DNA from: Thiobacillus sp. | GTDB lineage: Bacteria; Pseudomonadota; Gammaproteobacteria; Burkholderiales; Thiobacillaceae | Assembly (NCBI GenBank): GCA_018263115.1 | Contig: JADFDC010000007.1 | Location: 36,638 to 100,637 of the forward strand | Direction of reading: 5' to 3' | Length of the DNA: 64,000 bases | In this document: piece by piece, positions 1-64,000 of the stretch | How positions within the stretch are numbered: position 1 is the first letter of the stretch | How the letters are laid out: each line of letters opens with the position of its first letter | Notes under the pieces: generated by a model | Told to the model about the DNA's origin: nothing | Seen by the model: only the letters and a program-made list of their open reading frames with translations | The model's database searches: none | Made by a program: the position numbers and the translations under genes

Positions 1-1
1 C

Positions 2-550
2 GAGACGGAGAAATATCCGCATGTGACGTTTTTCTTCAATGGAGGCGAGGAAGTTTCCTATCCTGGCGAAGACCGCATCCTGGTGCCTTCACCCGATGTG
101 GCGACTTACGATCTCAAGCCGGAAATGAGTGCATTCGAGGTGACGGACAAGCTTGTCGCCGCCATCAAGAGCGCCCAGTACGATGCTATCATTTGTAATT
201 ATGCGAATGCCGACATGGTGGGTCACACGGGGGATATAGAAGCCGCTCGCCGCGCCATCGAAGTCATTGATGAATGTCTTGGAAAAGTGGTAGAGGCCCA
301 GTTGGCCAGAGGCGGCGAGGTGCTGATCACCGCCGATCATGGCAATGCCGAGTTCATGATGGATCTGGAAAAAGGCCAGCCGCATACCGCCCACACCATC
401 AATCTGGTGCCGCTGGTTTACATCGGCAAACGCCGTGCTGATTTGGCTGATACGGGCGCGCTTGAAGACGTCAGCCCCACCCTGCTGAAAATGATGGGCT
501 TGCCACAGCCTTCCGAGATGCGCGGTGTGCCGCTGATCAATTTCGAGTGA
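2..550 (+). CDS. gpmI: 2,3-bisphosphoglycerate-independent phosphoglycerate mutase, C-terminal part (5' end outside window)
   Basis: The frame is open from the window edge (ETEKYPH precedes the listed ORF). Motifs [12 protein letters not shown] and ITADHGNAE are typical of iPGM. It is followed by envC-like and ctp-like genes. Confidence 0.9.
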
Positions 551-1758
551 ACAGAACCAGGACCTTCCTGTTTTCTTTACTGGCTTTGCTGGCATTTTCA
601 GCGGCATGGGCCGACAGCAAGCAAGAGCTCAAAACCCTGCGCGATCGTCTGGAGAAGCTTCAGCGCGATTATCAGGCAACACGCGAGTCCCATGCCGATG
701 CAGCAGACTCGCTCAGACAATCCGAGCGTGCAATCAGTGACATCAAACGCAAATTGCAGAAACTGGAAAACGAGCAGCAAAAAACCCGCAGTGAACTCAA
801 TACAGTCAAAACGGAACTGGAACAGATTCAAGCCAGCATTGGCGACAGGCAGCAGCAGCTTGGCGAGATGCTGAAGCAGGCTTACATGCGTGGTGGGGGT
901 GATTCGCTCAAATTGCTGCTCAGCGGTAAGGACCCCAATGAGGTTTCGCGCGAACTGGTATATCTCAACTATTTGTCTAATAGCCAGTTGCGGTTAATTG
1001 AATCGCTGCGCCAGGAACTGGATCAACTGGCCCGGCTCAAGGAGTCCGCCGCCGAAAAAGACCGCGCGTTGACCGAGATCAAACAATCCAAAATTGCCGA
1101 ACAGGAAAAACTGCTCAAGGAAAAGCAGGCTAGGCAGACCGTGTTAAGCCGGCTTTCCGGCAAGATCAAGGCGCAGCGGAAGGAAATCAGCACGCTCAAG
1201 CAGGACGAAAAGCGTCTGACAGACCTGCTTGCCAAACTGGCCAAGATTGAGCGGCAGCGCAAAGCCAAAGTCGCGAAGAAATCTACGCCAAAGTCGGCCC
1301 AGTCAAAATCTTCCGGCCCGGTGGCCGTTAACACAGAAGTACCCGAGGCCATTTACGGAGAAACGGCCTTCTCCCGTCTGAAAGGCTTGCTGAGGCTGCC
1401 GGTCCGCGGGGAACTCATGAACCGGTTCGGAGCTCCCAGAGAGGGTGGCGGCTTGAGCTGGAAAGGGTTGTTTATCCGCGCGCAGGAAGGGGCTGAAGTC
1501 AAGGCGGTCGCCGCCGGTCGCGTGGTATTCGCTGAATGGCTGAGAGGTTTCGGCAACCTGGTGATTGTGGATCATGGAGAAGGCTTCATGAGTCTATACA
1601 GTAACAATGAAAGCCTGTATAAGCAGCCGGGAGAAGGCGTAAAAGGTGGGGATACCATAGCCTCCGCGGGCAACAGCGGCGGCCAGGAAGAACCGGGCGT
1701 GTATTTTGAATTGCGGCATCAAGGCCGCCCCATCAATCCGATGGCATGGATCAAGTGA
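547..1758 (+). CDS. envC: murein hydrolase activator EnvC-like (signal peptide, long coiled coil, C-terminal M23 peptidase-like domain)
   Basis: The N-terminal signal is followed by Q/E/K-rich coiled coil. The C-terminal [18 protein letters not shown]...GNSGG pattern fits the LytM/M23 fold. The GTG start overlaps the gpmI stop. Confidence 0.85.
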
Positions 1759-1766
1759 GGAACAGG

Positions 1767-3176
1767 ATGGCAGGGCATTACGGCAAGTTGGCACTGGTCG
1801 GATTCGCGGGATTGCTTGCAGGCACCGCGCTTACCCTGAATTATTCCGCCCTGGCGGACAAGGAGTCGCAAGCGCCCCTGCCGGTGGAAGAACTGCGGGC
1901 ATTTACGGATGTGTTTGCACGCATCAAGAGTGATTATGTCGAGCCCGTGGATGACAAGAAGCTCATCACCGAGGCCATCAATGGGATGCTTTCGGGACTG
2001 GATCCTCATTCATCCTATCTGGACGTCGAAGGTTTCAAGGATTTGCAGGTGGGGACGCAGGGCGAGTTTGGCGGACTGGGCATCGAGGTCGGCATGGAAG
2101 ACGGCTTTGTCAAAGTCGTTTCACCCATTGAAGATACACCCGCCTATCGTGCCGGATTGAAAACCGGCGACCTGATCATCAAGCTGGATGATACGCCCGT
2201 TAAAGGCCTGAGCCTGAACGATGCCGTCAAGCGCATGCGGGGCAAACCCGGAAGCCAGATCGGTCTTACTATCCTCCGCAAGGGTGAGCAGAAGCCCATT
2301 GTCATCAAGCTGACCCGTGCCGTCATCAAAATCCGCAGCGTCAAGTTCAAGCTGCTGGATCCCGGTTATGGCTATGTACGGGTTACGCAGTTTCAGGAGC
2401 ACACGGGGGATTTGCTGGTGGAATCCCTGCAAAAGCTTTACAAGGAAAACAAGGAACCTCTGAAAGGCCTGATTCTGGATTTACGCAACGACCCGGGGGG
2501 GTTGCTGAATGGTGCCGTTGCAGTCAGTGCGGCTTTCATCAAGCCGGATGCCTTGGTGGTTTATACCGAGGGCCGTACGGAAGACGCCAAAATGCGGCTG
2601 ACCGCCAGCCGGGAGAATTATCTGCGGCCCATGCAGCCGGACTATTTGAGCAAGCTTCCGGAAGGCGTTAAAACCGTTCCGATGGTCGTGCTGGTCAATG
2701 GAGGCTCGGCGTCAGCTTCCGAAATTGTTGCGGGCGCGCTTCAGGATCACAAACGTGCCGTGATCATGGGTACGCAAACCTTCGGCAAGGGATCAGTGCA
2801 AACAATTCTGCCGCTGGGTAACAATACCGCGATCAAACTGACGACAGCACGTTATTACACCCCTTCTGGCCGCTCGATTCAGGCCAAGGGCATCGTGCCG
2901 GACATCGTGGTGGAGGATCCGCTCAATCCAAGCGATGAGTCCATGAATGTCAGGGAGGCCGACCTGGAGAAACATCTGTCCAATGGACAGGAGCAGGAAG
3001 CGCCAGCCAAACCCGAGCCGACAAAAACGCAGGAAAAAGATCAGAAACCTGGCAAGGACGCCAAGCCTGTCGAAAGAAAGCCTCTGGAACCGGGCGAAGT
3101 CGTCGCCAAGGATGATTATCAGGTCAACCAGGCGCTGAATTTGCTCAAAGGACTGCACATCATCCAGCGTAACTAG
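1767..3176 (+). CDS. carboxy-terminal processing peptidase (S41 family) with PDZ domain
   Basis: Contains the GLKTGDLIIKLD PDZ-like segment and the S41 core LILDLRNDPGG ... VNGGSASASEIVAGALQD. The ATG at 1767 has a GAGGA Shine-Dalgarno sequence; the listed ORF starts at 1746. Confidence 0.9.
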   Translation: MAGHYGKLALVGFAGLLAGTALTLNYSALADKESQAPLPVEELRAFTDVFARIKSDYVEPVDDKKLITEAINGMLSGLDPHSSYLDVEGFKDLQVGTQGEFGGLGIEVGMEDGFVKVVSPIEDTPAYRAGLKTGDLIIKLDDTPVKGLSLNDAVKRMRGKPGSQIGLTILRKGEQKPIVIKLTRAVIKIRSVKFKLLDPGYGYVRVTQFQEHTGDLLVESLQKLYKENKEPLKGLILDLRNDPGGLLNGAVAVSAAFIKPDALVVYTEGRTEDAKMRLTASRENYLRPMQPDYLSKLPEGVKTVPMVVLVNGGSASASEIVAGALQDHKRAVIMGTQTFGKGSVQTILPLGNNTAIKLTTARYYTPSGRSIQAKGIVPDIVVEDPLNPSDESMNVREADLEKHLSNGQEQEAPAKPEPTKTQEKDQKPGKDAKPVERKPLEPGEVVAKDDYQVNQALNLLKGLHIIQRN

Positions 3177-3247
3177 CGCTTGAGGTCGCCGTCGCTTGCG
3201 CAACGGCTGTTCAAGCGCGATACTGAAAAGGCCGTTTACGTATAGCC

Positions 3248-3643
3248 ATGTTGCCTTGCGACCTTGAGAAAATCCGGGAAATTGCCTTCCATGCGTTACC
3301 GCCTGGACAGGCTGCCCGTGCCCGCGAGTTGCTGCATGGCTTGGACGGTATTGACGCGAGCATGGGGGTATCCGAGACGGTGCTGGTTGTCCGTTACAAC
3401 GTCATGCATTACACGCTGGATGGGCTTGAAGCTGCCCTGGTCGCGCAAGGATTCCATCTCGATAACAGCCTGATGCAAAAACTCAGGCGCGCCCTGGCGC
3501 GTTTCTGTGAAAACGTGCAGCGTGAAAACGTGGCCATCAATGCACCTGAAGTCAAATCGCAAAAAGTTTTTGCCCGCGTATATGAGCAGCACTTGCATGG
3601 CGATAAGGACGAGACACCGGAAGAGTGGCGCGCATACAAATAG
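3248..3643 (+). CDS. hypothetical protein (131 aa)
   Basis: Intact ORF in an otherwise empty gap. The central segment looks like a ferredoxin/HMA-type fold but has no CxxC. No family recognised. Confidence 0.45.
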   Translation: MLPCDLEKIREIAFHALPPGQAARARELLHGLDGIDASMGVSETVLVVRYNVMHYTLDGLEAALVAQGFHLDNSLMQKLRRALARFCENVQRENVAINAPEVKSQKVFARVYEQHLHGDKDETPEEWRAYK

Positions 3644-3682
3644 CATGCGCAATCCCCGGCCGGAATCCCGGCGCAAAATCTG

Positions 3683-4444
3683 ATGAATGACCAGGAGTTG
3701 CTCCGCTATAGCAGGCATATCCTGTTGCCGCAAATCGGCATCGAGGGCCAGGAGCAGCTCGAAAAATCCACTGTATTGATTGTCGGCGCGGGCGGTCTGG
3801 GCTGCCCGGTAGCGCTTTATCTTGGCGCGGCAGGCGTCGGCAGACTGATTATCGCCGATGCTGATCGGGTCGATCTGACCAATCTGCAACGCCAGATCGG
3901 ACACCATACGGCCTCAGTCGAGAAGAACAAGGCCGTTTCCCTTCGCGACAGCGTGTTTGCCATCAATCCCGGAGTAAAAGTTCAGGCCATCGAATTCCGG
4001 TTGGAGGGCGAGCATCTTCAGGAGGTTGTTGCGCTTTCGGATGTCATCGTCGATTGCTCGGATAATTTTGCAACCCGCCATGCGGTGAATCGTGCGTGTG
4101 TAGCTCATACGAGACCACTTGTCAGCGGGGCAGCAATCGGATTCAGCGGGCAGGTCGCGGTGTTTGACCCGCGCAATGCGGCATCGCCCTGTTATCAATG
4201 CCTGTTTCCTGAAACACCGGAAGAGAGCTTGAGGTGCAGCGAAGCCGGTGTGTTGTCGCCTCTGGTAGGCGTGGTGGGCAGCCTGCAGGCAGTGGAAGTC
4301 ATCAAACTGTTGTCTGGGGCAGGCACCCCGGCGGTTGGCCAGCTAACCCTGGTCGATACACTTGACGCATCCTTCCGGCAAATCCGGGTGCCGAAGGATC
4401 CGGCATGTGCTGTCTGTGGATCAGGCCAGCGGCACGACGCCTGA
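3683..4444 (+). CDS. moeB: molybdopterin-synthase adenylyltransferase (ThiF/MoeB/HesA family)
   Basis: N-terminal RYSRHILLPQIG, nucleotide loop VGAGGLGCP, and two CxxC pairs (CYQC, CAVCG). Confidence 0.8.
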   Translation: MNDQELLRYSRHILLPQIGIEGQEQLEKSTVLIVGAGGLGCPVALYLGAAGVGRLIIADADRVDLTNLQRQIGHHTASVEKNKAVSLRDSVFAINPGVKVQAIEFRLEGEHLQEVVALSDVIVDCSDNFATRHAVNRACVAHTRPLVSGAAIGFSGQVAVFDPRNAASPCYQCLFPETPEESLRCSEAGVLSPLVGVVGSLQAVEVIKLLSGAGTPAVGQLTLVDTLDASFRQIRVPKDPACAVCGSGQRHDA

Positions 4445-5041
4445 CACGGCCGGGCGGGCGCCAAGGATATTCCCCAGCTCCCGCCACATCAAGGGCCAGT
4501 CGGCCGAAGGGTCCCGCGTAAAGCCGCTTTTTGCGAATTGATGCCAGCGGCCAACAACGAATGCCATGCATAAATTGGCGACGAGTTTGGGGTCTTTGCC
4601 GGTATGCCCGGTATCCAGGAAACGCAGGCATTGCCTGATCTGCGCTTCCAGCCGGTCATGCAACTGATTGATCCGCTTTTGCAGGCGAGGGTCTTCGTTG
4701 ACCAGCACTTCGCCAATCAACACACGCGTCATGCCACGGTTTTTCTTGGCGAAGCTGAGCAACATTGAAATGATTGCCTCGACCTGATTGACGGGTTCGG
4801 GTGTATCCGAGGTGATGCGCGCAATCAGGCCGAACAGGGTGTCTTCGATAAAGGCAATCAGGCCTTCATACATTTGTGCCTTGCTGGCGAAATGACGGTA
4901 AAGCGCCGCTTCGGAGACGTCAAGGCGTCTGGCAAGCGCGGCCGTGGTAATTTTCTCCGGGCTGGGTTCTTCCAGCATGGCGGCAAGCGTTTGCAGGATA
5001 AGCAAGCGCTTTTCTCCGGATTTTCTGGTTTCTCCTCCCAT
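4421..5041 (-). CDS. slmA: TetR-family nucleoid occlusion factor SlmA-like
   Basis: Close by-eye match to the E. coli SlmA pattern (ITTA.LA..L.VSEAALYRHF.SK..M...LI.FIED ... RINQL..R.EAQ.RQ). Confidence 0.75.
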   Translation of the reverse strand: MGGETRKSGEKRLLILQTLAAMLEEPSPEKITTAALARRLDVSEAALYRHFASKAQMYEGLIAFIEDTLFGLIARITSDTPEPVNQVEAIISMLLSFAKKNRGMTRVLIGEVLVNEDPRLQKRINQLHDRLEAQIRQCLRFLDTGHTGKDPKLVANLCMAFVVGRWHQFAKSGFTRDPSADWPLMWRELGNILGARPAVSGVVPLA

Positions 5042-5068
5042 TTTCCCCTCTTCACCTCAGGTTTGTTA

Positions 5069-5145
5069 TGGTGGGCCCGGTCGGACTTGAACCGACGACC
5101 AAAGGATTATGAGTCCTCTGCTCTGACCAACTGAGCTACAGGCCC
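5069..5145 (-). tRNA. tRNA with CAU anticodon, most likely tRNA-Ile2 (lysidine) rather than elongator tRNA-Met
   Basis: The 77-nt reverse complement folds as a cloverleaf: acceptor GGGCCTG/CGGGCCC, anticodon loop CTCATAA, 3' CCA. The variable/T-arm TGGTCGTCGGTTCAAGTCC resembles E. coli ileX. It lies just downstream of rpoD, as ileX does in E. coli. There is no initiator signature. Confidence 0.85.
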
Positions 5146-5200
5146 AAGGAGCAGCGGGCTGCTCCGGTAAACACACCGCGCGGAAAACCCTGCGTTGCGC

Positions 5201-7141
<1,941 letters not shown>

Positions 7142-7224
7142 GATTTTAGGTTCCAGAAACTTCTGCAAAACCGGCAATTATACCTATTTTGTTCCCGTGT
7201 AGAGAAGGCAAATTCCGGGCCAAC

Positions 7225-8940
7225 TTAGTTCCTCAAGAGGGATTGAAGTTCCTCGCGTTCATCGGGATTGAGCTGGTCGAGCGGTACACGGGACAGCTCT
7301 TCGTGCCGCCTTCGTTTCCAGGCGGCGTTGAGCTGATCCAGGCCGCCGTTGAATTCGGCTTCCGGCTCCCAGCTTTCGCTCAGGTCGATAACCTCACTCA
7401 GTAATGCTGCCACAGCCTGCTCAAATTCCATGCCGCGGGCGGCTTCCAGTATTCCGGCGGGTTGCGGCATGTTAGGCAGATGGCCCAGCCAACCTGACAA
7501 TTGGCCCAGCAGCTGCGCGTTGGCATCGCCAGAGGGAAGTTGCCTTGGGTCAACTTGTTTGGCAAGTTCCGGACGCAACATCAATGCCCGCGCCATGACG
7601 CGGCAGATAGAGGGCTGGGTGCGGCCAGGCGAGGTTGGGCGTGATTCATTCTTCTGCCATTTACGCTTTACCGCCGGATTGATCAACGCATTGACTTCAT
7701 TCGGGCGCATACCGATGGTTTCGCCGAGTTGACGCTGGATGAGCGCGGAAAACAATGGCGCAGCAATTTTCTGCAGCAGGGGCGTGGCTTCCTTGAGCAT
7801 TCTGGCCTTGCCTTCCTCGGTGGCGAGATTGATGTCGCGCGAGATTTCACGGACCAGAAAAGCCGAAAGCGGTACTGCCTCACGGCGCAGGAAATTCTCG
7901 AATGCCTCTTTGCCATTGGCGCGCACCCACGTATCGGGGTCTTCGCCTTCGGGCAGAAACAGGAAGGCGACTTCCTTGCCATCGGTCAACGCTTCAAGGG
8001 TATTTTCCAGTGCTCGCCAGGCTGCCTTGCGGCCGGCATTGTCGCCATCAAAACAGTAATAAAGCTTGTCGGTTTGGCGAAGAAGGGTTCGCGCATGGAT
8101 GGGTGTGGTAGCCGTTCCCAGCGTGGCGACGGCATAGTTGATGTCAAACTGCGAAAGTGCCACTACATCCATATAGCCTTCGACGACCAGCGCCATGCCC
8201 GCTTCCCGGATGGACTGCCTGCCTTCGAACAGGCCATAGGTTTCCGAACCCTTGTGAAAAATGGGTGTTTCAGGCGAGTTCAGGTATTTCGGTTCGCCCT
8301 GGTCGAGGATGCGGCCGCCAAAGGCAATGACCTGTCCCTTGGTGTTGCGAATCGGGAACATGATGCGGTCGCGGAAACGGTCATAGCGTCCGCGATCACC
8401 GTCAATCACCAAACCGGCAGCTGCCAGTTCCGGGGCATCGTAGTTGTCAAAAATTTGCTTAAGCGCAGTGGATTGCGCGGGCGCATAGCCCAAGCCAAAG
8501 CGCGCGGCGATCTGGCCGGTGAGGCCGCGTTTTTTCAGGTATTCGATTGCGCGCGGGCTGGACTTGAGCTGTTCCTTGTAGAACACGGCCGCTTTCAGCA
8601 TGGTTTCCGTCAGATCGGGGCCAGTCTTAGGCTTGTGCTGAAACGATGCGTCTTCCGGCACTTTGAGACCGACTTCGTCCGCCAGACTTTTCACCGCATC
8701 AATAAACGGCAGGCCGCCGTATTCCATCAAAAAACCAATGGCGGAACCATGCGCCCCGCAGCCGAAGCAGTGGTAAAACTGCTTGGTGGGGCTGACGGTG
8801 AAGGAGGGAGATTTTTCTGAATGAAACGGGCAGCAGGCCTGGTAATTCTGTCCGGCTTTTTTCAGCGGCACCCGGCGATCGATCACGTCGACGATGTCGA
8901 CGCGTGACAGAAGCTGGTCAATGAAGTCGCGGGGAATCAT
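7225..8940 (-). CDS. dnaG: DNA primase DnaG
   Basis: Zinc finger CPFHSEKSPSFTVSPTKQFYHCFGCGAHG, TOPRIM segment VVEGYMDV, position between yqeY and rpoD. The start is taken at MIPRDFIDQLL; an upstream ATG at 8973 is possible. Confidence 0.95.
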   Translation of the reverse strand: MIPRDFIDQLLSRVDIVDVIDRRVPLKKAGQNYQACCPFHSEKSPSFTVSPTKQFYHCFGCGAHGSAIGFLMEYGGLPFIDAVKSLADEVGLKVPEDASFQHKPKTGPDLTETMLKAAVFYKEQLKSSPRAIEYLKKRGLTGQIAARFGLGYAPAQSTALKQIFDNYDAPELAAAGLVIDGDRGRYDRFRDRIMFPIRNTKGQVIAFGGRILDQGEPKYLNSPETPIFHKGSETYGLFEGRQSIREAGMALVVEGYMDVVALSQFDINYAVATLGTATTPIHARTLLRQTDKLYYCFDGDNAGRKAAWRALENTLEALTDGKEVAFLFLPEGEDPDTWVRANGKEAFENFLRREAVPLSAFLVREISRDINLATEEGKARMLKEATPLLQKIAAPLFSALIQRQLGETIGMRPNEVNALINPAVKRKWQKNESRPTSPGRTQPSICRVMARALMLRPELAKQVDPRQLPSGDANAQLLGQLSGWLGHLPNMPQPAGILEAARGMEFEQAVAALLSEVIDLSESWEPEAEFNGGLDQLNAAWKRRRHEELSRVPLDQLNPDEREELQSLLRN

Positions 8941-9117
8941 GAGGGTGCCCAATAAACCTACTGCGCGCGCCAATCACTGTGTTGCGCGGTGCTCGGAATC
9001 CTCATGTATACCACATACACTCCGGTTCCTGCGCGCCGCGCATCTTGTGCTTGGCGCTGCTCGCTACGGTTTCTTGAGCACCCCGGCTGAGTTAATTAGT
9101 TAATTAATTGTGTCCAG

Positions 9118-9564
9118 TTAGCCGCCGAGTTTGGCTTTCACTAGTGCGGACACTTTCGCCATGTCTGCCTTGCCGGCCAGTTGGGGTTTCAGTACACCCA
9201 TCAGCTTGCCCATGTCTTTCGGGCCGGCCGCTCCGGTGCTGGCAATGGCGGCATCGATGGCGGCGGTGATTTCGGCATCGCTCATCTGGGCGGGTAGATA
9301 GGCAGCGAGAATATCCAGTTCGTTTTTCTCCGCATCCACCAGATCCTGGCGGCCGGCTTTCTCGAACTGGCTGATGGAATCCTTGCGCTGCTTGATGAGT
9401 TTTTCGATGATGGCCAGCACGGCGGCATCGTCCAGTTCCACGCGCTCGTCCACTTCCTTTTGCTTCATGGCCGCGGACAGCAGGCGCAGCGTGGCCAGCC
9501 TGAAAGCTTCCTTTGCCTTCATGGCGGATTTGATATCTTCCTGGATTTGGACTTTAAGGCTCAT
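9118..9564 (-). CDS. GatB/YqeY domain protein
   Basis: MSLKVQIQEDIKSAMKAKE...LRLL.SA.KQ.EVD is the typical YqeY N-terminus. The ATG at 9564 is preceded by an AGGAG Shine-Dalgarno sequence. Confidence 0.85.
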   Translation of the reverse strand: MSLKVQIQEDIKSAMKAKEAFRLATLRLLSAAMKQKEVDERVELDDAAVLAIIEKLIKQRKDSISQFEKAGRQDLVDAEKNELDILAAYLPAQMSDAEITAAIDAAIASTGAAGPKDMGKLMGVLKPQLAGKADMAKVSALVKAKLGG

Positions 9565-9578
9565 GGCATGAACTCCTG

Positions 9579-9610
9579 AAACGACAAAGGCGGAGAATGG
9601 CTCCGCCTTT
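9579..9610 (-). terminator. hairpin/attenuator between rpsU and yqeY-dnaG
   Basis: A perfect 10-bp stem AAAGGCGGAG/CTCCGCCTTT with a 5-nt loop is followed on the minus strand by GTCGTTT. E. coli has an internal terminator at the equivalent place in the rpsU-dnaG-rpoD operon. Confidence 0.55.
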
Positions 9611-9639
9611 GCAAGCAAACGGTCAAGGGTAGAACTTGA

Positions 9640-9852
9640 TCAATACATCTTGGGCGGCAGCGTTTGGCTGCGCAGGCGCTTGTGGGTGCGCTTGACCGCG
9701 GCGGCGAGCTTGCGCTTTCTTTCAGCCGTGGGTTTTTCGTAAAACTCTCGGGCCCGCAATTCCGTGAGCAGGCCGGTTTTTTCAACAGCGCGTTTGAAGC
9801 GGCGCAGGGCGACGTCAAACGGTTCGTTTTCCTTGACTTTAACGTGGGGCAT
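9640..9852 (-). CDS. rpsU: 30S ribosomal protein S21
   Basis: [21 protein letters not shown]...EKPT.ERKRK, 70 aa, classic S21. Confidence 0.95.
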
Positions 9853-9966
9853 TTTGAAGATTCTTCCTTGACCGGGAAAAAACGAGAATAATAACAGGCT
9901 TTCTCCCTGCTTTCCAGCCCCCGTTATTTGCCCCGCTAAAGGGTTTAAGGGAGCAACTGGCCACAA

Positions 9967-10977
9967 GTGATCATTCTAGGCATCGAATCCTCCTGCGACG
10001 AGACCGGCCTTGCGCTCTTTGATACAGAAAAGGGCTTGCTGGCTCACCGGCTGCATTCCCAGGTGGCGATGCACCGGGATTATGGCGGCGTGGTGCCGGA
10101 GCTGGCCTCGCGCGACCATATCCAGCGTGTCATGCCGCTGTTGCGGAATGTACTTGGTGAGTCCTCGCTTACGCTACAAGACTTGGGCGGCATTGCCTAC
10201 ACGGCTGGCCCTGGGTTGGCTGGCGCATTGCTGGTAGGGGCGGGGTTTGCCCGGTCACTGGCCTATGCACTCAATATTCCCGCCGTCGGCGTACACCATC
10301 TGGAAGGCCACTTGTTATCCCCGCTGCTGTCCGAGCCGCGTCCGGAGTTCCCTTTCGTGGCCTTGCTGGTTTCGGGCGGACACACCCAACTCATGCATGT
10401 CACCGGAGTGGGGGCATACGAAACCCTGGGCGATACGTTGGACGACGCTGCGGGGGAGGCCTTCGACAAAACTGCGCAGTTGCTGGAACTGGGCTATCCC
10501 GGCGGCCCGGCGGTGTCGAAACTGGCTGAAACCGGCGACCCCGCGCGTTTCAAATTGCCAAGGCCCATGCTGAATTCCGGCGACCTCAACTTCAGCTTCA
10601 GCGGGCTGAAGACTGCCGTGCTGACGCTGCGAAACAAGCATCCCGATGAAACCGCCACGTCGGATATTGCCGCCGCATTTCAGGCCGCCATGGTGGATGT
10701 ACTGGCGGCCAAGTCCATGCGGGCACTGGAACAGACCGGCAGTCCGCAACTGGTGGTGGCGGGTGGTGTGGGCGCCAACAAGCAACTGCGGCAGCGCCTT
10801 GTGGCCGAAACCGGCAAACTGGGCGCGCGGGTGTTCTTCCCGCCGCTGGATTTGTGCACCGACAACGGCGCCATGATCGCGTTTGCCGGCGCCCTGCGCA
10901 TTCAGCAGGGGCAGACCGGTCCGGCGGCATTCAGCGTCAAACCCCGCTGGGATTTGCAGGAACTACCGCGCGCATGA
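9967..10977 (+). CDS. tsaD: tRNA N6-adenosine threonylcarbamoyltransferase TsaD
   Basis: [27 protein letters not shown] motifs. It is divergent from rpsU, as in E. coli. Confidence 0.95.
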
Positions 10978-11735
10978 CAGACGAAATCCGGCTTTCCAAA
11001 CGCTTGGCCGAGCTTGGCCTGTGTTCAAGGCGCGAGGCGGATGAATTCATCGCCAAAGGCTGGGTAAAAGTCAATGGCGTGGTGGTCAACGTGCTCGGCA
11101 GCAAGGTGGGGCCAAGCGCAAAAATCACCCTGGATAAACAGGCAAGGGCAAGCCAGCAGCGTTTGGCGACTATCCTGCTCAACAAACCGATAGGCTATGT
11201 TTCCGGACAGGCAGAAGATGGCTATCAACCAGCCGTCACGCTCATCCAATCCGCCAGCCACTGGAGTAACGACGCCAGCGGCAAAAAGTTTTCGCCCGCC
11301 ATGCTCAAGGGCCTGGCGCCGGCCGGACGGCTGGACATCGATTCAACCGGCTTGCTTGTGCTGACTCAGGATGGCCGCATTGCCAGACAACTCATCGGTG
11401 AGGATTCCGCCGTCGAAAAGGAATACCTCGTCCGGGTCAGTTTCGGCAAGGTCGCGGCCAACGTAAGCGAGGTTTTCCCGGAAGATCAACTTGCCCGGCT
11501 GCGACATGGTTTAAGTCTGGATGGCAAGCCGCTCAAACCCGCGCAGGTCGACTGGCAAAATCCAGAGCAATTGCGTTTTGTTTTGCGCGAAGGGAAAAAA
11601 CGCCAGATCCGCCGCATGTGCGAACTGGTCGGGCTGAAAGTGACTGCGCTGAAAAGAGTTCGGATGGGCCAGGTCAGGCTGGGCGATCTGCCCATTGGCA
11701 AGTGGCGGTTTCTGGCGGAGAACGAAACGTTTTAA
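10974..11735 (+). CDS. pseudouridine synthase, RsuA/RluB/RluF family (S4 domain + catalytic domain)
   Basis: S4-like N-terminus [30 protein letters not shown], catalytic [15 protein letters not shown]-terminal [10 protein letters not shown]. The start ATG overlaps the tsaD stop (ATGA). Confidence 0.85.
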
Positions 11736-11786
11736 CGATCAGGCACAATGCACTACGGATATTGCGCTTTACACTCGCTGGTAAGC

Positions 11787-12365
11787 CTACTCTGATGCTG
11801 CTTCAGTTCTAGGATCGGCGAGTATCTCTGGATCGCACAATGCTTGAGCCAGAAGATCGGCACCTCGGGCGAGTTGTTCCACATGTGTTTGAATGGAGAT
11901 ATCTGGCAATGTCTTCTGTATGGTCGTGGCAAGCTCTCCGGCTACCGCTGGATCCAGTTTCTCTGGGTATTTCGCCAAGTACCAGACTTGGAACACCTGT
12001 AGCTGAATAGGCGCGCGCTTATTAAGGCGTAGGTAGTCTTCGGTCGCCAAGAAGAGAACGCTCTCAACTTGTGACGTCGGAATCGGCTCAAGTGCCGCCT
12101 CGGCGTCGTTTTCCGCGTGCTTGAAGAAGTTCCGATATGGCGAATTGATGTAGCTGCGCTTCAGGTCTTTGCCGTCAGGAACGTTCTGGCGAGTCTGCTC
12201 AGACATACTGCTCACCTCGGCGTGTCTGCACAACTCGTCTATGACCTCCCAGGCGTTTGCAGCTAGCGAGTAGATGGACACGATGTCTCGATTCGCAAAG
12301 AACAGTTCAATTGCTGTGGTCAATTGACGCCTTGCGACAGACACCTTCGTGAGTGGCACGGTCAT
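11787..12365 (-). CDS. hypothetical, predicted all-helical protein with an RNxxxH (HEPN-like) motif
   Basis: Intact 192-aa ORF (ATG 12365) in a stretch visibly more AT-rich than its flanks. The hexapeptide RNFFKH is at residues 78-83 (nt 12117-12134). No other family signature seen. Confidence 0.5.
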   Translation of the reverse strand: MTVPLTKVSVARRQLTTAIELFFANRDIVSIYSLAANAWEVIDELCRHAEVSSMSEQTRQNVPDGKDLKRSYINSPYRNFFKHAENDAEAALEPIPTSQVESVLFLATEDYLRLNKRAPIQLQVFQVWYLAKYPEKLDPAVAGELATTIQKTLPDISIQTHVEQLARGADLLAQALCDPEILADPRTEAASE

Positions 12366-12484
12366 TCGTGCGCCCCCCGAGAAAATTTTGAATTGAATTG
12401 GGGGCAAACCACAGTTTCCCCTGAACTAACCATCAAGCGTTACATAAAGCCACACTGGTTCATAAGGTGGAGTAACTCCACAGA

Positions 12485-13348
12485 TCAAAGTCTCGCCGCC
12501 TTGAAGGTATTGCACTGGTTCGGGTCGCCTGACCTGGCGCCCATCATGAACCAGCGCATTCGCTGTTCCGATGAGCCGTGGGTGAAGGATTCCGGCACGA
12601 CGTAGCCGCGCGACTGTTTTTGCAGGCGGTCGTCGCCCACGCCGGCGGCGGCGCCCAGCGCTTCTTCGATGTCGCCCGACTCCAGTATCTGCCGGTTCTG
12701 GTGCGCGCGGTTGGCCCACACACCGGCAAGACAATCCGCCTGCAATTCGACGCGCACTTGTATCGCGTTGGCTTCCTCTTCGCTGGCACGCGCCTTGGCG
12801 GCATGGGTTTGTTCGAGTACGCCCATCAGGTTCTGCACGTGGTGGCCGACTTCATGCGCGATGACATAGGCCTGGGCAAAATCGCCGGGCGCATCGTGCC
12901 GGGTGTGCAGGTCGTTGAAGAATGACAAATCCAGATAGAGTTTCTGGTCGTTGGGACAATAGAACGGCCCCATGGCGGCCTGGGCAAAGCCGCAGGCGGA
13001 ATTGACCGCGCCGCTGAACAGCACCATTTTCGGCAGTTGATACTGGCTGCCGGATTCGCGAAACACCTGATTCCACACATCTTCGGTATCGGCCAGCACC
13101 ACGGAGGAAAATTCGGCCAGCCGGTTTTCTTCCGGACTGCGCGAGGCCGGATCGGCCTGCTGCGACTCTTCCGCGCCGGGCGGCGCAGCGACCTGATTCA
13201 GCACCACTCTTGGGTCCACGCCCAGGAACATGGCGATGAGCACGATGGCAATCGTGCCCAAACCGCCCACCGCCAGGCCTTTGCCGCCGACGCGCATGCC
13301 GCGGCGGTCTTCCACGTTGTCGCTACGACGTCCGCCTTCCCAACGCAT
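12485..13348 (-). CDS. ypfJ: YpfJ-family neutral zinc metallopeptidase
   Basis: The N-terminus [17 protein letters not shown] plus a TM segment and the HEVGHH zinc motif match the E. coli YpfJ pattern. Confidence 0.85.
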   Translation of the reverse strand: MRWEGGRRSDNVEDRRGMRVGGKGLAVGGLGTIAIVLIAMFLGVDPRVVLNQVAAPPGAEESQQADPASRSPEENRLAEFSSVVLADTEDVWNQVFRESGSQYQLPKMVLFSGAVNSACGFAQAAMGPFYCPNDQKLYLDLSFFNDLHTRHDAPGDFAQAYVIAHEVGHHVQNLMGVLEQTHAAKARASEEEANAIQVRVELQADCLAGVWANRAHQNRQILESGDIEEALGAAAGVGDDRLQKQSRGYVVPESFTHGSSEQRMRWFMMGARSGDPNQCNTFKAARL

Positions 13349-14850
13349 TATTTCCTTCCTCCAAGAATGCCGCCCAGCACGCCACGCAGAATCTGCCGCC
13401 CCAACTGGCTGCCGATGGTACGCACGGCGCTCTTGGCCATGGCTTCGACCATGCCCTGGCGCCGTCCCGTGCCCAGCAGGATGTCCTTGACCATTCCGCC
13501 GCCTGCTTCCTGTTTGCCCGCGGTCCTGACTTGTTCCCTGGCCTGAGTTTCGGCCTGTGCCTGCGCCGCCGCCTGTTCGGTGCGCGCTTTAAGCACTTCA
13601 TACGCCGATTCGCGATCAATGGTTTTTTCGTAAACGCCAGCTACAAGCGACTGGCTGGTCAACTGCTGACGCTGTTGCGGCGTGATGGGCCCGATCTGCC
13701 CGGTGGGCGGCACAATGAAGGCGCGCTCCACGATTTGCGGGCGGCCTTTTTCATCGAGAAAAGACACCAGTGCCTCGCCCACGCCCAGTTCGGTGATGGC
13801 GGCTTCTTCATCCAGCATGTCGTTGTCGCGCATGGTTTCTGCCGCGGCTTTCACGGCCTTCTGGTCGCGCGGGGAGAAGGCGCGCAGGGCGTGCTGTACG
13901 CGGTTGCCAAGCTGCGACAGCACCTTGTCCGGCACGTCGGCCGGATTCTGCGTGACGAAATACACGCCCACGCCCTTGGAACGAATCAGGCGCACTACCT
14001 GCTCGATTTTTTCCACCAGAGCATCGGGCGCATCGGTGAAGAGCAGGTGCGCCTCGTCGAAGAAGAAGGCCAACTTGGGTTTGTCGAGGTCGCCTGCCTC
14101 GGGCAGGTTTTCGAACAGCTCCGACAGCAGCCACAACAGCAGCGTGGCATACATCTTGGGCGATTGCATCAGCTTGTCGGCAGACAAAATATTGATGACG
14201 CCCTTGCCACGATCAGTCTGCATCAGGTCAGCGATATTGAGCATGGGCTCGCCGAAAATCTTCTCTCCACCCTGCGACTCCAACGCCAATAAACCTCGTT
14301 GAATGGCGCCGATGGACGCGGCGGAGACGTTGCCGTAGTCGGTGGTGAATTCCTTGGCGTTTTCGCCCACGAAAGCCAGCATGGAACGCAGATCTTTCAG
14401 GTCCAGCAGCAGCAGGCCGTTGTCGTCGGCGACCTTGAAGACGAGATTCAATACGCCCGTCTGGGTTTCATTCAGGTCCAGCATGCGTGAGAGTAACAGC
14501 GGCCCCATGTCGGAAACGGTGGCACGAACAGGGTGACCCATTTCGCCGAAGGGGTCCCACAGCGTGACGGGATAGCCGTGGTATTCAAAGCCTTCGAGCT
14601 TGAGTTTCTCCACCCGCTCGGCCACCTTGGGATTGCTGCCGCCCGCTTGCGAAATGCCCGACAGATCACCCTTCACGTCCGACATGAAGCAGGGCACGCC
14701 AATACTGGAGAAATGTTCGGCCAGGGTTTGCAGTGTGACTGTTTTGCCGGTGCCGGTCGCGCCGGTGATCAGCCCGTGGCGGTTGGCCATTTGCGGCAGG
14801 ATGTGCAATTCAGCGGTGTCGTTTTTGGCGATCAGAAGCGGCTCGGCCAT
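13348..14850 (-). CDS. yjgR: DUF853/HerA-like P-loop ATPase (YjgR family)
   Basis: The N-terminus EPLLIAK...[24 protein letters not shown] is near-identical in pattern to E. coli YjgR. Walker B is [10 protein letters not shown]. The stop overlaps the ypfJ start by 1 nt. Confidence 0.85.
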
Positions 14851-14915
14851 GCAGGTCTCCTTGTTTTATGCTGAATTATGGTTCAGCCCTTGTTGAAATG
14901 TTGTAAATCATTCAT

Positions 14916-15923
14916 TCAACTGTTTTCGTTCCACAACCACGCCGCGCCGCGCACACCGCTGGAATCACCGTGTTTGGGCGGGACAAGCCGCGTGTCAATG
15001 CGATCGGAGAACACATAGCGTGGCCACAGTTTCGGCACGTTGTCATACAGCCGCTGGATATTGGACAAGCCGCCACCCAGGACGATGACATCGGGATCGA
15101 GAATGTTGATGACGGAAGCCAGTGCGCGGGCCAGCCGTTCTTCATAACGGGCGAGCGTCTTGCTGCACGGGCCGTAGCCTGCGGCGGCGAGCTGGGCGAT
15201 TTCATGCGCGGGCAGGTCCTCGCCGCCGTACCGGATGTGGTCTGCCGCCAGTGCGGGGCCGGAGAGATAGGCCTCGATGCAGCCTTTCTTGCCACAATAG
15301 CATTGCGGGCCATTGCATTCGCGATCGCTGGGCCAGGGGTGGACGATGCTTTCGCCGGTAGCGGGATGACGACCGGTTTCCTCATGGTCAATCTGCGCGT
15401 GGCGGAACTGGAAATAGGGCAGGGGATTGTGGCCCCATTCACCCGCAATCGAGTTGATGCCATTGAGGACATGGCCGCGCACGACAATGCCGCCGCCCAC
15501 GCCAGTGCCGAGAATGACGCCAAAAACCACTTCCGCTCCCGCTGCGGCGCCATCAGTGGCTTCTGAAAGCGCGAAGCAGTTGGCGTCGTTGGTCAGACGG
15601 ATTTCCCGACCTAGCACGGCTTCAAGGTCGGTCTTGAGCGGGTGACCGATCAGGCAGGTGGAATTGCAGTTTTTCATCAAACCGCTGGCACGCGACAACG
15701 CACCCGGCGTGCCAATGCCAACAGAACCTGTTTTACCCAGTTCGAACTCGGTCTGGCGGACCAGATTGGCGACGGCTTCAACCGTGGAGGAATAATCGGT
15801 TTGCGGCGTGGGAACACGGTGGCGCAAGAGTTCCTTGCCAGCCTTGTCCAGCGCGATGATTTCGATCTTGGTACCGCCAAGATCAATGCCAAGCCGCAGG
15901 GAGGGAGTGTTAAAATCCGGCAT
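14916..15923 (-). CDS. mak: ROK-family sugar kinase (fructokinase/mannokinase Mak-like)
   Basis: [36 protein letters not shown] zinc motif, [14 protein letters not shown] tail. It carries about 24 extra residues before the CxCG motif relative to E. coli Mak as I recall it. Confidence 0.8.
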
Positions 15924-15946
15924 TCGTTTTCAGCAGGAAAAGCATC

Positions 15947-16678
15947 ATGGCAGGTCACAGCAAATGGGCCAACATTCAGCACCGCAAGGGGCGTCAGGAC
16001 GCCAAGCGGGGCAAGATTTTCACCAAGCTTATCAAGGAAATCACCGTTGCGGCCAAAATGGGCGGCGGCGATCCGGCCATGAACCCTCGCCTGCGCCTGG
16101 CCATCGACAAGGCCAAGGCCGAATCGATGCCCAAGGACAACATCGACAACGCCATCAAGCGCGGCACCGGACAACTGGAAGGCGTGAACTACGAGGAAAT
16201 CCGTTATGAAGGCTACGGCATCGGCGGCGCGGCGGTGATGGTCGATTGTCTTACCGACAACAAGACCCGCACCGTGGCGGACGTGCGCCATGCATTTTCC
16301 AAACACGGCGGCAACATGGGCACCGACGGCTGCGTGGCCTTCCAGTTCAAGCATTGCGGGCAGATCATCCTGGAGCCCGGTGCTTCCGAAGATGCGGTGA
16401 TGGAAGCCGCGCTGGAAGCCGGCGCGGAAGATGTTGTCAGCAATGACGACGGTTCAATCGAAGTGGTGACTTCTCCCGACCCGAAGGAATTCGAAACAGT
16501 GAAGGAAGCCCTGGAAAAGGCCGGCTTCAAGCCCGCACTGGCCGAGATCACCATGAAGCCGGAAGGCGAGACAGAACTTGCTGGCGATGACGCCGTGAAA
16601 ATGCAGAAAATCCTCGATGCGCTGGAGTCGCTGGACGACGTGCAAGAGGTTTATACCAACGCGGTGCTGCCAGAATAA
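15947..16678 (+). CDS. yebC: YebC/PmpR family transcriptional regulator
   Basis: [28 protein letters not shown] is the hallmark N-terminus. It precedes ruvC as in many bacteria. Confidence 0.92.
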
Positions 16679-16686
16679 CCGACCCA

Positions 16687-17202
16687 TTGCGCATCCTCGG
16701 CATTGATCCCGGACTGAGACTGACCGGCTTTGGTCTGATCGAGAAGACAGGTCAGAAGCTGTCCTATGTCACCAGCGGCGTGATCAAGAGCGGTGAGGGT
16801 GAATTGCCGGCCAGGCTGGGGGTGCTGTTCTCGGGGTTAACCGAACTGATCGAAGCGCATCGCCCGGACATCTGCGCGGTGGAAATCGTCTTCGTAAACG
16901 TCAATCCGCAATCCACGCTTTTGCTTGGTCAAGCGCGCGGCGCGGCGGTTTGCGCGGCGGTTTCGAGCAAACTGCCCGTCGCGGAATACACTGCATTGCA
17001 GATCAAGCAGTCCGTGGTCGGACACGGCAAGGCCGCCAAGGAGCAGGTGCAGGAGATGGTCAAGCGTTTGCTGAATCTACCCTCCGCGCCACAGGCCGAT
17101 GCGGCCGATGCGCTGGCCTGCGCCATCTGCCATGCGCACGGCGGCAATCTGGGCGCACTGTCCACTTCCGGGTTTCGTGTGCGGGGAGGCAGACTGGTTT
17201 GA
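16687..17202 (+). CDS. ruvC: crossover junction endodeoxyribonuclease RuvC
   Basis: [36 protein letters not shown] motifs. Confidence 0.9.
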
Positions 17203-18158
17203 ATACACCATCGGCCTTGCCGCTTGAACCCACACCGGAGCGCCTGCGAAATCCCTTGTTGAGGTATGTGCTGGCGACTCGGCCGGCCTTTCTCACCATT
17301 ACGCTGGCGGGATGTCTGCTGGGTTTTGCCACGGCCGGGTACAGCGGTGTCGCGTTCAATGGTTGGATTGCCGCAACGACGCTGACCCTGGCCTTGCTGG
17401 CGCATGCCGGGGTGAACGTGTTCAACGATTACTACGATCATCTCAACGGTTCAGACGAAAACAATGCCAATCGCGTGTTTCCGTTTACCGGTGGCTCGCG
17501 CTTTATCCAGAATGGCGTGCTGAAGCCAGGGCAAATGCTGGCTTACGGTCTGCTGCTTTTCATGCTGGTTATTGCTGGCGGCTTGTGGCTGATCGCGCAA
17601 ATCAGCCAGGGTCTGTTCTGGATTGGACTGGCCGGACTGTTCATTGGCTGGTCCTATTCCGCCACGCCATTCAAACTCAACAGCCGGGGCTGGGGCGAAC
17701 TGTGCGTCGTGGCCGGATTTCTGCTGGTGGTGGCGGGAGCGGATTTTGTGCAGCGGGGAGCATTCAGCGTATTACCCTGGCTGGCAGGATTACCCTACGC
17801 ATTGCTGACCACCAATATCCTGTTTATCAACCAGTTTCCCGACCGCGACGCGGATCGCCAGGCAGGCAAGCATCATTGGGTGGTGCGGCTCGTGCCCGAG
17901 CGCGCTGCGCGTGTGTATGGATGGATAGCGATTGCCGCTGCTGCATGGCTCGTGGGTCTGATGGCGCTGAACATTCTGCCAGTCATAACGCTCGTTTCTC
18001 TGGCAGGTTTCGCCCCGGTAATTCCGGCGTGGCAATTGTTGAAAAGACATTGCAGCCAGCCCAAAGAACTTGCACCGGCTATCAAGGCCACCATTCTGGC
18101 CGCGCATCTGCATGCGATACTGCTGGCTGTTTCATTGTTCGCGGAGCATTGGTTTTGA
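17199..18158 (+). CDS. UbiA-family prenyltransferase (MenA-like)
   Basis: Polytopic membrane protein with the NDYYD aspartate-rich motif and a second motif NQFPDRDAD. The start is uncertain: TTG 17199 overlaps the ruvC stop, and GTG 17267 is an alternative. Confidence 0.7.
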
Positions 18159-18188
18159 CTGGACACGCATCATGATTAGGCGCGCTAC

Positions 18189-18767
18189 ATGATCGGACGC
18201 ATTACTGGCACGTTGATAGAAAAACATCCACCGCAAATCGTGGTCGATGTAAACGGCGTGGGCTACGAACTCGACGTGTCCATGGCCACCTTCTTCAACC
18301 TGCCCGCTGTGGGTGAGAAAGTTTCGCTGCACACGCATCTTGCCATTCGGGAAGATGCGCACCTGCTGTTCGGCTTTGGCTCGGAAACAGAGCGTCGAGT
18401 GTTTCGCGAACTGGTCAAGGTGTCCGGCATTGGCGCCAAGACCGCGCTGTCCGTGCTATCTGGGTTGAGCGTGGAAGACCTCGCCGTCGCGGTTGCCGCC
18501 CAGGAAACCGGCCGTCTGGTGAAAACACCCGGCATCGGCAAGAAAACCGCCGAACGCCTGCTGCTCGAACTCAAGGGCAAGCTGGATTTCATTGGCTTCA
18601 GCCTGCCTGCTGGCGGCGTCGCGCGCGCTTCGGATGACGTCAGGCAAGCGTTGCTGGCCTTGGGCTACAACGACAAGGAAGCTGATCTTGCCATCAAGCA
18701 GTTGCCTGCTGATTTGCCGGTATCAGAGGCTATCCGGCAGGCGCTTAAGTTATTATCAAAAGCATGA
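18189..18767 (+). CDS. ruvA: Holliday junction branch migration complex subunit RuvA
   Basis: [25 protein letters not shown]-terminus and HhH motifs ([19 protein letters not shown]). Confidence 0.92.
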
Positions 18768-19798
18768 TCGAAACCGACCGCCTCATTGCTCCGGACCCGG
18801 CCAGCCCTCAAGAAGAGCAGTTCGAGCGGGCTTTGCGCCCCAAGCATCTGACCGAGTACATCGGACAGGAAAAGGCGCGCGGGCAGTTGTCGATTTTCAT
18901 CGAGGCGGCGAGAAAGCGTGCCGAGGCGCTGGATCATGTGCTGCTGTTTGGTCCGCCAGGGCTGGGAAAGACGACGCTGGCGCATATCATCGCGCGAGAG
19001 ATGGGGGTGGGCCTGCGGCAGACTTCCGGCCCGGTACTGGAACGCGCGGGCGATCTGGCGGCGTTGCTTACCAATCTGGAACCGCACGATGTGCTGTTCA
19101 TCGACGAGATTCACCGGCTGTCTCCTGTCGTGGAAGAAGTGCTGTATCCGGCGCTGGAAGATTTCCAGATAGACATCATGATCGGCGAAGGGCCGGCGGC
19201 GCGCTCGGTCAAACTCGACCTGCCGCCCTTCACGCTTGTAGGCGCCACGACGCGGGCGGGCATGCTGACCAATCCGCTGCGTGACCGCTTCGGCATCGTG
19301 GCGCGGCTGGAGTTTTATACGCCGCAGGAGCTCTGCCAGATCGTTTCCCGCTCCGCCAAACTGCTGGAAATGCATGTGGATGAAGCCGGTGCGCTGGAGA
19401 TTGCCAGGCGTTCTCGCGGCACGCCGCGAATCGCAAACAGGTTGCTGCGTCGGGTGCGCGACTATGCGGATGTGCGGGCGGATGGCAGGGCGACGCGCGA
19501 GGTCGCGGATGCAGCGCTGTCCATGCTGGATGTTGACCATGCGGGTTTCGACATGATGGACAGGAAATTATTGCTTGCCGTGATCGAGAAGTTCTCCGGC
19601 GGCCCGGTCGGGCTGGACAATCTGGCGGCGGCGATTGGCGAAGAGCGGGATACGATTGAGGACGTGCTGGAGCCGTATCTGATTCAGCAGGGTTTTTTGC
19701 AGCGCACTCCCAGAGGAAGAATTGCCACCCCGCATGCCTACCGCCATCTTGGTTTTGCCAGCCCAGCTAGCGCGCCGGACTTGTTTGAAAAGCAATAA
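18764..19798 (+). CDS. ruvB: Holliday junction branch migration DNA helicase RuvB
   Basis: LRP..L.EYIGQEK, Walker [10 protein letters not shown], Walker [24 protein letters not shown]. Confidence 0.96.
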
Positions 19799-20036
19799 TC
19801 CTAAAAACCTCAGTTGACCGCTTTCCATGACATATACAGCGTTGGTTCCAAACTGCCTTGTCATAGTTTTGACGCTCACCTGCTTGGTGAAAGCGCTACG
19901 GGCCGGATTGCACGGTTTTTCGGGTGCATTGCTGCGTTGTTCCTCCTCGCAATGGAGCGACCATTACTCGTCCTCGCGCCTTGCCCTGCACCCGAATAAC
20001 CGCACACGCCAACCCGTCCAACCGAGGTTTTTAGGA
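19799..20036 (+). mobile_element. MITE-like non-coding element, copy A (terminal inverted repeats, flanked by TAA/TAA)
   Basis: The left end TCCTAAAAACCTCAGTTG is the inverted complement of the right end CAACCGAGGTTTTTAGGA. TAA lies at 19796-19798 and 20037-20039. It is homologous along its length to 59338-59573. Confidence 0.6.
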
Positions 20037-20038
20037 TA

Positions 20039-20437
20039 ATGGCCGGCACGTTCACATGGCCAGTCAGGGTGTATTGGGAAGATACCGACGCGGGTGGCGT
20101 CGTCTACTATGCCAATTACCTGAAATTTCTTGAACGTGCGCGTTCGGAATGGCTGAGAGCACTGGGTTTCGAACAACCCGAGTTGCTCGGCAGGCATGGC
20201 GGCATGTTTGTGGTGAAGCGGGTGGAGGCGGATTATCTGTTGCCCGCGCGTTTCAATGACAGCTTGAATGTCGAGGCTGTGCTGATAGAACAGAACAAGG
20301 CCAGCCTTGTGATGGCGCAGCGAATTCTAAGTGAGGATGTCGTTTTGATGACGGCGCGTGTGACGCTGGTCTGGGTGAAGGAAAATTCGTTCAAACCCGC
20401 TAGAATCCCTGCTGAAATTCTTGAATTTCTAACCTGA
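20039..20437 (+). CDS. ybgC: tol-pal associated acyl-CoA thioesterase YbgC (4HBT family)
   Basis: RVYWEDTDAGGVVYYANYLKF hot-dog thioesterase motif. It sits immediately upstream of tolQ. Confidence 0.85.
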   Translation: MAGTFTWPVRVYWEDTDAGGVVYYANYLKFLERARSEWLRALGFEQPELLGRHGGMFVVKRVEADYLLPARFNDSLNVEAVLIEQNKASLVMAQRILSEDVVLMTARVTLVWVKENSFKPARIPAEILEFLT

Positions 20438-20446
20438 GAAAGAATC

Positions 20447-21127
20447 GTGGAAGTTTCGCAAAACATGTCCCTGCTGCACCTGGTTCTGCAGGCAAGCATT
20501 CCCGTCAAATTCGTGATGGGGATACTGCTTGCTGCTTCCTTCATGTCCTGGTGGTACATCTTCATCAAGCTGTTTGCGCTGAAGCGGGCGGCAAAGGATA
20601 CCAACCGTTTTGAAGCGGAATTCTGGGGTGGCGCCGATCTTAATGCGGTGTATCACCGGGTCAGCGATCAGCCCGAGAAAGCGGGCGAACTGGAGCGGGT
20701 ATTCGAGGCGGGGTTCAGCGAATTTCTCAAGCTGCGGCGGCAATCCGGCGCTTCGGTCAATGTCATCATGGATGGTACGCGCCGGGCCATGCGCGCGGCC
20801 TACCAGCGTGAAGTCGATACGCTGGAATCGCATCTGGCGTTTCTGGCTACTGTCGGTTCGGTTTCTCCGTATGTCGGATTGTTCGGCACGGTATGGGGCA
20901 TCATGCTGGCGTTCCAGAGTCTGGCCTCCGTGGCCCAGGCGACGCTGGCACAGGTAGCGCCCGGTATTGCCGAGGCGCTGATCGCCACGGCAATGGGCCT
21001 GTTTGCCGCAATTCCTGCCGTGGTGGCCTACAACCGCTACACGCATGACCTCGACCGGCTTTCAAGCCGCATGGAAAGTTTCATGGAAGAGTTCTCAAAC
21101 ATTCTTCAAAGGCAAGTTGCCAAATAA
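20447..21127 (+). CDS. tolQ: Tol-Pal system protein TolQ
   Basis: MotA/TolQ/ExbB pattern (GLFGTVWGIM.AF ... APGIAEALIATA.GL) with tolR downstream. Confidence 0.92.
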   Translation: MEVSQNMSLLHLVLQASIPVKFVMGILLAASFMSWWYIFIKLFALKRAAKDTNRFEAEFWGGADLNAVYHRVSDQPEKAGELERVFEAGFSEFLKLRRQSGASVNVIMDGTRRAMRAAYQREVDTLESHLAFLATVGSVSPYVGLFGTVWGIMLAFQSLASVAQATLAQVAPGIAEALIATAMGLFAAIPAVVAYNRYTHDLDRLSSRMESFMEEFSNILQRQVAK

Positions 21128-21130
21128 ATC

Positions 21131-21535
21131 ATGCCGCGCGTTCGCAAACAGGTTGCCAGCATCAACGTAGTGCCACTTATCGATGTGATGCTGGTGCTGC
21201 TGGTGGTATTCATGATCACCGCACCCTTCATCAATCCCGGTCAGGTTGAACTGCCCAGCGTGGGCAAGACAGCGACCGCGCCCAGTCAGCCGTTGGAGGT
21301 CATGATCCGCGCCAGCGGTGAAATGGTGCTGCGCAATCGCGCGCAGGATGATGAAGAAATTCCCGTGAATGCATCAAATCTGGCCAAAGAGGTCAAGCGC
21401 CTGCTCAAGCAGGACCAGCCGGTTGTCATATCAGCCGATAAAAGCGTGCGGTATGAAGAGGTCATGAACGCCATGTCTGCCCTGCAGGCGGCGCAGGTAT
21501 CGCGCATCGGCCTGCTTGCCAAACCTGCTCAATGA
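21131..21535 (+). CDS. tolR: Tol-Pal system protein TolR
   Basis: ExbD/TolR pattern (INVVPLIDVMLVLLVVFM, single TM segment). Confidence 0.9.
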   Translation: MPRVRKQVASINVVPLIDVMLVLLVVFMITAPFINPGQVELPSVGKTATAPSQPLEVMIRASGEMVLRNRAQDDEEIPVNASNLAKEVKRLLKQDQPVVISADKSVRYEEVMNAMSALQAAQVSRIGLLAKPAQ

Positions 21536-22455
21536 GTTTTGCCCTGCAACGGAATGATCTGGCCGCTGCTGTACTGGCGGCGGGTGTGCATGGTTTTTTC
21601 CTGATGCTGCTGGTAATTGGCGTCTCCTGGCAGATACATGATCCACAGCCCATCATGGCTGAACTATGGCAGGCAATACCGGCACAGGTTAAACCGCTTC
21701 CCCCGCCAGAACCTCCGCCACCGGAACCCGAGCCTTTGCCCAAGGCCGTGCCCAAACCCGAGATGAAGGCCGAGCCCAAAGCCATTCCAAAAGCGCAGCC
21801 GGAAAGCAAGACGGCTGATATCGCGCTTGAGAAAAAGAAGCAGGAAGAAAAGAAAAAGCAGGAGGAGCTGGCGAAACAAAAGCAGGCGCTGGAGCTTGAA
21901 AAAAAGAAACGGCAGGAAATTGAAAAACGCCGCCGCGAGGAAGACAGGCTCATGGAGCTGGAGGCGGAGCAGGAGGCGGCGCGGATCGAAGCCGATAAAC
22001 TCAAGCGTGAACAGGAAAAGAAACTGGCCGAACAGAAACGGCGTGAAGCCTTGAAGCGCGATGAAGAAGAAATGGAACGCCGCATGATGGAAGAAACACT
22101 GGCATTGGAAGCCAGTCAGTCAAAAGCGCGCGAAGCGAAAGCAGCCGCAGACAGGCGCGCGGCGGAAATCGGCAAGATTGTTGATCGTTACAAGGCCATG
22201 ATCAGCGACAAGGTGCGGGGAAATGCGCGTTTGCCAGAAAATCTTTCTGGCAATCCTGAGGTGGTGTATGAGGTCAACGTGTTGCCTACCGGCGAAATCA
22301 CCAAAATCAAACTGGTCAAATCGAGTGGCAATGCCGCGTACGATACGGCCATCGAGAAGGCCATCGAGAAATCTTCTCCCTTGCCCATGCCCACCGATCG
22401 GGAAGCGGCTGCACATTTCCGGGAACTGGAACTAAAACACAAACCGAAAAACTAA
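21532..22455 (+). CDS. tolA: Tol-Pal system protein TolA
   Basis: N-terminal TM segment, long K/E/A/P-rich helical domain, C-terminal TolA/TonB-like domain (SSGN.AYD.A...AI), in tolQRAB order. Confidence 0.85.
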   Translation: MSFALQRNDLAAAVLAAGVHGFFLMLLVIGVSWQIHDPQPIMAELWQAIPAQVKPLPPPEPPPPEPEPLPKAVPKPEMKAEPKAIPKAQPESKTADIALEKKKQEEKKKQEELAKQKQALELEKKKRQEIEKRRREEDRLMELEAEQEAARIEADKLKREQEKKLAEQKRREALKRDEEEMERRMMEETLALEASQSKAREAKAAADRRAAEIGKIVDRYKAMISDKVRGNARLPENLSGNPEVVYEVNVLPTGEITKIKLVKSSGNAAYDTAIEKAIEKSSPLPMPTDREAAAHFRELELKHKPKN

Positions 22456-22519
22456 CAGGGAGCACATGCGACCGTATGTTAGAATTCGGTCGTTTTTATG
22501 AGGTTTCCCTGGGGCCGAT

Positions 22520-23800
22520 GTGACATATCTCCCGCGTTTGATTTCCCCGTTTTTTCTGTTCTGTTTTTTTGTGTTTGCGACCACGCAAGCCAATGCCGCG
22601 CTGGAGATCCAGGTCACGGGTGGCGCATCCAACCGGATTCCTGTCGCACTGATTCCCTTCCAGTCTCCATCCGACCGCCCCAGCCCCGCACTGACGGATA
22701 TCATTGGCCAGGATTTATTGCGTTCGGGCCAGATCAAACTGGTTGAAACCGAAGGTGGCCAGCAGCCCTATGAGCCTGCGCAAATTGATTACCGCGTGTG
22801 GCAGGGTAAAGGCGCTGAGGCAATTGTTGTCGGGCAGGTCGTTCGGATATCGGCCAGCCGTTTCGAGATTCGCTTCAGGTTGATGGATGCATCGAAACAA
22901 ACCCAGCTGGCGGGCCTCAGCATGAACGTGGGTGTGGATCAATGGCGTGCTGCCGCGCACAAGATTGCTGACGTCATTTATGAAACGCTCACGGGTGAGC
23001 CCGGCGTATTCAACTCACGTATTGCTTATGTCAATAAACGCGGTAAACAATTTGAGCTGAAGGTGGCGGATGCGGACGGGCAAAATCCGCAAACCGTGGT
23101 GCGTTCCAATGAGCCGCTGATTTCTCCGGCTTTCTCGCCAGACGGCGGCCGGCTTGCCTACGTATCGTTTGAGGACAAGAAGCCCGTTGTTTATGTGCAG
23201 TCCCTGCGTGACGGCAGCCGCCGCGCTGTTGCTGCCTTCAAGGGTTCCAATTCAGCGCCTGCCTGGTCGCCGGACGGCACGCGCCTGGCGGTGACGCTAA
23301 CGCGTGACCATGGCTCGCAGATTTACCTCATAAGTGCCGATGGTGGCGGCTTGTCGCGCCTGACCAGTGGCGGCGCAATTGACACCGAGCCGGCATGGTC
23401 GCCGGATGGCCAATGGATTTACTTTACTTCGGACCGTGGCGGCAGCCCGCAGATTTATCGCATGCCCGCCACGGGTGGCGATGTCAAACGCGTGACGTTT
23501 GATGGAGCCTACAACGTATCGCCGGCAATCAGCCCGGATGGCAAGCTTCTTGCCTATATTCAGAGAGAAGGCGGACGGTTCCGTCTGGTATTGCAGGATT
23601 TGGCCAATGGCCAGACACGAGTGCTGACGGATACCGCCCATGACGAATCCCCAAGCTTTGCGCCCAATGGAAGGTTGCTGTTGTATGCAACATTGTCTGG
23701 CGGGCGGGGCATACTGGGAACGGTAACCGTGGATGGCCGGACCAAGGCGCGTTTATCCGAATCAGGCAGCGATGCCCGCGAGCCGGTGTGGGGGCCTTGA
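22520..23800 (+). CDS. tolB: Tol-Pal system beta-propeller protein TolB
   Basis: Signal peptide followed by repeated PD40 motifs (PAFSPDG..LAYVS, PAWSPDG, PAISPDG, PSFAPNG). Confidence 0.95.
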   Translation: MTYLPRLISPFFLFCFFVFATTQANAALEIQVTGGASNRIPVALIPFQSPSDRPSPALTDIIGQDLLRSGQIKLVETEGGQQPYEPAQIDYRVWQGKGAEAIVVGQVVRISASRFEIRFRLMDASKQTQLAGLSMNVGVDQWRAAAHKIADVIYETLTGEPGVFNSRIAYVNKRGKQFELKVADADGQNPQTVVRSNEPLISPAFSPDGGRLAYVSFEDKKPVVYVQSLRDGSRRAVAAFKGSNSAPAWSPDGTRLAVTLTRDHGSQIYLISADGGGLSRLTSGGAIDTEPAWSPDGQWIYFTSDRGGSPQIYRMPATGGDVKRVTFDGAYNVSPAISPDGKLLAYIQREGGRFRLVLQDLANGQTRVLTDTAHDESPSFAPNGRLLLYATLSGGRGILGTVTVDGRTKARLSESGSDAREPVWGP

Positions 23801-23917
23801 GATTTCGGCTTGGCCGTGGAAATTTTGACGCCCAAACATGTTTTTTGCATGAACGGCACTATTCACCGGAAGGCTTGAGCCGGGAATAAATGAATGAAAT
23901 ATACGAAGGAGGAGAAG

Positions 23918-24559
23918 GTGAAACAATCCCTGTTACCCCTGTTACTGATTGTGGCATTGTCCGGGTGCGAAACGCTGGGCTTGAGCGACAAATCCGCATC
24001 CATTGAAGACCGGAATGCAAGCGGTGCGCAGCCAGGCGGACCCGCGACCTCTGCATCGAAGGGCAGCGCCGCCGCAACTTCCGGTGTTGCAGGCTCTGGT
24101 GTTGAAACAACAGGGCTGGGGGGCAGTTCAGTTGCTGGGCAGCCGCTTGATGCCAAGCCGCTGGAAGGGCCGGTTGACGCGAGCATGAAAGGGGCAGACC
24201 CAAGGAAGGATCCTGCCAGCCCGCTTTCAAAGCGCAGCATATTTTTTGATTACGATAGCTATACCGTTAGAGACGAGTACCGTACCGTAATTGAAGCTCA
24301 CGCCGCTTACCTGATGACCCGCCGGAGTGCGCGTGCCATTTTGCAGGGGAATGCGGACTCTCGCGGCAGCCGCGAATATAACCTTGCCCTGGGCCAGAAG
24401 CGCGCCGAAGCAGTTCGCAAGGCGCTGGCGGTTCTGGGTGTTCAGGAAGAGCAAATCGAAGCAGTGAGTTTTGGCGAGGAGAAACCCAGAGCCGTTGGTG
24501 AGTCCGAGCAGGATTTCGCAGAGAACCGCCGCGCTGATATTGTTTACGGAGACGAATGA
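23918..24559 (+). CDS. pal: peptidoglycan-associated lipoprotein Pal (long G/S/A-rich linker)
   Basis: Lipobox LIVALSGC, OmpA-like C-terminal domain (FDYDSY.V..EY...H..YL ... L.GN.D.RGS.EYN.ALG..RA). The GTG start at 23918 has an AGGAGGA Shine-Dalgarno sequence; the listed ORF starts at 23894. Confidence 0.9.
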   Translation: MKQSLLPLLLIVALSGCETLGLSDKSASIEDRNASGAQPGGPATSASKGSAAATSGVAGSGVETTGLGGSSVAGQPLDAKPLEGPVDASMKGADPRKDPASPLSKRSIFFDYDSYTVRDEYRTVIEAHAAYLMTRRSARAILQGNADSRGSREYNLALGQKRAEAVRKALAVLGVQEEQIEAVSFGEEKPRAVGESEQDFAENRRADIVYGDE

Positions 24560-25446
24560 GGAGACCGCTGATGGTTCGCCGGTTTGTCCTGCCACTTGTA
24601 TTGTTGTCCGCATTGGCTGGTGAAGCCGCAGCGGATACGGCTCGACAGGTTACCGAGCTGCAACTGCAGGTCCAGACGCTTGAAGCAAGACTGAAGAAGC
24701 TGGAAGCCATGCTGCAGAATCACGCCGCATTTGATCTCCTGAAGGATGTCGAGGCGATGAAAGCGGAGATGTCTCGCATGCGCGGGCAATCCGAAGTTCA
24801 GACGCACCAGATGGAGTCGCTGGGCAAGCGCCAGACCGATCTCTACACAGATCTTGATAAACGTCTGGAGGATCTGAACAAGCAGGTCAAAACGGCTGTG
24901 GCCCCTGCTGTAGCGCCTGCCCCGCCGGCTCCTGTTCCGACCGTATCGGCCCAGGCTGCGACGCAAGTTGCCGCAAGCACACCTTCTCCATCGGCACCTA
25001 CGCCAGGCGCCGCTGCCACTTCAGCGCCTGCCAAGCCCGCCACTGCATCGGCGCCGGCGGCGGAAGATCCGCTGGCCGAATCGAAAACCTATGAGGCGGC
25101 ATTGAATCAGTTCAAGGCTGCCAACTATGCAGGTTCCATTGCGGGCTTCAAGAATTTCCTCAAGTCTTATCCGGGCAGCAGCCTGGCATCCAATGCACAG
25201 TACTGGATTGGCTATTCCTACTACGCGCTCAAGGATTACAAAACGGCGCTGGCGCAGCAACAAAAACTGGTCAGTGCGTATCCACAAAGCGCAAAGGTTC
25301 CGGATGCGTTGCTGAATATTGCGAGTAGCCAGTTGGAAACCGATGACACGGACGCCGCCAGGAAAACTCTGGAAGAAATCATCAATAAACATTCGAATTC
25401 GAATGCAGCGAAAATCGCAGCCAAGCGGCTGGCTGCGTTGAAGTGA
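24556..25446 (+). CDS. cpoB: cell division coordinator CpoB (YbgF)
   Basis: Signal peptide, coiled coil, A/P-rich linker, C-terminal TPR (YE.AL..FK...Y..A...F..FL..YP.S....NA.YW.G) directly after pal. Confidence 0.85.
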   Translation: MRRPLMVRRFVLPLVLLSALAGEAAADTARQVTELQLQVQTLEARLKKLEAMLQNHAAFDLLKDVEAMKAEMSRMRGQSEVQTHQMESLGKRQTDLYTDLDKRLEDLNKQVKTAVAPAVAPAPPAPVPTVSAQAATQVAASTPSPSAPTPGAAATSAPAKPATASAPAAEDPLAESKTYEAALNQFKAANYAGSIAGFKNFLKSYPGSSLASNAQYWIGYSYYALKDYKTALAQQQKLVSAYPQSAKVPDALLNIASSQLETDDTDAARKTLEEIINKHSNSNAAKIAAKRLAALK

Positions 25447-26096
25447 GCAGTGATCCCGTAACGCTCCGTCTCACGGAGATGTTTTTTTCCCTGCAGGGCG
25501 AGACCTCGCGCATCGGCTTGCCTACCGTGTTTATTCGGCTGTCGGGATGTCCGCTTCGATGTGTGTGGTGCGACACCCCATACAGTTTTACTGGCGGCGA
25601 GACCTGGACGATCGCTGATGTTCTCGACAAAACCGCCAGCTTTGGCACGTCATATGTGACCGTGACTGGCGGTGAGCCGCTCGCACAAAAAAATTGCCTG
25701 CCACTCCTGACAGCTCTATGTGACGCAGGATACGAGGTATCACTTGAAACAGGTGGCGCCCACGATGTTTCCTGTGTGGACAGCCGGGTGTCCCGAATCG
25801 TCGACATCAAGCCGCCCGGATCGGGCGAGTCCGGGCAGATGCGTTGGGAGAATCTTGGTCTGCTTAACAAGAATGACGAGATCAAGTTTGTGCTGGCTGA
25901 TCGCGAGGACTACGAATGGGCGCTAGCCGTCATGCGGCGTGATGATTTTCCCCGGGAAGTGCCAGTGCTGTTCTCGCCGGTTCATGGAAAACTGGAAGGC
26001 AAATCCCTTGCGGAATGGATACTGGAAGACCGTGTTCCCGCCCGCATGCAAATTCAGCTGCATAAAATGCTCTGGGGCGAGGAACGAGCAAGATGA
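25443..26096 (+). CDS. queE: 7-carboxy-7-deazaguanine synthase QueE (radical SAM)
   Basis: EMFFSLQGE...G.PTVFIRLSGCPLRCVWCDT cluster motif, with queC downstream. Confidence 0.9.
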   Translation: MSSDPVTLRLTEMFFSLQGETSRIGLPTVFIRLSGCPLRCVWCDTPYSFTGGETWTIADVLDKTASFGTSYVTVTGGEPLAQKNCLPLLTALCDAGYEVSLETGGAHDVSCVDSRVSRIVDIKPPGSGESGQMRWENLGLLNKNDEIKFVLADREDYEWALAVMRRDDFPREVPVLFSPVHGKLEGKSLAEWILEDRVPARMQIQLHKMLWGEERAR

Positions 26097-26121
26097 ATTG
26101 TGGCGGTGAGGAAGGGTTCTG

Positions 26122-26790
26122 GTGAAACGCGCGGTGATATTGCTTTCGGGCGGCCTGGATTCTGCAACCACGCTCGCCATCGCATCTCAGCAGGGATACC
26201 AGTGTTACGCCTTGTCTTTTGATTACGGGCAGCGCCATATCGCTGAACTGGGTGCGGCGCAGGCTGTTGCCCGGCATCAGGGGGTTAAGGAGCATCGAAC
26301 AGTCAGGCTGGACCTTGGCGCGCTGGGCGGGTCTGCCCTGACGGACAAAGCCATAGCTGTACCGGAAATGCCTACCGAAGGAATTCCAGTAACGTATGTT
26401 CCGGCGCGCAATACGGTCATGCTTGCTTACGCGTTGGCCTGGTCGGAAGTGCTTGGCGCACGCGACATTTTTATCGGGGTGAATGCCGTTGATTATTCCG
26501 GGTATCCGGATTGCCGGCCAGAATTTATCAAGGCTTTCGAGAAGCTTGCCAATCTGGCGACCAAGGCTGGAGTCGAGCAGGGCGGATTAAAGGTGCATGC
26601 ACCTTTGATAGACCTGTCCAAGGCAGAAATTATTAAACAGGGCCTGGCGCTGGGAGTGGACTACGGCCTGACGGTATCCTGCTATCAGGCAAGCCCCGAC
26701 GGAAAAGCTTGCGGCCGCTGTGATTCCTGCCGTTTACGCAAAGCCGGGTTCGAGCAGGCAGGGGAAAAAGACCCGACCCGTTACAATTAA
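26122..26790 (+). CDS. queC: 7-cyano-7-deazaguanine synthase QueC
   Basis: [12 protein letters not shown]-loop, DYGQRH, C-terminal zinc cysteines (SCY ... CGRCDSC). Confidence 0.95.
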
Positions 26791-26892
26791 TACCTGCATA
26801 AAATAATACGTCGTAAATCATCGGGAAAACCTATTGTGCGAGTAGGGCTGTCTGTGTCATAAAGTCACAATAATCAGGATCAGGGGAGAGCT

Positions 26893-27999
26893 ATGGAGTG
26901 GTTTCAAGGGATAGCGGTTGAGCGCCAGGTTGCACTGCTTGGTTTTATTCTGGCGATGATTTTTGGCTATGTCGGAAACAAGACTCATTTTTGCACCATG
27001 GGCGCGGTTTCGGACATCGTTAACATCGGCGATTGGGGCCGCATGCGAGCCTGGCTGCTGGCGATTGCCGTAGCCATCATTGGAACCAACATCCTGGTCT
27101 ACATGGGCCATCTTGATATCGAGAAAACGCTCTACACCACCCCAAATTTTTACTGGCTTGCAGCCATTGTAGGTGGCGCCACCTTCGGCATAGGCATGAC
27201 CCTGGCGGGTGGGTGCGGCCAACGTACCCTGGTGAGGGTGGGCGGCGGCAATCTCAAATCAATTGTTGTCTTCATTTATCTGGGTTATGCGGCCCTGGTA
27301 ACGTTGAGGGGGATTCTGGGCGCTTTCAGGGTAAATTTTCTCCAAGCGCCTGCTGTAACCGTGCAACTGGACGGCAATCAAACGCTGCCTACATTGTTGA
27401 ATCTTGACCCCGGCGCTGCATTGGGCCTGGCGCTGGCTATCGCAGCCGTCATGTTGGTCTTTATTTTTGCCAATGGCGATTTCCGCAAGAATTCGGATGG
27501 CATTCTGAGCGGCATCGTCATCGGTCTTATCGTCGTGGCAGGCTGGTATGTTACCGGCAAGCTTGGTTTTGGCGAGGATCCGGAAACGCTGGAAATGGTT
27601 TATATCGGTACCAATTCACATCTGGCCGAATCCATGACCTTTGTCGCGCCGGTAGGCTACACCATGGACTACTGGGCATACTGGACGGACAGCGCCACGA
27701 TTATCACTTTTGGCATTGCCACTGTGTTTGGTGTTGGCGTGGGCTCTTTCATCTATGCTGTTACCCATAAAACCTTCAGATGGGAGTTTTTTACTTCTCC
27801 CCAGGATCTGGCTCGTCACCTGATAGGCGCGACTCTGATGGGCTTTGGCGGTGTCACGGCGTTGGGATGCACCATCGGACAGGGCGTGACGGGGGTTTCT
27901 ACTCTTTCCATCATGTCCTTTCTGGTGCTGGCGAGCATCATTACAGGCGCGGCAGTCACCATGAAGGTCCAGTACGCCCTGATGATGAGAAGCGCCTAA
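26893..27999 (+). CDS. YeeE/YedE family inner-membrane protein (putative sulfur-compound transporter)
   Basis: Polytopic protein with the two characteristic conserved-cysteine segments (GGATFGIGMTLAGGCG and GFGGVTALGCTIGQG). Confidence 0.8.
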   Translation: MEWFQGIAVERQVALLGFILAMIFGYVGNKTHFCTMGAVSDIVNIGDWGRMRAWLLAIAVAIIGTNILVYMGHLDIEKTLYTTPNFYWLAAIVGGATFGIGMTLAGGCGQRTLVRVGGGNLKSIVVFIYLGYAALVTLRGILGAFRVNFLQAPAVTVQLDGNQTLPTLLNLDPGAALGLALAIAAVMLVFIFANGDFRKNSDGILSGIVIGLIVVAGWYVTGKLGFGEDPETLEMVYIGTNSHLAESMTFVAPVGYTMDYWAYWTDSATIITFGIATVFGVGVGSFIYAVTHKTFRWEFFTSPQDLARHLIGATLMGFGGVTALGCTIGQGVTGVSTLSIMSFLVLASIITGAAVTMKVQYALMMRSA

Positions 28000-28149
28000 A
28001 TTTTTACCAAGCAGGGCCGATGCAGCAAATACGGGGTAAATGATTTAATACACACACCCAGAACGAATTGGGAAAAAGTAGTCTTAAATTACCTTGACCA
28101 TGTGGAATTACATTGGTACGGTTAGGAAGCGGTTCGCCGAGGAGATGAT

Positions 28150-28818
28150 TTGAAAACATTACGTACATTCCTGCTGCTGGTGGCAATGGCATTCTCAAGC
28201 CAGCAAGCATGGGCCGGAAAGGCGATCAACTTCGTGTTGAACGACAGCAACGGCAAGGTACACCGGCTTTCCGATTATTCCGGCAAATGGGTGTTAATCA
28301 ACTTCTGGGCGCCCTGGTGCCCGCGCTGCTGGATGGAATTTCCCCTTCTGAACGACTTGGACAGCCGCAAGGACTTTGTGGTGCTGGGCGTTGCCATGGA
28401 TTATGGTGGCGATGAGACTTCCGCTCATTCCTACGCCAGACGTTACAACCTGCGTTATCCGCAAGTCATGGCAGGTAATCGGCGCGATCCTAACAGCCCA
28501 TCCCACCAGGTTGGCCCAGTGGACTTCTATCCGACTTCCTATCTGTATGCCCCGGATGGTGAACTGGTCATGTTCATCCCCGGCATTGTCAGCAAGAACA
28601 AACTGGCCAGTTTCATGGATCAATATGCCAGGGAGAATCCCACAGCATTCGCGGAGGCGCCTGCGCAACCTGTTGCAGCCACTGCTGCAGCAGCTACCGC
28701 AGCAGCTGCGGTAGCGGGCAAAAGTGCGGAAACCTCAAAGCCTGTCCCGGCTGCGGTTAAACCGGCTGAATACAAAAAGGCTCCAGCTTCCAACGCAAAA
28801 AAAAAAGTAAGAAGCTGA
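28150..28818 (+). CDS. TlpA/redoxin-family periplasmic thiol:disulfide oxidoreductase with Ala-rich C-terminal tail
   Basis: Signal peptide and thioredoxin motif FWAPWCPRC. The TTG start has a GAGGAG Shine-Dalgarno sequence. Confidence 0.75.
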   Translation: MKTLRTFLLLVAMAFSSQQAWAGKAINFVLNDSNGKVHRLSDYSGKWVLINFWAPWCPRCWMEFPLLNDLDSRKDFVVLGVAMDYGGDETSAHSYARRYNLRYPQVMAGNRRDPNSPSHQVGPVDFYPTSYLYAPDGELVMFIPGIVSKNKLASFMDQYARENPTAFAEAPAQPVAATAAAATAAAAVAGKSAETSKPVPAAVKPAEYKKAPASNAKKKVRS

Positions 28819-28840
28819 GTTAATTCGTAGAGGTCGTGTA

Positions 28841-28868
28841 AAAAGCGGGAGGATCCTCCCGCTTTTTT
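28841..28868 (+). terminator. intrinsic terminator after the tlpA-like gene
   Basis: AAAAAGCGGGAGG-ATC-CTCCCGCTTTTTT hairpin plus T-run. Confidence 0.75.
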
Positions 28869-28922
28869 ATTTCTGCCGGGTAACTACTCAGTTTCGGGTA
28901 TTCATTTAAGAGCGTTTGGGCT

Positions 28923-28951
28923 TTTCACGGCGAGCTTCATTACGGTATAAT
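28923..28951 (+). promoter_or_regulatory. candidate sigma-70 promoter of tRNA-Lys
   Basis: TTTCAC - 17 nt - TATAAT, followed by a GC-containing discriminator (TTTGCGC), about 60 nt upstream of the tRNA. Confidence 0.35.
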
Positions 28952-29009
28952 TTTGCGCTTTGCCGGGTCAGTCTCTGGTCTCTAGATCAGTCTGTTCAGG
29001 TAAAGGAAT

Positions 29010-29085
29010 GGGTCGGTAGCTCAGCCGGTAGAGCAGCGGACTTTTAATCCGTTGGTCGCGAGTTCGAATCTCGCCCGACCCACCA
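29010..29085 (+). tRNA. tRNA-Lys (anticodon UUU)
   Basis: Cloverleaf checked by hand: acceptor GGGTCGG/CCGACCC, D stem GCTC/GAGC, anticodon loop CTTTTAA, T arm GCGAG-TTCGAAT-CTCGC, 3' CCA. Confidence 0.95.
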
Positions 29086-29094
29086 AATTCAGAA

Positions 29095-29122
29095 GCCACG
29101 CACTGCGTGGCTTTTGTTTTTT
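29095..29122 (+). terminator. intrinsic terminator after tRNA-Lys
   Basis: GCCACGC-ACT-GCGTGGC followed by TTTTGTTTTTT. Confidence 0.8.
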
Positions 29123-29287
29123 AACATGCCAAGGGATGGCCTGACAAAAATTGTCACCACTGGTCGAATTGGGGCAGTTATGCGTTCCTCAAAATCCCGA
29201 TAATCAATTGAATGAATGACGCAGCAAATCTTAATGATCTTTGCAACTTATTGAAATAAAGGGTATTTGTTACCCAGTTCCACCGAT

Positions 29288-29303
29288 TGGCACTGCATTG
29301 GCT
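29288..29303 (+). promoter_or_regulatory. candidate sigma-54 (-24/-12) promoter of the pilin gene
   Basis: TGGCACTGCATTGGCT has GG and GC at the canonical 10-nt spacing (consensus TGGCAC-N5-TTGCW), 82 nt upstream of the pilin ATG. RpoN/PilR control of type IVa pilin genes is well known. Confidence 0.55.
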
Positions 29304-29384
29304 AAAGCTGGCATGGCCGATGCTCTTAGTCTGTCAGACACGAATGTTCGTGCTCTTTACGCTCAACCCTTTAGGAGAATTTAA

Positions 29385-29732
29385 ATGAAAAAAGTGCAAC
29401 AAGGTTTTACCCTGATCGAACTGATGATCGTGGTTGCCATTATTGGTATTCTGGCAGCGATCGCTGTGCCCCAATACCAAAACTACACGAACCGTTCCAA
29501 GATCAGGGCGTGTTTGTCCGAGGCTACAGGCATTGCACGTGGTGCCGTAGCCGCTACTGCTGATAATAACGTCGCCATGATGCCGGCTGACGTTTGGAGT
29601 TCCTGCTCTGCGGATACATATGATGCTACGGCTGTGCTGCCTGCAGGCGGTACTTTTACGGCGACCGCTCGCGACACTGCTGCAACTACTATTACTTGTA
29701 CTAACAACACTGGTGTTTGTACCCACCCGTAA
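29385..29732 (+). CDS. type IVa pilin (PilA/PilE-like), short 115-aa form
   Basis: Class III signal [34 protein letters not shown] and a C-terminal Cys pair (CTNNTGVC). AGGAGA Shine-Dalgarno sequence upstream. Confidence 0.9.
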
Positions 29733-29758
29733 TTTTGGGTTGTATTACGGCTGAACAA

Positions 29759-29782
29759 GCCCCGCTTCGGCGGGGTTTTTTA
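29759..29782 (+). terminator. intrinsic terminator after the pilin gene
   Basis: GCCCCGC-TTCG-GCGGGGT followed by TTTTTT. Confidence 0.75.
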
Positions 29783-29793
29783 CTGGATGATAC

Positions 29794-30243
29794 CTAATCA
29801 TCCTTCGTAACAATTTGTCTGATTGTTTCACTTGCAAACCCACGGCCTTGCATGAATCGAAATTGTCGGGCTTTCTCATTTTGATTGGCTGGCTGAACGC
29901 CAAATTTCTTTCGCCAAACATCACGAGCCCGTTCCAGTTCTGTTTCATTTGCCTCCTCAAGCGTTTTTTGGACGACTGATTCCTCCACACCCTTCTGGCG
30001 AAGTTCGTATGCCAGTTTTTGATTGCCAAACCGCGCCTGCTTTTGCGTAACGTAATTCTCCGCGAAGCGCTGGCTGGATAACCAGCCGCGCTGGCTGAGC
30101 TCATCCAGGGCGGGTTTTATCTCTTCTTCGGTATAGCCAGCATGCAGAAGCTTGCGGGTGAGTTCAAGATGTGTGTGATCGCGCCGGGCCAAGTAGGCCA
30201 AGGCCCGGTCGCGAATGGGTGGAAGGGGTTTGTCGTTTTGCAT
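29794..30243 (-). CDS. recX: recombination regulator RecX
   Basis: Immediately downstream of recA. Helical-repeat protein with ALAYLARRDHT..EL..KL pattern. Confidence 0.9.
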   Translation of the reverse strand: MQNDKPLPPIRDRALAYLARRDHTHLELTRKLLHAGYTEEEIKPALDELSQRGWLSSQRFAENYVTQKQARFGNQKLAYELRQKGVEESVVQKTLEEANETELERARDVWRKKFGVQPANQNEKARQFRFMQGRGFASETIRQIVTKDD

Positions 30244-30255
30244 AGTTTTCTACGC

Positions 30256-30304
30256 TCTCAAAAATCCCCCGGCGCTTCGCGCCACCCCCTTTATCAAGGG
30301 GGTG
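30256..30304 (-). terminator. two hairpins between recA and recX (possible partial terminator)
   Basis: On the minus strand: CACCCCCTT-GATA-AAGGGGGTG, then GGCGC-GAA-GCGCC followed by GGGGGATTTTT. Attenuated read-through from recA into recX is known in E. coli. Confidence 0.45.
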
Positions 30305-30316
30305 AAAGGCGGGCGG

Positions 30317-31357
<1,041 letters not shown>

Positions 31358-31389
31358 GGTGGTCTCCTGTTTCATTGAATGGTGATCGA

Positions 31390-31418
31390 ACTTTAGGCGA
31401 TATTTTTATCCATGTCAA
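31390..31418 (-). promoter_or_regulatory. candidate sigma-70 promoter of recA
   Basis: On the minus strand: TTGACA - 17 nt - TAAAGT, about 30 nt upstream of the Shine-Dalgarno sequence. Confidence 0.5.
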
Positions 31419-31503
31419 TATAAAATATCATATGTATAAAAAATACAAACTAGATATGTTTTATGTTGCATGAGTATCTATAATGGCTGGACGGAGAAGC
31501 CTG

Positions 31504-32400
31504 ATGATTACAAAAGACAAAATGCGCCTGGACCTGAAGTGGGCCGCCTTGCAGCGGCTGAAGTTCATCGAGATCATGAGCTGGTATGCCGGGGTGGTGA
31601 CCCGAAGCGATCTGGCTAGAGCGTTTGGCATGTCTGATCCGGCGGCAACCAAGGACATCAAGCTGTACAACGAGCTGGCGCCAGGCAATCTGGGATATAG
31701 CCAGGCCGTGTTCGGTTTTGTGCCGACCGAGCGTTTCAGTCCCATGTTCGCCAATCTGGAACCGGCCGCCGTCCTGCCGGTTTTTGCGGCCAATGAGGCC
31801 ACGATGGGCGGGCCGTACGGCGACACGCTGATTTACGGCCTGGCTGTTGAATCGCTGCCCTTGCCGGCGCGGCTGCCAGACAGGCATGTTCTGGCGCAAA
31901 TAACCCGCGCCATGCGTGGGTGCAGGAAGCTGAAAGTAAGCTACCGCTCACTTTCGGGCCGTGAAGGTTCTAACCAGCGCATTCTGGAACCGCATAACCT
32001 GGTCAATACCGGCACGCGTTGGCATGTGCGTGCGTATAGCGAGGAAACCTACGATTTCCGGGATTTTGTGCTGTCGCGCTTTGCCGGGGCGGAATGCCAG
32101 ATCGAACCGGCGGAATCCAGTGTGCTATACGATGAGGACTGGGTGGAAACCCTGCTACTGAAACTGGGACCGCATCGCATGCTTGATCCTCAAAAGCGTG
32201 AAAGCCTGCTGGTTGATTATGGCGCGGTTGATGGGGTGATCGAGATCGAGGTCAGGCGAGCATTGCTTGGCTATGTGCTGCAACGTCTCAATGTCGATAC
32301 GTCGCTGGAAGGTACAATGAATCCTGCCGCTTATCCGCTGATGCTGCTGAACCGGGACGATATCGAGCCATTCGCGGCGTGGGTGTTTGATCAGGAATAG
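31504..32400 (+). CDS. HTH + WYL domain transcriptional regulator
   Basis: N-terminal winged-HTH-like VTRSDLARAFGMSDPAATKDIKLY. Central WYL-type segment KLKVSYRSL...RILEPHNLVNTGTRWHVRAYSEETYDFRDFVLSRF, with a C-terminal extension. The start is taken at ATG 31504 (GGAGAAG Shine-Dalgarno sequence), because a TATAAT box overlaps the first ATG at 31483. Confidence 0.8.
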   Translation: MITKDKMRLDLKWAALQRLKFIEIMSWYAGVVTRSDLARAFGMSDPAATKDIKLYNELAPGNLGYSQAVFGFVPTERFSPMFANLEPAAVLPVFAANEATMGGPYGDTLIYGLAVESLPLPARLPDRHVLAQITRAMRGCRKLKVSYRSLSGREGSNQRILEPHNLVNTGTRWHVRAYSEETYDFRDFVLSRFAGAECQIEPAESSVLYDEDWVETLLLKLGPHRMLDPQKRESLLVDYGAVDGVIEIEVRRALLGYVLQRLNVDTSLEGTMNPAAYPLMLLNRDDIEPFAAWVFDQE

Positions 32401-32404
32401 GTAC

Positions 32405-32902
32405 TCAGGACAACAACTCAATCAATCCACGCAACGCAGAAGCCACCGCGCGGGAACGGATTTCCTCGCGGTCGCCGGAGAGGCGGCAAGTGGTCGAAAC
32501 GGGCGCCATGCCTTCAATGCACCAGCCAATGCAAACCATGCCAACGGGTTTTTTTGGGGTGCCTCCGCCAGGCCCGGCAATGCCGGAAATGGACAGCGAT
32601 GCTTGCGCCCGGCTGTTTTTCAGTGCGCCCGCCGCCATCTCCAGCACGGTTTCCTCGGAGACGGCGCCAAATTGCTCAAGTACCACGGCGGAAACACCCA
32701 GCATGTCCTGCTTGGACTGGTTGGTATAGGTGACAAAGCCGCGGTCGAACCAGGCTGACGAACCAGGAACTGCCGTGATGCGTTCCGCGGTCCAGCCGCC
32801 AGTACACGATTCCGCCGTGGCCAGCATCATGCTTTTGGCTTTCAGCAACCTGCCAACCTGTTCGGCAAGTTGATAGAGTTCGTTGTCGCTTACGCGAGCC
32901 AT
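32405..32902 (-). CDS. pncC: CinA C-terminal domain protein / nicotinamide-nucleotide amidohydrolase PncC
   Basis: ATAESCTGGW...PGSS.WF..G.V.Y.N..K...LGV ... SGIAGPGGG motifs. The start is taken at MARVSDNEL (32902); the upstream part of the listed ORF overlaps pgpA. Confidence 0.85.
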   Translation of the reverse strand: MARVSDNELYQLAEQVGRLLKAKSMMLATAESCTGGWTAERITAVPGSSAWFDRGFVTYTNQSKQDMLGVSAVVLEQFGAVSEETVLEMAAGALKNSRAQASLSISGIAGPGGGTPKKPVGMVCIGWCIEGMAPVSTTCRLSGDREEIRSRAVASALRGLIELLS

Positions 32903-33369
32903 TGCAGTCCCTTGAAAATCGCCAGTGCATAAACAGCGGCCAGCACATCGTCCAGCATGACGCCGAATCCGTTTTTGAGGCGAGCATCGAGTTGCCGGAT
33001 AGGCCAAGGCTTGAGGATATCGAAAAAACGGAACAAGACAAAAGCTATCAGCCATTCCAGCCTGCCAGTTGGAATGAGGGCAAGTATCAGCCACATGGCA
33101 ACGATTTCATCCCATACGATGCCGCCATGATCGGCTACCCCCAGATTCCTTCCGGTGACGGCACAGGCCCACATGCCGATCATGAAACTGATACCAATGA
33201 TTGCGATGAGTGAAACTGCGTTAAGTCCGGTTTGCGCGATCAACCAGAACAACGGCAGCGCAGCCAGCGTTCCAAATGTACCCGGCGCCTTGGGTGCCAG
33301 CCCTGAGCCGAAGCCCAGCGCGATGAAATGGGCCGGATGGGAAAGCAGAAACTTAAAATCCGGCTTCAT
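32890..33369 (-). CDS. pgpA: phosphatidylglycerophosphatase A
   Basis: GFGSGL.P.APGT.G.LAA.P ... DH..IVWDE ... DI.KPWPI motifs. Confidence 0.9.
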   Translation of the reverse strand: MKPDFKFLLSHPAHFIALGFGSGLAPKAPGTFGTLAALPLFWLIAQTGLNAVSLIAIIGISFMIGMWACAVTGRNLGVADHGGIVWDEIVAMWLILALIPTGRLEWLIAFVLFRFFDILKPWPIRQLDARLKNGFGVMLDDVLAAVYALAIFKGLQWLA

Positions 33370-34325
33370 GTTCCAAAATGATCGAAGCCGGTATGGGTAA
33401 GCGACATGGGTTGACCATGGTGCAGAATGCGCAGCCCCAATTCAGCCGTAATGCGCCCTACATGTGTCAGTCGCAGATTCAAGTCCTTGCCGAGAGCTTG
33501 CAGCGAATCGCGAATATCAGCAGGTGCGGTAAAGATGAGCTCGTAGTCATCGCCTCCGGCCAGCACGCAGTCCTGCACATCAGAATTTTCACGCATTGGT
33601 TCCAGAGCGTTGGAGAGCGGCAGGTTTTCGAACTGTATTTCTGCTCCCACATTAGAACGTTCAAGAATGTGCCCCAGGTCGGCCGCGAAACCATCTGACA
33701 CATCAATGCAGGCATGCGCGATGCTTCGTAGCGCCAGCCCCAGTTCGATGCGCGGTGATGGCACGAACAGGCGAGGGAAGCATTGCACGGCCTGTTCGGT
33801 TTCCAGCAGCAGCCGCCCTTGGTGATGTGCCAGCGCAGCCGCAGCATCGCCCAGCGTACCGGAAACCCAGATTTCATCACCTGGTTGTGCGGCATCGCGT
33901 CTCAGCGCCTGCCCTGGCGGTACCTCGCCGATAACGGTCACATTGATTGTCAGCAGTCCGCCGCGCGTGGTGTCGCCGCCAATGACTTCCACCCCATATT
34001 TTTGCGCCAGCCCGAAAAATCCGCCCGCGAATCCTTTCAGAAATGATCCATCCGCATTCGGAAGCGCAATGGAAATCAGAGCGTAGCGTGGTTTGGCGCC
34101 CATCGCGGCAAGGTCTGACAAGTTGACCGCCATGGATTTGTGTCCAATCGTGCCGGGTCCGTCAGACGGCATGAAATGCCGGCCCGCGATCAACATGTCG
34201 GTGGAGATCGCCAGCTCCATGCCAGAAGATGGTTTTATCAGCGCACAGTCATCGCCCACACCCAGCACTGCGGTAGCGGTGGGGCGGGTAAAGTATTTTG
34301 CGATGAGGTCAAATTCGCCGGGCAT
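33366..34325 (-). CDS. thiL: thiamine-monophosphate kinase
   Basis: GEFDLI....R......GVGDDCA ... DLAAMGA.P ... GGDTT pattern, upstream of pgpA. Confidence 0.9.
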   Translation of the reverse strand: MPGEFDLIAKYFTRPTATAVLGVGDDCALIKPSSGMELAISTDMLIAGRHFMPSDGPGTIGHKSMAVNLSDLAAMGAKPRYALISIALPNADGSFLKGFAGGFFGLAQKYGVEVIGGDTTRGGLLTINVTVIGEVPPGQALRRDAAQPGDEIWVSGTLGDAAAALAHHQGRLLLETEQAVQCFPRLFVPSPRIELGLALRSIAHACIDVSDGFAADLGHILERSNVGAEIQFENLPLSNALEPMRENSDVQDCVLAGGDDYELIFTAPADIRDSLQALGKDLNLRLTHVGRITAELGLRILHHGQPMSLTHTGFDHFGT

Positions 34326-34339
34326 CAGCAGAAACCTTT

Positions 34340-34411
34340 AACCACGAAGTACGCCAAGGGCACCAAGTTAAACCCCTCATGAACTTTGTGTCCTTCGCAT
34401 ACTTTGTGGTT
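34340..34411. repeat. REP-like long hairpin (24-bp imperfect stem, 24-nt loop) in the nusB-thiL spacer
   Basis: AACCACGAAGTACGCCAAGGGCAC pairs with GTGTCCTTCGCATACTTTGTGGTT (2 mismatches, 2 G-U). It shares the TTAACCAC...GTGGT framing with the hairpin at 38963-39021. Confidence 0.6.
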
Positions 34412-34416
34412 GGAGA

Positions 34417-34884
34417 TTATTTCCTGGAGGTGTTAGCCGTCATTTCATCAGGCCGCATGATTTTGGCCAGCTTGTCGAGTACGCCGTTCACGTATTTGTG
34501 GCCATCGGTGCCACCGTATTTTTTTGCAAGTTCCACGGCTTCGTTGATTGCCACGCGGTAGGGCACATCGGGACAGTTCACGATTTCGTGCGCGCCAATG
34601 AGGAGTATGCCGCGCTCGATGGGGGACAGCTCGGCGAAACTTCGGTCGAGATGGGGCGAGAGCTTCATTTCCAGATCTGAAGTTTCCTTCAGCACGGCAT
34701 GGAACAGGGATTCGAAGTAGGCGGCATTGGCTTTCGGGAAACCTTCGTCCTCACGCACATGGGCCGCGACATCGACTTCGTCCTGCCCGCTTAAATGATG
34801 GGCATACAAGGCGCGCAGGGTAAACTCGCGTGACAGGCTGCGCGAGCCAGTCTTGTGTGAACCAGCCGTGGGGGCGGGTTTCAT
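34417..34884 (-). CDS. nusB: transcription antitermination factor NusB
   Basis: R..AR..A.Q.LY pattern region and ..[11 protein letters not shown].. motif, directly after ribH. Confidence 0.9.
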
Positions 34885-35351
34885 AAGCGTTTTATCAGGT
34901 TGGCCATTTCTACCGCGACGCGGGCGGCATCGGTACCCTTTTCCATCATGCGCTCATAACCCTGATCGTCGTTTTCCAGGGTAAGCACGGCATTGGCGAC
35001 TGGCACGCCGGTTTGAAGCTGCACATCGGTAATGCCGCGCGCCGATTCGTTGGAAACCACTTCAAAGTGATAGGTTTCGCCGCGTACGATGGCACCGATG
35101 GCGATAAGGGAGTCGAATTGTCCGCTCTGTGCCATTTTTTGCAGGGCAACGGGGTGCTCCAGCGCGCCAGGAATATTCACCAGCAGGATGTTTTCCTGCG
35201 CCACGCCAAGCTTCAGCAACTCACGCTCGCAGGCGGATAGCAGACCCTCGCAAATGTCCTTGTTGAACCGGCTCATGACGATGCCGATTTTGAGACCCTG
35301 GCCATTCAGTGCCGGATCAAGTTCGGAGAAATTGGAAGTGTTTGTACCCAT
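34881..35351 (-). CDS. ribH: 6,7-dimethyl-8-ribityllumazine synthase
   Basis: [28 protein letters not shown] motifs. Confidence 0.95.
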
Positions 35352-35362
35352 GGGGATTCCTT

Positions 35363-36451
35363 TCAGCAGTTTTCCAGATAGCCCGTGACTTCAAGATCGA
35401 AGCCGTCCATCGCGGGCATTTTGCGCGGACTGGCAAGCAGCTTCATTTTGCCTACGCCAATATCGCGCAGTATTTGCGCACCGATGCCATAGTCACGCAA
35501 ATCAACCTTGTGCGGTGTTGACGGTTGTGACGGTGGGTTGATCCGATTGAACAACGCGTCAGCGGTTTCCGGGCGGTGCAGCAGCACGATGACGCCAGAC
35601 TGCGATTCGGCGATGCGCTCCATTGCACCCATGATGGGCCACGAATGACCGCTGCCGGTTACGTCGAGAAAGTCCATCACACTCAAGGGTTCATGCACGC
35701 GCACCAGGGTTTCGCGGTCGGCATGGATTTCGCCCTTGACCAGCGCAAGATGGGTTTCACGGTTGGTGTTGTCGCGATAAGCGATCAGCCTGAAGGCGCC
35801 ATATACCGTCTGGACAAGACGGTCAGCCACACGCTCGACCAGGCTTTCGGTCTGGTTGCGATAATGAATCAGGTCGGCGATGGCGCCGATCTTCAGGCCA
35901 TGTTCCTGCGCGAAAGGAATCAGGTCCGGCAGTCGCGCCATGGTCCCGTCGTCCTTGAGGATTTCGCAGATGACTGATGCCGGTTGCAGTCCGGCAAGTT
36001 GCGCCAGGTCGCAACCCGCTTCGGTGTGGCCCGCGCGCACCAGCACGCCGCCCGGCTGGGCGCGCAGGGGGAAAATATGGCCGGGCTGGATGATGTCAGT
36101 GGATTTGGCATCTCTGGCCACGGCAGCCTGAATGGTGACCGCGCGATCCTGCGCCGAAATGCCCGTGGTCACGCCTTCCGCCGCCTCAATCGAAACGGTG
36201 AATGCAGTGCCGTGCGGAGTCTGGTTGTCGCTCACCATCTGCTTCAAGCCCAACTGGCGGCAGCGCGCATCGGTGAGCGTCAGGCAGATCAGCCCGCGAC
36301 CGTATTTGGCCATGAAGTTGATGGCTTCCGGCGTGACGTGCTCGGCCGCCATCACCAGATCGCCCTCGTTTTCGCGGTCTTCTTCATCCACCAGCACGAC
36401 TATGCGGCCGGCTTTCAATTCAGAGATGATTTCAATAATGGGGGCAAGCAT
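35363..36451 (-). CDS. ribBA: bifunctional 3,4-dihydroxy-2-butanone-4-phosphate synthase / GTP cyclohydrolase II-like
   Basis: DHBP synthase N-terminal half ([24 protein letters not shown]) fused to a RibA-like C-terminal half. Confidence 0.92.
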
Positions 36452-36453
36452 GA

Positions 36454-37059
36454 CTAGTCTTTATCCGATGTATTCATGAATTGGGTTAAACGTTCAACAT
36501 AGCGCGCGACCATGTCGATTTCCAGATTGACGCGGCTGCCAGGCTTGAGGTGTTTCAGCGTGGTCTTGGCCAGGGTATGGGGAATCAGGTTGATGCTGAA
36601 ACGCACGCCTTCAACCGTATTCACCGTGAGGGACACCCCTTGCACGGTAATTGAACCCTTGGCGGCAATGTAGCGGGCGAGGTTGGCAGGTGCGTCAACT
36701 TCCAGCAGGTAGGATTCGCCAACCTGCTGAAAATGCGCCACGGTGCCAACACCGTCGACATGGCCGGATACGATATGCCCGCCCAGCCGGTCGATGGGAC
36801 GCATGGCTTTTTCCAGATTGACTTCGGCGCCGGGTGCGAAACCTTCAGTGCAGCGCAGGGTTTCAGCGGAAACGTCGACGGTGAAAGTGGAAGGCGTCAG
36901 CGCAACGGCCGTCAGACATACGCCATTGACGGCGATGGAATCCCCCACGCCCACATCAGAGAAATCCAGCCCGCCGCCCTCGATCACCATGCGGGCATCG
37001 CTGCCGCGTGATTCGTATTCGTGAATTCTTCCGACTGACTGAATGATTCCGGTGAACAT
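36454..37059 (-). CDS. ribE: riboflavin synthase (alpha chain)
   Basis: MFTGIIQ.VG N-terminus with the duplicated lumazine-binding repeat ([12 protein letters not shown] / [11 protein letters not shown]). Confidence 0.92.
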
Positions 37060-37090
37060 GGGTTAAAGAGCAGTAAAAGCGTAATGGCCT

Positions 37091-37837
37091 CTATTTTAGC
37101 AGGCCGGCACACACAAAAAGCGGCCATTTCAGCAGCAGCGGCTGGTTTGGTTCTTGCCAGTGTCGGGCCAGACTGGATTCAAGGCTGGGCAGAGGGCCGT
37201 GCCCGTTGTCGGCTTCGTAGCGCTTGACGGCCGACCAGGTAGAAAGATAGGCCAGCAGGCGGGGCAGATTCCATTCCACCTCAATGAAGAATTCAGGTGC
37301 ACGGATTTCCTCGAAGGGAAAATCCAGGTCGCGATACCCGTCGTCAATCAGCTTTCGCTCGGGCGGCCAGTAAGTCCCAAGTATGCCGCTGTAAAAATGC
37401 TCGAAGGGCTCGTCCAGTTTGCCCGGCAAAACCAGACGGCCGTAGCCCCACAAGGCAATCAGGCCTTTGGGCTTCAGCACGCGGCGAACCTCCGCGTAAA
37501 AAGCTGGCAAATCAAACCAGTGCGCTGCCTGCGCCACGGTGATCAGGTCGATGCTTCGATTTGCCAGTCCACTGGACTCGGCCGGTGCTACGCGAAAGAC
37601 AATATTTTCCGGCCCGCTGGCATGGGCAATCTGTTCCGCGCTGGCGTCGGTGGCGATGACCTGCCTGAAGTGCCGCGCCAAGCCTGTTGCGGCCTGACCG
37701 CTGCCGGTGGCGCAATCCCACGCCACCTCGTGATCCCGGCATTGGCCAGCCAGCCAGTCAAACAGCGCATCGGGATAGCTTGGGCGGAAGGCGGCGTAGT
37801 CGCCGGATGCGCTCGAAAAATGATCCTTGAAACTCAT
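37091..37837 (-). CDS. class I SAM-dependent methyltransferase
   Basis: DHFS..S..Y...RP.YP N-terminus and motif I VAWDCATGSGQAA. The ATG at 37837 overlaps the ribD stop (ATGA); the upstream part of the listed ORF is antisense-frame overlap with ribD. Confidence 0.75.
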   Translation of the reverse strand: MSFKDHFSSASGDYAAFRPSYPDALFDWLAGQCRDHEVAWDCATGSGQAATGLARHFRQVIATDASAEQIAHASGPENIVFRVAPAESSGLANRSIDLITVAQAAHWFDLPAFYAEVRRVLKPKGLIALWGYGRLVLPGKLDEPFEHFYSGILGTYWPPERKLIDDGYRDLDFPFEEIRAPEFFIEVEWNLPRLLAYLSTWSAVKRYEADNGHGPLPSLESSLARHWQEPNQPLLLKWPLFVCAGLLK

Positions 37838-38949
37838 TTCCGCCAAACAAGGCGAAGGTCCGCGCCGATCATGCGCTGATCGATCAGTTTCCAGTTCAGG
37901 CGGTCTTGCATCGTGGCGGGCTCGGGCAAATCGAACAGTGGCCGCGCGTTCGACCCGAGCAGGCAGGGCGCCAGATACTGCACCCATTCATCTACGAGCC
38001 CGGCGGCGAGCAAGGCGCCATTCAGTCCCGGCCCGGCCTCGGTCATGACTTCGTTGATGCCTTTTTGCGCAAGGCGCGAGAGCAGGGCGTGCAGGTTGAC
38101 CATGCCATCCGCGCCGGGCAGGCAAAGGATTTCCGCGCCGGCTGCTTCCAGCGCGGCGGTTTTCTGCGAGTCCGGAAAAGCGCACGCGACCAGCGTTTTC
38201 GCGCCTTGCAGAATCCGCGCATCCGGTGGGGTTCTCAAGTGCGAATCAACAATGACCTTGATTGGCTGGCGCGTGGTTACGCTGTTTTCATCCGGACGCG
38301 TCGCGTCTATGTCACGCACGTTCAGTTGCGGATTGTCCGCCAGCACGGTGTTGATGCCGGTCAGGATCGCGCAGGAACGCGCGCGCAGCCGATGCACATC
38401 GGCGCGTGCGGCCTCGCCGGTAATCCATTTCGATTCGCCGGAAGACAATGCAGTTTTACCGTCCAGCGAGGAGGCGGTCTTGATGCGGACGTAAGGATGG
38501 CCCAGCACCATGCGCTTGACGAAGCCGGCATTCAAATCATGCGCCTGCGCAGCCAGCAGACCATGCTCGACAGTGATGCCCGCTGCCTTCAGTCGCGCCA
38601 GTCCCTGGCCGGACACATTGGGGTTGGGGTCCTGTATGGCCGCAATGACCTTCGTCACGCCCGCACCGATCAGCGCGTCCGCGCAGGGGGGGGTGCGGCC
38701 ATGGTGCGAACAGGGCTCCAGCGTCACGTAAACGGTTGCACCCAGGGAGGCGGGACCCGCCTGCATCAGGGCATTGATTTCCGCGTGCGGTGCGCCGGCT
38801 TTCTGGTGCCAGCCTTCACCGATGATTTGACCATTCTTGACGATGACGCAACCGACGCGCGGATTGGGCGTGGTCGAGTATAGTCCCCGCTCAGCCAGAT
38901 GCAGGGCGCGGGCCATATACAAATGATCTTCAGCGGCAAATTGATTCAT
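37834..38949 (-). CDS. ribD: bifunctional riboflavin biosynthesis protein RibD (deaminase/reductase)
   Basis: Deaminase zinc motif HAE...TLEPCSHHGRTPPC and a C-terminal reductase domain. Confidence 0.95.
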   Translation of the reverse strand: MNQFAAEDHLYMARALHLAERGLYSTTPNPRVGCVIVKNGQIIGEGWHQKAGAPHAEINALMQAGPASLGATVYVTLEPCSHHGRTPPCADALIGAGVTKVIAAIQDPNPNVSGQGLARLKAAGITVEHGLLAAQAHDLNAGFVKRMVLGHPYVRIKTASSLDGKTALSSGESKWITGEAARADVHRLRARSCAILTGINTVLADNPQLNVRDIDATRPDENSVTTRQPIKVIVDSHLRTPPDARILQGAKTLVACAFPDSQKTAALEAAGAEILCLPGADGMVNLHALLSRLAQKGINEVMTEAGPGLNGALLAAGLVDEWVQYLAPCLLGSNARPLFDLPEPATMQDRLNWKLIDQRMIGADLRLVWRK

Positions 38950-38962
38950 GGAAAAAACTTAA

Positions 38963-39021
38963 CCACAGAGACACGGAGGTAATGAAGCGTGGCATTTCTC
39001 TGTGCCTCCGTGTCTCTGTGG
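38963..39021. repeat. REP-like hairpin (perfect 17-bp stem, 25-nt loop) in the nrdR-ribD spacer
   Basis: CCACAGAGACACGGAGG (38963-38979) is the exact inverted complement of CCTCCGTGTCTCTGTGG (39005-39021). Confidence 0.7.
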
Positions 39022-39031
39022 TGAATTGCTT

Positions 39032-39514
39032 TTACTTGAACAAATCATCCACGCCAGGTGGTGGAGATTTTTCCAGATCCTTCAACACATCACGGAAGTC
39101 ATCCGCATCCTGGAAGCTTTTGTAGACGGAAGCAAAACGGATGTAGGCAACCTTGTCCAGTCGCTTCAATTCCTGCATGACCAGTTCGCCCAGCTGGCGC
39201 GAGGGAATCTCGCGTTCGCCCAGGCTCAGAAGTTTCTGCCGGATGCGCTGAATTGCTTCGTCCACCAGTTCGGTGGAAACCGGGCGCTTGTGCAGCGCGC
39301 GACCGAAGCCCTCGCGCAGCTTGTCCTCGGAAAACTCTTCGCGAAAGCCGCTGTTCTTGACGATTTGAGGCAGGCGGATGTCAGCTGTTTCAAAAGTCGT
39401 GAATCGCTTTTCGCAGTTCGGGCAACGGCGCCGGCGACGGATCGTATCGCCGTTTTCGTTGACGCGAGAATCAACGACCTGGGTGTCGGCGTGACCGCAG
39501 AATGGACATTTCAT
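39032..39514 (-). CDS. nrdR: transcriptional repressor NrdR
   Basis: [14 protein letters not shown] zinc ribbon plus an ATP-cone. It sits upstream of ribD, as in many bacteria. Confidence 0.95.
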
Positions 39515-39521
39515 ATTTATT

Positions 39522-39581
39522 GAGTAGAGAGTGGAGGGCTGAGAGTCGAGAGACTGCTCTCTCTACTCTCGTCTCTCGACT
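39522..39581. repeat. interleaved GA/CT-rich inverted repeats in the glyA-nrdR spacer
   Basis: GAGTAGAGAG (39522-31) pairs with CTCTCTACTC (39559-68), and AGTCGAGAGAC (39544-54) pairs with GTCTCTCGACT (39571-81). The order is A-B-A'-B'. Confidence 0.4.
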
Positions 39582-40827
39582 ATTTCCCATACACCGGAAA
39601 CTTCGCCGTCAGTTTAGCGACTTCGGCCCTGACGCGATTGGAAACGTTTTCGTCATTCGGTGCGTCGAGCACGTCGGCGATGAGGTTGGACAGCAGTTCG
39701 GCTTCGATTTCCTTGAATCCGCGCGTTGTCATGGCAGGCGTGCCGATGCGGATGCCGCTGGTGACGAAAGGTTTCTGCGGGTCATTGGGAATGGCGTTCT
39801 TGTTCACTGTGATGTGCGCCCGGCCCAGCGCCGCTTCGGCGTCCTTGCCGGTCAGATTCTTGGGTTGCAGGTCAACCAGGAACACATGCGACTCGGTGCG
39901 TCCGGAAACAATGCGCAGCCCGCGTTCCTGCAACACCTTGCACATCACCAGCGCATTAGCGGCAACCTGTTCCTGGTAATGCTTGAATTCCTTGCTGGCC
40001 GCTTCCTTGAATGCGACCGCTTTGCCGGCGATGACATGTTCCAGCGGGCCGCCCTGAAGGCCGGGGAAGATGGCGCTGTTAATAGCCTTCTCGTGTTCTG
40101 ATTTCATCAACACGATTCCGCCGCGCGGGCCGCGCAGGGTCTTGTGCGTGGTCGAGGTGACGACATCGGCGTGCGGTACGGGGCTGGGATAAACGCCGGC
40201 GGCGATCAGGCCCGCATAGTGCGCCATGTCCACCATGAAAATGGCGCCGATGTCCTTCGCCACCTTGGCGAAGCGCGCGAAGTCGATGCGCAGCGCATAG
40301 GCTGACGCGCCAGCGATGATGAGCTTGGGCTTGTGCTCGTGCGCCTTTTTCTCCATCGCGTCGTAGTCGATTTCTTCCTTGGCATTCAGGCCATAAGCCA
40401 CGACGTTGAACCACTTGCCGCTCATGTTGAGCGCCATGCCGTGGGTGAGGTGGCCGCCTTCGGCCAGGCTCATGCCCATGATGGTGTCGCCGGGCTTCAG
40501 GAAAGCCATGAACACTGCCTGGTTGGCCTGCGAACCGGAGTTCGCTTGCACATTGGCGGCTTCTGCGCCGAACAGGGCTTTCACCCGGTCAATGGCCAGT
40601 TGTTCGACCACATCAACGTTCTCGCAGCCGCCGTAATAACGCTTGCCGGGGTAACCCTCGGCATATTTGTTGGTGAGCTGCGAACCCTGGGCCTCCATGA
40701 CTGCCGGGCTGGTGTAATTTTCGGACGCGATCAGTTCGATATGTTCTTCCTGACGGCGGTTTTCTGACTGGATGGCGGCCCACAGTTCGGGGTCGACGGT
40801 GGCAAGGGTGTGCTGGCGGGAAAACAT
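39580..40827 (-). CDS. glyA: serine hydroxymethyltransferase
   Basis: Classic GlyA sequence ([23 protein letters not shown]). The start is taken at MFSRQHTLA (40827). Confidence 0.97.
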
Positions 40828-40932
40828 GGGAGGACCTGAAGGATGTGCGAAAGCTGCAATTCTACCAGCCAAGCCGACCGTCCAAGAATGGTTCAGCCGG
40901 GCAACCCGAATGGATTAATCCTCCAGAAGTAC

Positions 40933-40960
40933 TTGACTAATTTGATCAAGAATATATATT
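40933..40960 (+). promoter_or_regulatory. candidate sigma-70 promoter for the 41032 gene
   Basis: TTGACT - 16 nt - TATATT in an AT-rich spacer, about 70 nt upstream of the ATG. Confidence 0.4.
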
Positions 40961-41031
40961 AGCCATTAATGAAATGCTTATGACTTAATAAGTATTTCTT
41001 ATCCTGAATTTTTCTCGAAAGGAGCATGAAC

Positions 41032-41487
41032 ATGAGCGGACTTATTCCCGGTTTCAATGTCGACGGCGTGGTTACCATTAACCGCGTCATTCTCAAACCA
41101 GAGTACAGCGTTGACGACCTGCAGGAGCGCGTGGCCTACCTGTGCGAAAACGTCAAAACCTACCATTCCGATACCGGCTTTGTCGGCGGTTTCGTCGCGC
41201 TGAATTCCGGCGCAGTTTCCAACGAAGGTTCAACCGTCGGCCAGGCGGTGGGCAGCCCACTGGCTGGCAAAGAGGCGCTGATCGTCACCTTCTGGCAATC
41301 CTTTGATGACCACGAAAAATCGCACAAGAGCGAAACCTTCCAGCCCCTGTTCAAACAGGTTCTGGAACTGTGCGAAAACGGCAACGAGGAAATTGCCTAC
41401 AGCATGCTCTGGAGCGGCAAGGCATACAGCGCCGAGGAGGCAGCCGAGGCGAGGGCCGTGAAAGAGAAATATTCGAAAGCTGCGTAA
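41032..41487 (+). CDS. hypothetical protein (151 aa), possibly a dimeric alpha/beta-barrel (ABM-like) fold
   Basis: AAGGAG Shine-Dalgarno sequence 7 nt before ATG 41032. The segment ALIVTFWQSFDDHEKSH resembles the ABM/Dabb signature strand-helix. No family recognised with confidence. Confidence 0.6.
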   Translation: MSGLIPGFNVDGVVTINRVILKPEYSVDDLQERVAYLCENVKTYHSDTGFVGGFVALNSGAVSNEGSTVGQAVGSPLAGKEALIVTFWQSFDDHEKSHKSETFQPLFKQVLELCENGNEEIAYSMLWSGKAYSAEEAAEARAVKEKYSKAA

Positions 41488-41571
41488 GCCGTTTGGGGGA
41501 GGCTAACCTGGCCGCAAGGCCGGGTTAAGCGTAGCGGCCGACACCAAAACGACCCAATTGCCTATCTTGGT

Positions 41572-41643
41572 GGCAAGGCATACAGCGCCGAAGAAGCGGC
41601 GGAAGCACGAGCGGTGAAGGAAAAATACTCAAAGGCGGCGTAA
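41572..41643 (+). repeat. in-frame duplicate of the last 23 codons plus stop of the 41032-41487 gene
   Basis: Encodes GKAYSAEEAAEARAVKEKYSKAA*, identical to the gene's C-terminus (41416-41487). There are 15 nt differences in 14 codons, all synonymous. Confidence 0.7.
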
Positions 41644-41652
41644 TTCAGCATG

Positions 41653-41682
41653 AAAAAACGGCGCATCAGGCGCCGTTTTTTT
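41653..41682. terminator. bidirectional intrinsic terminator shared by convergent genes
   Basis: AAAAAACGGCGC-ATCAG-GCGCCGTTTTTTT. The stop codon of the K+ channel gene lies in the loop. Confidence 0.75.
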
Positions 41683-42502
41683 CTGAATCTGATTCAGCGC
41701 CCTGCCAGTAGCCGCCACACTTGCTTGTCAGCTGCGCCATCATCTCGCGCAACTCAACCATCTCCTGACGGAGAATCTTGATTTCCTGGTGCATCTCGCG
41801 CCGTATCAATTTTTCCTCCTTGCCGATGAAGAAGGCGGCGATGGAGGCGGTGACCAGCGACATGACGCCGTAGGTCAGCACAATCACTGCGCCGGCAAAC
41901 AGCCGGGCAGGGCCGGTGGTGGGCACCAGATCGCCATAGCCCACAGTCAGGCCGCTGATGAAAGCTAGCCAGACGCCATCCCAGTAGGAGTGAATGGTGG
42001 GCTCCAGCCAGTAAAATCCGCCACCGGCCATGAGCATGAGTCCAAATCCGATCAACAGGATGTAGGGAGTGGAGCCTGGGGTTAGCGCGCGAAGAGAATG
42101 TGCCAGCCGGGTAATCAAGAGGCCGACGACGGCCAGCCGCAAGAGCCTCAACAATGCAGAAAGATCCGTGGGCAGATGCGGCATCAGGACTGATGTGGCT
42201 GTCACAAAGACAATGGTTACCGAAAGCCAGTTGTACGCGAGATACCGCTTCTTCTGTCTGCACACCGATAACATGATGATGAGTTCGACCATAAAGGTCA
42301 GCATCACGACTGCATCCATGATCCAGCCGATGCGGTTGAGAGGAGGTTCTTCAGACAGTACGGTAAGGTAAAACGCCGGGATCGCCAGCAGCGTGGCGAT
42401 CATCACCGGCCAATGGAGCCGCTTTTCCCATTCATAGGCCTGTGGCGTATCGTGCGGCGGTACGCCCGCCAATCCCAAAGCGAGCCGGGTATTCAGTGAC
42501 AT
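41666..42502 (-). CDS. voltage-sensor-type potassium channel (ion transport family)
   Basis: Selectivity filter TVGYGD and an S4-like arginine-repeat helix LLRLLRLAVVGLLITRL, with multiple TM segments. Confidence 0.85.
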   Translation of the reverse strand: MSLNTRLALGLAGVPPHDTPQAYEWEKRLHWPVMIATLLAIPAFYLTVLSEEPPLNRIGWIMDAVVMLTFMVELIIMLSVCRQKKRYLAYNWLSVTIVFVTATSVLMPHLPTDLSALLRLLRLAVVGLLITRLAHSLRALTPGSTPYILLIGFGLMLMAGGGFYWLEPTIHSYWDGVWLAFISGLTVGYGDLVPTTGPARLFAGAVIVLTYGVMSLVTASIAAFFIGKEEKLIRREMHQEIKILRQEMVELREMMAQLTSKCGGYWQGAESDSEKNGA

Positions 42503-42574
42503 GGCATTAGCTTTTGCAGTAAACCTTATAATTCTAGACCGCTGTTTCCTTCTTACCTATAACCGGAGCCACTC

Positions 42575-43657
42575 ATGAGCGTTAACCGCCGGGATTTTCT
42601 CAAGGGCGCGGGCGCAACCGGCGCACTAACGCTGGCTGGCGGCGCGCAGGCGGCCGACCTGCCGGCCATCAACTGGCGGCTGGCGTCCAGCTTTCCCAAA
42701 AGTCTGGACACGATTTTCGGCGCGGGCGAAGTCATGGCCAAACGCGTCGCCCAGATCACCGGCGGCAAATTCAACATCCGCGTCTTCCCGGCGGGAGAAC
42801 TGGTGCCCGGCCTGCAGGTGCTGGATGCGGTTCAGGCCGGTACTGTCGAAGCGGGTCACTCGGCGGGCTATTACTACGTCGGCAAGAACATGGCCTTTGC
42901 CTTCGATACCGCGCTGCCGTTTGGCCTCACCGCGCGCCAGCAAAATGCCTGGATGTACGCGGGCGGTGGCATGGCCTTGCTGCGCGACTTCTACAAGGGT
43001 TACAACGTCGTGCAGTTTCCCGGCGGCAACACCGGCGTTCAGATGGGTGGCTGGTTCCGGCGCGAGATCAAGTCGCTGTCTGACCTGCGCGGCCTGAAAA
43101 TGCGCATCCCCGGCATCGGCGGAAAAATCATCGCCAAACTGGGCGGCGTGCCGCAAACCCTGCCGGGCTCGGACATCTATCCCGCGCTGGAGCGCGGCGC
43201 GCTCGATGCCGCCGAGTGGGTGGGGCCGTATGACGACGAAAAGCTGGGGTTCCAGCGCATTGCCAAACACTACTACTACCCCGGCTGGTGGGAAGGCGGG
43301 CCGCAGCTTTCCTTCTACGTCAACCTGCAAAAATGGAATGCGCTGCCCGAGCCCTACAAGGCCGCGCTGGAAGCGGCTGCCGCCGAGGCCAACGTGCGCA
43401 TGCTGGCGGAATACGATGCCAAAAACCCGCCTGCATTGATGCGGCTGGTGCAGCAGGGCGTCAAGCTGCATGCCTATCCCAAGGACGTCATGCTCGCCGC
43501 GCGCCGCACCGCGTTTGAAATCTACGAAGAAGAAGCCGGAAAGAATCCGGCATTCAAGACCTTGTACGACAACTGGAAAAAATTCCGCGATGCCGAAATC
43601 CAGTGGTTCAAGATCGCCGAAGCGCCGTATCAGAATTTTCTGTACTACGTTAAATAA
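42575..43657 (+). CDS. TRAP transporter substrate-binding protein (DctP-type) with Tat signal
   Basis: Twin-arginine signal NRRDFLKGAGA..LAGGAQA and a DctP-family body (W.L.S.FP......G....A..V...TGG.F). Confidence 0.88.
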   Translation: MSVNRRDFLKGAGATGALTLAGGAQAADLPAINWRLASSFPKSLDTIFGAGEVMAKRVAQITGGKFNIRVFPAGELVPGLQVLDAVQAGTVEAGHSAGYYYVGKNMAFAFDTALPFGLTARQQNAWMYAGGGMALLRDFYKGYNVVQFPGGNTGVQMGGWFRREIKSLSDLRGLKMRIPGIGGKIIAKLGGVPQTLPGSDIYPALERGALDAAEWVGPYDDEKLGFQRIAKHYYYPGWWEGGPQLSFYVNLQKWNALPEPYKAALEAAAAEANVRMLAEYDAKNPPALMRLVQQGVKLHAYPKDVMLAARRTAFEIYEEEAGKNPAFKTLYDNWKKFRDAEIQWFKIAEAPYQNFLYYVK

Positions 43658-43666
43658 TTAACCTTA

Positions 43667-43695
43667 TCCCCTCTCGCTTTGTGGGAGAGGGTGAT
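43667..43695. repeat. small REP-like hairpin carrying the CCCTCTC/GAGAGGGTGA motif
   Basis: TCCCCTCTC-GCTTTGTGG-GAGAGGGTGA. The 10-mer GAGAGGGTGA recurs at 44131-44140. Confidence 0.45.
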
Positions 43696-43712
43696 ACTTT
43701 CAAGGAAAAATC

Positions 43713-44003
43713 ATGCTGAAAAAAATTGCGTTGTCCGCGTTGTTCGTCTCCGGCGTCGCCGCCGCCTTCCCCTGGTATTCCGGCGGCGGGTTTCGCGGCG
43801 CGGAACTCATGAACCCGCAGGAGCAGAAAGACCACGTCGCCAGACTGCAATCCATGAAATCCCTCAACGAATGCCATGCCTACATGAATGCGCATGAAGT
43901 GGAATTGCAGAAACGTGCCACGGCCGCCCATGCAAACCTCCCCCCGGTCAAGGGCGATCCCTGCCAGGTCATGCTGCAGATGGGCCGGATCAAAAACCAG
44001 TAA
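43713..44003 (+). CDS. small secreted protein (96 aa), unknown function
   Basis: Signal-peptide-like N-terminus MLKKIALSALFVSGVAAA and two Cys residues. It is bracketed by the two CCCTCTC-type repeats. Confidence 0.5.
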   Translation: MLKKIALSALFVSGVAAAFPWYSGGGFRGAELMNPQEQKDHVARLQSMKSLNECHAYMNAHEVELQKRATAAHANLPPVKGDPCQVMLQMGRIKNQ

Positions 44004-44020
44004 GCCTGCCCAAGGTTTTA

Positions 44021-44140
44021 CTCCCCTCTCCCTTGAGGGGGCGAGACGGGGAATTCGCGGAGCATGCTCCGCGCCCGTCGAGCGGCTCTGGCATGCAGGC
44101 CAGAGCGCGCCCTGCAAGGGAGGGGTGGGGGAGAGGGTGA
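44021..44140. repeat. compound structured element: outer 9-bp stem enclosing two perfect hairpins
   Basis: CCCTCTCCC (44024-32) pairs with GGGAGAGGG (44129-37). Inside are the 16-bp palindrome GCGGAGCATGCTCCGC (44057-72) and the hairpin GCTCTGGC-ATGCAG-GCCAGAGC (44085-106). Confidence 0.5.
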
Positions 44141-44163
44141 ATCTCAAGCAAGAGGAGGATTGC

Positions 44164-44460
44164 ATGCATACCACTTTGGTCCACATCCACGTCAAACCCG
44201 AATACCTCAACCCATTCATCGAAGCCTGCCGCCTCAATCGCGAAGCCTCCATTCAGGAACCGGGCAACCTGCGCTTTGATTTACTGCAAGACCCCGCCGA
44301 TCCCACGCGCTTCATCTTCTACGAAGCCTATCGAACAGAAGAAGATGCCGCCGCCCACAAGCAGACCGCGCATTACGCGGCCTGGCGGGATGCGGTGGCG
44401 GAAATGATGGCGGAGCCGAGGCGGGGTGAAAAGATGTTAGGGTTGTTGCCGTGTGGGTGA
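44164..44460 (+). CDS. antibiotic biosynthesis monooxygenase (ABM) domain protein / putative quinol monooxygenase
   Basis: 98 aa with LVHIHVKPE....F........S..EPG.L.F......DP..F.FYE.Y....A...H..T.HY, typical of ABM proteins. AGGAGGA Shine-Dalgarno sequence before ATG 44164. Confidence 0.8.
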   Translation: MHTTLVHIHVKPEYLNPFIEACRLNREASIQEPGNLRFDLLQDPADPTRFIFYEAYRTEEDAAAHKQTAHYAAWRDAVAEMMAEPRRGEKMLGLLPCG

Positions 44461-44513
44461 CTATACCAAGCAACTTCCTCGTCACAGAATAAATGACGCT
44501 TGGCTTTTTATTG

Positions 44514-45095
44514 TTAGCCCACTTCAATACGCACGATCTCAATGCATGCGGGTATCTTAGCGAAGGGCAAGGGGTTCGAAGCGTAGATATTCTCGAAGAT
44601 CTTTACTTCTGCACCAGTAGCAACGCGTCTCAGATGACCCACGCCACTGAATGAAGTGTTCGCATCGTTTCGCAGTTTTGCATTGCGGCCGTGGAACGAC
44701 TCACGTACTTGGCCATTGGCTATGCGCACCGTCAATTCACCGTACATCGCACAGAGAAAGTCGTGTGTCTCTGTTCCGAACATCTGCAATGGATCGACTG
44801 TGTTGTGGATAAGCAGAATTGCAGGTAAACCGACCTTGGCGGCTGCTTGCAATTGCCCGCGCGCTTCTGAAATCTTGTGTCGAACATGAGAGCCAACGGT
44901 CCTAGTGTGGACGCCGCCAGGATTGAAGCCACGCTGGCTTTCAATTTGCTCGATTTCAACATGAACCACCTCATTTACAAATCGCAATTCATAGTCGGGA
45001 GTCTTTCCTGAGCCTCTTGGAATCGGCTTCCAATCGAGGTGATGCTGGGCGCAGAAATCTTCGAAAAGTGCCTCGGATTCAGTCTGTTGTGTCAT
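44514..45095 (-). CDS. hypothetical protein (193 aa); weak PD-(D/E)xK-nuclease-like N-terminal pattern
   Basis: Intact ORF in an AT-richer islet. It has EALFEDF helix, then TPDYEL, then VHVEIEQ spacing, but no clear catalytic Lys. Confidence 0.55.
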   Translation of the reverse strand: MTQQTESEALFEDFCAQHHLDWKPIPRGSGKTPDYELRFVNEVVHVEIEQIESQRGFNPGGVHTRTVGSHVRHKISEARGQLQAAAKVGLPAILLIHNTVDPLQMFGTETHDFLCAMYGELTVRIANGQVRESFHGRNAKLRNDANTSFSGVGHLRRVATGAEVKIFENIYASNPLPFAKIPACIEIVRIEVG

Positions 45096-45191
45096 CGTTG
45101 CGCATCTGTGTTTTGTGCTGCATAACGTCCAAATTCAGTAGGCGGCAGAAAGCGTAGCTTTTTGATGGACCACCAGAATGACTGGTAGGAC

Positions 45192-45722
45192 CTATTCGCC
45201 GGTACGGGCAATGTACACTTCCTTACCAGTGAGTGAATTGAGGTAAACATCTAGGCCCTTTTCATGTCTGAGAAATTTCATCCCCTTTTCGACATGCTCC
45301 GATGGGACAAAACCATATGTTGAACTCAATGAACCCTCGAACACCCACCCCGGTGGGGTTGCGATCTCCGTTTCTTTGCTGCCAGTTAAGCGACATGCTG
45401 CAACGCGCATACCTGCGGCGCCCATGTTTACATGACCGAATTCAAGCCAACTGCATTGGGATGTAAGGCCGCTCATTTGATCGGCAACAGCAATATCAAT
45501 TGCCTCATCAACGCGCAAAAACTCTAAGCCATTGCTTTGAAGTCTTCTTACGAACGACTCCACATCTTGTGGGGACATGAATCCAACACGAACTATCTCG
45601 TTATCAGCGCAAAGTGTTTGGTTTGGCACGATGTGCTTGAAGCCTTCCCAGCCTCCTGGAAACTTGTTCCGTATTGCATCCGCACGGATGACTACCGAAA
45701 TGGCTTCAATAAGCACTGCCAT
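45192..45722 (-). CDS. hypothetical protein (176 aa)
   Basis: Intact ORF with AGGAG Shine-Dalgarno sequence (GAAAGGAGTTAGCTAATG) and its own promoter-like region. No family recognised. Confidence 0.55.
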   Translation of the reverse strand: MAVLIEAISVVIRADAIRNKFPGGWEGFKHIVPNQTLCADNEIVRVGFMSPQDVESFVRRLQSNGLEFLRVDEAIDIAVADQMSGLTSQCSWLEFGHVNMGAAGMRVAACRLTGSKETEIATPPGWVFEGSLSSTYGFVPSEHVEKGMKFLRHEKGLDVYLNSLTGKEVYIARTGE

Positions 45723-45831
45723 TAGCTAACTCCTTTCGAAGCTCAACTTCCAATTTACATTTGTACAGGTACACATTTAATTTGTCTAAAGGTGCATAAC
45801 ATCTGACGATGTTTCCTGCTCACTTACTTCA

Positions 45832-47229
45832 TTACCGCCACTCCTTCGGCAGGAAATAATCCCCGTAGCCATCCGACTCCATCGGGATGTCGATGACGCC
45901 GCTGGATACAGCCTGCGCGTGATGGCCGACGAGTTCCGGGAAGCCAATGACCAGTCCCACGACGACCAGTTGGATGACCAGAAAAGGCACGGCGCCCCAG
46001 TAGATGTCGGTGGTTTTGATTTCCGGGGGGGCGACGCTTTTGAGATAGAACAATGCAAATCCGAACGGCGGGTGCATGAACGAGGTCTGCATGTTGACGG
46101 CGAGCATGACGCCGAACCAGATCGGGTCGATGCCGAGCTTGAGTGCCACAGGCAGCAGCAGCGGCACGATGATGAAGGCGATCTCGAAAAAATCGAGGAA
46201 GAAGGCCAGCAGGAAGACCATGATGTTCACCGCGATGAGGAAGCCGATGATGCCGCCGGGCAGGTGATTGAACAGGCCTTCCACCCACAGGTCGCCGCTG
46301 AGTCCGCGGAAGGTGAGCGAGAACACGGTGGAGCCGATGAGAATGAAGATGACGAAGCTGGTGAGCCTGAGCGTGGTGTCCATCGACTGGTTGAGGATGT
46401 TCAGCTTGAGCCGGCCCTTGATGGCGGCTAGTGCCAGCGCGCCCGTGGCGCCGAGCGCGCCGCCTTCGGTTGGTGTGGCGATGCCGAGGAAAATGGTGCC
46501 CAGCACCAGAAAGATCAGTACCAGCGGCGGCAGCAGCGAGGTGAAGATTTTGGTGGTGAGTTGCGAGGAAGTGAGTGTGCGCGCGGACGGGGGCAGGGGA
46601 GGCGTCGCTTCGGGTTTGTACAGCGAGACGACGAAAATCAGCAGCATGAACAGCCCGACCAGGATCAGGCCGGGCAGCAGCGCGCCGGTGTACATGTCTC
46701 CCACCGACGCACCGAGCTGGTCGGCGAGCACGATCAGGACCAGACTGGGTGGAATGATCTGCGCCAGAGTGCCGGACGCGGCGATGACGCCGGAGGCAAG
46801 GCGTTTATCGTAACCGTAGCGCAGCATGATGGGCAGCGAAATCAGGCCCATCGCAATCACCGAAGCCGCCACGACGCCTGTGGTGGCAGCCAGCAGCGCG
46901 CCGACCAGAACCACCGAATAGGCCAGCCCGCCGCGCACGCGGCCGAACAACTGCCCCAGCGTGTCGAGCAAATCCTCGGCCATGCCGGAGCGTTCCAGGA
47001 TCAATCCCATGAAGGTAAAGAAAGGAATCGCAAGTAAAGTCTGATTGCTGGCAATGCCGTACACGCGTTCCGGCAATGCCTGCAAAAACGAAAAGTCGAA
47101 CAGGCCAAGATAGATGCTGAGCGTGGCGAACACGAGTCCGTTTGCAGCCAGCGAAAACGCGACGGGGTAACCCAACAGTAAAAATACCACCAATGACAGG
47201 AACATCACGGGCGCAAGGAATTCCATCAC
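45832..47229 (-). CDS. TRAP transporter large permease (DctM)
   Basis: Polytopic 465-aa protein with typical DctM segments. It overlaps the dctQ stop. Confidence 0.9.
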   Translation of the reverse strand: MMEFLAPVMFLSLVVFLLLGYPVAFSLAANGLVFATLSIYLGLFDFSFLQALPERVYGIASNQTLLAIPFFTFMGLILERSGMAEDLLDTLGQLFGRVRGGLAYSVVLVGALLAATTGVVAASVIAMGLISLPIMLRYGYDKRLASGVIAASGTLAQIIPPSLVLIVLADQLGASVGDMYTGALLPGLILVGLFMLLIFVVSLYKPEATPPLPPSARTLTSSQLTTKIFTSLLPPLVLIFLVLGTIFLGIATPTEGGALGATGALALAAIKGRLKLNILNQSMDTTLRLTSFVIFILIGSTVFSLTFRGLSGDLWVEGLFNHLPGGIIGFLIAVNIMVFLLAFFLDFFEIAFIIVPLLLPVALKLGIDPIWFGVMLAVNMQTSFMHPPFGFALFYLKSVAPPEIKTTDIYWGAVPFLVIQLVVVGLVIGFPELVGHHAQAVSSGVIDIPMESDGYGDYFLPKEWR

Positions 47230-47765
47230 ACTTCCTCCGCCGGTTTTTCGTTGATGGGAGGAATATCACCCGTCAGCACGCCAATTCGCTTGATGATTTC
47301 GGAGAAGCCCTGCAACAGCAGCAAGCCAAATCCCAGCGGCAGCAACAGCTTGATCGGCCAGCGGGCGAGACCCCCGGCGTCGGGCGACATTTCGTTGATG
47401 CGCAAGGATTCGACAAGCAAGGGCCACGACAACCAGGTGAGCAGTCCCGCCACCGGCAGCAGAAACAGTACGCCACCCAGCAGGTCGATCCACGCCTGGC
47501 CTTTGGGTGAAAGCCGCTGATAGAGAATGTCGATGCGCACATGGCCGTTGTGCCGCAGTGTGTAGCCCGCACCAAGCAGGAACATCGCGCCAAATCCATA
47601 CCATTGCGCTTCCAGCCAGGCGTTTGAGCCCTCGCCCAGCAGGTATTTGGCCAGCGCGTTGCCGGTGGCGATGAGCGTGGTGACGAGCACCAGCCACATC
47701 ACCAGTTTCCCCACGCTTTCATTCAGTGAGTCAATCCATTGGCTGAGTTTCAGCAGCATATTCAT
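47226..47765 (-). CDS. TRAP transporter small permease (DctQ)
   Basis: A 4-TM 179-aa protein directly upstream of and overlapping dctM. Confidence 0.85.
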   Translation of the reverse strand: MNMLLKLSQWIDSLNESVGKLVMWLVLVTTLIATGNALAKYLLGEGSNAWLEAQWYGFGAMFLLGAGYTLRHNGHVRIDILYQRLSPKGQAWIDLLGGVLFLLPVAGLLTWLSWPLLVESLRINEMSPDAGGLARWPIKLLLPLGFGLLLLQGFSEIIKRIGVLTGDIPPINEKPAEEV

Positions 47766-48388
47766 TGCAAGGCGCCTGTATCTTTCAGTAATTCCGCCAA
47801 CCGCTCGGCCACAACCCGGTAGCCCTCTGCATTGGCGTGGATGGGATCGGATTTCAGGCTGTTGTCTTTCAACACATCATTGAAGATTTCGCCTTCGTAG
47901 GGCAGGCTGAATTCTTCGGCAAGTTTTTCGTAGAAATCCGGCGCGCCCGAAAACAGTTTTGGCTCAGGCACGCCGATGAGCACGACATTTGCGCCAGTGG
48001 ACTTGATTGACTGAATCATCTGGCGCAGATTGGATTCTGTTTGCGCCGTGTCCTGCCGCTTCAGCATGTCGTTGCCGCCCAGGCAGAGCAGAACCATTTT
48101 TGGTTGATGCTCTTCAAGAATTTCCGGCAGGCGTTCCAGTCCTTCCGCCGTGGTTTCGCCGGGTACGCCGGCATTGACGACCGTGCGCTGGATGAGGCGC
48201 GAGAGGGCGGCGGGATATGCCTGATCTTCGGTTGTGCCGGTGCCGTGGGTGAGGCTGTCGCCGAATGCGACGATGGTGTCGCCATCATTCAATCGCGGAA
48301 GCTGCGGAGGGCGGTCGCAGGCTGCGAGCAGAGTTAGGAATACACCTGCGAGCGCGAGCAAGGTTGTTCTGTGTAGCCCTCTGATCAC
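47762..48388 (-). CDS. tesA: SGNH/GDSL hydrolase (TesA-like arylesterase / acyl-CoA thioesterase I)
   Basis: Signal/lipoprotein-like N-terminus, block I FGDSLTHG, GGND, and C-terminal D..H (DPIHANAEGY). Confidence 0.82.
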   Translation of the reverse strand: MIRGLHRTTLLALAGVFLTLLAACDRPPQLPRLNDGDTIVAFGDSLTHGTGTTEDQAYPAALSRLIQRTVVNAGVPGETTAEGLERLPEILEEHQPKMVLLCLGGNDMLKRQDTAQTESNLRQMIQSIKSTGANVVLIGVPEPKLFSGAPDFYEKLAEEFSLPYEGEIFNDVLKDNSLKSDPIHANAEGYRVVAERLAELLKDTGALQ

Positions 48389-48415
48389 TGATCCCTGGCC
48401 TCTGATTCCTGATCC

Positions 48416-49762
48416 CTAGTTGCCCGCCACTGTCATCCGGTTAACCAGAATCGAACCCGTCTGCTTGCTGCCGCGCCGGTCGACGTCCTTGCCGATGGCG
48501 AGGATGCCCTTGTACATGTCCTTGAGGTTACCGGCGATGGTGATTTCTTCCACCGGGTATTGAATCTCGCCGTTTTCCACCCAGAAGCCCGCCGCGCCGC
48601 GCGAGTAATCTCCGGTGACCATGTTGGCCCCCTGGCCCAGCATTTCGGTCACCAGCAGGCCCGTGCCCATTTTTCTCAGCAGGCTGGGCAGATCGAGCTC
48701 GCCGGGCTGCAATAAAAGATTGTGGCTGCCGCCGGCGTTGCCGGTGCTTTGCATGCCCAGCTTGCGCGCGGAGTAGGTGGAAAGAAAGTAGCCCTGCACC
48801 ACGCCGTTTTTCACCACGTCGCGTGCGGCAACTTTCACGCCTTCGTTGTCGAACGGACAGGAGCCCAGGCCCTTGGTAATGAAGGGGTCTTCGCGCAGCG
48901 TGACAATGGGAGAAAAAATGGTTTGTCCCAGACTGTCGAGCAGGAAGGAGGACTTGCGGTACAGACTGCCGCCCGACACGGCGCCGACAAAGCTGTTCAA
49001 CAAGCTGATGGCCACCGGCGCTTCGAACACAACGGGGCAGGTGCGCGTATCCAGCTTTCGGCCATTCAAGCGCCGCACGGTGCGTTCGCCCGCCACCCGG
49101 CCAATGTGTTCCGCCGATTGCAAATCGTTTGCATCGCGTGCGCTGCTGTACCAGTAGTCGCGCTGCATGGCGCCATTTTCGGCGGCAATCACCGCGGCGG
49201 AAATGCTGTGGCGCGAGCCGGCATAGCCGCCCATGAAGCCGAGCGAGTTGGCGTAGATGAAGTGCGAAGCCTGGGTCGAGACGCTGGCGCCTTCGGAGTT
49301 TTCAATGCGTTTGTCGACGGCAAATGCAGCCGCCTCGCAGACTTTGGCCATTTCCGCGGCTTGTTCCACGCTGATGTCCCAGGGATGGAACAGGTCCAGC
49401 TCCGGCCGCTCCGTGGCCAGCCAGTCCTGATTCGGCAAACCGGCCGCTTCGTCTTCCGCGGTGTGGCGAGCGATGGTGGCGGCTTTTTCCACTGTCGCTT
49501 TCAATGCGGCGTCCGACAAGTCCGACGTGCTGGCGTGGCCCTTGCGGTTGCCCATGTATACGGTAACGCCCACGCCCTTGTCCTTGTTGTACTCGACGGT
49601 TTCGATTTCGCTTTTGCGGACCGTTACGGTCTGGCCGAAGCCTTCGGAAACTTCGGTATCGACGGCGGACGCGCCTGCGGCCTTTGCATGGTCAAGCACA
49701 AACCGGGCAATGCGCTGGAAATCATCTTGCGAATAGGAAAAACGGGCGTCAGACATGGGCAA
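48416..49762 (-). CDS. pmbA: metalloprotease PmbA (TldE)
   Basis: PmbA/TldD family pattern over the full length. It is divergent from yjgA as in E. coli. Confidence 0.9.
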   Translation of the reverse strand: MPMSDARFSYSQDDFQRIARFVLDHAKAAGASAVDTEVSEGFGQTVTVRKSEIETVEYNKDKGVGVTVYMGNRKGHASTSDLSDAALKATVEKAATIARHTAEDEAAGLPNQDWLATERPELDLFHPWDISVEQAAEMAKVCEAAAFAVDKRIENSEGASVSTQASHFIYANSLGFMGGYAGSRHSISAAVIAAENGAMQRDYWYSSARDANDLQSAEHIGRVAGERTVRRLNGRKLDTRTCPVVFEAPVAISLLNSFVGAVSGGSLYRKSSFLLDSLGQTIFSPIVTLREDPFITKGLGSCPFDNEGVKVAARDVVKNGVVQGYFLSTYSARKLGMQSTGNAGGSHNLLLQPGELDLPSLLRKMGTGLLVTEMLGQGANMVTGDYSRGAAGFWVENGEIQYPVEEITIAGNLKDMYKGILAIGKDVDRRGSKQTGSILVNRMTVAGN

Positions 49763-49824
49763 GTCAACGTAAAATAAACGCCTATTCTACGTCCCTATTT
49801 CTGATTCACGACACCAGGCCCGTC

Positions 49825-50361
49825 ATGCGCGATCAAGATCAAGAAGCTCCCGGCGAGGAACAGCCGGAGCCGCCATCCAAAACCAAAATCAAGCAGGCCA
49901 TGCTGGCCTTGCAGGATTTGGGCGGCGAACTGGTCAAGCTGCCGCAAGCCAAGCTGGAAAAGCTGCCGCTGCCGGATGAACTGCGTCGTGCGGTTGAAGA
50001 CTACCGGCGGTTTACCAAGAACGGCGCGATCAGGCGGCAGATGCAATATATCGGCCGCCTGATGCGCGGCATCGACCCGGAACCCATCGCGCGTCAGTTG
50101 TCAGCATGGAAAGGCGATTCCGACGAAGAGAAAGCTTTGCTGCACCGAATCGAGCGCTGGCGCGACCGGCTGATCGAACACGACGACGCGTTGACGGATT
50201 TTCTGCGGGATTATCCCGATGCGGATGCCACCCAGTTCAGGCAGCTCATCCGCAATGCCCGCCAGGAGGCTGCGCAGAGCAAGCCGCCAAAATCCAGCCG
50301 TGCGCTGTTCAGGCTGATCCGGGAGTCGCTGGAACCCGCCCCCGGCCCGGATGAAAATTAA
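49825..50361 (+). CDS. yjgA: ribosome-associated protein YjgA (DUF615)
   Basis: SKT..K........LG..L..L......LPL...L..A.......K...A..RQ.QYIG.LMR pattern. The start is taken at ATG 49825. Confidence 0.85.
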   Translation: MRDQDQEAPGEEQPEPPSKTKIKQAMLALQDLGGELVKLPQAKLEKLPLPDELRRAVEDYRRFTKNGAIRRQMQYIGRLMRGIDPEPIARQLSAWKGDSDEEKALLHRIERWRDRLIEHDDALTDFLRDYPDADATQFRQLIRNARQEAAQSKPPKSSRALFRLIRESLEPAPGPDEN

Positions 50362-50447
50362 CAAAAAGTGAATTTCCTCGGCCGCCATTACAGGCTAAGC
50401 TGAAGCTTGATGTTTTACGGCGATGTAACAATAAAAAGGGGGCTGTC

Positions 50448-53400
50448 GTGCTCGCGCGTCTGACAAAAATTCTGTTGAGCCTGCCGTTTCTGATTGCGGC
50501 GGGCATCTTTGGCGCTTATCTCGTATTCGGGTTTTTTCTGGTTGATCCGGTGGCGAAGAAGTTGCTGCCGTGGATAGGCGAGAAGAAACTTGCTAGCCAG
50601 CTCGGTGTGCAGAAAGTCGAGTTCAATCCGCTGACGCTGGAATCAACGGTACAAGGCCTGAAGCTCGCCGAGAAATCCGGCAAGCCGCTGGCAGGCTTCG
50701 ACCGGCTGTATGTGAATCTGGACATCACCGGCCTGTTCCGCTTCGCCTGGCGCATTCAGGATGTTCAGATTACCGGGCCGCGCGCAAATTTTGTCGTGCA
50801 GCCGGGCGGCAAACTCAACTGGCAGGCGTTGATCAACAAACTCAATGAGGACAAGGAACCGCCCAAGGACACGATGCCGCGCGTATTGATCGATCACATC
50901 AAGATCGAAAAGGGCGACATCGATTACACCGACGCCAATCGAACGGGTGAGCCCTTCAAGGTCAGCCTGACACCGCTGGGCATCGAACTGGACGGGCTTT
51001 CCACGCTGCCGGAAGATCGCGGCAATTATCTGATCGCAGCCAAACTGCCCGAGCAGGGCGGCACGCTCAAATGGAAGGGCGACGTGTCGCTCAATCCGGT
51101 CAAGTCGGATGGCGAAGTGGCGCTGGAGGGCGTGAGCCTGCCCAATCTGCTGCGCGTCATCAAGACGCCACGGAATTTCGAATTGCCATCCGGCACGCTG
51201 GCGGCGGGTACGCGCTACCGCTTTGCGCTCGTGAAGGATAAAAGCGGCCCGGACAAATCCGGCAAACCCAAACCCGATCAGCCCTGGGTGCAGATCAACG
51301 GCGCGAACCTCATCATGCAGAATCTGGCGCTGGCACCACGCGGTGGTGGCGAGCGGGTGTTCGAACTTGCAGAAGCCAAAATCGAAAACGCCAACCTCGA
51401 TCTGTTCAAGCGCAGCATCAGTGTGGCAGCCGTTTCTCTGACCGGCGGGAAACTTGCAGCAACACGCGAAGTCAACGGCAAGCTGGACTGGCAAAGCCTG
51501 TTCGCCATTGCAGAAGACGCGCCGCCGCCACCCGCCAAACCAGAAACCAAACCGAAGTCGGACACGGCGTCCGTTCAGCCCTGGAAAATTGGCGTGCAGA
51601 GTATTCAGCTTGGCGACTGGTCCGCGCGTTTTACCGACAAGGGATTTTCCACACCGCTGCGTGTCGAGGCATCCGGATTCGAACTCAACGCTAAACTTGA
51701 AGGCGAGGTTGGAGAGAAACCCGTCATCGTCGTGGGCCCGGTCAATGCAGGCCTTGGTCTGGTGAAAGTGTTTTCCGGCGCGGAGAATGTCGCGCAACTC
51801 GACCAGTCACGGCTGATCAATGCGAATTTCGCCCTGGCCGAGAAAAAACTGGGCATCGATGCGGTTGAATTATCCGGCGCAAAAACTGCCGTGATGCTGG
51901 ACAAGAACAGGCAAATCAACTGGAACGCCATTCTGGCGAAGCATCCCAATGCGCCTGCCGCCCAGCCAGCTTCCGTTGCTGCCAGCCCGGCTTCGCCGGG
52001 GCTGGACATGCATCTCGGAAAACTGGGCATCGATGACGTGCAAGTCGCGGTGACGGATGATTCCACGCCCACGCCGGTCAAGCTCGATATCGTCAATGGT
52101 CGCGCGCAGCTGCGTGACCTGAGCCTGGATTTGAACAAGCCCGTGCCGGTCGAGGCGGGCCTGTCCATCAAACAGGGAGGATCGTTCAAGGCCAGCGGCA
52201 GCGTCATACCCGGCAAGGCCAGCGGCAAGCTCAATCTCAAACTGGCGGACCTGGCGTTCAAGCCATTCGCGCCCTACGTCAATCAGGTGGCGCGCCTGAA
52301 GCTGCAAACGGGTTCACTGTCTTCCAGCGGCAAACTGGGTTTCGCCAAGGGCAAGGACACGATGAAGCTGAATTACGACGGCGGCTTTGCCGTGAACACG
52401 CTGGCCATTACCGAGGAAGATACCGATGAAGCCTTTCTGGGCTGGGAGAAACTTTCCTCCGACAGCCTTGAATTCAATCTTGGGCCCAACAGCCTGCACA
52501 TGAGCGAGCTGGTGGCGGTCAAACCCTTTGGCAAGGTCATCATTTTTGAAGACAGGACGATCAACCTGAAGCGCATTTTGCGGTCCAGCGAACCAGCGAA
52601 GCCAGTTGAAGCCACGGAAGAAGGCAAGCCGGCGGAAGAAGCGGAAACGGCTGCAGCAGAAGTCACACCGGCGCCCGCTTCAACGGCAGTTGCATCGGAC
52701 AGCGACAAGAAAGCTGATTTTCCGCTGGCCATTGAACGCCTGCGCATCGATGAAGCCAAGGCCGAGTTTGCAGACCTTTCGCTGACGCCTCAATTCGGCA
52801 CACGCATGCATTCTCTGAGCGGAGTCGTGACGGGGCTGTCGACCGATCCCGCAACCTTCGCGCAAGTGGAGCTGGACGGCAAGGTAGATGAATACGGCTC
52901 GGCGCGAGTGCGCGGCTCGATTCAGCCTTTCAAGGCTACTGAATTCACCGACCTGAAACTCTCCTTCCATAATCTGGAGATGACCAATCTCACGCCTTAT
53001 TCGGGCAAGTTCGCGGGAAGGAGAATAGATTCCGGCAAGCTGTCGGTCGACCTCGAGTACAAGATCAAAAACCGCCAGTTGGCGGGCGAGAACAAGTTCG
53101 TTATCAACAAGCTGAAACTGGGCGAACGGGTCGACAGCAAGGACGCAATGAAACTGCCACTCGATCTGGCCATAGCCTTGCTGGAAGACAGCAACGGTGT
53201 CATCGACCTTGACCTGCCGATTTCCGGCAGTCTCGACGACCCAAAATTCAGTTACGGCAAGATCATCTGGAAAGCCATTGTCAATGTGCTGACCAAACTG
53301 GTGACCGCGCCTTTCCGCGCGCTGGGCAAACTGCTTGGCGTGAGCTCTGAAAAGCTGGAAGGCGTAACATTCGATCCCGGCAGCAGCAAGCTCCTGCCGC

Positions 53401-54065
53401 CGGAGCAGGAGAAACTGAAAATGCTTGCCGAGGCCATGGCAAAACGTCCCGCGCTGACGCTAACTCTCGAGCCGGGCTTCGATCCGGTTCTTGATCGCCG
53501 CGCCCTGCAGGAACAAGCCATGCGCCGTGAAGCCGCGGCTGTGGCGGGACTCAAGCTCGCGGCTAACGAGGCGCCAGGGCCCGTCGATGTGAACCTGTAC
53601 AAAATACAGACCTGGCTGGAGGATCGCTATATTGATCGCGCTGGCAAGGAAGATTACAAAAAACTGCGCGCCAGTTTCCAGGACAAGAATGCCAGCGCTG
53701 CCGCGCGCATGATGGAAAGCGAGGCGGTCGAGCGCATGGCCCGCCGGTTCAAGACCCGCGACCCCGGCCCGGCCTCAGCCTTCCATGCGGAATTGCTGGA
53801 GAGGCTGACGCAAAAAACCGCCATCGACGATAGTGAATTGAACAAGCTGGCACAAGCGCGCGGTCAGGCCATGCGCGAAGAACTCGTCAAGCGTGGTCTG
53901 GATGCGGGGCGGGTCAGCAGCGGGAATCCGGTCAAGCAGGAGGCCAAGGACAAACAAGTGGGCAGCAAGATGAACCTTGGTGTCGGCAAGAAAGCGGCGG
54001 CGGAACCACAAGGACCAGATTTGCCGGCCGTGCCTTCTGCTCCCGCGGTTCCGGTCTCACGCTGA
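50448..54065 (+). CDS. very large (1205 aa) N-terminally anchored envelope protein, DUF748/AsmA-like
   Basis: Single N-terminal TM segment followed by long beta-rich repeats with recurring ...L.L..... G.LNW pattern and a conserved C-terminal block (DL..PISGSLDDPKFSYGKIIWKA). The assignment is by recollection of DUF748 proteins, not by search. Confidence 0.65.
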   Translation: MLARLTKILLSLPFLIAAGIFGAYLVFGFFLVDPVAKKLLPWIGEKKLASQLGVQKVEFNPLTLESTVQGLKLAEKSGKPLAGFDRLYVNLDITGLFRFAWRIQDVQITGPRANFVVQPGGKLNWQALINKLNEDKEPPKDTMPRVLIDHIKIEKGDIDYTDANRTGEPFKVSLTPLGIELDGLSTLPEDRGNYLIAAKLPEQGGTLKWKGDVSLNPVKSDGEVALEGVSLPNLLRVIKTPRNFELPSGTLAAGTRYRFALVKDKSGPDKSGKPKPDQPWVQINGANLIMQNLALAPRGGGERVFELAEAKIENANLDLFKRSISVAAVSLTGGKLAATREVNGKLDWQSLFAIAEDAPPPPAKPETKPKSDTASVQPWKIGVQSIQLGDWSARFTDKGFSTPLRVEASGFELNAKLEGEVGEKPVIVVGPVNAGLGLVKVFSGAENVAQLDQSRLINANFALAEKKLGIDAVELSGAKTAVMLDKNRQINWNAILAKHPNAPAAQPASVAASPASPGLDMHLGKLGIDDVQVAVTDDSTPTPVKLDIVNGRAQLRDLSLDLNKPVPVEAGLSIKQGGSFKASGSVIPGKASGKLNLKLADLAFKPFAPYVNQVARLKLQTGSLSSSGKLGFAKGKDTMKLNYDGGFAVNTLAITEEDTDEAFLGWEKLSSDSLEFNLGPNSLHMSELVAVKPFGKVIIFEDRTINLKRILRSSEPAKPVEATEEGKPAEEAETAAAEVTPAPASTAVASDSDKKADFPLAIERLRIDEAKAEFADLSLTPQFGTRMHSLSGVVTGLSTDPATFAQVELDGKVDEYGSARVRGSIQPFKATEFTDLKLSFHNLEMTNLTPYSGKFAGRRIDSGKLSVDLEYKIKNRQLAGENKFVINKLKLGERVDSKDAMKLPLDLAIALLEDSNGVIDLDLPISGSLDDPKFSYGKIIWKAIVNVLTKLVTAPFRALGKLLGVSSEKLEGVTFDPGSSKLLPPEQEKLKMLAEAMAKRPALTLTLEPGFDPVLDRRALQEQAMRREAAAVAGLKLAANEAPGPVDVNLYKIQTWLEDRYIDRAGKEDYKKLRASFQDKNASAAARMMESEAVERMARRFKTRDPGPASAFHAELLERLTQKTAIDDSELNKLAQARGQAMREELVKRGLDAGRVSSGNPVKQEAKDKQVGSKMNLGVGKKAAAEPQGPDLPAVPSAPAVPVSR

Positions 54066-54155
54066 CTTTTTTCATTTCGTTCGAGGCCTGTCCAGCTGAT
54101 TCAAGCCTGACAGCGTCGTGCCGATAACTTCAAACCTTTATCATCTGGCGCACTC

Positions 54156-54956
54156 ATGTCCTTCCGTCGAATCCGTATTCTTGTTCTGTTCGGCCTGCTT
54201 GCAATGGTGGCGCTGGTTCATTTTGGCGAACAGTTCCTGGTGCGCAGCTGGCGCGCGCCGCTGCAGGTGGCCATCGTGCCGATCAATGGCGATGACAGCG
54301 AGGCCGTGGCTGACTATATCCGCCAGTTGAACGAAGAAAAATTTGCCGAGATCAATACGTTTCTGGAGAAGCAGGCCGGCCGCTATGGCTTGAAGCTGAA
54401 CAATGCGCTGGACATGAAGCTGGCGCCTGAAGCGCACGAGATTCCGCCGGCCCCGCCCTATGGCGGTAATGGCCTGCAGGTTGCCTGGTGGAGCCTGAAG
54501 CTCAGAATCTGGGCCTGGCGCCAGGAAAAAACCGGCTTTCTGCCGCATCCGGCAAAGGTGAGAATTTTCCTGATCTATCACGATGTTGCAACGGACAAGG
54601 CGCTGGACCATTCACTGGGCCTGCAAAAAGGGTTGGTCGGCGTGGTGCATGTTTTTGCCAGCGAAGCGCAGCGTCAACAGAACAACGTAGTGATCGCACA
54701 CGAACTGCTGCATACCCTGGGCGCAACAGACAAGTACGATCCGGCAACCAGTCTGCCCATCCATCCCATTGGCTACGCGGAACCCGACAAGCAGCCCCTG
54801 CACCCGCAATACGAGGCGGAAATCATGGCCGGGCGGACAGCCAAAACGGCGGAGTATGCGGAGATGCCAAAAAGTCTGGACAAGTGTGTGATTGGCCCGG
54901 ACACGGCGCACGAGATCAACTTCAGCGGCGCTTTTACCAGCCAGTTCCTGCGCTGA
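54156..54956 (+). CDS. membrane-anchored hypothetical protein with HExxH motif
   Basis: N-terminal TM segment and IAHELLHTLGATDKYD (HExxH plus downstream D). It starts 90 nt after the DUF748 gene on the same strand. Confidence 0.55.
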   Translation: MSFRRIRILVLFGLLAMVALVHFGEQFLVRSWRAPLQVAIVPINGDDSEAVADYIRQLNEEKFAEINTFLEKQAGRYGLKLNNALDMKLAPEAHEIPPAPPYGGNGLQVAWWSLKLRIWAWRQEKTGFLPHPAKVRIFLIYHDVATDKALDHSLGLQKGLVGVVHVFASEAQRQQNNVVIAHELLHTLGATDKYDPATSLPIHPIGYAEPDKQPLHPQYEAEIMAGRTAKTAEYAEMPKSLDKCVIGPDTAHEINFSGAFTSQFLR

Positions 54957-54978
54957 GGCAACCGCGCGGCTTAAAGGC

Positions 54979-55542
54979 TTATTGTCCCGCGCGCGGACGG
55001 ATGGCCGACTTGGGACGAAAGGCTTCCACCCGTCCAGGATGGGTTTCGATATATGGGCCGCCGATCAGGTCGATGCAATACGGTACAGCAGCAAACACGC
55101 CATCCAGCGTTTCGCCAATGGCCTTGGGCTGGCCGGGCAGATTAAGGATCAGGCAACTGCCGCGCACCACGCCCACTTGCCTTGAAAGAATCGCAGTCGG
55201 CACAAATTTGAGCGATACCGCGCGCATGGCTTCGCCGAAACCTGGCAGTTCGCGATCCGCAACGGCAAGCGTTGCCTCCGGTGTCACGTCGCGGGGCGCG
55301 GGGCCGGTGCCGCCCGTGGTCAGAATCAGCGCGCATTGCGCCTTGTCGGCCAGCTCTTTAAGCGTGGATTCAATCAATGGCTGTTCGTCAGGAATCAGGC
55401 GTTCGACTATCGTCATGGGGTTGGCAATTATGCGGCCAAGCCATTCTTTCAGGGCGGGCAGGCCCTTGTCTTCGTATTCTCCGCTGGAGGCCCGGTCGGA
55501 AATGGAGATCAGACCAATCGTAATCGTATCGTAGTCACGCAT
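54979..55542 (-). CDS. mog: molybdopterin adenylyltransferase Mog
   Basis: Near-colinear with E. coli Mog (IGL.SISDRASSG.Y.DKG.PAL..WL ... TTGGTGPA.RDVTP.ATLAVADRE.PGFGE.MR..SL.FVPTAILSRQ). Confidence 0.9.
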   Translation of the reverse strand: MRDYDTITIGLISISDRASSGEYEDKGLPALKEWLGRIIANPMTIVERLIPDEQPLIESTLKELADKAQCALILTTGGTGPAPRDVTPEATLAVADRELPGFGEAMRAVSLKFVPTAILSRQVGVVRGSCLILNLPGQPKAIGETLDGVFAAVPYCIDLIGGPYIETHPGRVEAFRPKSAIRPRAGQ

Positions 55543-55640
55543 GAATAAAGCGTCTGGTGTTGTGCAGGCTGGAATGTATCAGATAAGAAATTTGTGTGGG
55601 TTGACTGAGTGATGAAAATCGCAGCAGTTTTTCAAGCCTG

Positions 55641-56606
55641 TCAGATCCAGCCACGATTTCGCAATCGCCTGTAAAGCCAGATGGCACCCACTGCGGTGCC
55701 TGCCACGACAACCGGATAAGCCCAGGGCCAGTGCAGCTCGGGCATGATGTCAAAGTTCATGCCGTAGAGTGAAAATATCACCGTGGGGATGGCAAGTATT
55801 GCGCCCCAGCCCGCCAGTTTCTGCACGGATTCGCTTTGCTGCAGGGTCAGCGAAGCCAGATGAAACTGCATGGCATCCGATGCGGACACACGAAGCACAT
55901 CGATGGCCGTAGTCACGCGCGTGGCGTGATCAAGCACATCCCGGTAATACGCTTTCAATTCCTTGGTGACTAATTGAGGGTGAAGACGAATCAGGTCCTG
56001 CAAAATCGCCTGCATGGGTTCGGCTGCATCGCGCAGCAGGCTGAGTTCGCGCTTGACCCGGTAAAGTTTCTCCAGATCGGTGCGATCCAGCACATCGTTG
56101 AGCAGCACGTTTTCCAGCGATCGAAAACGGTCGTGCAGCGCATTGACGACGGATTGGTAATGGTCGGTGATCTGGTCAAGCACGGCATACAGGCCAAATG
56201 GCGCGCTTGGCGGAATGCCGTCAGGCCTGGCAAGCCGGTCTCGCACTTTGGCGAATGACAATCCGCCGCCATGCCGGATCGAAGTGACGAAGTTACGGCC
56301 GGCAAAGAAATGCGCCTCCCCCATCTGCAGATGACCATCCCACAGTTCCGCTGTTCGGGTGCTGATGAAAAGATGGTCGCCGTATTCCTCCAGCTTCGGG
56401 CGCTGGTGCGTCGTGACGGCATCTTCCAGCGCCAGCTCATGCAGGCCAAGCTCTTCGCCCAATTGCTCCAGCTGGGCGTAATCCGGGTCGCGCAGTTCTA
56501 TCCAGATGAAAACCGACGCGTCGTTGATGAAATCGCTGACATCCCGCAAGGGAATTTCCCTCGGCGGCTTGCCTTGGTGATGAATGATGCAGGTTGAGTT
56601 GCTCAT
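55641..56606 (-). CDS. corA: magnesium/cobalt transporter CorA
   Basis: C-terminal two TM segments with the YGMNF signature. Confidence 0.9.
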   Translation of the reverse strand: MSNSTCIIHHQGKPPREIPLRDVSDFINDASVFIWIELRDPDYAQLEQLGEELGLHELALEDAVTTHQRPKLEEYGDHLFISTRTAELWDGHLQMGEAHFFAGRNFVTSIRHGGGLSFAKVRDRLARPDGIPPSAPFGLYAVLDQITDHYQSVVNALHDRFRSLENVLLNDVLDRTDLEKLYRVKRELSLLRDAAEPMQAILQDLIRLHPQLVTKELKAYYRDVLDHATRVTTAIDVLRVSASDAMQFHLASLTLQQSESVQKLAGWGAILAIPTVIFSLYGMNFDIMPELHWPWAYPVVVAGTAVGAIWLYRRLRNRGWI

Positions 56607-56657
56607 GTGCGTACTGACTTGAAGGGTGGCATGGTTGGTAACCAGAACCGGTGCTGA

Positions 56658-58853
56658 TCAGGTTTTTGTCTGGTTCAGGAAGGCCGGTATTTTATCGGCA
56701 TCGATAGGCTGGCTGAAATGGAAGCCCTGCGCCTGATGGCAGCGCATGGTTTTAAGTTTCTGGAGGATTTCCACGCTTTCCACGCCTTCTGCCACAACCT
56801 GCAAACCAAGATTCTCGCCTAATTGAATGGTGGAATGCACGATCGCGCTCAATCTTGGATCGCGGATCATTTTCTGTACAAAGCTTTTGTCGATTTTAAG
56901 TGTGTCGATCGGCATGCGGCTAAGGTGGGTGAGAGAAGAAAACCCCACGCCAAAGTCATCCAGTCCGAAGTTGATGCCGTGCTGCGCAAGTTCTTCCATG
57001 GTTGCCAGCGCCCGCTCGGGATCGTGAATGAATGCCGTTTCAGTGACTTCAAGCTCCAATCTGTCAGGTGGCATGCCGCAGGTAACCAGCTGAGAGAGAA
57101 GCGCCTCGGCCCAGCCCTGACTCATCAACATCTGCGGAGACAGGTTGATGGCGATATGCAGATCGTGACCCGCGTTCTTCCATTCCTGCCATTGCGCGCA
57201 GACAACCCGGAGCATGTGCAGGGTCAGCGGCCGGATCAGATCGGATAGTTCGGCAAGCGGAATGAACTCTTCCGGATCAATGGGACCAAATTCCGGGTGA
57301 TTCCAGCGGGCGAGCGCTTCCACGCCAATGACGCTATTGTTGTCGATCTCCAGTTTTGGCTGATAGGCGACAGTTACTTCACCCTGCTCCACCGCGCGAA
57401 CCAGATCGTGCATCAGGGTCAATCGCCGTGGCGTGTGGCGGTCCTTGGATGGATCATAAAGACGGTAATGGCTGTCCGATTTGGCGTGATACAGGGCCAC
57501 ATCCGCGCGGCGCATCAGGGTTGAAACATCCGCGCCATGTTCCGGAAACAAACTGGCGCCAAGGCTGCCCTGTACCGCCAGGCGGACACCGCGACAGACC
57601 ACCGGCCGCGCCAGCGCCTGACGGAATGTCGCGGCGTAACCAGCCAGTTGTTCGGGTGAGCCGGGGTTTTCTATCAGCAGGCCAAACTCATCACCACCCA
57701 GCCGGGCCAGCGCGCTGCCGATGGGCAGCAGTTCGGTCAAACGCTGACCCAGTTCCACCAGCAACTGGTCACCAAGCTCGTGTCCCAGGGTGTCATTGAT
57801 TTCCTTGAACTGGTCGAGGTCAGCAAGAATCAGCGCAAAAGGCCTGGGCGACTGGCGGATGCGATCCTCGATCATGTTGCGGAACCAGAGCCGGTTGGGC
57901 AGACCGGTCAAACGATCGTGCATGGCCTGGTACTCGATATGCTTGAGCAGCTTCTCGCGTTCATGGCCTTCCAGGATCAGCGTCACCACATCCGCCACGG
58001 ACGCGGCGAAATGCTGTTCATCCAGCGTCCAGGTTCGAGAAGGCCCCACCTGCTCGTGGCAGACCACGCCTATGGTTTCGCCCTTGCGGCGGATTGAAGC
58101 TTCCAGCATGGATGAGATGCCGAGGAACTTCAGGTATTTTTCGTTCAGTTCCTGCGTGCGATGGTCGGTCGGCGCATAGGAAACCGCGAGTGCTCGGCTT
58201 TTGGAGAGCGCGTCAAAATATCTCGGGTACTCGTCCGCACGCAGAACGATGCATTGCGCATGATCGTTCCGGCTTTTCAGGTAAAGGTCATGGCATTGCA
58301 GGGTGCGCTTGTCGTCGCTGAACAGCCAGATGCTGACGCGCTCCACATCCAGCGTCTGCGCGGCTTTTTCGGTAATGCGCTGGAAGGCGTCATCTAGGGG
58401 CAGCGAGTCAATCCGGTCCTCGGCCAGCAGATCGAACAGCGCGGATTGCTGCGAGCGCATGCGCCGCTCGGATACAACCACTGGCGGCACCTCCTGCGCC
58501 ATGCCGATGACGGCAACGGGATTGTTGTCCGCGTCACGCTGCAATTCTCCACGAATGGCGAACCATCGAGTTTGCCCCGACGTGCCGTTAATGCGGACTT
58601 CGGTCTCGATCAGGGTTTGATCCGGTGGCGCCGATTTGACCGAGGCCAGAACCTGATCCCGGTCATGCGGATTCAGGATATCCAGCAGGCTGTCGATGCG
58701 TCCGTCAAATCGGCCGGGGGGAAATCCAAGCAGCGCTTCCAGGTTGGGCGAAAGCGTAATGGTCCGCGCCTGCACGCGCCACTCGAACACGCCGGCATGC
58801 GTGGCCGTAAGCGCGGCATTGAGAAAGGCATTGTCCTGGGAAAGGGTTGGCAT
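56658..58853 (-). CDS. PAS-GAF-GGDEF-EAL signalling protein (c-di-GMP turnover)
   Basis: GGDEF motif (RLGGDEFGL) and EAL domain (EALARW ... DDFG.G.SSL..L), with N-terminal PAS-like and GAF-like regions. Confidence 0.9.
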   Translation of the reverse strand: MPTLSQDNAFLNAALTATHAGVFEWRVQARTITLSPNLEALLGFPPGRFDGRIDSLLDILNPHDRDQVLASVKSAPPDQTLIETEVRINGTSGQTRWFAIRGELQRDADNNPVAVIGMAQEVPPVVVSERRMRSQQSALFDLLAEDRIDSLPLDDAFQRITEKAAQTLDVERVSIWLFSDDKRTLQCHDLYLKSRNDHAQCIVLRADEYPRYFDALSKSRALAVSYAPTDHRTQELNEKYLKFLGISSMLEASIRRKGETIGVVCHEQVGPSRTWTLDEQHFAASVADVVTLILEGHEREKLLKHIEYQAMHDRLTGLPNRLWFRNMIEDRIRQSPRPFALILADLDQFKEINDTLGHELGDQLLVELGQRLTELLPIGSALARLGGDEFGLLIENPGSPEQLAGYAATFRQALARPVVCRGVRLAVQGSLGASLFPEHGADVSTLMRRADVALYHAKSDSHYRLYDPSKDRHTPRRLTLMHDLVRAVEQGEVTVAYQPKLEIDNNSVIGVEALARWNHPEFGPIDPEEFIPLAELSDLIRPLTLHMLRVVCAQWQEWKNAGHDLHIAINLSPQMLMSQGWAEALLSQLVTCGMPPDRLELEVTETAFIHDPERALATMEELAQHGINFGLDDFGVGFSSLTHLSRMPIDTLKIDKSFVQKMIRDPRLSAIVHSTIQLGENLGLQVVAEGVESVEILQKLKTMRCHQAQGFHFSQPIDADKIPAFLNQTKT

Positions 58854-58969
58854 GGCGCCTAATTTAACACCGGATGGAATATCAAGTGTGACGGCCTGTC
58901 GGAATCGGACAAGCAGATTACTTGCTCAAGTCCGGCAAAGGCTGGTATCCAGTTCAGCCAAAAAGCAGC

Positions 58970-59242
58970 TCAGGAGATATGGTAGTGCTTTCGTATCGGC
59001 TCGATGATGTGCCACATGCAGCGCAGGTCCGACCCAAACGTGACCAGGTCGCCCGCCTGGATTTCCATGGGCGGGCCGCCCTCAGGCGTCACCACCGCCT
59101 TGCCCTCAAGGATATAACTGATTTCCTCTTCGTAATAAACCCACGGGAACGTGGAAGATTCCTTCTCCCAGATGGGCCAGCCAAAAACGCCCATCGCATC
59201 AAGTTTTTCCTTGGCTGGCTTGTGCTCGACCTGGATATCCAT
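58970..59242 (-). CDS. small cupin (cupin_3/DUF861-like) protein
   Basis: 90 aa with W..W......F.W.Y...E..Y.LEG...V.P.GG....I..GD.V.F, a typical single-domain cupin. Confidence 0.75.
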   Translation of the reverse strand: MDIQVEHKPAKEKLDAMGVFGWPIWEKESSTFPWVYYEEEISYILEGKAVVTPEGGPPMEIQAGDLVTFGSDLRCMWHIIEPIRKHYHIS

Positions 59243-59337
59243 GGTTGTCTCCCCTGTTCAGGTGGTGTTTTATGTTTTCCATCTTAGGACAGAAAAGGAG
59301 AGGATTCGAGGCCGTTCTCGACCGGCGGCATCAATAA

Positions 59338-59573
59338 TCCTAGAAACCGCAGTTGACCGCTTGCATCTGACTGAAGAAGCCCATGATCATTAAGTTTCCC
59401 GACTCTATTCACGATCACCGATTGGGTGAGAACGCTACGCACCCGCTGGCACATCCAGCCAAGCGGCTGCCTGTGTCGCTCCTCCTTGCAGGCATGAGCC
59501 TGCCGCGTCATCGCTTCGTGGCATCCACTCGTCTGAACGCGCCATCGGGCGCGTCCAACTGCGGTTTCAAGGA
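59338..59573 (+). mobile_element. MITE-like non-coding element, copy B (same family and orientation as 19799-20036)
   Basis: The left end TCCTAGAAACCGCAGTTGAC is the inverted complement of the right end GTCCAACTGCGGTTTCAAGGA. TAA lies at 59335-37 and 59574-76. Confidence 0.6.
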
Positions 59574-59613
59574 TAATTCGAGAAGCCGGGCCGGATCGGC
59601 TGTTTTCTTACAA

Positions 59614-61002
59614 TCAGAACGGCAGTGTCAGCCCGCTTGCCTGTTCCTGCAACACCCGCCTGAAATCATCCTGGATACGCTTGATGGCAGCCTCGCTATC
59701 TGCCTCGAAGCGCAGCACGATCACCGGCGTGGTGTTGGAGGGGCGGGCGAGGCCAAAGCCGTCGGCGTATTCGACGCGCAGGCCATCCAGGGTGATGACT
59801 TCCTTCGCATCGGGAAACTTCGCGGTCTTTTGCAGCTTTTCCATCAGGGCATAATGCTCGCCTTCGGCCATCTTGATTTGCAGCTCGGGCGTGTTGACGG
59901 TGTCGGGCAGGCTTTTCAGTGTGGCATTGGGGTCGGCCTGCTTGCTCAGGTATTCCAGCATGCGCGCGCCGGCATACAGCCCGTCGTCGAAGCCGTACCA
60001 GCGTTCCTTGAAGAAGATGTGGCCGGACATTTCGCCCGCCAGCAGCGCCCCGCTTTCTTTCATCTTGGCCTTGATGAAACTGTGGCCGGTTTTCCACAGC
60101 GTGGGCCTGCCGCCGCGCGCGCGTATCCAGTCGAACAGATTGCGCGTGGATTTCACGTCGAAAATGATTTCCGCACCGGGATTGCGCGACAGCACGTCAT
60201 CGGCGAACAGCATTAATTGCCGGTCGGGGAAGATGATGGTGCCATCCTTGGTGACCACGCCCAGGCGGTCGCCGTCGCCATCGAAAGCGAAACCCAGTTC
60301 GGCATCGGAAGTCTTCAGGCGCGCGATCAGGTCCTTCAGATTGTGCGGCACGGAAGGATCAGGATGGTGATTGGGGAAGGTGCCATCCACGTCGCAATAC
60401 ATTTCCTCCACCGTGCAGCCCAGGCGTCGATAGAGCTCGGGCGCGAAGGCGCCGGGCACGCCGTTGCCGCAGTCGACGATGATCTTCATCGGCCGCGCGA
60501 GCTTGATGTCGCCTGCAATGCGGCTCAGATACGAAGGCGCGATGTCGTGGGTTTTGTAGCTGCCATTGCCACTCGTCAGATTGTTCTGTTCGAGGCGGAT
60601 GCGCAGTTGCTGGATGGTGTCGCCCGACAGCGTCTCGCCGCCCAGCACCATTTTCAGGCCGTTGTAATCCGGCGGGTTGTGCGAGCCGGTGACCATAACG
60701 GCGGAATTTGTTTTTAACTCGTACGCCGCGAAGTAGGTCATGGGCGTGGCGACCATGCCCAGGTCGATGACGTCGATGCCTGCTTTCTGAATGCCTCGCG
60801 CCAGTGCTTGCGAAAGCTCCGGGCCGGACAGCCGTCCGTCGCGGCCGATGCAAATGGCCGTCTGCTTGCGCGCAGCCGCTTCCGAACCAATGGCCTGGCC
60901 GATGGCCTCGACAATTTCAGGCGTGAGCGTTTTGCCGACGATGCCGCGAATGTCGTAGGCCTTGAAGATTTCCTTGGGTAAATTCATTTTTTGCTCGATC
61001 AA
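59614..61002 (-). CDS. phosphomannomutase/phosphoglucomutase
   Basis: FKAYDIRG, active-site TGSHNPPDYNG, metal loop FDGDGDR, sugar loop GEMSGH. The alternative start MNLPKE is 15 nt downstream. Confidence 0.92.
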   Translation of the reverse strand: MIEQKMNLPKEIFKAYDIRGIVGKTLTPEIVEAIGQAIGSEAAARKQTAICIGRDGRLSGPELSQALARGIQKAGIDVIDLGMVATPMTYFAAYELKTNSAVMVTGSHNPPDYNGLKMVLGGETLSGDTIQQLRIRLEQNNLTSGNGSYKTHDIAPSYLSRIAGDIKLARPMKIIVDCGNGVPGAFAPELYRRLGCTVEEMYCDVDGTFPNHHPDPSVPHNLKDLIARLKTSDAELGFAFDGDGDRLGVVTKDGTIIFPDRQLMLFADDVLSRNPGAEIIFDVKSTRNLFDWIRARGGRPTLWKTGHSFIKAKMKESGALLAGEMSGHIFFKERWYGFDDGLYAGARMLEYLSKQADPNATLKSLPDTVNTPELQIKMAEGEHYALMEKLQKTAKFPDAKEVITLDGLRVEYADGFGLARPSNTTPVIVLRFEADSEAAIKRIQDDFRRVLQEQASGLTLPF

Positions 61003-61030
61003 TCATGTGACGGCCTGATTATATCGGCGT

Positions 61031-62065
61031 TTATTCAATGTTGACCGAATCAAAAAATTCCAGAATGCGTCCGGGCAGCCAGTCGATGTTGCCGGGGAAG
61101 GGTCCGCCGGGAAACGCGACATGGCCGCCTTCGTCAGGCTGTTCCAGCGTGACGCTAGACGAAACCTCGCCCTGCGCGGGCAGGGCGGAAGCTGGCAGGA
61201 AGGGATCGTTTTTCGCGTTGATCACCAGCGTGGGAAGGGCGATGTTTTTCAGCCCGGGCTTGCTGGAGGTGCGCGTCCAGTAATCCTCCGCATCCTTGTA
61301 GCCATGCAGTTTCGCGGTTACCAGCGTGTCATATTCCTGAAAGGTGGTGCTGGCTTCGATGGCCGCCGAATCGAGCAGGCCGGGAAAGCGTCCAGCCTTG
61401 TCCAGCGCCTTCTTCTTCAGGGTGTGGAGAAAGCGCGCCGTATAGGTGGCGCGGTTGAAGCCGCTATCCAGCGCATGGCCTGCGGCATTCATGTCCAGCG
61501 GCGCGGAAACGCCTGCCGCTGCCCTGACCAGCATTTTGGCATCTGTTCCGGCATCGCCCAGCCACTTGAGCAGGGCATTGCCGCCGAGCGACACGCCCAC
61601 GGTATAAACCGGCGCATCCGGGAAAGCGGATTTGACGCGGCGCAGCATGGCCTCGATTTCCGCCGCGTCGCCGGCGAAATAGGCGCGCGGCAGTCGGTTG
61701 GGCTCGCCCGAGCAGCCGCGAAAGTGCGGCACCACGCCACGCCATCCGCGCTTCTTGAGCGCGCTCATCAGATCGCGCGCGTAAAAACTTTGCGAACTGC
61801 CTTCCAGCCCGTGGAAAAGCACTACGACAGGCGCGCCGGGCCTTTCGGCATCGAGCCAGTCGGCATCGACAAAATCGCCATCCGGCCATTCCCAGCGCTC
61901 GCGACGATACGTGATGTCCGGCCCGCGCAGAAACGCGGCGGTATACAGCGTTTGCAGATTGCCGCCCGGCAGCCAGGGTGGCGCGGCGTAGGGTTCAACA
62001 GCCGAGGCAGACATGGCCCAGAGCATGAACGGGAACAGCCATCCCTTGCAAGCGTGCAGGCTCAT
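61031..62065 (-). CDS. alpha/beta hydrolase (YheT-like)
   Basis: HGLEGS, nucleophile elbow GVSLGGN, conserved D and H near the C-terminus. The start overlaps the stop of the upstream cupin gene (ATGA). Confidence 0.8.
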   Translation of the reverse strand: MSLHACKGWLFPFMLWAMSASAVEPYAAPPWLPGGNLQTLYTAAFLRGPDITYRRERWEWPDGDFVDADWLDAERPGAPVVVLFHGLEGSSQSFYARDLMSALKKRGWRGVVPHFRGCSGEPNRLPRAYFAGDAAEIEAMLRRVKSAFPDAPVYTVGVSLGGNALLKWLGDAGTDAKMLVRAAAGVSAPLDMNAAGHALDSGFNRATYTARFLHTLKKKALDKAGRFPGLLDSAAIEASTTFQEYDTLVTAKLHGYKDAEDYWTRTSSKPGLKNIALPTLVINAKNDPFLPASALPAQGEVSSSVTLEQPDEGGHVAFPGGPFPGNIDWLPGRILEFFDSVNIE

Positions 62066-62523
62066 GGCCGGGTGGACTGCTCAGACGCCCCGCGAATGAA
62101 CAGCAGGCAGCCTTTCTCGCTAGTCACCCAGCCATGCGGCTTGCCCTTCGGCGCCATGTGGTAATCGCCGGCCAGGCACAGCACGCCGTTGATGGTGGCA
62201 TCGCCTTCCAGCACCAGCGATTCTTCTTCCAGCGCATGTTCGTGCGGCGGCAGCTTGCTGCCGGGTTTCATGCGGATCAGGAACGAACGGCTGGCATCGT
62301 CCTGGCGCAGCAGCTTGAGTTCGACCCCGCGCAACAGCGTGACCCATTCGCCCTGATGGCTGTGCACGAACAGATAATCCGGCGCGGGCGCATGCACGCG
62401 CTGGAACAGTTTCTCGCGCATGCGCGCCGCAACCTGGGCATCCGGCGTGGTGGCCGCTGATGCCGATGCGAGTGCTTCCAGCAGTTCGGCATCAAGCGGA
62501 GAGGGTGGATTTTTTTCGTTCAT
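62062..62523 (-). CDS. ChrR-like cupin protein (putative anti-sigma partner lacking a zinc-binding anti-sigma domain)
   Basis: Cupin core G..LP.H.H...E...VLEG ... GDY...P.G..H. It lies 10 nt downstream of the ECF sigma gene. There is no HxxxCxxC in its short N-terminus. Confidence 0.6.
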   Translation of the reverse strand: MNEKNPPSPLDAELLEALASASAATTPDAQVAARMREKLFQRVHAPAPDYLFVHSHQGEWVTLLRGVELKLLRQDDASRSFLIRMKPGSKLPPHEHALEEESLVLEGDATINGVLCLAGDYHMAPKGKPHGWVTSEKGCLLFIRGASEQSTRP

Positions 62524-62533
62524 GGTGGCGTCC

Positions 62534-63163
62534 TCATGCCTGATAAAGCGCGCGTCGCAAATGTTCCTGCGCGCGCTTGAGATGCGATTTCACCGTACCC
62601 AGCGGCAAGCCGGTCTGTTCGCTGATTTCCTGGTGCGACAAATCCCGGTAAAACGCCAGCGCCAGCATCTGGCGCTGCACGGGGGTCAAGCCGGTCAGCG
62701 CATGGTTCAACGCGCTGGATTGTTCAAGCGCCAGCAATTGTTCGAGCGGCGTGCCTTCGGGGCAGGCTTCACCTTCGATCAGCACTTCGGGGGCGGGCGA
62801 GTAGGCAAGCGGTTCGAGTCTGCGCAGCGCGTCCAGCGCGCGGCTTCGCGTCATCATCATCAGCCAGGCAAGCGGCTGGCCGCGCCGGTCATCGTAGCGC
62901 ACGGCTTCGCGCCAGCATTGCCAGAATGTTTCCACGCACACTTCCTCGGTCAGGTCGCGGCGCCCGGTAATCCGCAGCGCCAGCCCGTAAACGCGAGACA
63001 GGGTCATGTCGTAAAAGCGGCCCAGCGCGGCTTCGTCGCCCGATGCCATGCGCTGGATCAGGCTGGTCAAAAGTACGCTCTGCGAGTCCTGCGGCTCGGC
63101 GGCATCCCTGTTCATGGCGCCGAGTATAACGTCCCGGTCAGACAGATTCAGAGGTGGGTTCAT
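62534..63163 (-). CDS. ECF-type RNA polymerase sigma factor
   Basis: Region 2 (F...Y......L.LRITG....EEV..ETF...W) and region 4 (L..L...QR..L.LAFY...S..EI...TG.PLGTVKS.L.RA). Confidence 0.9.
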   Translation of the reverse strand: MNPPLNLSDRDVILGAMNRDAAEPQDSQSVLLTSLIQRMASGDEAALGRFYDMTLSRVYGLALRITGRRDLTEEVCVETFWQCWREAVRYDDRRGQPLAWLMMMTRSRALDALRRLEPLAYSPAPEVLIEGEACPEGTPLEQLLALEQSSALNHALTGLTPVQRQMLALAFYRDLSHQEISEQTGLPLGTVKSHLKRAQEHLRRALYQA

Positions 63164-63210
63164 CGCGGTTCCTTGTCACCATGTATTCGCTATACGCACA
63201 CATGGCCAAA

Positions 63211-63228
63211 CTGGATGCATGCATCCAG
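63211..63228. promoter_or_regulatory. perfect 18-bp palindrome in the divergent ECF-sigma / globin intergenic region
   Basis: CTGGATGCATGCATCCAG read directly from the sequence. It lies 48 nt upstream of the sigma start and 62 nt upstream of the globin start. Confidence 0.4.
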
Positions 63229-63289
63229 ATGACGGCCAGCCCGCGTAAAGGAAGCGGGAATGATCCCTGTCCAATTCAAGGAGCTCAAC

Positions 63290-63733
63290 ATGAATACCAA
63301 TGTCCTGCGCGGATTGTCGATCCTGTCGTTCGCGGCCCTGCTGACCGCCTGTTCCGGCATGCAGAGCGCGCCCGCGCAAAAATCCCTGTACGACCGGCTG
63401 GGCGGCAAGCCCGCCATCCAGGCCGTGGTCGATGATTTCATCGGCAACGTGGCAGCCGACAAGCGCATCAACGGATTTTTTGCCAGCACCAACATCCCGC
63501 GTCTGAATTCCATGCTGGTCAACCAGATTTGCGAAGCCACCGGTGGGCCGTGCAAATACACCGGCCGCGACATGAAGTCCGCGCACACCGGCATGGGCGT
63601 GACCGATGCGCACTTCAACGCGCTGGTCGAAGACCTGGTGAAGTCGCTCAACAAATTCAATGTGCCCGAAAAGGAAAAGGGCGAATTGCTGACCGCACTG
63701 GCATCGATGAAGGGCGACATTGTCGGACGTTGA
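63290..63733 (+). CDS. group 1 truncated hemoglobin-like protein with lipoprotein signal peptide
   Basis: AAGGAG Shine-Dalgarno sequence before ATG 63290, lipobox LLTAC, and trHbN pattern [16 protein letters not shown]...V..D ... [19 protein letters not shown]. Confidence 0.8.
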
Positions 63734-63743
63734 GGAACGCGGC

Positions 63744-64000
63744 ATGAAATTCCAGCTCGTCAGCGAATGGCATCTGGCCGCGCCGCCCGAGGCGGTGTGG
63801 GCGGTGCTTGAAGCGCCCGAGGAATGGCCGCGCTGGTGGCCGGAAATCCGCCGCGTGCAACTGCTGCAGGCGGGCGGCAATGATGACGAAGGCGCCGTGC
63901 GCCGCACCTGGTGGACCAGCCGTCTGCCCTACGGATTCGTCATCGACTTCACCACGCGCGCGTCTGAAAAGCCACGCATGCTGGCGGTCGAGGCGGACGG
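63744..64000 (+). CDS. SRPBCC (polyketide cyclase/dehydrase-like) family protein, N-terminal part (3' end outside window)
   Basis: The frame is open from ATG 63744 to the window end. MKFQLVSEWHLAAPPEAVWAVLEAPEEWPRWWP is a typical SRPBCC N-terminus. Confidence 0.6.
   Translation, partial: MKFQLVSEWHLAAPPEAVWAVLEAPEEWPRWWPEIRRVQLLQAGGNDDEGAVRRTWWTSRLPYGFVIDFTTRASEKPRMLAVEAD

Follow-up and report, generated by a model that had tools for sequence, protein, structure and literature searches.

A WYL-domain regulator encoded in the window (the whole 64-kb stretch of DNA that was analysed) is transcribed divergently from recA, and the 146-bp control region shared by the two genes carries a tandem array of short A/T-centred elements. 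Judged by sequence comparison and structural modelling, the protein is a member of the BrxR/CapW repressor class (wHTH-WYL-WCX) and not of the DriD/PafBC/DdaA activator class. We put the chances at about even that it is an autoregulated repressor of recA-recX which is released by single-stranded DNA (ssDNA); we infer that it binds the elements, that it acts as a repressor and not as an activator, and that ssDNA serves as the signal. The features of the locus are collected in Table 1.

Table 1. Genes, protein domains and motifs, promoter hexamers and putative operator elements of the locus (positions in the window)
Feature	Position	Strand	Remarks
WYL regulator gene	31504..32400	+	298 aa; Pfam WYL, E 1.7e-13
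wHTH domain (approximate)	31504-31728	+	aa 1-75
Recognition-helix motif SDPAATKD			aa 44-51
WYL domain (approximate)	31924-32109	+	aa 141-202
RWHVR motif			aa 172-176
WCX/BrxR_CTD domain (approximate)	32116-32397	+	aa 205-298
recA, probable target gene	30317..31357	-	Pfam RecA, 1.7e-148
recX	29794..30243	-	3' of recA; RecX_HTH1-3
cinA/pncC-type nicotinamide-nucleotide amidase	32405..32899	-	Pfam CinA, 7e-57; NCBIfam PncC_domain
recA -10 hexamer TAAAGT	31390..31395	-	in 82/83 spacers TAnAnT, with a spacing to the -35 of exactly 17 bp
recA -35 hexamer TTGACA (consensus)	31413..31418	-	TTGACA in 77/83, TTGACG in 5/83 spacers
Regulator -10 hexamer TATAAT	31479..31484	+	from sequence; in 80/83 spacers
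E0 ATATTTTTATC (with G31399: GATA-TTTT-TATC)	31400..31410		within recA promoter spacer, centre ~-22
E1 ATATAAAATAT	31418..31428		abuts recA -35; centre ~-40 from recA transcription start site (TSS)
E2 ATAAAAAATAC	31436..31446		centre ~-58 from recA TSS, ~-50 from regulator TSS
E3 ATATGTTTTAT	31454..31464		over regulator promoter -35 region, centre ~-32

The gene positions and domains agree with the initial annotation, in which a regulator of the HTH-WYL type had been placed between recA-recX and cinA/pncC, pgpA and thiL, and the Pfam match confirmed its WYL domain. The regulator gene is monocistronic. On one side, recA starts with an ATG at 31357 preceded by AGGAG, and recX is probably co-transcribed with it, transcription reading through a hairpin at 30270-30284, a terminator-like site between the two genes. 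On the other side, cinA/pncC is convergent with the regulator gene, with pgpA and thiL beyond it; cinA was regarded as a neighbour outside the module, because in other lineages the regulator and cinA lie apart (other genes stand between them in loci L085 and L086). No defence genes were found near the regulator, whose neighbours are recA-recX and cinA-pgpA-thiL, and no known RNA element was found in the spacer towards recA. The regulator had also been described as inserted into this gene order, which can hold in an ancestral sense only, since the arrangement is fixed across the Thiobacillaceae. A recent insertion or foreign island was rejected on this fixed synteny and on the GC content, which at 53-66% per 100 bp agrees with that of the flanks.

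Synteny of the WYL gene with recA was borne out among relatives, both within the Thiobacillaceae and beyond. In about 80 Thiobacillaceae, recA was located directly upstream and divergent in every locus that was long enough, and the same divergent pairing was found in six distant lineages, with regulator identities of 65, 47, 44, 42, 40 and 38%, while the remaining neighbour genes differ. These lineages include sulfur-oxidising MAGs labelled Ectothiorhodospiraceae, Thiotrichales and others. Members of the regulator's clade occur in roughly 320 GTDB genomes. The nearest further relative tested, at about 36% identity, is a classical BrxR of Vibrio heading the BREX operon brxA-brxB-brxC-pglX. As the sampled genomes are mostly close relatives, the conservation counts partly represent phylogenetic inertia.

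[quoted passage not shown] BrxR of Acinetobacter sp. NEB394 (PDB 7T8K/7T8L) and of E. fergusonii (PDB 7QFZ) and the CBASS-associated CapW (PDB 7TB5, 7TB6 and 9C5G) were taken as references. The regulator aligned end-to-end with 7T8K, 7TB5, 7TB6, 7QFZ and 9C5G, and these full-length matches among PDB sequences ranged from E 7e-38 to 1e-29, the best being BrxR 7T8K with 31% identity. The match to PafBC (6SJ9) covers the WYL domain only, with an E-value of 4e-4 for a single-sequence search, and DriD was not matched by sequence at E<0.01. An AF2 model of the monomer (pLDDT 82) gave Foldseek E-values of about 1e-23 for BrxR/CapW, 1e-9 for PafBC and 1e-8 for DriD, so that DriD is reached at the level of the fold only; the TM-score, about 0.53, is a consequence of how the domains are oriented. 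Proteins of the BrxR/CapW class are domain-swapped homodimers. No NCBIfam model matched the regulator, and PADLOC returned only generic CRISPR-associated WYL models. The kinship with DriD and PafBC that had been suggested earlier is thus replaced by one with BrxR/CapW. In the literature these regulators are reported as separate monophyletic groups, with BrxR/CapW set apart from DriD, PafBC and DdaA (PMC12392091), and because its full-length matches are to BrxR/CapW, the repressor precedent fits the regulator better than the activator one. The residues which contact ssDNA in Rl CapW, S144, R164, R168 and R184 (PMC11662680), align to S149, R172, R176 and R192 of the regulator, which are invariant or nearly so.

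Both promoters of the control region could be recognized as initially annotated. TTGACA-17-TAAAGT (31418..31390) is the only sigma-70-like match within 29600-33000 and is kept as TTGAC[AG]-17-TAnAnT in 82 of the 83 related spacers, with an inferred TSS near 31383. The TATAAT box of the regulator is present in 80 of the 83 related spacers, mostly 30-35 bp ahead of the start codon; here the TSS is inferred near 31491 and a GGAG ribosome binding site is present at 31493-31496. For recA, a consensus -35 at optimal spacing points to negative control of the promoter.

An alternative would be that recA is still controlled by LexA, through a divergent, non-canonical site in the spacer and with the WYL protein as an accessory factor, and non-canonical LexA motifs are known in other groups (PMC8565304). 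Nevertheless, we regard LexA control as very improbable. As claimed before, no canonical SOS box is present at recA: CTGT-N8-ACAG was found nowhere in the 64-kb window, and none of the 83 related spacers contains it with one mismatch or fewer, the best match having at least two. The sequence TGT-N9-ACA at 31433-31447 is wrongly spaced for LexA and is not conserved, and no LexA homologue is encoded in the local sequence, that is, in the window or the compared loci. Support for LexA-independent control of recA is indirect.

Two dyads in the spacer had been put forward as candidate sites. The first, GATATTTT-N15-AAAATATC, is indeed present at 31399-31429, and the second, TGTAT-N5-ATACA, is present at 31433-31447, one base away from the position originally given. 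Both were rejected as operators, since they occur at chance level and are not conserved as dyads. Of dinucleotide-shuffled versions of the spacer, 10% contained a perfect 8-bp inverted repeat and 20% a 5-N5-5 dyad; among 81 distinct Thiobacillaceae spacers, the first dyad was complementary at 7/8 positions or more in only 16, and the second at 4/5 or more in only seven.

The feature conserved in the spacer consists of 11-bp elements, RTA-(A/T)5-TAY, arrayed in tandem about 18 bp apart between 31400 and 31464. The tandem pattern gave three overlapping matches against none expected from shuffles of the 64 kb, arose in 0.05% of the shuffled versions of the spacer, and was found nowhere else in the window. 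A strict single element was counted 99 times in spacers totalling 15.5 kb, versus four times in 833 kb of flanks. E1, the only exact ATA-W5-TAT in the window, retains TA..TA and an A/T centre in all 81 distinct spacers, and E2 retains both TA in 73 and the A/T centre in 79 of them. The outer elements are conserved by half: in E0 only the left half (RTAyATTT) is kept (left TA 81/81, right TA 5/81), and in E3, which lies at about -76 relative to recA, the right half (tTTGTAT; right TA 79/81, left TA 35/81). The distant lineages repeat the recA -35 together with elements at 17-18 bp. One clade of the Thiobacillaceae and several of the distant lineages have T5 in place of A5 at the centres but retain the TA flanks, a pattern which fits a putative recognition of DNA shape at a narrow minor groove. 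Beyond the RTA/TAY triplets the elements are not palindromic, their symmetry amounting to 3 bp per side; by eye, no wider symmetry was seen in E1 and E2, for which 10-bp palindromic half-sites like those of BrxR were rejected. A candidate second site, in front of a dinB-like gene in locus L094, was unconvincing.

The array could also have nothing to do with regulation of recA by its neighbour. The regulator might control only itself or a distant regulon, possibly of defence genes, with its adjacency to recA simply inherited and the A/T elements belonging to the promoter as UP elements or curved DNA, or serving as sites for a nucleoid protein (IHF, Fis or another). A/T tracts directly upstream of a -35 are typical of UP elements, and TATCACCTACATA loosely resembles the IHF core (7/9 positions by eye), but elements extending at a regular 18 bp from E0 inside the promoter spacer to E3 do not have the geometry of UP elements, and their TA..TA flanks are invariant even where the centres flip. 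The inertia expected from a sample of close relatives would favour this explanation, whereas the persistence of the recA pairing at 38-65% protein identity, with all other neighbours changed, disfavours it. One orthologue (L098, 59% identity) has moved away from recA, as such an explanation would allow, but next to its TATAAT box an element of the E type is still retained. On balance we judge this explanation unlikely.

To a nearly equal, marginally greater degree, we doubt that the regulator is a damage-activated activator of recA like DdaA, DriD and PafBC, which in its ssDNA-bound form would recruit RNA polymerase from E1/E2. PafBC and DdaA, the WYL regulators shown so far to act on recA, are all activators (PMC13010146, PMC12392091), the centre of E1 near -40 corresponds to a class II activator position, and the ssDNA pocket is common to WYL activators and repressors (PMC11662680). 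Against this stand the grouping of the regulator with the repressors BrxR/CapW, apart from DriD, PafBC and DdaA, and the -35 consensus at 17 bp in 82/83 spacers, by which the recA promoter needs no activator. E0 within the promoter spacer and E3 on the regulator -35 moreover occupy occluding positions. Activator-type motifs are absent from the spacer as well, neither CGAC-N7-GTCG nor CGWCA-N5-TGWCG being present between 31074 and 32746.

In the repressor model that we prefer, dimers of the regulator would sit on the RTA-(A/T)5-TAY operator array of the control region in the undamaged cell. The recA promoter would be intrinsically strong, with E0 and E1 on either side of its consensus -35, and E3 would cover the -35 of the regulator promoter, so that both genes would be held down. 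Upon damage, the ssDNA produced would bind the WYL/WCX pocket and force the wHTH domains apart, as in CapW, ending repression. Expression of recA-recX and of the regulator would then increase together, until surplus regulator re-establishes repression. Induction of recA would in this way not need RecA itself, in contrast to LexA.

Several observations weigh against the repressor model. With a period of 18 bp, 25-bp footprints like that of BrxR would overlap, and neighbouring dimers would therefore need different helix faces or another binding mode. The polarity of the A/T tracts changes jointly in E1 and E2, so that they resemble direct repeats, something unexpected for a symmetric dimer. Besides these, the absence of palindromic symmetry beyond the RTA/TAY triplets, the conservation of E0 and E3 by half only, the orthologue L098 without an adjacent recA, and the ability of A/T tracts 5' of a -35 to act as UP elements with no regulator needed were noted.

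The closest known systems are BrxR and CapW. With BrxR, the regulator has the wHTH-WYL-WCX layout and the RWHVRAY motif in common, and autoregulation is probable as well. In the BrxR-DNA crystal, two half-sites stand on either side of 5 bp of A/T-rich DNA whose minor groove is narrowed, and the operator covers -51 to -27, over the -35 (PMC9122589). As putative operators the present elements would follow this logic, with E1 at the equal position: a 25-bp footprint centred on it would cover about -52 to -28. Unlike the present regulator, which is divergent from recA, BrxR heads a BREX/defence operon on the same strand, which is a feature of context and not of structure; its recognition helix carries SRQQ in place of SDPAATKD, and it reads one 25-bp pseudo-palindrome, whereas four elements with an 18-bp period are present here. 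CapW, of the same family, is a repressor released by ssDNA upon DNA damage that acts at a bidirectional promoter, and all four of its ssDNA-contacting residues are kept in the regulator. Its target, however, is an immune operon, nothing ties it to recA transcription, and its site is a single palindrome in a 30-bp probe.

DdaA of Acinetobacter/Moraxellaceae is a WYL protein with a direct action on the recA promoter (PMC13010146, PMC12392091), and it replaces LexA control of the damage response. It differs from the present regulator in being an activator of about 335 aa from a clade beside DriD, with a large regulon and the motif CGWCA-N5-TGWCG; the literature searched does not describe its gene as paired with recA. 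DriD of Caulobacter and PafBC of Actinobacteria likewise use WYL domains to sense ssDNA in LexA-independent damage responses, PafBC controlling recA, but both are activators. PafBC is a tandem HTH-WYL-WCX heterodimer or fusion whose target promoters carry the RecA-NDp motif and no -35, unlike the recA promoter described here. In its proposed role the regulator would resemble LexA, as an autoregulated repressor on the recA promoter which is removed upon damage. The proteins are unrelated, the regulator having no S24 peptidase domain; the promoter has no CTGT-N8-ACAG site, and the signal of the regulator would be directly bound ssDNA and not RecA-stimulated self-cleavage.

The initial statement that no WYL switch acting on recA had been described is outdated in general, as PafBC and DdaA act directly on this gene (PMC13010146, PMC12392091). 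No description of a member of the BrxR/CapW clade dedicated to recA was found in the literature searched. In the published division, the activators PafBC, DriD and DdaA serve LexA-independent damage responses and the BrxR/CapW repressors serve phage-defence operons; the locus described here sets a member of the repressor clade on recA, conserved family-wide and in several other lineages. It is possible, though we advance it only tentatively, that in the Thiobacillaceae and several sulfur-oxidising Gammaproteobacteria a branch of BrxR/CapW took over at recA the task that LexA performs elsewhere, as a direct ssDNA sensor which keeps both recA-recX and its own gene repressed by way of a multi-site array and allows RecA-independent induction. 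If true, this would represent a second, mechanistically opposite WYL control of recA, and a path to recA induction that is independent of RecA. The compact putative operator array is suited to the study of how BrxR-type dimers read the shape of A/T-tract DNA. The clade could then be an evolutionary bridge between the control of damage responses and the damage-triggered control of immune systems, and would offer a starting point for asking in which direction evolution went, from a housekeeping damage sensor to the regulators of defence islands or the other way round.

Relatives of the WYL regulator were sought in one genome per GTDB species, and 317 were found. The best 80 of these all belong to Thiobacillus/Thiobacillaceae (65-87% identity), and in each of their loci that extends far enough, recA is the immediate upstream neighbour in divergent orientation, as in T. 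denitrificans, T. thioparus and T. sedimenti; cinA-pgpA are usually downstream of the regulator. The initial annotation had made its proposal dependent on this linkage, which the search found clearly kept in relatives. The divergent arrangement was also seen at L096 of an Ectothiorhodospiraceae MAG (65% identity to the window protein), L084 (47%), L085 (44%), L086 of a gammaproteobacterial MAG (42%), L090 (40%) and L088/L094 (38%). Other neighbours vary in the recA-linked lineages, with recX-alaS-lysC-csrA past recA, a TonB receptor or PAS histidine kinase between regulator and cinA in some, and a dinB-like polymerase downstream of the regulator in one; recA is the constant partner. Classical BrxR has its nearest relatives in the recA-linked proteins, which stand in another gene context.

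At L091, the homologue P0129 (36% identity), which falls just beyond the recA-linked group, again has a DNA-repair neighbour: an sbcD-like nuclease gene (positions 1-231, MLTLFHTADWHLGH...) in divergent orientation. The Vibrio vulnificus homologue at L093 (6001-12909, ~36% identity) is a textbook BrxR whose gene immediately precedes brxA-brxB-brxC-pglX, a HipA toxin gene being close by; this homologue marks the boundary between recA-linked and defence-linked members. In the 65%-GC gammaproteobacterial lineage of L088 (1532-2698) and L094 (9122-10288), recA and the divergent WYL gene are followed by the dinB-like gene, which encodes a Y-family polymerase on the same strand as the WYL gene; a Ku gene lies ~3 kb beyond, and the gap ahead of dinB holds no convincing E-type array (the elements are described below). 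At L098, in a 41%-GC genome, recA is not adjacent to the gene for P0331 (59% identity with the window protein). A ~230-bp direct repeat (CAATGCTATTGATAG..GGTAGAATCAGTGCGGATTATG, 3700-3930 and 5035-5270) borders this gene on either side, a layout suggestive of relocation or duplication through recombination, and an E-like element (ATAGATATTAT) is located just ahead of its own TATAAT.

Pfam detected only the WYL domain in the window protein; the precomputed domains of the identical database protein and of all relatives are WHD_BrxR, WYL and BrxR_CTD. Among solved structures, full-length alignments were obtained to Acinetobacter BrxR (7T8K, E 7e-38), three structures of CapW and E. fergusonii BrxR; the PafBC match was confined to the WYL domain and DriD was absent from the matches. 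A structure search with the AlphaFold2 model (pLDDT 82) gave E values of ~1e-23 for BrxR and CapW, 1e-9 for PafBC and 1e-8 for DriD. The protein carries the RWHVR motif, said by Blankenchip et al. to be the signature of CapW/BrxR repressors, and its recognition-helix motif is SDPAATKD versus SRQQ in Acinetobacter BrxR. The residues contacting ssDNA in the CapW crystal structure (S144, R164, R168 and R184; PMC11662680) align to S149, R172, R176 and R192, which are invariant or nearly so across the subfamily. Based on the BrxR/CapW matches, the RWHVR motif, the kept ssDNA-contact residues and the distinct recognition helix, the protein is placed among the repressor-class WYL regulators, with an intact ligand pocket and its own DNA specificity. 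It resembles BrxR/CapW in every structural respect that could be tested; only their association with defence systems is missing here, a contextual rather than structural difference. A DriD-, DdaA- or PafBC-type identity was rejected, since their motifs are missing and the protein does not cluster with them. The CapW/BrxR group and the DriD/DdaA/PafBC activators are reported to form separate monophyletic clusters (PMC12392091). Sequence and structure thus move the protein from the DriD/PafBC-type subfamily first suggested to BrxR/CapW.

A promoter scan of 29600-33000 returned exactly one sigma-70-type site, the recA promoter TTGACA-17-TAAAGT (31418..31390). In 83 Thiobacillaceae spacers (81 distinct) aligned on the -35, it was present in 82 as TTGACA (77) or TTGACG (5), exactly 17 bp and TAnAnT, and the regulator -10 was TATAAT in 80. 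The TSSs were placed from the -10 boxes near 31383 (recA) and 31491 (regulator). The annotated regulator start at 31504 was confirmed, because the ATG further upstream (31483) shares bases with the TATAAT box and because homologues begin at the position equivalent to 31504. Likewise, the reported lack of a canonical LexA box at recA was upheld: CTGT-N8-ACAG does not occur within the 64-kb window, and the best SOS-box match in any of the 83 spacers has at least two mismatches. It is on this missing box alone that the locus may be called LexA-independent.

Features of the recA-regulator region in the window
Feature	Position	Strand	Remarks
recX	29794-30243	-	downstream of recA
recA	30317-31357	-	starts at ATG with AGGAG ahead
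recA/regulator spacer			146 bp; 34% GC versus ~53-66% in other 100-bp windows of the region
E0	31400-31410		centre ~-22 from predicted recA TSS; only left half kept, 81/81
E1	31418-31428		centre ~-40 from predicted recA TSS; complete in 81/81
E2	31436-31446		centre ~-58 from predicted recA TSS; complete in 73/81
E3	31454-31464		centre ~-76 (recA) and ~-32 (regulator) from predicted TSSs; mainly right half, 79/81
Regulator -10	31479-31484	+	TATAAT
Regulator ORF	31504-32400	+	298 aa; WYL domain
cinA/pncC, pgpA, thiL, nusB, rib genes	beyond regulator	-	all on minus strand

Most Thiobacillus spacers are ~190 bp long versus 146 bp in the window, and most Thiobacillus loci carry a GC-rich hairpin (GCAGGCGnnGnnGCGTCTGC; L071:5809-5850, L001:5820-5870) where the recA 5' UTR is predicted to begin; the window's lineage (window, L004, L005) lacks this hairpin. 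In the gap from the recA stop to the start of recX, another GC-rich hairpin with a T-run behind it (30270-30284, minus strand) resembles a partial terminator or attenuator, which would determine the recA:recX ratio. Just past a type IV pilin gene (29385-29732), Rfam matches to isrB, rsmX and istR at 29700-29780 (plus strand; 21-27 bits, all under gathering scores) are most likely only a terminator hairpin.

The spacers share a conserved series of 11-bp RTA-(A/T)5-TAY elements (E0-E3, candidate operators) spaced by 18, 18 and 17-18 bp, with symmetry limited to 3 bp per side. In the 64 kb the two-element pattern occurs at this place only (three overlapping matches, none expected), and shuffling the spacer itself reproduces it in 0.05% of cases. 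Matches to the strict single element number 99 in the 15.5 kb of spacers and 4 in the 833 kb of flanking sequence. Distant recA-linked lineages have the same layout, the -35 TGTCAA followed by elements at 17-18 bp. At the centres of E1 and E2, T-tracts replace A-tracts in one Thiobacillaceae clade and several distant lineages, with the TA flanks unchanged. The tract polarity of the two agrees in 75 of 81 Thiobacillaceae spacers and in five of six more distant lineages (ambiguous in one); it shifts together, and E1 and E2 therefore look like direct repeats. The repeat finder had given the first sign of this periodicity, a 17-nt direct repeat (CATGTCAATATAAAATA / CATATGTATAAAAAATA, 31411-31445, 76% identity, 18 bp apart).

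Two inverted repeats had been annotated in the spacer. The first, GATATTTT-N15-AAAATATC, lies where it was placed; the second, TGTAT-N5-ATACA, is present at 31433-31447, one base from the annotated position. As units they did not hold: dinucleotide shuffles of the spacer yield a perfect 8-bp inverted repeat in 10% and a 5-N5-5 dyad in 20% of cases, and relatives usually retain complementarity at 4-6 of 8 and 1-3 of 5 positions, respectively. The first is simply the E0 T-tract plus the E1 A-tract in the window's lineage, and vanishes where the E1 centre is a T-tract.

In the best-supported model, the regulator would be a damage-released, autoregulated repressor of recA-recX, resembling LexA at recA in function. 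This model is favoured because of BrxR-like site logic, the CapW precedent and the consensus -35 at optimal spacing, which needs no activator. The full mechanism has about an even chance of being correct; the weaker claim that the regulator acts directly on recA, in some direction, is quite probable. A class II activator could also sit at ~-40, the position of E1, and every WYL regulator of recA published so far is an activator; A/T tracts can also act as UP elements. For the repressor model, the Acinetobacter BrxR-DNA structure has two half-sites with five A/T-rich bp between them and a narrowed minor groove, few bases being contacted directly, with a site that extends from -51 to -27 in the promoter (PMC9122589). 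Such shape read-out would predict an A5-or-T5 centre with fixed flanking triplets, and a hypothetical 25-bp footprint on E1 would span -52 to -28. BrxR-size footprints would overlap at the 18-bp period, so adjacent dimers would lie on different helix faces or another binding mode would apply. The short symmetry of the elements and the direct-repeat look of E1 and E2 are further weak points of the model. CapW, of the same family, represses a bidirectional promoter and leaves the DNA when a 7-mer ssDNA occupies its WYL pocket; zeocin and mitomycin C induce it (PMC11662680). The orthologue P0331 has moved away from recA, a point against the model; the E-like element ahead of its TATAAT is retained.

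WYL regulators acting directly on recA have already been published, namely PafBC and, in 2025-2026, DdaA (PMC12392091, PMC13010146), so the novelty claimed initially is out of date. A repressor-clade WYL member dedicated to recA with such an operator array was not found in the full-text literature searched. The initial annotation was mostly right in its observations, the dyads excepted, and its interpretation of a damage-responsive switch at recA was right in spirit, with the wrong subfamily and probably the wrong direction of regulation. The recA-regulator locus is a real, conserved regulatory module, and it offers a clear, cheaply testable lead for research into damage responses outside SOS control and into where defence-system regulators come from.

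What the first reader, a model, noticed from the sequence alone, without database searches (positions are those of the whole stretch)
41416..41643. Last 23 codons of an unknown gene duplicated in frame 84 nt past its stop, with only synonymous differences
Seen in sequence:
- 41416-41487 (end of the 151-aa gene) and 41572-41643 both encode GKAYSAEEAAEARAVKEKYSKAA plus TAA.
- The first 18 nt of the two copies are identical. The rest differs at 15 positions in 14 codons, and every change is synonymous.
- The 84-nt spacer has no stop codon and keeps copy 2 in the reading frame of the gene. It also has no in-frame ATG, GTG or TTG, so copy 2 is translatable only by reading through TAA at 41485.
- The spacer contains a CUGGCC-GCAA-GGCCGG hairpin with a GNRA loop.
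- The real terminator follows copy 2, not copy 1.

Inference, with three possible explanations:
1. A footprint of allelic replacement or cassette insertion, in which an incoming divergent allele displaced a resident one and left the resident 3' end.
2. A 3'-end duplication made by a site-specific integration event that used the identical 18-mer.
3. A functional read-through extension, which is less likely.

A purely synonymous pattern cannot arise from neutral decay of a tandem duplication.
Basis: partly seen in the sequence, partly recalled or inferred. Interest (0 to 1): 0.6.

Follow-up and report, generated by a model that had tools for sequence, protein, structure and literature searches.

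The report
Gene-tail-duplicating hairpin element insertion
The repeated gene end is real: a tiny DNA element that encodes no protein, and is common across Betaproteobacteria, sits inside the last codons of the gene, supplies a silently re-spelled replacement ending and pushes the original ending downstream, so the gene is not broken.

Summary
The interpretation changes because the 84-nt spacer is not unique DNA.

**What the spacer is**
- It is one copy (window 41490-41550, 58.7 bits) of a roughly 66-nt three-way-junction repeat.
- The repeat occurs 1 to more than 80 times per genome in 31 of 36 genomes of this family, and across Betaproteobacteria. Rfam has no family for it.

**Family-wide pattern**
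- The core follows a gene's stop and is followed by a second copy of the gene's tail.
- That copy starts at a GAAAAY site.
- A short inverted copy of the target lies 5' of the core.
- Over 77 such pairs, pN/pS is 0.12.

**This locus**
- Against the closest relative that lacks the element, this window has a clean 156-nt insertion flanked by the identical 18-mer.
- Copy 2 plus the terminator is the native end.
- Copy 1's last 17 codons, the stop and the core are the insert.

**Reading**
- The differences are silent because two working alleles were joined by recombination.
- Copy 2 is a recently displaced, probably untranslated relic.
- Read-through is unlikely as a general mechanism.
- The insertion enzyme, if there is one, is unknown.

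This scan met the same family before on other DNA (argF, ftsW, metK, mraY), and similar systems in archaea.

The parts
40933..40960 (+). Promoter-like site upstream of the gene
   Evidence: TTGACT, 16-nt spacer, TATATT; 10 of 12 matches. This is a consensus match only.
41026..41487 (+). Host gene, 153 aa: a small protein with faint likeness to the N-terminal half of sulfur oxygenase/reductase
   Evidence: ORF. Pfam SOR, E 0.014 and NCBIfam SulOxRed, E 0.0024; both are far below the curated cut-offs. Orthologues were found in 25 of the 36 other genomes of the family searched.
41374..41379 (+). GAAAAC (Glu-Asn codons): the family's target and junction hexamer, where tail homology begins in relatives
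   Evidence: In 44 loci the consensus before the duplicated segment is G-A-(A/C)-A-A-(C/T). In L013, L019 and L022 the copy starts here.
41376..41382 (+). AAACGGC: 5' strand of the long-range helix that encloses the working tail and its stop
   Evidence: It is complementary to GCCGTTT at 41488-41494 (sequence). In relatives the arm is 10-11 bp (CGTTGCCGTTT).
41416..41433 (+). 18-mer, copy 1: the recombination joint, identical to 41572-41589 and to the orthologous 18 nt of L003
41434..41487 (+). Working tail: 17 codons plus TAA, the translated copy and the more divergent allele
   Evidence: It differs from L003's tail at 15 of 51 positions (third positions 13 of 17), against 40 of 114 third positions in the gene body. 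The best match among 150 species of the family is 82-86%.
41488..41494 (+). GCCGTTT: inverted copy of the target (the arm), 3' strand of the long-range helix
   Evidence: Sequence.
41490..41550 (+). Core of the structured repeat (three-way junction: P1, GGC/GCC, P2 hairpin 41505-41526, mini-hairpin GCGUAGC)
   Evidence: Covariance model R1: 58.7 bits, E 6.5e-16, the only hit in 64 kb. The fold is supported by covariation. GGCTAAC lies at 41501-41507 and GTTAAGC at 41524-41530.
41546..41571 (+). AAAAC plus the decayed 5' part of the tail copy (encodes NDPIAYLG where the gene has NGNEEIAYSMLWS)
   Evidence: There are indels and substitutions relative to 41375-41415.
41572..41643 (+). Displaced native tail: the 18-mer, 17 codons and TAA
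   Evidence: It is collinear with L003's tail and terminator. Its first 35 nt are identical to L003, and it differs at 8 of 51 positions, a rate like that of the gene body.
41653..41683 (.). Hairpin like a bidirectional intrinsic terminator, shared with the convergent channel gene (41666-42502, minus strand)
   Evidence: Sequence; fold; terminator-type partial Rfam alignments. It is conserved in L003. The simple scan did not call it.

Best explanation
**What it is (shown)**
- The spacer is one copy of a structured repeat that encodes no protein and is found across Betaproteobacteria.
- The core is about 66 nt and folds as a three-way junction with conserved GGCUAAC and GUUAAGC.
- Relative to the nearest relative that lacks the element, G000 carries a 156-nt insertion inside the gene, bounded by the identical 18-mer.
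- The insertion consists of a replacement tail (17 codons plus TAA), a short arm complementary to the gene's GAAAAC-GGC, the core, and a decayed copy of the tail's 5' part.
- The native tail and terminator follow it.

**How it works (inferred)**
- The gene now ends at the first stop, so copy 1 is the working tail.
- Copy 2 is the displaced native tail. It is transcribed in the 3' UTR but not translated.
- The two tails differ only silently because each was, until recently, the translated end of a working allele.
- They were joined by recombination within the 18-mer. Either the replacement tail arrived together with the element, or it was exchanged later, using the conserved gene segment and the conserved core as homology arms.
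- Recurrent recombination or gene conversion within the intact block keeps copy 2 looking functional, while the 5' part outside that block decays.

**Unknown**
- How the core first reaches a new gene, makes the arm and copies the tail is not known.
- No resident reverse transcriptase or Y1 transposase tracks its abundance.
For: **Element family**
- The pattern GGCTAAC-N8-30-GTTAAGC gives 2 to 35 hits per genome, against 0 for the reversed control.
- Covariation on 24 copies: 92% of cells paired, 14 pairs with changes on both sides, 0 of 500 shuffles as good, and 26-43% paired when the structure is slid.
- The covariance-model census finds it in 31 of 36 genomes of the family and in 9 of 24 other families of the order.
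- Named hosts include Thiobacillus, Gallionella, Methylophilaceae, Rhodocyclaceae, Paraburkholderia and Cupriavidus.

**Signature of insertion**
- 100 of 141 segments after a core copy the end of the upstream gene.
- In 41 of 77 pairs the homology starts exactly at the AAAAC.
- Over the 77 pairs pS is 0.46, pN is 0.055 and pN/pS is 0.12.
- The target consensus is GA(A/C)AA(C/T).
- The arm is complementary to the gene for a mean of 5.6 nt beyond GTTT, against 0.85 when partners are permuted.

**This locus**
- The 156-nt gap against L003 has collinear flanks and a shared terminator.
- Copy 2 differs from L003's tail at 8 of 51 positions, and copy 1 at 15 of 51. Copy 2 is nearer in 6 of 9 relatives and never farther.
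- In L013 the downstream copy carries the sister species' allele while the working copy does not.
- L008 has the same E-to-Q change in both copies, which shows gene conversion.
- The third copy in L014 has decayed.

**Reality of the arrangement**
- An independent DNA contig is identical.
- Contigs from RNA libraries span gene, spacer and copy 2.
- No joint skips the spacer.
Against: - No donor allele close to copy 1 was found in 150 species of the family; the best match is 82-86%.
- The core variants of G000, L006, L007 and L008 follow the gene tree. The element may therefore be old at this locus, which requires repeated refreshing of copy 2.
- The tails of this gene diverge about twice as fast as the gene body even in genomes without the element. 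Copy 1 is therefore only a moderate outlier.
- The sister species L013 and L014 carry different core subtypes with similar arms. An earlier check of this scan on look-alike systems found that cargo did not travel with the core. The tail may therefore be copied locally.
- Family-wide, the copy's frame is open across the element more often than the other frames (29 of 41 loci, against 11 and 8). This leaves room for some translation of copies.
Confidence: 0.6

Rival explanations
1. Local duplication with later divergence. The element copied the resident tail when it inserted, so copy 1 equalled copy 2. Since then the translated copy has gathered silent changes unusually fast, through recombination-associated mutation or selection to lose homology and so resist deletion. 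Frequent gene conversion has kept copy 2 free of damaging changes.
For: - Arms and tails look target-derived at every locus.
- The sister species L013 and L014 have different cores with the same arms.
- Identical or near-identical copy pairs exist in L008, L006, L019 and L022.
- The units in the L048 array are mosaics.
- Copy 1 is the more divergent copy.
- No donor was found.
Against: - Fifteen silent changes and no replacement would need nearly all changes to fall on the translated copy within a time too short for copy 2 to decay.
- The rough split of changes, about 4-6 on copy 2, predicts 3-4 replacements; none is seen (my estimate).
- Silent differences are at the level of random codon choice but not above it (258 observed, 397 expected at saturation, overall). 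There is therefore no sign of selection for unlikeness.
Confidence: 0.2
2. Copy 2 is translated and kept by selection. The routes could be read-through of TAA at 41485 (a 52-aa extension), a relay reading frame, or removal of the insert from the RNA.
For: - In G000 the spacer is in frame and open.
- Family-wide, the copy's frame is stop-free across the element in 29 of 41 loci.
- The stop-to-stop distance is 2 mod 3 in 35 of 51 pairs.
- 23 of 41 working stops overlap a start codon.
- pN/pS is low across the family.
Against: - In the same genus (L006-L008) the copy is in another frame.
- G000 has no start codon in the spacer and no downstream gene to couple to; a terminator follows.
- A relay frame needs only openness, not a conserved peptide.
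- No joint skipping the insert appeared in the contigs of three RNA libraries.
- Some distal copies do decay: L014, L071 and L149.
Confidence: 0.08
3. The structured core and the long-range helix are a host-beneficial 3' UTR device, for example an mRNA stabiliser or a switch that senses translation. The tail copy would be a by-product. This does not exclude the other explanations.
For: - The fold is strand-specific: G-U pairs occur on the strand that is sense to the gene.
- The arm covaries with the coding sequence between Paraburkholderia and Cupriavidus.
- Contigs from RNA libraries cover the region.
Against: - The element is present or absent among close relatives: L003-L005 lack it.
- Copy number ranges from 0 to more than 80.
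- A MITE in G024 carries a copy as a passenger.
- It sits beside a dead tRNA half.
- Folding the G000 unit gives z = -0.5.
Confidence: 0.1
4. Assembly or strain-mixing artefact that joined two strain variants of the gene end.
For: G000 is a draft of 58 contigs.
Against: - An independent metagenome contig is identical.
- Many runs from separate studies hold the stretch.
- The same architecture occurs in a complete one-contig genome, G017.
Confidence: 0.01

Closest known systems
WHO homing elements at FBA1 in Torulaspora and Lachancea yeasts (Coughlan et al. 2020, PMC7282813, abstract read)
   Same: - Each integration replaces the host gene's 3' end with a copy carried by the element.
- Repeated events leave arrays of displaced 3' ends downstream.
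- The gene keeps working.
   Different: - WHO elements encode their own endonuclease and are kilobases long.
- This element is about 66 nt plus cargo, has no ORF, and carries an arm complementary to its target.
- No cleavage enzyme is known for it.
Integrative elements whose attachment site carries the 3' end of the target gene (islands at tRNA and tmRNA genes; e14 and phage 21 in icd). Established knowledge, not tested here.
   Same: - Campbell-type architecture: the gene body is joined to an element-borne end, and the native end is displaced beyond the element.
- The crossover lies in a short identical core; here that is the 18-mer.
- Tandem accretion occurs.
   Different: - Those elements encode an integrase and are kilobases long.
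- Here the whole insert is 156 nt, and no integrase is linked to it.
MIRUs of mycobacteria
   Same: Small repeats between operon genes whose short reading frames link the upstream stop to the downstream start. Compare the relay frames of this family at the ftsW-murG junction.
   Different: - MIRUs are not reported to duplicate gene tails or to carry target-complementary arms.
- In G000 there is no downstream gene.
BRE, the Beta-proteobacterial repeat element (Hot et al. 2011, PMC3110155)
   Same: - A GC-rich repeat of about 75-91 bp found in many Betaproteobacteria.
- It often occurs in tandem and varies in copy number.
- It is transcribed, and some copies overlap the ends of ORFs.
   Different: - The published BRE sequences hold neither GGCTAAC nor GTTAAGC in either orientation.
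- Tail duplication was not described for BRE.
Mobile ORFs with carboxy-terminal duplication in fungal mitochondrial genes (Allomyces atp6). From my own knowledge and earlier notes of this scan; not checked here.
   Same: The insert brings a foreign C-terminal coding end, and the native end remains downstream as a relic.
   Different: Those inserts carry an endonuclease ORF and occur in organelles.
REP/REPIN and IS200/IS605-derived palindromic elements
   Same: Small, structured, dispersed and non-autonomous, lying near the 3' ends of genes.
   Different: - Y1 transposase genes do not track the copy number of this element.
- REPs do not duplicate coding tails.

Membership tests
   Window 41490-41550: 58.7 bits, E 6.5e-16, full length. 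This copy was one of the 24 used to build the model, so the match is partly by construction. The pattern hit is independent of the model.
   Stop at 41485-41487, core at 41490-41550, AAAAC at 41546-41550, gene hexamer at 41374-41379. The first 14 codons of the copy have decayed.
   GCCGTTT (41488-41494) pairs with AAACGGC (41376-41382), 7 bp. This is shorter than the 10-11 bp seen in L013 and L022.
Any Rfam 15 family | Score at or near a family's gathering threshold | tested here: not met
   Nothing was found on the spacer at E up to 10. Nothing was found on canonical copies in 7 loci at gathering score.
BRE (Hot et al. 2011) | Sequence likeness to the published BRE copies | tested here: not met
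   The core motifs are absent from the supplement's sequence list in both orientations. Read by eye, only the GGCCGCGGGCCGCC and A/T-run ends look faintly alike.
IS200/IS605-type palindrome-associated elements | Co-occurrence with a Y1 (HUH) transposase | tested here: not met
   G031 (48 copies), G026 (29), G039 (27) and G000 have no PF01797 match. G018 and G032 (0 copies) do have one.
Retroelement (non-autonomous, mobilised by reverse transcriptase) | Co-occurrence with a reverse transcriptase | tested here: not met
   G031, G036, G026, G013 and G000 have copies but no PF00078 match.
Integrase-borne integrative element | A recombinase gene within the inserted DNA | tested here: not met
   The insert is 156 nt with no ORF of its own.
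Programmed stop-codon read-through extension | The extension is in frame and open, and this is conserved in relatives | tested here: not met
   It is in frame and open in G000. In L006-L008 and L013 the copy is in another frame. Family-wide, 10 of 51 pairs are in frame and 3 of those are open.
Diversity-generating retroelement (VR/TR pair) | Differences confined to adenines of one copy; reverse transcriptase nearby | tested here: not met
   The differences run in both directions and include C/G and T/G changes. G000 has no RT.

The most novel reading that the evidence does not exclude
The core is a self-addressing, protein-less mobile element. It reads its target by base pairing (GAAAAY plus about 5-14 nt). 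It then uses only host replication or recombination functions, or an enzyme not yet recognised, to write itself into a gene's last codons together with a fresh copy of the gene's end. It would move as a unit of about 145 nt whose single helix closes both the core and the cargo, that is, a circular or rolling intermediate. That would be a mode of DNA insertion into genes not described in bacteria.
Probability: 0.25. Interest if true: 0.92.

Novelty: new variant of a known kind. Interest (0 to 1): 0.74.

Why it matters
- It shows how a very small selfish or semi-selfish DNA can live inside essential genes (ftsW, acs, accB, dapD, recR, atpG, a tRNA) without harming them.
- It explains a recurrent annotation oddity: ghost gene ends and silent-only repeats.
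- It marks hotspots where gene ends are exchanged between lineages.
- If targeting is by base pairing and needs no dedicated protein, the mechanism would be new. It could be of practical interest for scar-tolerant insertion at gene ends.
- The family is abundant in environmentally important sulfur-, iron- and methyl-oxidising Betaproteobacteria, yet it has no Rfam entry and I found no published description.

Tried and rejected
- **Rfam:** searched on the spacer and on canonical copies; nothing but terminator look-alikes and one unrelated cobalamin riboswitch.
- **Enzyme candidates:** reverse transcriptase and Y1 transposase do not correlate with copy number.
- **Donor search for copy 1:** none closer than 82-86% in 150 species of the family.
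- **Fold of the G000 unit (gene tail plus core):** z = -0.5, so the cargo has no rod-like structure. The z of -3.7 for spacer, copy 2 and terminator is driven by the terminator and P2.
- **ORF-based test of orientation to genes:** useless in this GC-rich DNA, since 49% of random positions pass.
- **Selection for maximal unlikeness of the two copies:** not supported. Silent differences reach, but do not exceed, random codon choice.
- **DGR-type adenine mutagenesis:** rejected from the spectrum of differences.
- **Integron attC likeness (RYYYAAC / GTTRRRY):** considered from memory. The R''-R' distance of about 29 nt is too short, and the copies are dispersed rather than in cassettes. Dropped without a formal test.
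- **P3 length as a reading-frame constraint:** only a bias (91, 34 and 11 copies in the three mod-3 classes).
- **Literature:** searches by motif and by description gave only BRE and general reviews of repeats.
- **Terminator scan tool:** did not call the hairpin after copy 2.
- **Empty-site form:** no contig joint at 41433/41590 in the four runs laid. Contigs drop rare variants, so this is not evidence of absence.

Full report
**1. Observation**

Window 41416-41487 and 41572-41643 both encode GKAYSAEEAAEARAVKEKYSKAA followed by TAA. The first 18 nt are identical. The rest differs at 15 positions in 14 codons, and every difference is synonymous. The 84-nt spacer is in frame, has no stop and has no ATG, GTG or TTG codon.

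The gene (41026-41487, 153 aa) has only a faint likeness to sulfur oxygenase/reductase. A hairpin of A6-CGGCGC-ATCAG-GCGCCG-T7 follows copy 2 and nothing similar follows copy 1. The simple terminator scan did not call it.

The arrangement is not an assembly artefact:
- An independent groundwater metagenome contig matches 41277-41800 without a difference.
- Ten DNA runs from seven studies hold most of the stretch; three of them may be the sample of origin.

**2. The spacer is a dispersed structured repeat**

Relatives of the gene gave the first clue.
- Extra tail copies lie downstream of the orthologue in three other species of the genus (L006-L008) and in four genomes of other genera (L013, L014, L019, L022; up to two extra copies).
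- The copies are not always in the gene's frame.
- They always come with a conserved spacer motif.

The motif GGCTAAC-hairpin-GTTAAGC occurs 2 to 35 times per genome in six genomes, against 0 for the reversed control. It often forms arrays with a period of about 143-148 nt behind unrelated genes: acs-, dapD-, accB-, recR- and ftsW-like genes and a tRNA-Ser.

An alignment of 24 copies supports a three-way junction made of:
- P1, GUUUCGGC/GCCAAAAC;
- an invariant GGC/GCC helix;
- P2, AAC-hairpin-GUU;
- a small hairpin P3.

On that alignment 92% of cells are paired, 14 pairs change on both sides, 0 of 500 shuffles do as well, and slid controls pair at 26-43%. G-U pairs fall on the strand that is sense to the gene.

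The covariance model finds the element in 31 of 36 genomes of the family (1 to more than 80 copies) and in 9 of 24 other families of the order. An exact-pattern scan names Thiobacillus, Gallionella, Sideroxydans, Sulfuricella, Methylophilaceae, Rhodocyclaceae, Paraburkholderia, Cupriavidus, Hylemonella and others.

The window's copy scores 58.7 bits and is the only one in 64 kb. Rfam 15 has no matching family. The published Beta-proteobacterial repeat element BRE is a different sequence.

**3. Family-wide signature**

In 147 non-redundant arrays:
- 100 of 141 segments after a core repeat the end of the upstream gene.
- In 41 of 77 comparisons the homology starts exactly at the AAAAC that ends the core.
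- In many comparisons it stops exactly at the stop codon.

The 77 comparisons give 354 synonymous and 142 non-synonymous differences: pS 0.46, pN 0.055, pN/pS 0.12. The peptide is identical in 35 of them. The finding's silent-only pattern is therefore the rule for this element, not a peculiarity of this gene.

The gene sequence before the duplicated part is GA(A/C)AA(C/T). The outer base pairs of P1 change with that hexamer, for example GACAAT with ATTGC and CCACAAT. So the outer pairs are target-derived.

The DNA just 5' of the core is complementary to the gene's own sequence after the hexamer for a mean of 5.6 nt (up to 14). When partners are permuted the mean is 0.85. This long-range helix encloses the working tail and its stop. 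It covaries between Paraburkholderia and Cupriavidus at ftsW.

In a homogeneous array, or in a circle, this helix and P1 are the same helix. That reading is my inference.

**4. This locus**

Aligned with L003, the nearest relative that lacks the element, G000 shows one clean 156-nt insertion with collinear flanks. The gene body runs up to TGGAGC. After the gap come the 18-mer, copy 2, the same terminator and the same convergent gene. Copy 2 is therefore the orthologue of the native tail.

The divergence figures agree with that:
- Copy 2 differs from L003's tail at 8 of 51 positions, like the gene body (48 of 384).
- Copy 1's 17 codons differ at 15 of 51 positions, with third positions at 13 of 17 against 40 of 114 in the body.
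- Copy 2 is nearer than copy 1 to 6 of 9 relatives and never farther.

The stretch after the core (41551-41571) is a decayed remnant of the tail's first 14 codons. The sharp change from decayed to intact sequence at the 18-mer marks a recombination boundary.

This is the layout left by a single crossover in the 18-mer between the gene and a unit made of tail, stop, arm, core and the 5' part of the tail. It is the same layout as integrative elements that carry the 3' end of their target, but on a miniature scale (inference).

**5. Why the differences are only silent**

Species of this genus already differ at 7-18 of 57 tail positions, with 0-3 amino-acid changes. Fifteen silent differences are therefore what two working alleles of different lineages show.

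Neutral decay of a local duplicate is rejected. With about 4-6 of the changes on an untranslated copy, 3-4 replacements are expected and none is seen (my estimate).

Other genomes support exchange of working alleles:
- In L013 the downstream copy carries the sister species' allele (6 of 57) and the working copy does not (11-12 of 57).
- In L008 both copies share an E-to-Q change, which is conversion.
- In L014 the third copy has an internal stop, which is decay.
- A strain variant seen in an RNA library has 9 changes clustered in copy 2, including TCA to AGC (Ser to Ser) and one K to M, and none in copy 1. That is a recombination tract, not point mutation.

Silent differences reach the level of random codon choice (14 against 13.2 here) but not more family-wide (258 against 397). 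There is therefore no sign of selection for unlikeness.

**6. Is copy 2 translated?**

Probably not in this window.
- TAA is followed by an open in-frame spacer, but the same-genus relatives have the copy in another frame.
- There is no start codon and no downstream gene.

Contigs from RNA libraries span gene, spacer and copy 2, and none skips the insert. Contigs cannot show level or ends, and DNA carry-over in those libraries is possible.

Family-wide there is an unexplained bias:
- The stop-to-stop distance is 2 mod 3 in 35 of 51 pairs.
- The copy's frame is stop-free across the element in 29 of 41 loci, against 11 and 8 for the other frames.
- 23 of 41 working stops overlap a start codon.

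This fits relay reading frames that preserve translational coupling, for example between ftsW and murG. MIRUs are said to do the same. It does not require a conserved peptide.

**7. Mechanism of spread**

The mechanism is unknown.
- Neither RVT_1 nor Y1_Tnp tracks copy number.
- The sister species L013 and L014 carry different core subtypes with like arms, so arms and perhaps tails can be made locally.
- No donor of copy 1 was found.

I therefore leave open whether the replacement tail came with the core or was exchanged later, using the conserved gene segment and the conserved core as homology arms.

**8. Earlier notes of this scan**

The same betaproteobacterial family was met before at argF, ftsW, sucD, metK and mraY. 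Look-alike systems were met in DPANN archaea and CPR bacteria. I reached the GAAAAY target, the inverted arm, the tail copy and the relay frame on my own data before reading those notes.

- the empty-site alignment;
- the native-versus-working tail test;
- the family-wide dN/dS and frame statistics;
- the read evidence.

One earlier check warns that in related systems the cargo did not travel with the core. I have kept that caveat.

Noticed in passing
G000 contig C16:24176-24235 (minus strand), outside the window: The same core sits beside tRNA-Ser(UGA), with the junction at the anticodon-loop sequence CTTGAAAAC|CGGCAG. A dead 5' half of the tRNA lies upstream of the core. The same site is occupied in L047 (two units) and L104.
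   Followed up: partly
G000 contig C3, about 500-600, outside the window: A degenerate core lies between atpG and atpD. The atpG end AAAV-stop is present twice, with synonymous differences and a different stop codon.
   Followed up: no
L034:1376-1612 and L039:1376-1612 (genome G024): Seventeen or more identical cores in G024 are passengers of a 237-bp MITE with terminal inverted repeats TAGTACGCCAACCCATAAGTT. This inflates that genome's copy count.
   Followed up: partly
51 loci across L001-L170: The distance from the working stop to the copy's stop is 2 mod 3 in 35 of 51 pairs. The copy's frame is open across the element in 29 of 41 loci. 23 of 41 working stops are NTGA with an overlapping start codon. 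This points to relay reading frames.
   Followed up: partly
window 41470-41484 and orthologues L003-L028: The protein family ends in YSKAA, YAKAA, YALAA or YAMAA, which resembles the end of the SsrA degradation tag. The protein might be a ClpXP substrate.
   Followed up: no
window 41607-41637: A strain variant in one RNA library (X16, record 5) has 9 changes clustered in copy 2 (six silent codon changes including TCA to AGC, and one K to M) and none in copy 1.
   Followed up: partly
L014:1067-1500 (minus strand): The sister species of L013 carries a shorter core subtype (GGCTCAT...GTGATGC, without P3) at the same gene site, an internal terminator-like hairpin, and three tail copies. The last copy has decayed.
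   Followed up: partly
L043 and L051: Runs of N (withheld bases) interrupt two arrays, so their unit counts are lower bounds.
   Followed up: no
G000 contig C58:27576-27633: A well-scoring core lies between two genes with no recognisable tail copy. It may be an old or differently made insertion.
   Followed up: no
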